Below, one piece after another: positions 1-64,000 of a stretch of DNA of 64,000 nt. Both the position numbers and the translations under genes were made by a program. How positions within the stretch are numbered: the first letter of the stretch is position 1; the number at the start of each line of letters is the position of its first letter. The notes beneath the pieces were generated by a model. It made no database searches, was not told the origin of the DNA, and saw only the letters and a list, made by a program, of their open reading frames with translations. Origin of the DNA: Schmidtea nova (lineage: Eukaryota); contig CM097883.1 of assembly GCA_044892505.1 (NCBI GenBank), forward strand, positions 37,014,001 through 37,078,000. Direction: 5' to 3'.

Positions 1-37017: not shown

Positions 37018-38082
37018 CCGATCCGAAAATCACAACAGACACACTGTTTTTTAACTTACACAAAACCTACAATTTTTATTATCAAGACTAAACTTTGATT
37101 TTAAGAACACTTTTCTGTGACTTAAGAGTACATTTTGAAATCTTATTCTCGCACCGGAAGATAACTACGAAGTAAAATTTGTTTGATTTTTTATTATGTA
37201 AATTTTGATATGTACCATGATTTCATTTATTAAAGTTTATTTCTGTATTTAATTATTTTATTTTATCATCATTATTTATCATGCATATAGTTATGCTTCC
37301 TAGGCTGCTAACGCGGCGAGGGAGTCCGAGTCGTCGTTGTGGGGCTTCACGGTCTCACATGGCGGTTCAACCTTTTTATTTTTTTTATCAATTTAGTAGT
37401 TTGAACCAGTTGAATTAAATCAGGAGAGGTTGAAAATTTAAATTTAACCCAGACGTTTATTAGCGAGAGTGAAGAGTCTTGATGGTAAATTAATTCCATG
37501 CTTATTTAGTCGAGTAAAATCATAAGTCACGAAATATCAATAATACGATCAAGTCCAGACGGTTTTCTGGCGATAATTAAAAATCATCATTCGGTTGTAC
37601 AGAGGGCGTATCATAGCAGGCAGCAGGGAAGGTCTACTAAGATGCCAGGAGGGGTAAAGTACCCGATAGACGTCAGGTACCCGAGACAAAGATGTCGACA
37701 CACTAGGGTTAAATTTGAGTACGAGAGAGCAGGTGTAGCATTACAAGTTATGAAATTTTTTCAAGTTAATCGATCGAAATGGTGATTTTCAATGGAGGTC
37801 AAGGTACAGGATATCGCAACTGCGTGACAGAGACTAGTAAATTCCAATCTAATAAAACTGAAAATTTGTAAATTCTAAAAATATTCTTATGCCGATCGCT
37901 GTACATAGCGCGGTAATTCAAATTAATCTTATCCTGATCGTCGTACATGGCACAGGGAAAACAAATATCTTATCCGACCGTGGTATATCGCGGCGAGGAT
38001 TTAATAATGAAATTGTATTAACTAAAAGAATTGAGATTAAATAGAATTTATATTCAAATTTTTTAAATAAAATAAACGACAG

Positions 38083-38559
38083 ATGCCGACATCGTTGAAC
38101 GAAAAGTTAACGCGGATTCGGAACTCAGGAAAGGAGGACAGGGCGAATGGATGGGCAAATCAGCTCAAGGAGTTGCCCCAGCCAATTCTGCGGACCATCA
38201 ACGCCCAGGCATATAAGTGGCGACGCGGATTCAATCTAAAATGCCCGTTTTCCATCTGGGTTGGAGGAAACGATCAGGTACTCTACCGGGGAGGACCGAA
38301 TTGGCCACTTTCGCAAAGGCCTTATCCACCGAAATTTGGGCAGATGATCATAGTGATAAACGACGTGGAAGGACGACCGAATCGGATAATTTATTGGGGA
38401 CACATCCTTCGCCGAGAGTTATGCAAATTAGGACTGCAAGCGTTCTTACCGCGGAAACCGTTTGGCAAGGAATGCCAGGAGGGACAACCTCCGTTTTCGT
38501 GGGCTCGACTTCGACAGATGCCAATCAACCACGAACTACACAGCCTATTTCGGCAATAA
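38083..38559 (+). CDS. Family X ORF A, 158 aa, unknown function
   Basis: Intact; ATG directly after acceptor acag; homologue at 10980-11520 conserves WRR.F...PF, WPL and PFG. Confidence 0.75.
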   Translation: MPTSLNEKLTRIRNSGKEDRANGWANQLKELPQPILRTINAQAYKWRRGFNLKCPFSIWVGGNDQVLYRGGPNWPLSQRPYPPKFGQMIIVINDVEGRPNRIIYWGHILRRELCKLGLQAFLPRKPFGKECQEGQPPFSWARLRQMPINHELHSLFRQ

Positions 38560-38732
38560 ATTCTGTGAAAATGATATTTCATAAATAAAATCCTATTATT
38601 AAATCCGTGGTCTTTGTTCTAACTTTTATATTGTTAAGTTTATCATGTTCTTAACGTAATAATAATTGACTTTTACTGAAAATATAAAATGTTTTAACAG
38701 CGGCAAATCATTTAATTTAAATCCATTACAGA

Positions 38733-39329
38733 ATGAATACCGATATTACACAAAGGGAGCTTGAAAAGATGTGGAGAATCCGGAGAGCCCAGGACAAGGA
38801 ATTGGGTCTCCTCAAGGAACAACTATCCAAAGCCTAGGCGCAAGTCACCTATTTGCGCAAAAGCTGGTTCGCTCCGGCTCGAATGAAGGAGCAGATTGGG
38901 AAAACCGAGCGTGCCCAGCGAACAGCAGAAGACTATAAAATGGAATGGGAAGCTACCAAAATCGAGCTTCGGAAGTGCCTCCATTCCGTGACAGCCTCTT
39001 ATATCGAAAGGGAACTGCGAGATCAAATCCGACCGGTCACATATCAAGAATGGACGGCGGAAAAGAAGAGCGTAAACTCGATCGGCACGGACGTCGACGA
39101 TCTCATTGGAATTTGTAACAAGCCAGTTCCATCAATAAATCCAGCCACCCAAACTGCCAATGCTCACCAGAAACGTAAGCGCATAGGGCAGAAGAGGCAA
39201 CGGCAAAGAAAGTTGTTCGCTCAACGATTGCAGAACCAAGTCGACGGCTTGCACAAATTGACAGAGGAGGAACTATTAGAAGAAATATTTCCCCCAGCCG
39301 GAGTGTTTACTGGTTTAATTGAAAAATAA
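38733..39329 (+). pseudogene. Family X ORF B, ~198 codons with one TAG at 38835; coiled-coil plus Arg/Lys-rich tail
   Basis: ATG one base after acceptor ccattacag; LRKSWF..ATKIELRKCL..LRDQIR..KRKRIGQKRQRQRKLF; homologue at 10073-10642. Confidence 0.8.
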
Positions 39330-39568
39330 ATGAATTCTCGTATTATTGTCATTGTTGTTGTTTATCTAAAATAGTTTAGTTAATAGAATAAATAATAAGA
39401 TACCTGTAATATAAAAAATATAAAATTATAATACAAAATACATAAGAAAGGTAAATAAATAATTAAATAAGCACTATGTTAGAAAACATCAGGCAGAATG
39501 AGTGATGTCAAAGATAAATTTTCTGAAAGTTTATTGTGGAGTACATAGCAGATGATTAAAGCGTAAGT

Positions 39569-39637
39569 CCTTCTAACGGCAGCAATGAACCCGTAAACAT
39601 AAATGGGGAGTAGTACTAGCAATAGTGCTCACCTGCC
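39569..39637 (+). ncRNA. Candidate conserved structured RNA motif (three-way junction), copy 2
   Basis: ggcag/ctgcc (with tga/tca), cccgt/atggg and agtact/agtgct stems; aligns to 6303-6371. Confidence 0.5.
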
Positions 39638-42619
39638 CATCATTGTTTAATCACCATGCGCATCACCAACTTGATTATCTAGGGAAATAATCAAGGGCGC
39701 TTGAGTGTATAATTGAAAATTTATGTATGATCATGGATGAGGGATCCCTAGCCATTTGTTAGAACCTTTTTCATCTAACCCCTCCATGAACCCAGCACAT
39801 ATAAGTTGTTGTTTCACTCAAAAATGCGATGACTGTCTTTATTTCCTGCAGTATATAGAATTTTGCAACTTTATTCAGCGTTTAGATCTTACTTTTTGTC
39901 GCACACTCAGCGCCCCATAATAATCAAAAAAATTGTTGAAAACGCACTTATTGAGTGCTATTTATGGTTCATTTATTCTTTAATGTATGTTTTCCATTCA
40001 AAAATAGAAAGTATGGAACAAGAAAAAAATTCCTTAATGGAAATAAGCGAAATATTATTTTCCATAGAAGAAATATTTATACAAAGAAGAGATAAGGAAT
40101 TTATTCCATTAAAAGTAAAAGAAATTATTCACTCTAATAACGATCAATCGAGAAGCCAGTAATAAAAAATGATTTAATTCACGTATATGAAAGAGGATTA
40201 GAATATTTAAAGTTGTGGACTTACTACTTGGATGAATTTAAAGTCTTTAAATGGATGTTGCTAAGAAGTAAGCCAGAGTGGGACGAAATCCAAGATACAG
40301 TACAATATTTATCAAAAAAAGAGTAAATATAAATGAATCATTATTGTTTGATCAATCTATAAGGTTAAATCATTTTTTATACCAAAAAATACCTTGTGAG
40401 GAATTTTCAAAAAACACAGTGCGGATAAATGGACAGGTTATTTTAAAAGTTGGAATTTTATAATTATTGCTTAAATAATAAAGAGCTTTTATTAGAAATT
40501 AGAAATAAAGCTAAATATCAGTTTGAATAAGTATTTATATATTATGTATTGTTATTTTGCATACAATTTGAAATTGTATTTTAATTTTGTTTTTCAAAAA
40601 TTTTGAATTTAATGTTTTGTTTAATTTTTTATTTTAATTAAAATAAATAACTATATTTTTTTGTAATTTTGTTCTTTTATTTTTTAATTAAAAAGTGAAG
40701 CGACTTATTTTCGAGTAGTTTTTGAATTTTCATACCCTCTATTTTGTTGTATTCATTTTTAAATGTTATCAGTATGGTAACCCTAATTGCACCTAAAAAT
40801 CAATACTATGGTGTGAAGTACTTTGTTTCATCGAAAATCTGAACAATTCTACTTGTAAACATAATTTGCATTTTTGCATTTTTTTACACTCATAAATAAT
40901 GAAATGAAACATACATCACAAGTTTCAACAATACTACCTGAATATCATGTTTGTACTCTGTTAAACATTTTTGACAAAAATTCTATTTTTAAAAAGCACA
41001 TTTATTTAGAATTGTAATATAAAATTAAATACTTACAAATATCAAGTAATATTTAGTCCAACTTATAAAATCTTTTGCCTTGTATTAGTCCAACTTTCAA
41101 TGAAGATACGAAAGAGTCGTGGTCATAAATATTATTTGTCTTTTCACAAAGAATATTTTTTGCAAAAACAATTTATCAAAAAAGTTAATTTTTTCTATTT
41201 TATAGGGAGAGTGGGGCTCGAAAATTTATGGAGAGTTAGAACCCTCACAAGTTTTGAGCGAAAGCGATAACTCAGTGTTTCCCAACCTGGGCGATTTGAA
41301 ATTTTAGGTGGGCGATGTTTTTACCATGTTGTTTTTGCATATGTCAACCTTTTTGCAAATCTCAGAGATACGAAAACTTTGTTATAATTCATTTTAAAAA
41401 TGTTCATCTTTCAAAATCTCTATATTTTTGCAAACAATTTTTCAAAAATTTCAAGCCCTCAAACTATAGTGCGATAAAACAAAACACAAAATTGCACTTT
41501 TTGGTACCATTTGTCACGCAAAATCGTGATTAGGACTTTTAGAGTGCAACGGGAACATTGTGCTTAAAAGTGCCCTCACTACATTGAAAAATAAAAAGTG
41601 CACCTTAGCACAGTGAAAATTTTCACACTGCACCTAAACATAAATATTCAAATTTACAAAGTTTTCACGCGTTTTTTGAAAAGTGGTATATATTATTAAT
41701 AGAGGGTAGAGGCGCTATAACTGGTAGTGAGTTAGAAAGCTTACATCTACCTACTTTTAATGTATTTTATTTATTGAAAAAATAGTTTTATAAAATATCG
41801 AATTTAAGATCATCCATTATAAACCATATTCATTCATTATTCCTTCGAGGTTATTCATAGTCATATTTATTAATTGTAATTCATTATCAATCATTATTAT
41901 ATACCAATACAAAATTTTGATAGTTCCTCAAACAATTCTTGTAAATCTAACACCGAAGAGGAACTGCTGTGCAATTATAAAACTCATGAGTTGCATAAGT
42001 GCATTTGAAAACATAACTAAGAGACGTTTATGTTAGGGATTGCAATACCGGTAGTACAGTTTGAGTCATTTTTTACATGTTTATATTAAAAATTGAAATA
42101 ATTGTCAAGCTGTTATTTACAATCAAAATTTTCTACAATTAATTTTCTATTAATTTATCTGCATATAATTGCTTGCTTCTGTTTCTTTCTCTATTTTCGT
42201 AAGTTTTGATTTAAATTTTTATAATTGTGGTTATTGATTTTTTTCATATTGAATTAACCTTCAACGAATAAAATAAAACCATTATCAATTCGTCTCCTTG
42301 GAAATAATTTGAACAAGTCATTGCAGCAACTGTATATAAGGGTTGCATATTCATTAAAAAAGTTCATATAGAATCAACTTGCTGAAAAGAAATTCAACTG
42401 ATATTCATCTGATATTGATATAACAAAAGAGACCAGCTACAATCACGTCATACTTTTTAAAAAATGTCGATGATTTCTTATCAGTTGTTATTTCTTGTAT
42501 GATGATTAAAAATTCTTTGCGAATAAGTAAATTACACATTGATGATTTTGACAGTCAATGACTCTAAACAGAAATTGATGGGGGTTCAACAAACTTGAGC
42601 AACTGATGAAAGATTACCG

Positions 42620-42960
42620 AGAGATGTACAACATTGGCTCAAGGAAAATAGACCACATATATACAGACAAATGGAACAATCACCGATACCTTCCGTCATT
42701 TCTGAGTGCGTGTTGTCAAATATGCACCGATATGTAATACCGGCACATCGAAATCCTACAACAATGATAAACGAAATAATTTACAAGATTTTGAACCAAA
42801 CAATTTTGGATCGCCTATCGATGAATCAGCTAAAGAACTGTATAATGGCAGAAATCGAAAATACTCCTCCATCGCTTTTGAAGTATCTAGTCGAAAGTAT
42901 GCGGAATTGGTACTTCGCCTACATGTGTTTATTGCGGACACAAGGTATGTTGGGGTTCAT
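42620..42960 (+). pseudogene. Tc1-like transposase C-terminal remnant
   Basis: DVQHWLKEN..SMNQLKNCIMAEIENTPPSLLKYLVESMRN..CL..QG resembles the Tc1/mariner C-terminal helices. Confidence 0.45.
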
Positions 42961-43119
42961 GAAGTTAAGCGTGGATTTCTCCAAAGGCAAGTCTATTAGG
43001 AGGTCAGGAATAATAGTTGTTATTATAAAATAATTAATACTGCTATCATTTCTAATTATACTATAAACAACATGTCAGTTTTTGCCTTTAGGGCAAAATT
43101 AGACCTCCCCTTCGTGCGA

Positions 43120-43530
43120 GGAATTTTGTGAGTCGACAGACAGCGGAAGAACAGTGAAATATGGCATACTGAGTAAATATAAATCAGGACGTACAGATAA
43201 ATATTTCAAACAAGCGTTTAATGCCGAAAATTTAAATGTTGCAATAAAAATACTTTAAAGAAATGAAACTTTTCAATACCAAACTAAAAAAACTATCATG
43301 GAATCATTTATTCAGCATTTCGGAAATAGCACTGCTTCTAATTATAATGAAGGATTTTGAACAGAATTTTTTAATATTCATTATTGGAAAAGTCATGTAT
43401 TTATTGGTCCTAGTGGTACAGGAAAAATTAATTTTGCGCTTCCACATTTTTAAAAAAAACCTGTGCACGTTAAAACTTGGCTGTCCATCGCAGGTATTAA
43501 ATACAATTGTACGTGTCTGAGATGCCAACT
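43120..43530 (+). pseudogene. Fragment resembling a CRESS-DNA virus Rep (SF3 helicase Walker A region)
   Basis: One frame, three stops: VKYGILSKYKSGRTDKYFKQAFNAENLNVAIKIL*RNE..FIQHF..WKSHVFIGPSGTGKINFALPHF*KKPVHV; no Walker B or HUH motifs visible. Confidence 0.5.
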
Positions 43531-43789
43531 AGTTTTATTCAATATTGGCTGAGAAAACGAAAATATATTAGTGTCTAATTAGGTACGAGAGTGGTGGATA
43601 GCTCTCCGTTGTTTTATTTTAAGTGATCAAGCGTGATACACAGACTTATGGGAAATAAATTATATTCAATTGGCCAATGTATCACTGGTTATCACTATAC
43701 ATTGCTTTCTTTACTATATTTGCTATATGTCTATCTTTTTTCATTTAAATGTATTTCCAATTGAATTTGTATTTCAAAATGAGTTCAAT

Positions 43790-45213
43790 GCAGGCTAATA
43801 TGTTTTAGAATTCGTTTTTAACAGATGAAATTCTTCAGTTAATTGTAGAAGAGACAAATCGCAATGTCACCCAAACGATGGCTGGTGTTCGAATGAGCAA
43901 AGGATGCAGGCTAAAAAGATGGAAAACACACATAAAGAGGAAATTAATAAATTCCTAGGTTTATTATTAGCAAGTTTATTATTGGAGCAATAATGCGATT
44001 TTCTCGAAATAGGTTCCAACTTTTACTACGCTACATTCATTTTAAAAACAATGAAGCACCTACTCAAAATTTAAGACATTACAAAGTTGAAAGACTCTTG
44101 GAGAAAACTGAAAGAAATTTCAAAAGTTCAAAAGTTCCAGGCGAACATCTTGTAATTGATGAGTCCATGATAGCATTTAGAGGAAGACTAATATTTCGCC
44201 AATACATTCCGGTGAAGGCGAATAGGTAGGACAAAAATATATTTAAGCTAACAGATCCTAGATGTTACACATATGATTTAAATGTTTATAATGGACGAAT
44301 TGATCAGCAAGATAGTCATTCACGCATATCAACAATCATTTGCATGAAATTGATTGAAGAAAACTTATGCCGATGAAGAACGCTAACTGTTGATAACTAT
44401 TATATTTCAACTGAACTTGCTAAAAAATGTCTTGAAAAACAAACACATTTACAAGGAACACTAAGAAAAAACTATAAAGGAGCACCAAAACTTGGCACTA
44501 AAAATATGAAAAAAACTGAATGCAAAACAATGGAAAAAGATGACATTGTAATAGGTGCATGAAAGGATAAAAGAGTGGTAACCTTCTTATCTACAAAAGT
44601 AGATGGATCTTTGAAAGCAACAAATAAAGAACCACAAAGGTGAAGATAAATGAAACCGAATGTTACACAAAGCTACAACAAATGTAAACAAGGCATCGAT
44701 CTTTCTAACCAGTTATCGAGTTATTTCTGTCCTCTGACGAAAATAGTGCGGTGGTATCATAAAGTTGCCTTTGAATTACTGCTAAATACTGCCATTGTAA
44801 ATGCTTATACATTGTACAATTTACAGGAATACAATAATAAAATGCAGATTGCTGAATTTCGAGCATCTATACAATGAGTCTAACTTCTACAAATCAGGAT
44901 CAAGTAGCTAGGCCTACCCAACAACAAAATCCTACCCTAAGACATATTCTTCTCCGAGTTGAAGATAAAACCACAACAAATCGTAAAAAGCGATTATGTT
45001 GTGTTACTTGCCATTCAAGCTTATCTAAAGAGCAAGGACCAGCAGCAGCTAGAAAAAGAAATTCGGCATTACTATGACTCGACAACAAAATATAAATTCC
45101 AAAACCAACAAATATTTTAATTTGATGTGACAATTTATGTCAAAAGATGTCAAAATGAAAACAGTGCAATTGGACATATACTGAATAATGATATAGTGCG
45201 TACAAAGTTTTAA
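43790..45213 (+). mobile_element. piggyBac (PGBD4-like) transposase pseudogene
   Basis: FLTDEILQLIVEETN, FSRNRFQLLLRYIHF, LVIDESMIAFRGR..RQYIP, VDNYY, GTLRKN, YNKCKQGIDLS, RWYHK..NAY, C-terminal RLCCVTC; possible 3' end gcgtacaaag..ttaa at 45210. Confidence 0.9.
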
Positions 45214-45492
45214 ATACTAGACTACTAGTAAAGTAGCATCGTGAACTAGTAGTCTCTGCATACATGTCATTGGTGACTGGCTGACAAGCATTGACACCTG
45301 TACACAAACAAAAAACAAAGCAATGATTAAAATATTTTTAATTCGTAGACAACCGGTATCGACTTCACAATCGACTGTTCTCACAATAGGTAAAATCGGT
45401 AATCGATCAAGCTTTAAGTGATAGTTTTTATAAAGAAAATCTCATGCAATGAAAAGAATATTTTAACAGATAATTATCAACAGCTGTAAATG

Positions 45493-47526
45493 CGGTTCCC
45501 TATCATTTGGTCGAACATCAGGTGGTCAAACATCAAGTGGTCGAAGTGTACTTGGTCGAGATTCGTTTCGTCGCTGTTCATTTGGTCGAGAATTCATGTA
45601 GTCGAAATTTATATATTCGAAAGTCATGTAGTCGAATATTTGATGTTTAAGTGACGATAATTTAGTAGATATTAGTTTGGGATTTAAAACTTTAACTATT
45701 TAATTTAAATTTTAAATATAAATCATTTCCAATAATTTATCCCATACAAAATGTCGAGATTAAACTTTGTCATTAGTAGTAAAGGAAAAGANNNNNNNNN
45801 NNNNNNNNNNNNNNNNNNNNNNNNNNNNNNNNNNNNNNNNNNNNNNNNNNNNNNNNNNNNNNNNNNNNNNNNNNNNNNNNNNNNNNNNNNNNNNNNNNNN
45901 NNNNNNNNNNNNNNNNNNNNNNNNNNNNNNNNNNNNNNNNNNNNNGCAAAACATATTGGCGAAGTGAAATAAGAAGCTGCAACTCAAGAATGCATAGCAC
46001 GGGCGATGTTATTGTAAGAACACCAAGAGATCCTCACCGACATGCTCCATCTTGTGATCGTGATTCTGCAGCAATTGTGGCTGGACAAGTACGTCGAAAA
46101 GCATTAGATTGTGAGAGTACAACGAAAAACATTGTACAACAAGCGATGTCTCAGATACCTGTCGTTGTTGCACCTGCACTGGCTTCAACTTCAAATTGTA
46201 TGAAGGAAACGAAAAGCAGCACTATCTTATTAAGATACAGAAAGGGAGCTTCATGAAAGAATTATTGTTCCAAGGAAGCTTCAACGCACATGCGACGATA
46301 CTGAATTCATGAAATTTTCTTCAGAATATATGATTTTATTTGCGTCTCCTCTTGGAATAGATATGCTCAACATGAACAGAATTGGTTTGCAGATGGAACA
46401 TTCTATGAAGCTCCAAAAGAATATACTCAGCTCTACACCATTCATGTTCTACTTGAAAATTCTGAAACTATCTAGTCGTCTACGCTCTTTTAAAGAATAA
46501 ATCAAGCGAATCGTATGCTGCCATGTTTCAGTTTTTGCGGGATATGAATTCGGATAAACCCTTAAAACCTGCAAACATCACCGTAGACTTTGAACAAGCA
46601 GCTATGACAGCATTTAAAGAAACATTCCTAGACATCGAGATACATGGATGTTTCTTCAATCTGTGTCAAAATATTTGAAAAGGAATTCAAGGATCTGGTC
46701 TTCAGATTTTGTATGATTCAGATGCTGAATTTGCATTGAAGACTCGATGTCTAGCAACAATCCCATTTTTACCAACGGAAGACATCATTCGCGGATTCGA
46801 ACTTTTAACACATGACGAAGATTATCCGGATGAAACAGACCAAAAAGTTGATTATTTCGAATCAAATTACATCGGTAACATCGGCCGACGTTCCACAAGA
46901 AGACGTCCGAATTTTCCCCATTCTACGTGGTCACAGTATGAACGAGTTAAAAATAGCCTTCAACGAACAACCAATTCACTAGAAGGGTGGCATAACGCAC
47001 TGAAAGGTGTCATCCAAAAGGCACATCCGTCAATGGCAGCATTCGTAACTAAGCTACGACTAGAAGAGTCAATTGTAGCACGCAAAATTGAAAGAGTCAT
47101 TGCTGGTCATTCTACGAAATGTAAGCCAAAGAAATACGAGGCCGTCGACACTAGAATTAAGCTATTGGTGGATGGATATGATTCAAACAATATCAAGCAG
47201 TTTCTGAGAAGCATTTCTCATAACATCGCGTATTGAATGAATTACTTTTGTACTTTTGTTGGTTATATGTTTTATAATACAAAATAAATGACTGTATTAC
47301 TGTTTTTTTTCTTGTGTATTTTTTATACAAAATTCTTTTTACTTTTTAATCATATGTTTGTTTTATTTTATCTTTAATAAATTTCGACAAAGAGATTTTC
47401 GACTTGTTTGTGTTTCGACCAATTGATCTTACACGAAATGAACTTCGACCAAATGAACTTTCGATCAAATGAATTCGGCGAAATGAACTTCGACGAAATG
47501 ATGTTCGACGAACTGATCGATTACCG
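45493..47526 (+). mobile_element. MULE/Mutator element with repeat-built TIRs; transposase (45751-47236) pseudogenised
   Basis: TIRs cggt..atca.tt.gtcgaacatca with tggtcga/tcgacca repeats; KTYWR..HRH, WFADGTF, TVDFEQAA, GCFF, YFESNYIG, RTTNSLEGWH. TSD not found. Confidence 0.9.
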
Positions 47527-48399
47527 TTAATGCATTAATTGAAAAAATATGAAAGTAGTGAAAGGCTTTCGTAAATCTCCAACAAAAAAATGATATGCTA
47601 AAGAAATGTGTTATATCACACTATCTAAAAGATAAAATATATTATATTGGAAAGCTAAAGTGGATAATACTATATAAACACGTCATACCGATAACAACAA
47701 CCTATAAGATATTCACTGTAATCTGTACTCAAAAACCTTACCAACATTTTTGGCTATCTGATATATGGAATAGTTCAATGAAAATTTGAAATTTAAATTT
47801 GGTGTCCGGGTGTAGAAAAATTAATCGTTTCAGTATATAGGGTGATAGAAGTGAACACAATCATAAATTGACTTCCCAAAAGCATATACCGTTGAAACCC
47901 TTAGATTCGCTTCACATTGGAAATGTACATATCAGCGCTAACCAAGTTTCAGCTCTGTCTCAATTGCACAGTTTTCGCCTTTAGCAGTTTTAGATTTGTG
48001 ATTGTTACAATTCTTTACTAAACCACTTAAGTCGGCAGTAATATCATTCTACTAATATTTTCGGGTACAAATATTTTGGATGGAAATGATAACGTTGTTC
48101 TCGTGGGTTTGCCCATAATGTTTAAAGATGCAACTTTTTACTTGTCTATGTTTGGAAAATACTACTAGTTGAAAATGTTACCGTTATTATACTACTTCTG
48201 GAAAGCGTGATTAGAGTTAAAAAAGAAAATCATTGCCCTTGAATACTTCTAAACCAATTTTAATCATGGGACTATTATTAAATGGTTTCAACTACAGCCT
48301 CACTATGTTCCATGCGCAACACACCCACTCATTACTGTTTCAGTTGAGTTTACTAGCACCTCATCGGTCCCATGTAACTCAGAAAATCACTATGGAGTG

Positions 48400-49023
48400 G
48401 CTATCAACCTCGTGGCTATAAACCACTAAGTCTATTTCGCTATAATTAGATTTTAGGTGGATTAGAAAATGACACGAGGGTTTACCCACAGTTTATAAAG
48501 TAATGAATAATAATAATCAAAAGGAGATATAAAATCACCTTTATTGGAATCAAATATCGTAAGTTTCAGTTCTCTCAGAAAAAAGTATAAAAATGTCACA
48601 ATTTTTTATCATACTACTGACTGTTTGGTTTTGCTTTATATACTATCCGGCTCTTGAATTGGCCAATCAGATTCAAGTTACCGCCTAATGCGTGGTAGGT
48701 TTACAGTTAAATGTTTGTTTATTTACAGTTTAATTTTAGGTTTTCCGGCTTGCTGATTCAAAGTTTATCCAATTAAGTAATTAATTGTACTTTAATTTTT
48801 AACTTATTTTTTAAAATTTTCTGTATGTTTTCCTCGTTTTTTTTGAAACATTCTATATTGAATGTCTAATTATTAATAGGTAAGTCATTTTATATATTAA
48901 TATCACCCAATGTTTGCTAATTCTGGGTTTATTTTCTTATATCATCAGATTGTTCGTATGGTTTTTAAGTTTTCTTTTCTTTTTGATTATTTAATCTTTT
49001 TAGCTCAATTGGTGGGCCCAACT
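48400..49023 (-). mobile_element. Family X 5' (U3/promoter) fragment
   Basis: Minus start gttgggcccaccaattgagctaaaa versus tgttgggcccgccaaatcacctaaaa at 36633; then agtacaattaatt, cagcaagccggaaaa, ctgattggccaat, tatataaa in the same order. Left boundary approximate. Confidence 0.75.
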
Positions 49024-49599
49024 CTATAATGCAATTTTTGTTTGGTGTACAAGTTAATTTTAATTTTGATAACGATCAATTAAAACTACTATATGATATC
49101 TGCTTGCTATTGTGAAATTGCTTTACAGTCAGTAAAATCTGTAGTTGAGGCTTTTTGAAGTGGAAATACAAATTTATCAACATTTGATTTCACTTAAATG
49201 TTTATGGCCGATGAATAAAGTAAACCAAATAATTCACTTAGTAATCAGTTCAAAGAAAGCTTAATTCAAAATATCAAAGAAAAACGAACTATATACTCAG
49301 ATTTACTAGAATTCTTATATAATTGTTATAATATTGTAAAACATTATAACAAAGAATACGTTATATATATTCAAGTGTCTAAACGAATTCTATCTAAACA
49401 TATTTAGCCACTAATAGAACATTTGTTTGTTTTTAAAATAGCCAGTAATGACGTTGAAGGAATGTAAATTGAGTGTATAGAAACTAAAATAGTGCTAAGG
49501 TTAGGTTAAAGAAAGTTAGATATTGTAAAATTAAAATTATATAAGAATATAAATATTAATTAAAAATAATTATTTTTAGAAACCAATTTAATATAGATA

Positions 49600-52562
49600 T
49601 GTTGAGATAGAAACGGTTAAAAAAGCAGGAAGTAATAAATAAAATTAAATAATATAAAAGTAAAATGAAATAAAATAAAAAAACAGTTGAAAAAGAAGAA
49701 AAAACAATAATTATAACAAATTAAAAGAATATTAGCAAGTTAAGAGAATTAAACGGAATAAAAGTTAAAAAGTACAAAAATATGAAAAAAGTAAAGAAAT
49801 TAGAAAAGAAATATTTATTTTTAAAAATAAATATTTATTTATGAAAATAAATCAAAGTTTAGAAGAAAAACAGAGAATTAAATAAATAAATCAAAAATAA
49901 CTAATTATATAATCTGGCCAATCGCAGGCCCAAATCGATTTTGATTGGCTGACTAAGTGCTGAAATCAGTTCGAAAAAACACATACCAAAGAGCATAGTT
50001 AACCATTATTTTAACTGAATAAAACCTTTTTGTTATTTTAACCAACACATAACTCTTATTTTAAAAAAACGATTTTCAATTGCGATTACTTCAACCTGCA
50101 AACCCTTAGTGAAATCAATTTAAAAAAAATATTTTTGTGAGATAATTCTTAATTCGTGTCTGGATGCAATCAGAAGAAGATTGTAAGTAATTGTAATTTA
50201 CAAATATATATTTTAATTGAAATCTTATTTGTTTTGTTTATTGTGTTTTCTTTCATGTTTTATTCAAATTAAGTTTTTCGAGGTTGTGGACGACCAGATG
50301 GGTTTTGCCTCAAGTGTAAAACGGATGGCGTGATCGTCGGGTAATAATAATAAAGGTTACTGATCATAGTAGAGGCGAGGGTGCAGAAATTCGATGTTGA
50401 CCAGTCGAAACTAACAACGTGTCCCAGAAGTGAATTTATTACATTAAAAATTTCATATCTCGTGAGGAAAACCTTTACAAAACTCAGTAGTGCAGCAGAT
50501 GAGAAACTTAGGATAAATGAAATATGGGCAGTAGTCGTGAAGACAGATTCATTTAGATAATTTATTCCTAAAGTAAAATCCCATTTCTTTTAATTGCAAA
50601 GTGCCGATCTAAACAGAATTTTAATTTCACCAGCTAGGAAAATTTATTGTGATCGAATTAATAGAAACCCCATATCACCGGGAATGAAACAGTAATTGAT
50701 ATTGATAGAGAGCCTATCCCATACCACTAGCGTAAAATACCGATAGTGGTCAAGTAAAATTCCTTCAGAGAACATGCTGCTTGCGAAAGTAGAGAATACT
50801 ACAAAAAGGAGTCATTCAGCTAATTACCCCTGAGTAAAAATCAAATTACATTAAGTGCAGTCTGAATTTCCAACGCAAGCTAAATGGATAAAAGCTATCT
50901 CTCCATTATTACGCCTAATTATCGAGTGGGCGGATAATGGGCAGATAGTGTGTTGTTTCCGACTACCCATGATCAAATAGAGTAATTGCTCATAACGAAT
51001 ATGAGTGTGCGATCACCGAAAAATCGATTAATTGATTCAAAGGAGAGTGAGATAATTGCGACAGAAATTGCGAATCGTCAAGTGAGACCCTAATCCACCA
51101 TAATTAGGCCTTATCTGATTAACTAATAGAAAAATCCATTAGTGACCGAAATTTTCAGACATATTATATCCATTAAGTGCACTAATTTAGTGGAGACGAC
51201 CGAGTAAAATTAAATAGAAAAATGAATATATATAAAACTTAAATTAACAATTAATTTATAGAAACTTGACAAAGGAATAAGGAACCAATTCAATCACCGA
51301 TTTTCAGCTCAGGGGAGGAATGTAGATATAGAAAAAGAGATCGCTTTAGAGAGAGACAGAACGAAAATTACTTTTGGCGATACATTAAAAAAGAAATATC
51401 CCAACTGAGCTCGTCCAGGAGATCTTCAGAGAACACACAGAAACCTTCAAACAAATGGGCGAGTCTCCAAAGTCTAATATACACATTGATAGCCCCGACC
51501 ATATCATCTGGATCGGCGGTCTACCCAGCAGACAAACCTAAGTACTTCATCAAACCCAGAGCGACATCCCGTGTCTCGATGTGATACAATACCAAGGAAA
51601 TATTTCTGAAAAGAGTTCAGAAGGATCGGCAGGGAAATTTATAATCCCGATATGGATTCGCTTTAAACTAAGACATATTTTTATTGGAGACTCTGCTGGG
51701 CTCAACAGATCTTCTTTCCAAATACAGCATAAATATAAAAACAATTAAAAATTACAGTAAATATACTGTTCACTATTAAATGCTGAATCTTTTATTACAT
51801 GATAAATAATTTTTCTTTTACTTATGGTAAACTGAATAATTTTGGAAAATGATTAAATATGGAAATGATTAAAATAAATTTTGAACTGACTAAAATATTC
51901 TTGAAGGGGATTAAAATATATTTGAAAGGGATTAAAATATATTTGTAAATGATTAAATTAATATGAAAACCCTGTAACGTATTTTATATAATATTTTTAA
52001 ATTAAATTTTAAAAAATCTCATTCTGTAACCAATTGTTTAAATTGACCATTTCAAGGTCATCAAAAATATGACTATAGACAAGCATCAAATTCAGTGTAT
52101 CGATTTACTAGTAAGCGAAATTTTAGTCGCCATTTTGAATTTAATATAAATCTTGTTGATGTTAGTAGGTAATCGGATCATGCTCCAACTGGTAGTTATT
52201 TTATTTTGTATTGAAATCCTCGGTAATGCCTGTACAAGTAAATGTTTTAGTTAATAAATGTTTTGTTTCAGCCTTGTTTTATCGAGACATCCGAAGATTT
52301 TTAAAATCAACCACATACATTTTATTTATTTATTAACCAGCAAGGCAATAACTTAATACATATGACCTATCAGTGTAATGTTCTGTGGTCACACCAATCC
52401 ATTCAATCAAAGAGTGTTTTGGAGTATTATTGAATTTATTTGTAAAATTACTTAAAATTAAATTCGGGGAAACAAAAATAAAATTGATGAATAGGACACC
52501 GAGGTATTCTGCCTTTTGGTGTGGTTGCCGATTCTAACCATTTCGATATGTTATTTACTACA
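49600..52562 (+). mobile_element. Probable family X copy 3 (diverged, ~3 kb)
   Basis: Starts tgttgag; paired CCAAT boxes and aaatcagtt at 49915-49970; GC-rich mini-exon at 50280; gtgtaatgttctgtgg.cacac at 52374 shared with copy 1; 3' region resembles the end of copy 2. Confidence 0.5.
51307..51745 (+). pseudogene. Decayed ORF, possibly a distant ORF A homologue
   Basis: After acceptor ttttcag: ..TLKKK(I)PTELVQEIFREHTETFKQMGES..HIIWIGGLP; weak match to VPKDIQKQVERH / LPQPILRTI..IWVGG. Confidence 0.35.
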
Positions 52563-52563
52563 A

Positions 52564-52700
52564 TTTTGATCTATAGTCTTACCATATGAGGAATTATTGA
52601 CATTAATATTAAAAATAGATCAAAGGTGAAACAAAAAGATAATTATGATAATATAAAAAATAAAAATATTAAAAAATATTAAATTTTTCATAGTACAATA
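52564..52700 (+). repeat. 5' part of the ttttgatctatagt TIR element seen at 20489
   Basis: ttttgatctatagtc..atgag(g)aattattga..aaaa(t)agatcaaaggt shared. Confidence 0.8.
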
Positions 52701-52742
52701 TAGAAAAATTTAGTGTATATATATATATATATATAAATATAT

Positions 52743-55452
52743 GGTGCTAGGACAAAATGTCCGCGGACAAAATGTCACGGACAAAATGGCACGGGACAAA
52801 ATGGCACGGGACAAAATGGCACGGGACAAAATGGCAGGGGACAAAATGGCACGGGACAAAATGGCACGGACAAAATTTCCGCGGAAAAAATCGCGGGAAA
52901 AAAACACAGACAAATGTCACCATTATTATTCGCCCGGCCGGCTAGTAAAACATAAACCAAGCCAGGTTCCAACCAAAGACATTGACTGGGAGACGTCACT
53001 GCTTCTTATTTCCGTGTCAACTTAAAATTACTCAACTCTGCAATCTGGTGACAGATTTCTTGAACGCATTGGCATAAAATTTCTATAAACTAAGTAATTT
53101 CTAATTGAATAAAAAAGGTAGACACACTTAGAAAGTTATTTTCAGCTCGGAAGTTTTATTTCTATTTTTTATTAGTTCAAGTAATTCTGGTTGCATTATC
53201 AAAACATCTCATATTCTGTATAAAACTGCTACTTAGCTTCGAAATAATTTTATATGAAACGCCACAATGCAGATGAAGCAGCATATACATTTCTAAACGG
53301 GATAAAATGTATTATATCGCGGATTTGAATTCAAAAATGTATAGTCAAAATATCCCCATTATTCACATTTTAATTACCTATCTCGTCGCGGTGCGGTTAT
53401 TGTTATATACAAAGCAAGTTTTGGTTTCATCACGTGAGTACGTATTGGCCTCAGATTACAACACAGCTATGCAAATTAAAATTTACTTTACATATGATTA
53501 TTTGTGTCGCCTTAATAAATTAATGTTATGACTATAATAAGAGCATGCGCTCGATTTAAAATGAGGAGGCTGGCCTTATAAATATCTTTACACTATATAT
53601 AAACGCTTACAGAAACTATAATTTATAATATTACATGGACAACATATACATAATTTACATTATTTATTATCTTTAAATAAAAATTTATTTTTATATTTAA
53701 CTGTGTTTAAATAAATTAAATAAAGCTACCACAATGTTAGAATTCGTTACATCACAGAAAGGAAATAGTAAGCTTATCGTTCAAGGTTACTTTTTTACTA
53801 AGCATTCGGCGAACAATGATGGAAAAAGCTTTTGGCGCTGTGAAAAAAGAACGTGCACAGTGCGAGTGCACACAAAAGATGATGAAATTGTCCATGCTGT
53901 TGCAACTCACAACCACACGGTAACTCATGGTCAAGTAGAGGTCGAAAGAGCACGAGCCGGCATGAAAAGAGGTGAAACAACTGAAGAAAAAACACGATCA
54001 ATTGTTCAGAATGAATTGATGAATGTTCCAGTTTCAGCAGCGCATCTTCTTCCAAAACGAACAACATTGGCACGAGATGTACGACGACATCGTCAGAAGA
54101 TGGGACCAAACGATCACGATGATATAATGAGATATTCTTTGACGCAGAGCAACAGGCCTTTCATACGTATTAGGAGAGACGACATGATCATTTTCGCAGC
54201 TGAGGATGATTTGGAATTCCTTTCCAGATGTCAGCACTGGTTTGCTGATGGAACATTTCAAGTGAGTCCAAATGGATATGACCAACTTTACACGATTCAT
54301 GGTTTTATTAATGGCGGAGTTTTCCCGGTAGTATATGCACTACTATCTTCAAGAACAGAAGAAGCATATCAACATCTGCTTCAGGAAGTTCTTATATTGA
54401 AAGCAGGTCTGAATCCAGATTCAATTATGGTTGATTTCGAACTAGCAACAATTAGATCATTCCAGAAACCATTCCCGGCAACAACAATCACCGGATGCAT
54501 GTTTCACTTCGGTCAATGTCTTTGGAGGAAATTGCAAGCGGAAGGATTATCGGAACGTTACAGAAATGAACCAGATTTTGCACTTCTCATCAAACGACTT
54601 CTTGCTCTGGCATTCGTTCCACCACAGGATGTTATCGATTTGTTTGAACATTTACTCGAAGATCCAGCTTACCGTGACATAGAGGTTATCTGTGATTACA
54701 TGGAAGATAACTTCATTGGTAGATTAAGAAGAGCAAGAAGAGGGCCACCAAGATTCTCAATTCAACTTTGGAGTCAATTTTCTAGGGTAATCGATAAGCT
54801 GCCTCGCAGTAACAACGCAATCGAGGGTTGGCACAATGCATTCAACAACGTTGTCGGTTTCGCGCATCCGTCCACGACCAAACTTGCACGGAAACTACAA
54901 CAAGAACAACACAGCACTCAACTTCTTCGCCGTCAATTGGAACTGGGAACAACGGCTGGGAGGAAAAAGAAAACATACATCCGCGTCAACGAGGCATTGC
55001 ATGCCATGGTGACCGACTACAACAACCGAGATCCAATCACACATTTAGGAGACATTGCACGTGTTTTAAACATTAATGTTGTTTGACTTCATTAGTTATT
55101 TTCATTGATAAAGGACTCGATTATTTATTTTTAAAAGCGTTTTTAAAATAACCTAATAATGTTATAAGACTAAGCTATTTTATTAACTGAATATCTAACA
55201 CTAAATTAATATAGGCTAGATATAATTATTATAATAAAGTTAGATTAAATTTGATAAATGCATTATTGAAATATTTTCATTGTTTTTCTGTCTTATATTT
55301 TTTTCCGCAATTTTTTGTCTGTGAGTCCGTGACATTTTGTCCGTGACATTTTGTCCGTGCCATTTTGTCCCGTGCCATTTTGTCCTCATGACATTTTGTC
55401 CGTGACATTTTGTCCGCGGACATTTTGTCCGCGGACATTTTGTCCGGCCACC
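52743..55452 (+). mobile_element. Complete MULE/Mutator transposon with minisatellite TIRs
   Basis: TIRs ggtg..ggacaaaatgtccgcgg built of 13-14-bp ggacaaaatg(g/t)cac units; perfect 8-bp TSD aaatatat (52735-52742 / 55453-55460). Confidence 0.97.
53734..55086 (+). CDS. Intact MULE transposase (FLYWCH plus MULE DDE), 450 aa
   Basis: FWRCE..C..HNH; WFADGTF, IMVDFE, GCMFHFGQCLWRK, RSNNAIEGWH; no stops. Confidence 0.95.
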   Translation: MLEFVTSQKGNSKLIVQGYFFTKHSANNDGKSFWRCEKRTCTVRVHTKDDEIVHAVATHNHTVTHGQVEVERARAGMKRGETTEEKTRSIVQNELMNVPVSAAHLLPKRTTLARDVRRHRQKMGPNDHDDIMRYSLTQSNRPFIRIRRDDMIIFAAEDDLEFLSRCQHWFADGTFQVSPNGYDQLYTIHGFINGGVFPVVYALLSSRTEEAYQHLLQEVLILKAGLNPDSIMVDFELATIRSFQKPFPATTITGCMFHFGQCLWRKLQAEGLSERYRNEPDFALLIKRLLALAFVPPQDVIDLFEHLLEDPAYRDIEVICDYMEDNFIGRLRRARRGPPRFSIQLWSQFSRVIDKLPRSNNAIEGWHNAFNNVVGFAHPSTTKLARKLQQEQHSTQLLRRQLELGTTAGRKKKTYIRVNEALHAMVTDYNNRDPITHLGDIARVLNINVV

Positions 55453-56099
55453 AAATATATACCAGTCTTTACACTGCCTGGCTGTAAGATGCGAGGACGA
55501 ATATGTTACCGGCTTACAGTTTCCTAGTGAGTTACTCATTCGCCTGAAGTTTTGTCAAATCAAACTCGGTGCTCCCCAATTATTATTTTGTGAAACTCCG
55601 ATGTTTGAGTGAAGTGGTATAATGGGTACAAAAATACGGATGTCCATGTGTGATTTTGCAGAAAATCCTTATGTTATTTTATGTTTGCGCAAACTAAATT
55701 AGTCAAACCTAATCGTCATGCTACTGCAATGCGAGACTACATGCAGTTAATTTAACTTCTTGTGAACTGGGTTGCCTGTCGAAGTGCATTTATATAACAA
55801 TAAAATCTGTCGGTGTATTTATTCGTGTTCAATTTATATACTGTAGAAATTTGGATAAATGTCGATTCGCATTTTAATTGGTCAAACGGTATTTGAAGCC
55901 CTATGTATTCTCGATTATTATCATTAAAACGTTAAGCAGTCTATGGGCAGTTAATCGTTATTATTCCACAAATTTAGACTGAATGCCCATGTTTCTTTTA
56001 TTATGAATTTGTTTATCCTTATACTACTTGATGATGTCCTGTTTCGCGTATGGTAAATAAAATTAATTGAAATATCCACGCCTGGATTTACCTTTAGGT

Positions 56100-56629
56100 T
56101 GACAAGGCTGAAGCGGGGGCCCCAAATTCAGTATTATTATTATAAAAACTTATTACATCTTGAAATTATTTTCAGTTTATTATATTTATGTAAAAAGAGT
56201 AAAAGAATATTTAAATATATTTAATATAATACCTTTCTAAAGTAAAAATTTCACGAAAGCACAAGATCATTTTCAACATTATCTCGTGTTAAAAATCATA
56301 TAAGAAGCAGCACTGGACAAGACCGACTTAATGGCTACAGAATCTGAACTTTTCCGCGAAATGGATTTTGATTCCATTGTTGAAGATTTTGCAAAGAAAA
56401 AATATAGAAGGAAATGTTTCTAAATTAATGTTTTTTTTATTTATGAATTGTACTTCATGTCTAAATCTTTTATATATGAATAAATGTAATATTATTTTCG
56501 AAATTAAATTTTTATTTTAACTATATAACAGCAGGAAACAAATTAACCTTTTTGTTAAAAAAATATAAAAGGGCAGGTAAGATTTTTAGCGTTGGGCCTA
56601 CTGAGATGCCGGTTCCTGAGATGCCCTAG
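56100..56629 (+). pseudogene. hAT 3' remnant (dimerisation domain) next to a tagggcatct-family terminus
   Basis: SFSTLSRVKNHIRSSTGQDRL..MDFDSIVEDFAKKKYRRKCF* at ~56270-56423; gagatgcccta at ~56620 matches the TIR family of 24543. Confidence 0.75.
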
Positions 56630-56899
56630 GTGCAATTTAGTCTATCGTAACAACAATTTCAATGTCCTATGTTCTCGTTAATATCAAATACAACCAAAAT
56701 CTAAATTCATATATGTTTTTTGGGCTCACTACACTTTGCAAAAAATGTCTTGTTCGAAAATTTTGGTATCCTAGGTACGTTAAATTATTATCCATCTATA
56801 AAGTATGATGTAATATCTATCTACATTTAATTTACACAATTATAAAAATGATTTGAGTGTCATTATTCGTCCTAATAATTAAGGATGGGGAAAAGTTGG

Positions 56900-57800
56900 A
56901 AAACGTGCGCCAGGTTGCTCGTCCGCTCGACCAGTGGGTAACCGAATACCCGTTCACGCCACAATCTTCATGTGAAATAGCACTAACCTGTAAAATGATA
57001 TACTTTATTATTGCAGGAAGACGTAGATAACAGCAAGTGATCAGCAATGGCCGGTCGAAAATCATGCAGACTGTAGTCTCATGATTTACGACAAATAGAC
57101 GAACTGAATTATAAACGGAACGAACGGATAGTCGATTTCTGATTTAGATACCCGGGTAATATCCGACGGTCGGTTACCTGAAAAACCGGGTAACTGCTGA
57201 CAGGCTTAGTAATAATACGCCTAGGATAATGCGTATATGAAAAATACAATTATGGAATCGTTTGGAATGTCTCCTGGTAACTCTTCATTACACGTTTCAT
57301 TTGGGTAAAAAATATGAGGTGGCTATATGGTTATAGACTAGAGTATGAAAAAACTGAATATATTAATTCATTAATCAAAAATGAGTTGCCCTATGTGCAA
57401 TTTCCCCTCACATTACCGTTGGCGCCAGTCACCGCATCGGCACAATTCCCAAAAGAATCGCGACCGATAGGCCAACCCCCTTGTGGTCGACAACAACCAA
57501 GACTCACCTTAAGACATTTTAACCCGGGTGAGTATGAGGGGTTACTCACAATGAAAATAAAGTAAAACTCAACAAATACACAAAAAAGTTTTCAATTTCA
57601 CAAAAATGTATCTAGCCAATCAGGAGGCGTCTACTACTACTTTATTCTAAATATCTATATTTCTAATTTCAGGTATTTCCGGTTGCTGGTTCAATGTACA
57701 AGTAATAATTTAATAAATTGTACTTTTATTAGTGCGATTTATTCTGATTTTATTCGATTTTGTTTTAGATTTGCTTCCAACCCATACAGGTTCAACAGAA
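56900..57800 (-). mobile_element. Family X 5' fragment
   Basis: Minus strand aagtacaattt, cagcaaccggaaa, ctgattggct; ggttgttgtcgaccacaagggg..gcct matches the mini-exon at 50280. Confidence 0.55.
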
Positions 57801-59132
57801 AGTCAGCCCGCAAAGAAATATTTATGCACTTCCTCATCAGCAGAAGGTAAACGTCATTAGAAATGAAAGACAGTGGATAGCTAATCGATACACAAAGGAA
57901 GAGGACATCTCAGCACAACAAACAATATTTAGTGAAGTCTTGATTCGTAATGGATACCATAATATTAAAGAGATTAACAAAGTAAAATTCAACCAGAAAA
58001 GGCAGAAAGACCTACAAAAGGAAAAAAATATTTTTACCTTCGAATTCCTTTCCTCAATGACCGAATAAATTTTATGACCATCAGAGAACTTAATCTAACT
58101 GATCTTCCGATTCGTTTGGCACATAGATCTAAGACATTGAGGCAAGCCATAGCTAATGTAAGGTCCTCAATGCATGCGTCTTATTTTCCTTTGTATCTTG
58201 TATATATTGTAGTGTATGAAAAGGTTGCCGGTAGTTGTTATTTTTATGATTATGATTATGGTTATTCTTTTATGATGGTGGAAGCGCCGTCATTGTTACG
58301 GTCGGTGCCTTTGCGGCCACCGGGGACCCCCCTTTTTTTTTGTGTGTGTTAATTTTTTTATTATTATTTTAATTGCTATTATTATTATTTATAACATCAG
58401 AAATTCAAATATTTAATTTAAATATTTGATAGCTTACTATAGTAATAAACTATAGTAAGCTAATCACAAATAAATATTATTGATTTTTTAAAAGGATAAA
58501 AATTTATTAAAAAGCTGAAGCAACAGAACAGAAGCAATCAAAAATTAATTTCTAAAATCAAATCCAAGCCATAAACTACAAAACCAAAGAAAATAAATCC
58601 ATCAGAAAGAGGACAATTGAAAATCGAACAAATACAAAAGATATTAATTAGGAATAGAAATCAAAGAAATAATCCCCAATTCACAATTCGTCCTCTGCCT
58701 CAGCCTAGTTGCAAGGGTCAATTAACTATTAAAGATATTGTTGCAGTAGACAATCCACTATTAAAGATATTCTCCTCAATCTTGCTGCAATAGACAATAA
58801 ACTATTAAAGAGTATCATCCATCCGCCTTATCCCCACTATCAATATTCAAAGTAATAGTTCGTGGTTTTTTTTTTTGCTTTATTGTTTAACTTTTAATAA
58901 AATTGTATAACTCGTTTAATAGTTCTGTTTATTCTATTAATTTTATCATAATTTGCTATATTTAATTGTTGTAACAGCATATTAGCAAGAGCACTACATA
59001 GCACACACCCCGAGTGTCGACACATTGTTAACGTCTGACTCTCTCGGGCTCTACAATTTTTCTCCACCTTCACACGCAACAAATAAAAAACACAAACAAC
59101 AACCGCCCCAAGACTTATAACAGCTAACAACA

Positions 59133-59450
59133 CGAGAGAGGAAAATACATGTAAGATGGGAAATTGCCAAACTCCAAAGAAAATATGCTTTCGCAAGAAC
59201 ATTGTCTATAGCATCATGTGCAATAAATGCGAAGAAATTTACATCGGAAACACCCTTCAAAGAATTAAAGAACATCTTTATCATGGTGGAAAGTAATCTG
59301 TATATAGATATCTTCGCCAATGTCAGACAGAAAATAAGGAAAAATTAATATTAGTGAGAATATTGACAAACGAAAACGACGAAAAAAATTTAAGACTGAA
59401 AGAAGCTATTCTCATTAGAGACAAACACCCAAAAAATTCCGTTTGCCTGA
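59133..59450 (+). pseudogene. Penelope-like element GIY-YIG endonuclease remnant
   Basis: CKMGNCQTPKKICFRKNIVYSIMCNKCEEIYIGNTLQRIKEH..ILTNENDEKNLRLKEAILIRDKHP. Confidence 0.85.
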
Positions 59451-59479
59451 ACAAACTTTGGCTGTTTATTTGCTGCGCA

Positions 59480-60200
59480 TGTTGCCTTATATTTTCCTGC
59501 TCGCGTCTGTGTGCGCAGAGCTGTGTTTTTTGGTCTTTATCGCGTCTGTGTGCGCGTTATGTTCAGGGTTAAAATATCTGTCAGCGTCTGTGTGCGCTGC
59601 TATTTTCTTTATCGTGTGAGTGGAATTGGTAATTTTGGTTTTATTTAGATTGGATTTAATTGATTGATTAGATTTGTTTAAATAGTGGAATGGGGAAGTT
59701 TTAATTGTTCGAGAAATTTCGTTTTTTAGTTGGGATTTTTGGTAGCAGAGCGTGGTTCCCATCGGGGGACCACGTACCTTTTGGAGCTTGCAGACTATGG
59801 TTCTGGCTATCCAACCAGAACAAGGTACTTTTATGTAACATTTTTTATGTTTTATGTGAATTTTGTAAAATTTTGATGGTACTTTTGGATGAAACATTTT
59901 CCCCTCTGCCCTTTGCCATGTTTTGCGGTGGGTTGAGTCCTTTAAGGGACCGGAAAAGATGCTGCTATGGGCCCTAAATAGGAAGTTAGCGAAATCGCCC
60001 ACTAACTATCTTGTTAAAAAAACATGTGGTTCTACAAAGAAGAAAGTGAAAAAGGAAGAGAATAAAAAGGGGGAAGTGGAAAAGAAAGAGAATAAAAAGG
60101 GGAAGAAAGTGAAAAAGGAAGAGAATATTAAAGGGGAAGAAAGTGAAATAGCAAGAAAAGAAAAAATAGGAAGAAAAGAGATAGAACAGAGAATTTTTGG
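59480..60200. repeat. Three (g)cgtctgtgtgcgc units (59490-59600) and three ~33-bp aagaaagtgaaaaaggaagagaataaaaagggg-like units (60040-60140)
   Basis: Direct reading. Confidence 0.8.
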
Positions 60201-62771
60201 GCATTTCAAAGAGATACAATTAAATTTTAAAAAAATTTATTATAAAGGGTTGGAAAATTGAAATGTAAAATAATGACAATAAAAGAAAAAAATTAAATTT
60301 TACAAAGGATAAATATCTGAAAGAATAAAAAATCAGAAAATATTTTAGAAAAAATTATAAATTTTTAAGTTTTTATTTTATATTTTTAAATTTTTAACAA
60401 AGATCATTTTAAGAACAATTTAAAATTTAAAATTCATATTAATCAGATAAACATCCAATGAAAAAGAAGATAATTCACGAGAAAGAAACAGCGGAATGAA
60501 TGAAGATACCAGTTATTTGCCGAATTAGAGATTGGCAAGGATTATTTTATAATCGAAAATTTTCTCACTTAATAAAATTATTTATGCAGCAANNNNNNNN
60601 NNNNNNNNNNNNNNNNNNNNNNNNNNNNNNNNNNNNNNNNNNNNNNNNNNNNNNNNNNNNNNNNNNNNNNNNNNNNNNNNNNNNNNNNNNNNNNNNNNNN
60701 NNNNNNNNNNNNNNNNNNNNNNNNNNNNNNNNNNNNNNNNNNNNNNNNNNNNNNNNNNNNNNNNNNNNNNNNNNTAGCGATGCAAAAATAAGTAGAGCAC
60801 ACGTTTTCGACATCAGCACCTCCCAGTCAACCAAAGGGACCATCGGCAGCTGATGCACTGCCAGCCAGAATGTAGAAGATATACCACAGACAAAAACGAA
60901 CAATCGTAATAATTGAGTCAAAGCTAAAAGATTTCCTCAAATGGGATTTTCATTTTGCTCAAATCTACCGTGATTTGGTGAAAAATTAATCTGTGGAAAA
61001 ATAATGAATTTCCTTTTTATTATTTGTAATGTATTAGGAAGGGTGGTATTATTTATATGTACTTCACATTTAAAGGTGAATCCCGTAGGATCAAAAGGCT
61101 TATGTGACACGCTGAAATTATGCAACTAAATATAGAAATAGTGTAAGCCGTAAATTCAATCGTCACTTTAGGAATGGCTCCCATTGAACACAAGAAGCCA
61201 ATAAGACTGTACATACCTGTTAGATCAGCTGTGTGATGTAGACATCGGAAAATTGAAACACCGGGTCTTGGATATGAAAGCGAGATATTTTTCACCTCGG
61301 AAAATACGAGAGCAGACGAACAAACCGAGCGGGAAGTAATGACCATTGAAAACAATCAAATGAAACTCAGCATGAAATTTGTTAACAAAAATTCCGGAAA
61401 ATACGAATTTGAACAGGATAAATTACGAGAACAATTTTGAATTTATTTTTACTAAAATTATTTATTTAATATATAGAATCAATTTATAATTTTTTACAAA
61501 ATCATCTTATTTTAATTATAAAAACTGCGGATTTATTTATTGAGAACACTTCAAAAATATTTTAAATGTTTAAGTACGAGCTTTAAAAAATAGACAAATT
61601 AAGCAATAAATGGTTTCTAATTTGATATTATGACCTTTGCATAAAAGATTGTTAATACTTCATTTGTCAGTGTTTTATGGTAATTGTGATAATTTATTTT
61701 ATAAGGTCAATATCATTTTTTTAAATCAATTTATTTTTATTAAAAATTGTGTTATATCAATTTACAATTAGGACTTTAAAATATTTTAATTTACGATAAA
61801 TTTAAGAAGATAAGAAAACCTCCATGAAAAAACTGTCTATAAAGTTTGTTACGTCAAATATATTTTTGAAAATTTTTCTAAGTCTAAATTAAGTAGCTCA
61901 AATATAAAAAACTTGAAAATTTTTCTAAGTAAGAATTAACTATTAAGTGACACAACACTTTGTGACTCACATGGCAATGTAAGTGCAAGTTTAATAAAAA
62001 CAATGCAATCAAGCTGCAAGAATAACAAAGGTANNNNNNNNNNNNNNNNNNNNNNNNNNNNNNNNNNNNNNNNNNNNNNNNNNNNNNNNNNNNNNNNNNN
62101 NNNNNNNNNNNNNNNNNNNNNNNNNNNNNNNNNNNNNNNNNNNNNNNNNNNNNNNNNNNNNNNNNNNNNNNNNNNNNNNNNNNNNNNNNNNNNNNNNNNN
62201 NNNNNNNNNNNNNNNNNNNNNNNNNNNNNNNNNNNNNNNNNNNNNNNNNNNNNNNNNNNNNNNNNNNNNNNNNNNNNNNNNNNNNNNNNNNNNNNNNNNN
62301 NNNNNNNNNNNNNNNNNNNNNNNNNNNNNNNNNNNNNNNNNNNNNNNNNNNNNNNNNNNNNNNNNNNNNNNNNNNNNNNNNNNNNNNNNNNNNNNNNNNN
62401 NNNNNNNNNNNNNNNNNNNNNNNNNNNNNNNNNNNNNNNNNNNNNNNNNNNNNNNNNNNNNNNNNNNNNNNNNNNNNNNNNNNNNNNNNNNNNNNNNNNN
62501 NNNNNNNNNNNNNNNNNNNNNNNNNNNNNNNNNNNNNNNNNNNNNNNNNNNNNNNNNNNNNNNNNNNNNNNNNNNNNNNNNNNNNNNNNNNNNNNNNNNN
62601 NNNNNNNNNNNNNNNNNNNNNNNNNNNNNNNNNNNNNNNNNNNNNNNNNNNNNNNNNNNNNNTTTAAAATTTTCACTGGTCTATAAATTGAAAATATAAT
62701 AAAAATTTGGACAAGAAAAAAGTAAATTTGATAATATTAAAATTTATTTAATAGCATTTATTTAGCATTTA

Positions 62772-63203
62772 TTATGTAAATCGCGCACTGTGAATTCTCC
62801 AAATTGGAGTTATAACATTTTTTGTATCTACTTTATAACCCTTTATAACCCTTGTTTGGAACGCATAATGGAAACGAGTTTTTCTTTTATTGATGTAAAT
62901 TGTTTCTTTGCAACTTAAATTTTTATTGATTTTCAAAAAAACTTTATTTAGCGCAACAACACCTTCTTTAGATATATTTGCAGCTAAACTGCCATACAAT
63001 TACTTTGTTAATTTGACAGGATACGATAATCTAAAAGGTATTTCTTCTACCAAGAAATAAATTTGATAGTCATAATACATTTGGACTGGTTTGACTTCTG
63101 TCTTGATTTTTCTTTTAATGCCTTCTTTCTTGTTTTCTTCCCCATTGATTAGGTTGTTAAAAATATTATCATAAGTAGGAAAATTTGCTTTGTGTGATTG
63201 CAT
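62772..63203 (-). pseudogene. Unknown gene D, second copy (~143 codons, one in-frame stop)
   Basis: Two track ORFs in the same frame: KPVQMYYDYQIYFLVEEIPFRLSYPVKLTK*LYGSL..LNKVFLKINKNL..KTRF..IKGYKV..PIWRI. Confidence 0.75.
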
Positions 63204-64000
63204 TTTAATAATTGTGACATTATCTCAGAAATGGCTTTTTATTTATAGTCAAGAATTTATGTCTTTGTCTAATGAAAATGGCGCATTTATTTTACATGTA
63301 TTTGTTGCATGTCTTTGTTGCACGTGTACCTTTGTCACAAATTATATATAATTGATACATGTGTGCGTCTTTTTATGTAGTAAAATGTTTTAGTTAATGT
63401 CTTTATTTAAAATGTGTATATATTTAATAAATGTTCATGTCTTTATTTATTTGTCAAATTATTTAAAAATTATTTTAATAAAGAAAACCTCAATATTAAT
63501 AAAAAACATTACTATTTAAAGTAAAAAACTAAGAAATTGGCCTAAGAAATTTGACCTACTTAATTTGTCCTCAATGTGGCCTGAAATCAACCTACTTTTG
63601 ACTTTAAAGTGTCCTTAAAACTGTGTATGTTATACATGTGTGTATGTCTTTGTTGCAACTGTATCTTTGTCACATATATATATATATATATATATATATG
63701 CAGTGAAAATCAAAATATTTGGATTGAAAAAAAAATTTATAAAATTTTACCTGTTAATATTTGCAACATAGGTTTCTATTTTCATTTAGATAAATTATAA
63801 ATAAAAGATTTTACGAAACAAAGTGTAGTTTTTTATTTTTATAATATTTAACGTGTAATTACGGATATCTTACATAATTTTTGTAAAATAACAATTAATT
63901 AAAAATGTCTACAACTTACTTAGCCAAAGGTGGGAAGTTCTATATAAATGTCGCCGTTACCCTTTATTCTTATTTGTACATATATTTCTATTCCGTTAAG

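What the first reader, a model, noticed from the sequence alone, without database searches (positions are those of the whole stretch)
38083..39329. ORF A and ORF B are unrecognised small proteins; ORF B looks like a coiled-coil nucleic-acid binder
Seen: ORF A (158 aa) conserves WRR.F...PF, R.G...WPL and PFG motifs. ORF B (~198 aa) has a heptad-like N-half and a conserved basic tail (KRKRIGQKRQRQRKLF / KKRNRLGAKRWRERRAF) followed by L..L.E..LL. I can assign neither to gag, env or any transposase domain. Inference: ORF B's arginine-rich tail could bind the adjacent RNA motif (Rev/Tat-like logic) or act as an NLS; either protein might counter host silencing.
Basis: inference. Interest (0 to 1): 0.7.

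Follow-up and report, generated by a model that had tools for sequence, protein, structure and literature searches.

The report
Two genes inside giant retroelement LTRs
The two small reading frames lie inside the 3.2-kb terminal repeat of a giant virus-like jumping element and are kept intact by selection, so each stray repeat likely carries its own two-gene unit, one product being a predicted coiled-coil dimer that likely regulates the element's RNA.

Summary
Both ORFs are real. ORF A (38083-38559, 158 aa) is intact. ORF B (38733-39329, 198 codons) has a premature stop in this copy and is open in most top-scoring copies. They lie in a solo LTR (36633-39797, TG..CA ends, 4-bp TSD). The same LTR bounds 30-kb Burro-type gypsy elements (gag, mononegavirus-type env, PR, RT, RNase H, IN, ankyrin, TRAF/MATH; tRNA-Pro PBS). 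A and B occur only in the LTRs, downstream of the TATA box. Both show purifying selection (dN/dS 0.16 and 0.08; shifted sense frames 1.2-1.9). Both start just after a conserved AG (42/43, 41/41), suggesting spliced mRNAs. They persist in three LTR families. Between two of these, RT is 95% identical but B only 31%. B is predicted to be a parallel coiled-coil homodimer, followed by an LC8-like TQT/IGT motif and a conserved Arg-rich helix. A is a small alpha/beta protein with no homologue or fold match. Covarying RNA hairpins flank the genes. A Rev/Tat-like role for B is my leading, untested mechanism (about 0.35); no RNA data were available. New variant of a known element; I found no description of these genes in the papers I could search.

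The parts
36633..39797 (+). Solo LTR (3165 bp, TGTTGGG..CCCAGCA) of a Burro-type gypsy element, family 1; TSD CATA at 36629-36632 and 39798-39801
   Evidence: the same LTR in pairs bounds 30-kb elements
37010..37016 (+). TATA box, 377 nt into the LTR (promoter inferred)
   Evidence: offset 376-383 in 17 of 19 printed copies with a visible 5' end, 355 and 336 in the other two; similar position in family 2
37172..37175 (+). Candidate 5' splice donor (GTAA) ending a short leader exon
   Evidence: GTAA island about 120-200 nt after TATA in the leaders printed, read by eye; splicing inferred
37295..37368 (+). Conserved double hairpin in the leader
   Evidence: z = -3.9; 91-96% identical across family-1 subfamilies, not found in family 2 by blastn
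37892..37993 (+). Cluster of three short bulged hairpin repeats (3 bp, 2-nt bulge, 4 bp, 6-nt loop); only the first meets the strict descriptor in this copy
   Evidence: at least one in 42 of 43 family-1 copies, 0 in shuffles, compensatory changes; none in place in 27 family-2 loci; whole-region folding z only -0.6
38083..38559 (+). ORF A, 158 aa, intact; AG directly before the ATG; predicted alpha/beta domain
38733..39329 (+). ORF B, 198 codons, premature stop at 38835-38837 in this copy; AG at 38730-38731; predicted coiled coil (residues about 13-89 in the natural L004 copy), SIGTD at 39078-39092, Arg-rich helix at 39171-39218
39387..39467 (+). Candidate polyadenylation signals (AATAAA/ATTAAA) after ORF B
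   Evidence: present in 41 of 41 copies, but weak evidence in AT-rich DNA
39559..39650 (+). GCGTAAGT donor-like site followed by a long bulged hairpin; the hairpin is conserved in all three LTR families
   Evidence: donor word in 29 of 41 family-1 copies, absent in family-2 rows; 9 of 13 predicted pairs show compensatory change; z = -2.6; hairpin also in family 3
9808..13165 (-). Second, decayed LTR of family 2 (ends approximate; 3' end cut off, probably by a hAT insertion). A-like frame about 10952-11600 with stops and a frameshift; B-like frame 10073-10642 with two stops

Best explanation
ORF A and ORF B are two accessory genes carried inside the LTR of Burro-type giant gypsy retroelements and kept under purifying selection; they are likely expressed as spliced mRNAs from the LTR promoter, and ORF B is predicted to be a coiled-coil dimer whose arginine-rich helix likely binds the element's own structured RNA to regulate it, in the manner of Rev or Tat. 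Shown: LTR location, link to Burro-type internal regions, selection, conserved AG before each ATG, covarying hairpins. Predicted: B homodimer; alpha/beta fold of A. Inferred: a short leader exon spliced to A or to B; a poly(A) site after B, so that solo LTRs could make both proteins in trans; LC8 binding at the TQT-like motif stabilising the dimer; nuclear targeting and RNA binding by the basic helix; control of the switch between short spliced and full-length genomic RNA. A likely acts in the same regulatory module as a protein-interaction partner; its function is the least constrained. Confidence by layer: real LTR accessory genes 0.93; spliced expression 0.7; B dimeric coiled coil 0.75; Rev/Tat-like RNA regulation 0.35.
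For: LTR: 4-bp TSD in 7 of 7 solo copies with both ends visible outside microsatellites; paired LTRs 99.1, 99.5 and 99.3% identical around gag-env-pol regions; PBS complementary to the 3' end of the genome's tRNA-Pro. Selection: dN/dS 0.16 (A) and 0.08 (B) in diverged pairs against 1.2-1.9 in shifted sense frames; shared variants pN/pS 0.16 and 0.10 against private 0.46 and 0.52; family 2 gives 0.25 and 0.17. AG before the ATG in 42/43 and 41/41 against 112 and 105 of 1478 other ATGs. Homodimer model score 0.58, best control 0.01, contacts agree at least 91% between runs, pLDDT at least 81; that mark was reached by 17 of 29 eukaryotic solved homodimers (animals 7 of 16) and 0 of 30 single chains. 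TQT in 18 of 26 stop-free family-2 segments and I[G/S/D]T[D/E] in 39 of 39 family-1 segments; STQTE in family 3. Hairpins. Module behaviour: between two full elements env 98% and RT 95% but B 31% (51/167) and A not alignable pairwise.
Against: No transcript or protein evidence was obtained. No sequence or fold homology to Rev, Tat, Rex or any regulator. The TAR-like repeats and the leader double hairpin were found only in family 1 while the basic helix is in all families, so the target RNA is not identified. G-U pairs are not clearly favoured over A-C in the repeats (8 against 5), so they could be DNA sites. Family 1 has IGT, not the TQT that the LC8 paper calls canonical. I see no textbook leucine-rich export signal in B (by eye). 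One Burro-like deletion derivative has an LTR with no detectable A or B, so the pair may be dispensable in cis or not universal. Long amphipathic helices are an easy case for dimer prediction.
Confidence: 0.35

Rival explanations
1. B (alone or with A) counters host silencing: a basic helical dimer that binds small or double-stranded RNA or chromatin and blunts PIWI/piRNA repression, supplied in trans by many solo LTRs.
For: Burro elements are targets of nuclear PIWI in planarians (PMC8532177, passages). A and B diverge far faster between families than pol and env, as conflict genes often do. Helical basic dimers among viral silencing suppressors are recalled, not tested.
Against: Within families selection is strongly purifying, with no sign of rapid change in the basic helix. 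No homology to a known suppressor.
Confidence: 0.22
2. B is a DNA-binding transactivator of its own LTR (Tas/Tax/bZIP-like logic); the hairpin repeats are quasi-palindromic DNA sites for the dimer.
For: Parallel dimer plus basic helix; repeated near-palindromes downstream of the promoter; LTR and B change together between families.
Against: The basic helix lies C-terminal to the coiled coil behind a low-confidence linker of about 30 residues, unlike a bZIP. The repeats keep a one-sided 2-nt bulge and co-vary as pairs.
Confidence: 0.15
3. A and B are particle or trafficking proteins: B links Gag, the RNA or the integration complex to LC8/dynein and importins through an NLS; A is a matrix-like or assembly factor.
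For: Coiled coil plus TQT motif is typical of LC8 clients (PMC5746249, passages); the basic segment reads as an NLS; gag also diverges with the LTR (59% between families); the element has env.
Against: A place in a promoter-proximal, apparently spliced unit suits early regulators better (inference). No structural-protein homology.
Confidence: 0.2
4. The frames are non-functional: chance ORFs or decayed captured sequence carried passively in the LTR.
For: No homologue found outside this genome; this copy of B is broken; low language-model recognition values (1636, 1582).
Against: dN/dS far below 1 in two families and only in the coding frame and its mirror antisense frame; same order, length and start context kept across families about 30% identical.
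Confidence: 0.04

Closest known systems
Burro / GYPSM1 giant gypsy elements of planarians (PMC6431247 section 7, read in full)
   Same: About 30 kb; N-terminal Gag with CCHC knuckles; mononegavirus-like env between gag and protease; RT, RNase H, integrase, ankyrin; TRAF/MATH; IAP-type RING ORF.
   Different: That section describes no ORFs in the LTRs. Here TRAF/MATH is a separate ORF downstream of the polyprotein region. BCL2-like, BIR, SUMO and dUTPase domains were not detected by Pfam.
Retroviral Rev/Rex/Rem and Tat with RRE/TAR (PMC12789967, passages)
   Same: Small, apparently spliced accessory gene; Arg-rich helix; oligomerisation; structured RNA in the LTR transcript.
   Different: No homology; genes lie wholly within the LTR; much longer coiled coil; binding untested.
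MMTV sag and HIV nef (LTR-overlapping ORFs; their U3 location is recalled, not from a call)
   Same: Protein-coding sequence inside an LTR.
   Different: Those lie in U3, upstream of the promoter, and are read from the 3' LTR. A and B lie downstream of the TATA box, so a solo LTR would hold promoter, both genes and candidate poly(A) sites.
Additional ORFs of plant gypsy elements (Grande, RIRE2, Retand, Athila; PMC7264820, first third read)
   Same: Conserved accessory ORFs of unknown origin and function.
   Different: In the part read these are in the internal region, mostly between pol and the 3' LTR.
LC8/DYNLL client proteins (PMC5746249, passages)
   Same: TQT motif in a low-confidence linker next to a dimeric coiled coil.
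   Different: Family 1 has IGT in the equivalent place; binding untested.

Membership tests
LTR of a gypsy (Metaviridae) element | TG..CA ends and short target-site duplication | tested here: met
   7 of 7 informative solo copies; TTTA and TACC around two full elements
LTR of a gypsy (Metaviridae) element | Paired around PBS and gag-PR-RT-RH-IN | tested here: met
Burro | About 30 kb with env between gag and protease | tested here: met
   29.9 kb; PF24664 upstream of the protease in one open frame
Burro | Ankyrin, MATH/TRAF and IAP-related accessory domains | tested here: met
   Ank_2, MATH_2, zf-TRAF, C3HC4 RING; BIR itself not hit
Burro | BCL2-like, SUMO-like and dUTPase-like segments | tested here: inconclusive
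   no Pfam hit; the published ones came partly from HHpred, not available here
Burro | RT clusters with published Burro-1 to -4 | not testable with these tools
   no reference sequences held
Rev/Tat-like regulator (ORF B) | Arginine-rich helix | tested here: met
Rev/Tat-like regulator (ORF B) | Sequence or fold homology to Rev, Rex, Rem or Tat | tested here: inconclusive
   no such hit in Pfam, PDB or BFVD searches
Rev/Tat-like regulator (ORF B) | Binds a cognate RNA element and changes export or elongation | not testable with these tools
   needs bench work
Rev/Tat-like regulator (ORF B) | Made from a spliced mRNA | tested here: inconclusive
   conserved AG and donor-like sites; no RNA run to lay
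bZIP | Basic region directly N-terminal to the zipper | tested here: not met
   main basic helix at 147-162 lies C-terminal to the coiled coil
LC8 client | TQT anchor in a disordered segment | tested here: inconclusive
   met in families 2 and 3, IGT in family 1; binding not tested
Gag, Env or transposase fragment | Similarity to the element's internal ORFs or to Pfam models | tested here: not met
   tblastn hits only in the LTRs; no Pfam hit

The most novel reading that the evidence does not exclude
Burro-type elements are 'complex' metaviruses whose LTR is a self-contained, swappable regulatory module: promoter, two spliced accessory genes and cognate RNA hairpins. Thousands of solo LTRs would then be mini-genes supplying a Rev/Tat-like RNA regulator and a protein of unrecognised fold in trans, an independent invention of complex-retrovirus gene control in an invertebrate gypsy lineage.
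Probability: 0.3. Interest if true: 0.85.

Novelty: new variant of a known kind. Interest (0 to 1): 0.66.

Why it matters
Solo LTRs are normally treated as non-coding scars. Here each one may encode two selected proteins, and the first look found 9860 candidate places for B in this genome. That changes how the largest planarian repeats should be annotated, gives concrete candidates for how Burro elements control their RNA or resist PIWI silencing, and offers a directly testable protein-hairpin pair. ORF A has no match in sequence or fold searches and may be a new small fold.

Tried and rejected
Homologue searches: none for B or A at near lengths; none for the B alignment among longer proteins (weak test); the A profile found 3 proteins, all tandem-repeat sequences rejected as artefacts; PDB sequence search gave only designed proteins for A and nothing for B; Atlas gave no usable hit for A and only scores under 0.9 for B, including weak HALZ and TSC22 zipper clusters; metagenome scan with B found no confirmed locus; the viral-contig scan with the A alignment could not run. 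Fold searches: A best Z 3.2 (rmsd 4.4, 80 aligned), no Foldseek hit at E 0.001; B best Z 7.0 (rmsd 5.4, 103 aligned), generic helices. These absences do not show a new fold. A and B are unrelated by profile comparison. Expression: no RNA holder listed; the four runs laid were contigs of unrecorded kind, one loose end carried what I recall as a transposase adapter, and no joint matched the predicted introns; I draw nothing from this. The overlapping 115-aa ORF (38241-38588) is rejected: its frame has dN/dS about 1.5. The IQ-TREE codon run finished but my filter printed no omega. Two guessed family-2 LTR pairs were unrelated solo copies, and contig C6 showed no internal region. Rfam gave only one chance-level match. 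Earlier-findings look-ups were empty.

Full report
Observation. ORF A is an open 158-codon frame at 38083-38559. ORF B runs 38733-39329 with a premature stop at 38835-38837 in this copy. A wider alignment keeps W46, G70 and W74 of A and the basic and leucine pattern of B. It does not keep PFG: 0 of 22 family-2 rows have NLPFG, and the family-1 PFG aligns elsewhere.

What the ORFs sit in. A DNA search found 1241 first-look candidates, 40 scored; a protein search with a natural open B found 9860, 150 scored. These are not copy numbers. The repeat is 36633-39797 with TG..CA ends. Of 20 loci, 9 solo copies showed both ends; 7 of the 7 outside microsatellites have a 4-bp duplication, and 2 lie in microsatellites and are uninformative. 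Two copies 56 kb apart are 99.1% identical and share a TTTA duplication. A cleaner element is 29.9 kb with LTRs 99.5% identical and a TACC duplication. Its interior, broken by stops and frame changes into several ORFs, gives in order: Gag with CCHC knuckles, Monjiviricetes-type fusion protein, protease, RT, RNase H, integrase, ankyrin, then a separate TRAF/MATH ORF. The PBS is complementary to the 3' end of the genome's tRNA-Pro. This is the architecture described for Burro elements of planarians (PMC6431247, section 7 read). The host is therefore likely a planarian; I did not take that further. A and B match only the two LTRs of each element.

Are they genes? From 67 loci (some covering the same place) I kept open frames only: 53 for A (43 distinct) and 50 for B (41 distinct). 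This favours intact copies but not synonymous change. Pairwise Nei-Gojobori dN/dS in the most diverged bin is 0.16 for A (717 of 903 pairs; 53 saturated pairs dropped) and 0.08 for B (670 of 820; 57 dropped). The shifted sense frames give 1.2-1.9. The mirror antisense frame, which shares third positions, gives 0.26 and 0.21, as expected. Variants shared by several copies have pN/pS 0.16 and 0.10; private ones 0.46 and 0.52 (Fisher p 3e-6 and 4e-13; copies are related, so these p-values are indicative). Family 2 gives 0.25 (55 of 210 pairs unsaturated; one frameshifted row left out) and 0.17 (17 of 66), with shifted frames 0.9-1.65. Selection therefore acted while the element replicated.

How they may be expressed. 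The TATA box is about 377 nt into the LTR, and family 2 has the same 5' end and similar spacing. Both ORFs are therefore downstream of the promoter, in R or U5. AG stands directly before A's ATG in 42 of 43 copies and one base before B's in 41 of 41, although the flanking letters vary; other ATGs nearby have AG at those places in 112 and 105 of 1478 cases. Several family-2 B frames start TAG-ATG; the family-3 B does not have AG before its first ATG. A GTAA island follows the TATA box by 120-200 nt (by eye). I infer a short leader exon spliced to A or to B. AATAAA-type words follow B in 41 of 41 copies, weak evidence in AT-rich DNA, and a GCGTAAGT donor-like word follows them in 29 of 41. Donor-mediated suppression of a 5' poly(A) site is known in HIV-1 and foamy viruses (PMC12789967, passages). 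None of this was tested on RNA.

The proteins. B folds as long helices (3-43, 49-95, 142-174) with a low-confidence linker at 113-145; pTM 0.26. Residues 1-112 model as an in-register parallel homodimer: score 0.58, best control 0.01, contacts agreeing at least 91%, pLDDT at least 81. The mark was reached by 21 of 30 microbial and 17 of 29 eukaryotic solved homodimers (animals 7 of 16) and by 0 of 23 and 0 of 30 single chains; the model supports dimerisation but does not show it. After the coiled coil, family 2 has TQT in 18 of 26 stop-free segments (8 of 34 with stops set aside), family 3 has STQTE, and family 1 has I[G/S/D]T[D/E] in 39 of 39. TQT next to a coiled coil is the usual LC8 client pattern (PMC5746249, passages; PMC3078936, abstract start in the listing); Gly in place of Gln is not among the variants in the passages I saw. 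The basic helix has 8-11 K/R in 16 residues in 19 of 19 rows. A models as a compact alpha/beta domain (pLDDT 68, pTM 0.63) with conserved tryptophans and no obvious catalytic set.

RNA elements. Upstream of A's acceptor, a bulged hairpin occurs at least once in 42 of 43 family-1 copies (36 have two or more) and never in shuffles, with compensatory changes at several pairs; it was not found in place in 27 family-2 loci. The descriptor was drawn from these sequences, so the shuffle contrast is generous. G-U is not clearly favoured over A-C (8 against 5). A leader double hairpin has z -3.9 and stays 91-96% identical while synonymous sites approach saturation. A long bulged hairpin about 270 nt after B's stop is shared by all three families, with compensatory change in 9 of 13 predicted pairs across 25 sequences.

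Module behaviour. A third family's full element has env 98%, RT 95%, RNase H 91% and integrase 84% identity to family 1, but gag 59%, B 31% and A detectable only by profile (E 1e-36). The LTR with its two genes thus changes, or is exchanged, apart from pol-env. One Burro-like deletion derivative has an LTR without detectable A or B.

Mechanism. I commit to a Rev/Tat-like reading for B: a dimeric, probably nuclear, Arg-rich RNA binder made from a short spliced LTR transcript and acting on the element's own hairpins to favour full-length RNA (0.35). Rivals are anti-silencing (0.22; Burro is a nuclear-PIWI target, PMC8532177, passages), particle or trafficking adaptor (0.20), DNA-binding transactivator (0.15) and no function (0.04). 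The gene-level claim is much firmer (0.93).

Novelty. Burro elements and accessory ORFs are known. In the first third of PMC7264820 plant accessory ORFs are internal. Sag and Nef overlap U3 (recalled). Searches listed no paper that describes coding genes in Burro LTRs; of those listed I read only PMC6431247 (section 7), part of PMC7264820 and passages of PMC8532177, PMC11410931, PMC13238120 and PMC12789967. The original Burro paper was not held, figures are not visible, and I opened no supplements or repeat-database entries, any of which could already mark these ORFs. Verdict: new variant of a known kind; interest 0.66.

Noticed in passing
window 53734-55086 (+), inverted repeats about 52734-55461: Open 450-aa FLYWCH + MULE transposase between long inverted repeats built of 14-15 nt units.
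   Followed up: partly
window 7168-9542 (+): hAT-like transposase in three frames (DUF4371); its end appears to cut off the second LTR at about 9808.
   Followed up: partly
window 4280-5971 (-): 563-aa ORF with no significant Pfam match.
   Followed up: no
L021-L027 (G000:C3:148.75-148.81 Mb): Full element enlarged to 59 kb by two related insertions that look like Polintons by their ORFs (label from recall).
   Followed up: partly
L159 (G000:C1:459.61 Mb): tRNA-Pro(TGG) genes in a 308-bp tandem array; the 22-letter pattern has 1106 genomic matches. This is the element's likely primer tRNA.
   Followed up: partly
L162-L166 (G000:C1:235.74-235.78 Mb): Third LTR family with open A (232 aa from the first ATG) and B (193 aa); env 98% and RT 95% identical to family 1 but gag 59%, pointing to module exchange; a second gypsy pol lies nested on the other strand.
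   Followed up: yes
L167-L169 (G000:C1:163.57-163.60 Mb): Burro-like deletion derivative (gag, PR, ankyrin, TRAF; no env or RT hit) with the same PBS; its roughly 4.3-kb LTR has no detectable A or B.
   Followed up: partly
L026:6908-7366 (-): 153-aa RING-finger ORF of IAP type just after the PBS.
   Followed up: partly
window 26390-28280: Complex tandem repeats (10-nt and 21-nt units).
   Followed up: no

What the first reader, a model, noticed from the sequence alone, without database searches (positions are those of the whole stretch)
39569..39637. Conserved three-way-junction RNA motif with covarying stem in the 3' part of family X (also 6303-6371, minus)
Seen: a 69-nt non-coding block is about 70% identical between two copies whose flanks do not align. 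Both can fold as P1 (g)gcag..tga / tca..(c/t)tgc, P2 ccc(gt)..ggg, and P3 agtact/agtgct versus agtaacc/ggttgct. Loops change while pairing is kept; the unpaired ccttcta.c leader and the gaa and a.t linkers are conserved. It lacks the hammerhead core (CUGANGA..GAAA) and I do not recognise it as twister, pistol or HDV-like. Inference: a functional cis RNA element, such as a packaging/dimerisation signal, 3'-end or decay-blocking element, or an unrecognised ribozyme. Two sequences are too few to prove covariation.
Basis: partly seen in the sequence, partly recalled or inferred. Interest (0 to 1): 0.8.

Follow-up and report, generated by a model that had tools for sequence, protein, structure and literature searches.

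The report
Conserved RNA hairpin ending an orphan gene family
Two very old, diverged copies of an unknown two-gene unit in an AT-rich invertebrate-like genome share one 70-base non-coding island that is better conserved than their proteins and holds a hairpin kept by matching changes, but with only two copies its job, and the proposed three-armed fold, cannot be proven.

Summary
The sequence facts hold. Blocks at 39569-39637 (+) and 6303-6371 (-) are 70% identical (49/70 columns), and their flanks are not alignable. Both lie in the same orientation about 240-290 nt behind the last ORF of a real but orphan two-ORF family, "X". The X proteins are 32-45% identical and their third codon positions are saturated at 30-36%, so the block is the best conserved part of the family.

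One stem, P3 (7 bp), is solid. It has three compensatory pairs and a pairing probability near 1 in both copies, with or without flanks. P1 and P2 consist only of invariant or one-sided positions. In copy B the three-way junction is 5.4 kcal/mol worse than the minimum-energy fold. With two sequences the covariation is not significant (56 of 500 shuffles reach it).

There is no Rfam match at E up to 10, no tRNA, no hammerhead core and no codon-position signature. I found no third copy in the window and no true match in the viral, metagenome or prokaryote scans. The X proteins have no relatives among 1.84 billion representatives.

Best reading: a strand-specific cis-acting RNA element of the X transcript, a hairpin with conserved single-stranded flanks that is probably bound by a protein. 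The exact role is unknown.

The parts
39569..39637 (+). Block A: conserved non-coding island (leader, P1, P2, P3)
6303..6371 (-). Block B: second copy of the island
   Evidence: (46.1 bits, E 4e-10)
39612..39629 (+). P3 hairpin of A: 7 bp with a 4-nt loop. This is the only stem with compensatory support.
   Evidence: pair probabilities 0.75-1.0, also with 80-nt flanks
6310..6328 (-). P3 hairpin of B: 7 bp with a 5-nt loop. The inner three pairs all differ from A and all still pair.
39578..39582 (+). P1 5' strand of A, pairing with 39633-39637. Proposed only; there is no covariation.
39590..39608 (+). P2 of A: CCC/GGG stem with a variable loop. The stem is invariant between copies.
39642..39646 (+). 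Short conserved AUUGU just 3' of the block (in B at 6298-6302, minus strand). It is complementary to the conserved CAA of the P3 loop. This is the last trace of homology.
38083..38559 (+). Family X copy A, ORF1 (158 aa, intact)
   Evidence: no Pfam, PDB or word-search relatives
38733..39329 (+). Family X copy A, ORF2 frame (199 codons, one in-frame stop). Predicted all-helical with a basic C-terminal helix.
   Evidence: no relatives
39330..39568 (+). AT-rich spacer (26% GC) between the ORF2 stop and block A
10980..11459 (-). Family X copy B, ORF1-like region (two in-frame stops)
10073..10642 (-). Family X copy B, ORF2-like region (two in-frame stops)
   Evidence: (32% over 82 aa and 45% over 42 aa, E 7e-20)
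9789..9897 (-). Piece of B's 3' spacer between the N run (9898-10037, not filled) and the hAT insertion
6374..9780 (+). Nested hAT-type transposon that separates B's ORFs from block B. Its 8-bp target duplications are at 6366-6373 and 9781-9788 (7/8 identical).

Best explanation
The block is a cis-acting RNA element carried on the sense transcript of an orphan two-ORF unit, family X: ORF1, spacer, ORF2, an AT-rich spacer of about 240-290 nt, then the block, after which homology ends.

Its working core is a 7-bp hairpin (P3). The stem sequence of P3 is free to change as long as it pairs. P3 is presented between strictly conserved single-stranded stretches: the CCUUCUA leader, UGAA, CAC and the CAA in the loop. 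Such a layout is typical of a site read by a sequence- and shape-specific RNA-binding protein. I infer that the block marks the X RNA for a step at or near its 3' end, such as RNP assembly or packaging, 3'-end definition or stability. X's own basic, helical ORF2 product is a candidate reader.

Shown: the conservation island, the strandedness, P3 covariation, the position behind ORF2 in both copies, and the absence of coding signal. Inferred: that the block is inside the mature transcript, the protein partner, and the function. P1 and P2 may close a three-way junction around P3, but that part is a model only.
For: - Family X is real. tblastx gives A 38808-39053 against B 10579-10334 at 32% over 82 aa, and A 39168-39293 against B 10216-10091 at 45% over 42 aa, E 7e-20, plus an ORF1 match.
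- In these coding matches identity runs codon position 2 > 1 > 3, with third positions at 30-36%. That means true coding sequence and saturated divergence. The block is 70% identical.
- Both blocks lie on X's sense strand, 239 nt (A) and about 286 nt (B) behind the ORF2 stop. The B figure counts the 140-N run at face value and sets the nested hAT aside. The hAT has terminal inverted repeats and an 8-bp target duplication.
- P3 has 3 of 7 pairs changed on both sides and 100% of cells paired. Slid controls pair at 47% or less. P3 pair probability is near 1 in both copies, with and without flanks.
- Sense folds are -18.8 and -17.0 kcal/mol, against -13.8 and -13.6 for the antisense strand.
- Differences are spread 5/5/5 over codon positions in every frame, and all frames are closed within the block.
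- Only two copies exist in the window, and both are tied to X.
Against: - There are only two sequences. The covariation measures are reached by 56/500 shuffles. Given that all six inner P3 bases changed, pairing of all three has roughly a 9% chance by my own arithmetic.
- P1 and P2 have no covariation and are not favoured thermodynamically in B or in longer context.
- It is not shown that the block is transcribed or lies inside the mature mRNA. In A all four canonical poly(A) hexamers of the 3' region lie upstream of the block.
- Both copies carry in-frame stops: A has 1, B has 4 across its two ORFs. The family may therefore be decaying.
- The link between B's ORFs and block B runs across an N run whose true content is unknown.
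- The z-scores of the folds are modest, -1.96 and -0.92.
Confidence: 0.45

Rival explanations
1. The block is the start of a short terminal exon. An acceptor-like AG lies 1 nt in front of the block in both copies. The AT-rich spacer would then be an intron, and the 5' half of the block would encode the last 8-14 residues plus a stop. Conservation would come from coding and splice signals, and P3 would lie in the 3' UTR.
For: - The block (48% GC) and the 200 nt after it in A (40%) are exon-like in composition, while the spacer before it is 26% GC.
- Two frames stay open from the block start to a stop at the same column in both copies.
- Other X ORFs begin directly behind acceptor-like sites.
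Against: - There is no third-position bias: differences are 5/5/5 in every frame, unlike the real coding matches.
- The site in A has no pyrimidine tract.
- No convincing shared donor lies at the end of ORF2.
- The best conserved 3' half and the covarying P3 lie behind every possible stop.
Confidence: 0.15
2. The block is a DNA-level site. It would be the terminal recognition sequence of a mobile DNA unit (an end bound by a transposase, or a subterminal hairpin used in single-stranded DNA), or a binding site for a DNA-binding protein.
For: - Homology between the copies stops within about 15 nt after the block, as at the end of a mobile unit.
- X lies in a transposon-rich stretch and is much richer in G+C (about 50% in the ORFs) than the 30% background.
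- Both copies carry stops.
Against: - No inverted or direct copy of the block lies at the other end of X.
- No target duplications were found.
- X encodes no recognisable transposase, Rep or integrase.
- The stem keeps pairing through G-U wobble pairs, and the fold is clearly better on one strand.
- A double-stranded protein site would not need compensatory changes.
Confidence: 0.15
3. The block is a self-acting RNA device of a new class: a self-cleaving ribozyme or an exonuclease-stalling three-way junction. In the stalling model the leader and the P3 loop would form pseudoknots (leader UUC with junction GAA; loop CAA with the UUG in AUUGU just downstream).
For: - The order leader, P1, P2 hairpin, P3 hairpin, P1', short conserved tail matches in outline the flaviviral xrRNA layout described in PMC8374639.
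- Unpaired junction nucleotides are conserved more strictly than stems.
- The two 3-nt complementarities exist in both copies.
Against: - No Rfam ribozyme or xrRNA model matches at E up to 10.
- The hammerhead core is absent.
- The three-way junction is not stable in B.
- Three-nucleotide complementarities are expected by chance, and none of them covaries.
Confidence: 0.07
4. The resemblance is a by-product: a fragment of an unrelated short repeat that landed near both X copies, or local gene conversion, with no function of its own.
For: The region is full of transposons. 70% identity is ordinary for old repeats.
Against: - The block has the same orientation and nearly the same distance behind ORF2 in both copies.
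- There is no other copy in 64 kb even with an unfiltered model search.
- The identical bases are patterned by structure, and the changed stem bases are compensatory.
Confidence: 0.08

Closest known systems
3'-tail stem-loops of stringent-type LINEs and their partner SINEs, read by the element's reverse transcriptase (from my own knowledge of that literature, not from a tool)
   Same: A short structured block sits at the very 3' end of the conserved unit. It is better conserved than the coding part, the stem is kept by pairing, and homology stops just behind it.
   Different: X encodes no reverse transcriptase or endonuclease. No poly(A) or short-repeat tail follows the block. No target duplications were found. 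X shows intron- or acceptor-like sites.
Flaviviral exoribonuclease-resistant RNAs (xrRNA class 1), as described in PMC8374639
   Same: The size is about 70 nt. The element lies in the 3' untranslated region. On paper it is a three-way junction with an unpaired 5' leader and two hairpins, and short leader-junction and loop-downstream complementarities are possible.
   Different: No Rfam model matches. The junction is not thermodynamically favoured in copy B. The pseudoknots are 3 nt long and untested. The host is a cellular genome, not a flavivirus.
Hammerhead ribozymes of retrozymes and Penelope-like elements
   Same: A three-helix junction associated with a repeated genomic unit.
   Different: No Rfam hammerhead hit was found.
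Protein-bound 3'-UTR hairpins of cellular mRNAs (histone stem-loop, iron-responsive element, SECIS)
   Same: A short hairpin with conserved flanking or loop bases lies in the 3' region of paralogous genes and is more conserved than the neighbouring UTR.
   Different: No match to any of these Rfam families. The stem length, loop and flanks differ. X has no in-frame UGA pattern pointing to selenocysteine.

Membership tests
Any Rfam 15 family (4227 models, including hammerhead, twister, twister-sister, pistol, hatchet, HDV-like, SECIS, histone stem-loop and flaviviral xrRNA models) | Score at or above the family's gathering threshold, or at least E up to 10 with permissive filters | tested here: not met
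   The whole window at gathering threshold gave 0 hits. Copy A and copy B searched in short stretches at E up to 10 gave no hit on the block.
Hammerhead ribozyme | Conserved core strands in the junction (the two strings quoted in the finding) | tested here: not met
   The first core string is absent from the block plus or minus 30 nt on both strands in both copies. The junction strands read NNNUGAA, A-R-U and CAC.
Hammerhead ribozyme | Three helices meeting at the core | tested here: inconclusive
   Three helices can be drawn, but P1 and P2 are unsupported in B.
Flaviviral xrRNA (class 1) | Three-way junction plus a pseudoknot between the 5' end and the junction, and a second latch pseudoknot (PMC8374639) | tested here: inconclusive
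   A junction is drawable but not favoured in B. Complementarities of 3 nt exist in both copies but are invariant and short.
Flaviviral xrRNA (class 1) | Halting of a 5'-3' exonuclease, seen as an accumulated downstream RNA fragment | not testable with these tools
   No expression data are available.
LINE/SINE 3' tail | Partner element encoding a reverse transcriptase with the same tail | tested here: not met
   No RT domain in X. No other copy of the block in the window. The rest of the genome was not available.
LINE/SINE 3' tail | Poly(A) or short tandem repeats directly behind the tail, and target-site duplications | tested here: not met
   Sequence behind both blocks. The word search for duplications found only AT-rich chance words.
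tRNA or tRNA-like small RNA | Cloverleaf recognised by ARAGORN or the Rfam tRNA model | tested here: not met
Box C/D snoRNA | Box C and box D next to a terminal stem | tested here: not met
Only an E 1.2 chance hit to SNORD65 outside the block.
Protein-coding exon | Open frame with an excess of third-position changes | tested here: not met
   Differences are 5/5/5 in all frames, and stops occur within the block in all frames.

The most novel reading that the evidence does not exclude
The block is a self-contained RNA machine of a new class in a cellular genome. It would be either an exonuclease-stalling three-way junction, a cellular or mobile-element counterpart of viral xrRNAs (an open question raised in PMC8374639), or an unrecognised self-cleaving ribozyme. 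In either case it would define or protect the 3' part of the family X RNA.
Probability: 0.06. Interest if true: 0.8.

Novelty: new member of a known kind. Interest (0 to 1): 0.35.

Why it matters
If the element is real, it is a previously undescribed structured RNA motif. It is kept under stronger constraint than the two proteins of the unit that carries it, and that unit has no detectable relatives in 1.84 billion protein representatives. The motif would give a handle for finding all members of this orphan family in the source genome, since the RNA block is easier to detect than the proteins. It would also help to decide whether the family is a host gene pair or a mobile element. In the unlikely case of a decay-blocking or self-cleaving fold, it would extend those classes to a cellular genome. 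As it stands, it is a plausible but thinly supported cis element.

Tried and rejected
**Searches that found nothing**
- Rfam at gathering threshold and at E up to 10 on both copies gave nothing on the block. ARAGORN gave nothing.
- I looked for more copies with an unfiltered covariance-model search of the window and pattern scans of viral contigs and prokaryote genomes. None found a copy. The pattern scan of JGI metagenomes gave 2 hits, both ordinary bacterial coding sequence with no further likeness, so chance matches.
- A full-text search for the block's letters gave 0 papers.

**Family X proteins**
- There is no Pfam family and no meaningful PDB sequence match. The 6e-5 match to designed "Bagel" proteins covers 21 residues and is low-complexity.
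- Word searches gave 0 homologues and full HMMER on ORF2 gave 0.
- The exact products are not on record.
- AlphaFold2 single-sequence models were too poor for fold searches: pLDDT 47 for ORF1, and pLDDT 61 with pTM 0.22 for ORF2. I therefore ran no fold search.

**Organism**
- MULE transposase relatives are unnamed ENA/Logan contigs at 74-91% identity, a freshwater mussel at 56% and rotifers at about 39%.
- The species stays unknown. It is an AT-rich aquatic invertebrate at best guess.

**Readings rejected**
- Antisense exon-intron boundary. The reverse complement of the block's 3' end looks like a splice donor in both copies, but all three antisense frames upstream of it are closed in A and are not conserved.
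- Small-RNA gene made by RNA polymerase III. There is no shared run of T behind the block.
- Promoter of a shared downstream gene. The downstream sequences are unrelated.
- Part of the hAT element. The block lies outside its terminal repeats and target duplication, and copy A has no hAT next to it.

These were the hammerhead core, box C/D, poly(A) hexamers, splice-site and some transposon-end or viral-origin consensus strings used for by-eye comparison.
- They are leads, not tests, and none is written out here.

Full report
**1. What is in the sequence**

The window has about 30% G+C and is full of eukaryotic DNA transposons: hAT with DUF4371, and MULE with a FLYWCH finger.

- MAFFT aligns them and nothing around them.
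- A 27-nt degenerate pattern from the 5' half occurs exactly twice, against 0 expected.
- The local alignment score of the block is 27, against 6.7 +/- 1.3 for shuffles.
- A covariance model built from copy A alone recovers copy B at 46 bits (E 4e-10). With filters off it recovers nothing else in the 64 kb.
- Identity is 49 of 70 columns.

**2. Family X is real, and the block is its best conserved part**

tblastx shows two protein-level matches between the region upstream of block A (plus strand) and 10-11.5 kb (minus strand). They are 32% over 82 residues and 45% over 42 residues (combined E 7e-20), plus a weaker match in an upstream ORF.

Copy A therefore reads:
- ORF1 at 38083-38559, intact;
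- an AT-rich spacer of 173 nt;
- the ORF2 frame at 38733-39329, with one in-frame stop;
- an AT-rich spacer of 239 nt;
- the block.

Copy B has the same order on the minus strand, with two in-frame stops in each ORF-like region. Between its ORF2-like end (10073) and its block (6371) lie an N run (9898-10037, left as it is) and a 3.4-kb hAT-type transposon (6374-9780). The transposon has terminal inverted repeats and an 8-bp target duplication that is 7/8 identical (6366-6373 and 9781-9788). Its insertion point is the 5' edge of the block. Setting that nested element aside, without joining anything, block B lies about 286 nt behind the ORF2 stop, against 239 nt in A.

In the coding matches nucleotide identity is 42-50%, with codon position 2 > 1 > 3 and third positions at 30-36%. 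The ORFs are thus truly coding and the copies are anciently diverged. Against that background a 70% identical non-coding block is an island under selection. The spacer before it and the sequence behind it are not alignable. Only a short AUUGU and a few more bases just behind it are shared.

**3. Structure**

Pair counting gives 15 pairs with 96.7% of cells paired.

- P3 (7 bp) has four invariant pairs and three pairs changed on both sides. A U-G pair is kept in both copies.
- P1 has one G-C to G-U change and one broken outer pair.
- P2 (CCC/GGG) never varies.

Controls:
- Sliding the partners drops pairing to 47% or less, with no compensatory pairs.
- The shuffle control reaches the observed values in 56 of 500 trials. 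With two sequences the covariation is suggestive only.

Thermodynamics:
- P3 has a pairing probability near 1 in both copies, alone and with 80-nt flanks.
- The full junction is near-optimal only for copy A in isolation.
- In B the junction is 5.4 kcal/mol worse than the minimum-energy fold (P1/P2 probabilities at most 0.03). With flanks P1 is not predicted in either copy.
- The sense strand folds better than the antisense strand: -18.8 and -17.0 against -13.8 and -13.6 kcal/mol.

The unpaired leader (8/9), J3/1 (3/3) and the loop CAA are conserved, while the P2 loop is not (6/13). The solid feature is therefore a hairpin set between conserved single strands. The three-way junction remains a drawing.

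**4. What it is not**

- It matches no Rfam family at gathering threshold or at E up to 10 on either copy.
- It is not a tRNA.
- It has no hammerhead core and no box C/D strings.
- It is not coding. Differences fall 5/5/5 on the codon positions of every frame, and every frame closes inside the block.
- It is not part of the hAT element.
- It is not a promoter of a shared downstream gene.

**5. What family X is**

This stays open.

- Neither ORF has a Pfam family, a PDB relative or a word-search homologue. A full HMMER pass of ORF2 over 1.84 billion representatives returned nothing.
- Single-sequence models are weak. ORF1 has pLDDT 47. ORF2 is predicted as long helices, including a basic C-terminal helix, with pLDDT 61 and pTM 0.22.

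Features that look like a mobile or foreign unit:
- ORFs at about 50% G+C in a 30% genome;
- a purine-rich sense strand;
- stops in both copies;
- a transposon-rich neighbourhood;
- homology that ends right behind a structured block.

Features that look like a cellular gene pair:
- AT-rich spacers ending in good acceptor-like sites directly before the ORF starts;
- no reverse transcriptase, transposase, terminal repeats or target duplications.

One in-frame stop of the ORF2 frame falls at nearly the same aligned codon in both copies. I cannot explain this.

**6. Mechanism**

I commit, at 0.45, to a cis-acting RNA element on the X sense transcript. It is a hairpin whose stem may vary as long as it pairs, flanked by invariant single-stranded bases. 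That is the usual anatomy of a site read by an RNA-binding protein. Its place at the end of the conserved unit points to a 3'-end-related step: RNP assembly or packaging, 3'-end definition, or stability. X's own basic helical ORF2 product is a candidate partner (inference).

Rivals:
- a short terminal exon with its acceptor (0.15);
- a DNA-level terminal or binding site (0.15);
- a by-product repeat (0.08);
- a self-acting device, either an xrRNA-like stall or a ribozyme (0.07).

The outline (leader, P1, P2 hairpin, P3 hairpin, P1', short conserved tail) does resemble the flaviviral xrRNA layout described in PMC8374639. Two 3-nt complementarities that could form the two pseudoknots exist in both copies. 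They are invariant and short, and no model matches.

**7. Limits**

- More copies could not be obtained. The collections on hand hold no relative of X. The viral and prokaryote pattern scans found nothing, and the metagenome scan gave only two chance hits. The literature search for the letters was empty.
- The organism is not identified. The closest MULE relatives are unnamed environmental contigs, a freshwater mussel and rotifers.
- Whether the block is in the mature transcript is unknown. In A all canonical poly(A) hexamers of the 3' region lie upstream of it.

**8. Verdict**

- The block is a new, unclassified, probably functional RNA hairpin element of an orphan family.
- The three-way junction and any specific function are unproven.
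- Novelty: a new member of a known kind (cis-acting 3'-region RNA hairpins).
- Interest: 0.35.

**Slip noted:** They count as leads only and are not reproduced here.

Noticed in passing
window 6374-9780 (+), target duplications 6366-6373 and 9781-9788: A hAT-type transposon with terminal inverted repeats and an 8-bp target duplication (7/8 identical) is inserted exactly at the 5' edge of block B. Its ORFs (7168-9542) carry DUF4371 and the hAT dimerisation domain and are interrupted by one in-frame stop and one frame change. It holds an internal foldback at 6515-6840.
   Followed up: partly
window 52735-55461; ORF 53734-55086 (+): A MULE transposon with an intact 450-aa FLYWCH-MULE transposase is flanked by inverted arrays of 14-15-nt subterminal repeats. 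The closest relatives are unnamed ENA/Logan contigs (74-91%), a freshwater mussel (56%) and rotifers (about 39%).
   Followed up: partly
window 4280-5995 (-): A 571-aa open frame lies 300 nt downstream of block B on the same strand, which is striking in a 30% G+C sequence. It has no Pfam family, is not on record, and has no counterpart behind block A. A 70-nt stretch at 4352-4421 is 80% complementary to 52423-52492, next to the MULE.
   Followed up: partly
window 38080-38085, 38729-38735; 10643-10650 (-): The ATGs of X-A ORF1 and ORF2 lie 0-1 nt behind pyrimidine-AG acceptor-like sites. Copy B has a strong pyrimidine-tract acceptor-like site where its ORF2-like region starts. This fits cis- or spliced-leader trans-splicing of a two-gene unit, but it is untested.
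   Followed up: no
X ORF2 frame, copies A (38733-39329) and B (10073-10642, minus): One in-frame stop in each copy falls at nearly the same aligned codon, with coding-like sequence on both sides. It may be chance, a true ORF boundary or read-through. This is unexplained.
   Followed up: no
window 39627-39637 (-) and 6303-6313 (+): The reverse complement of the 3' end of the block reads like a consensus 5' splice donor in both copies. No conserved or open antisense exon precedes it, so I take it for coincidence.
   Followed up: partly
window 6110-6250 (-): Three tandem units of about 46 nt lie 60-190 nt downstream of block B. They are absent behind block A.
   Followed up: no
window 13813-14100 (+): A further ORF by eye resembles the N-terminal part of the hAT protein at 7168-7815, suggesting a second element of that kind upstream of X copy B. 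No scan or alignment was run.
   Followed up: no
window 26477-26810 and 27028-28280: There are 10-nt tandem arrays and a block of longer AC-rich repeats with strong negative GC skew. These are unrelated to the finding.
   Followed up: no
window 9898-10037, 19798-19976, 20548-21444, 45792-45945, 60593-60774, 62034-62662: These are runs of N. The first lies inside the 3' spacer of X copy B. None was filled or looked up.
   Followed up: no
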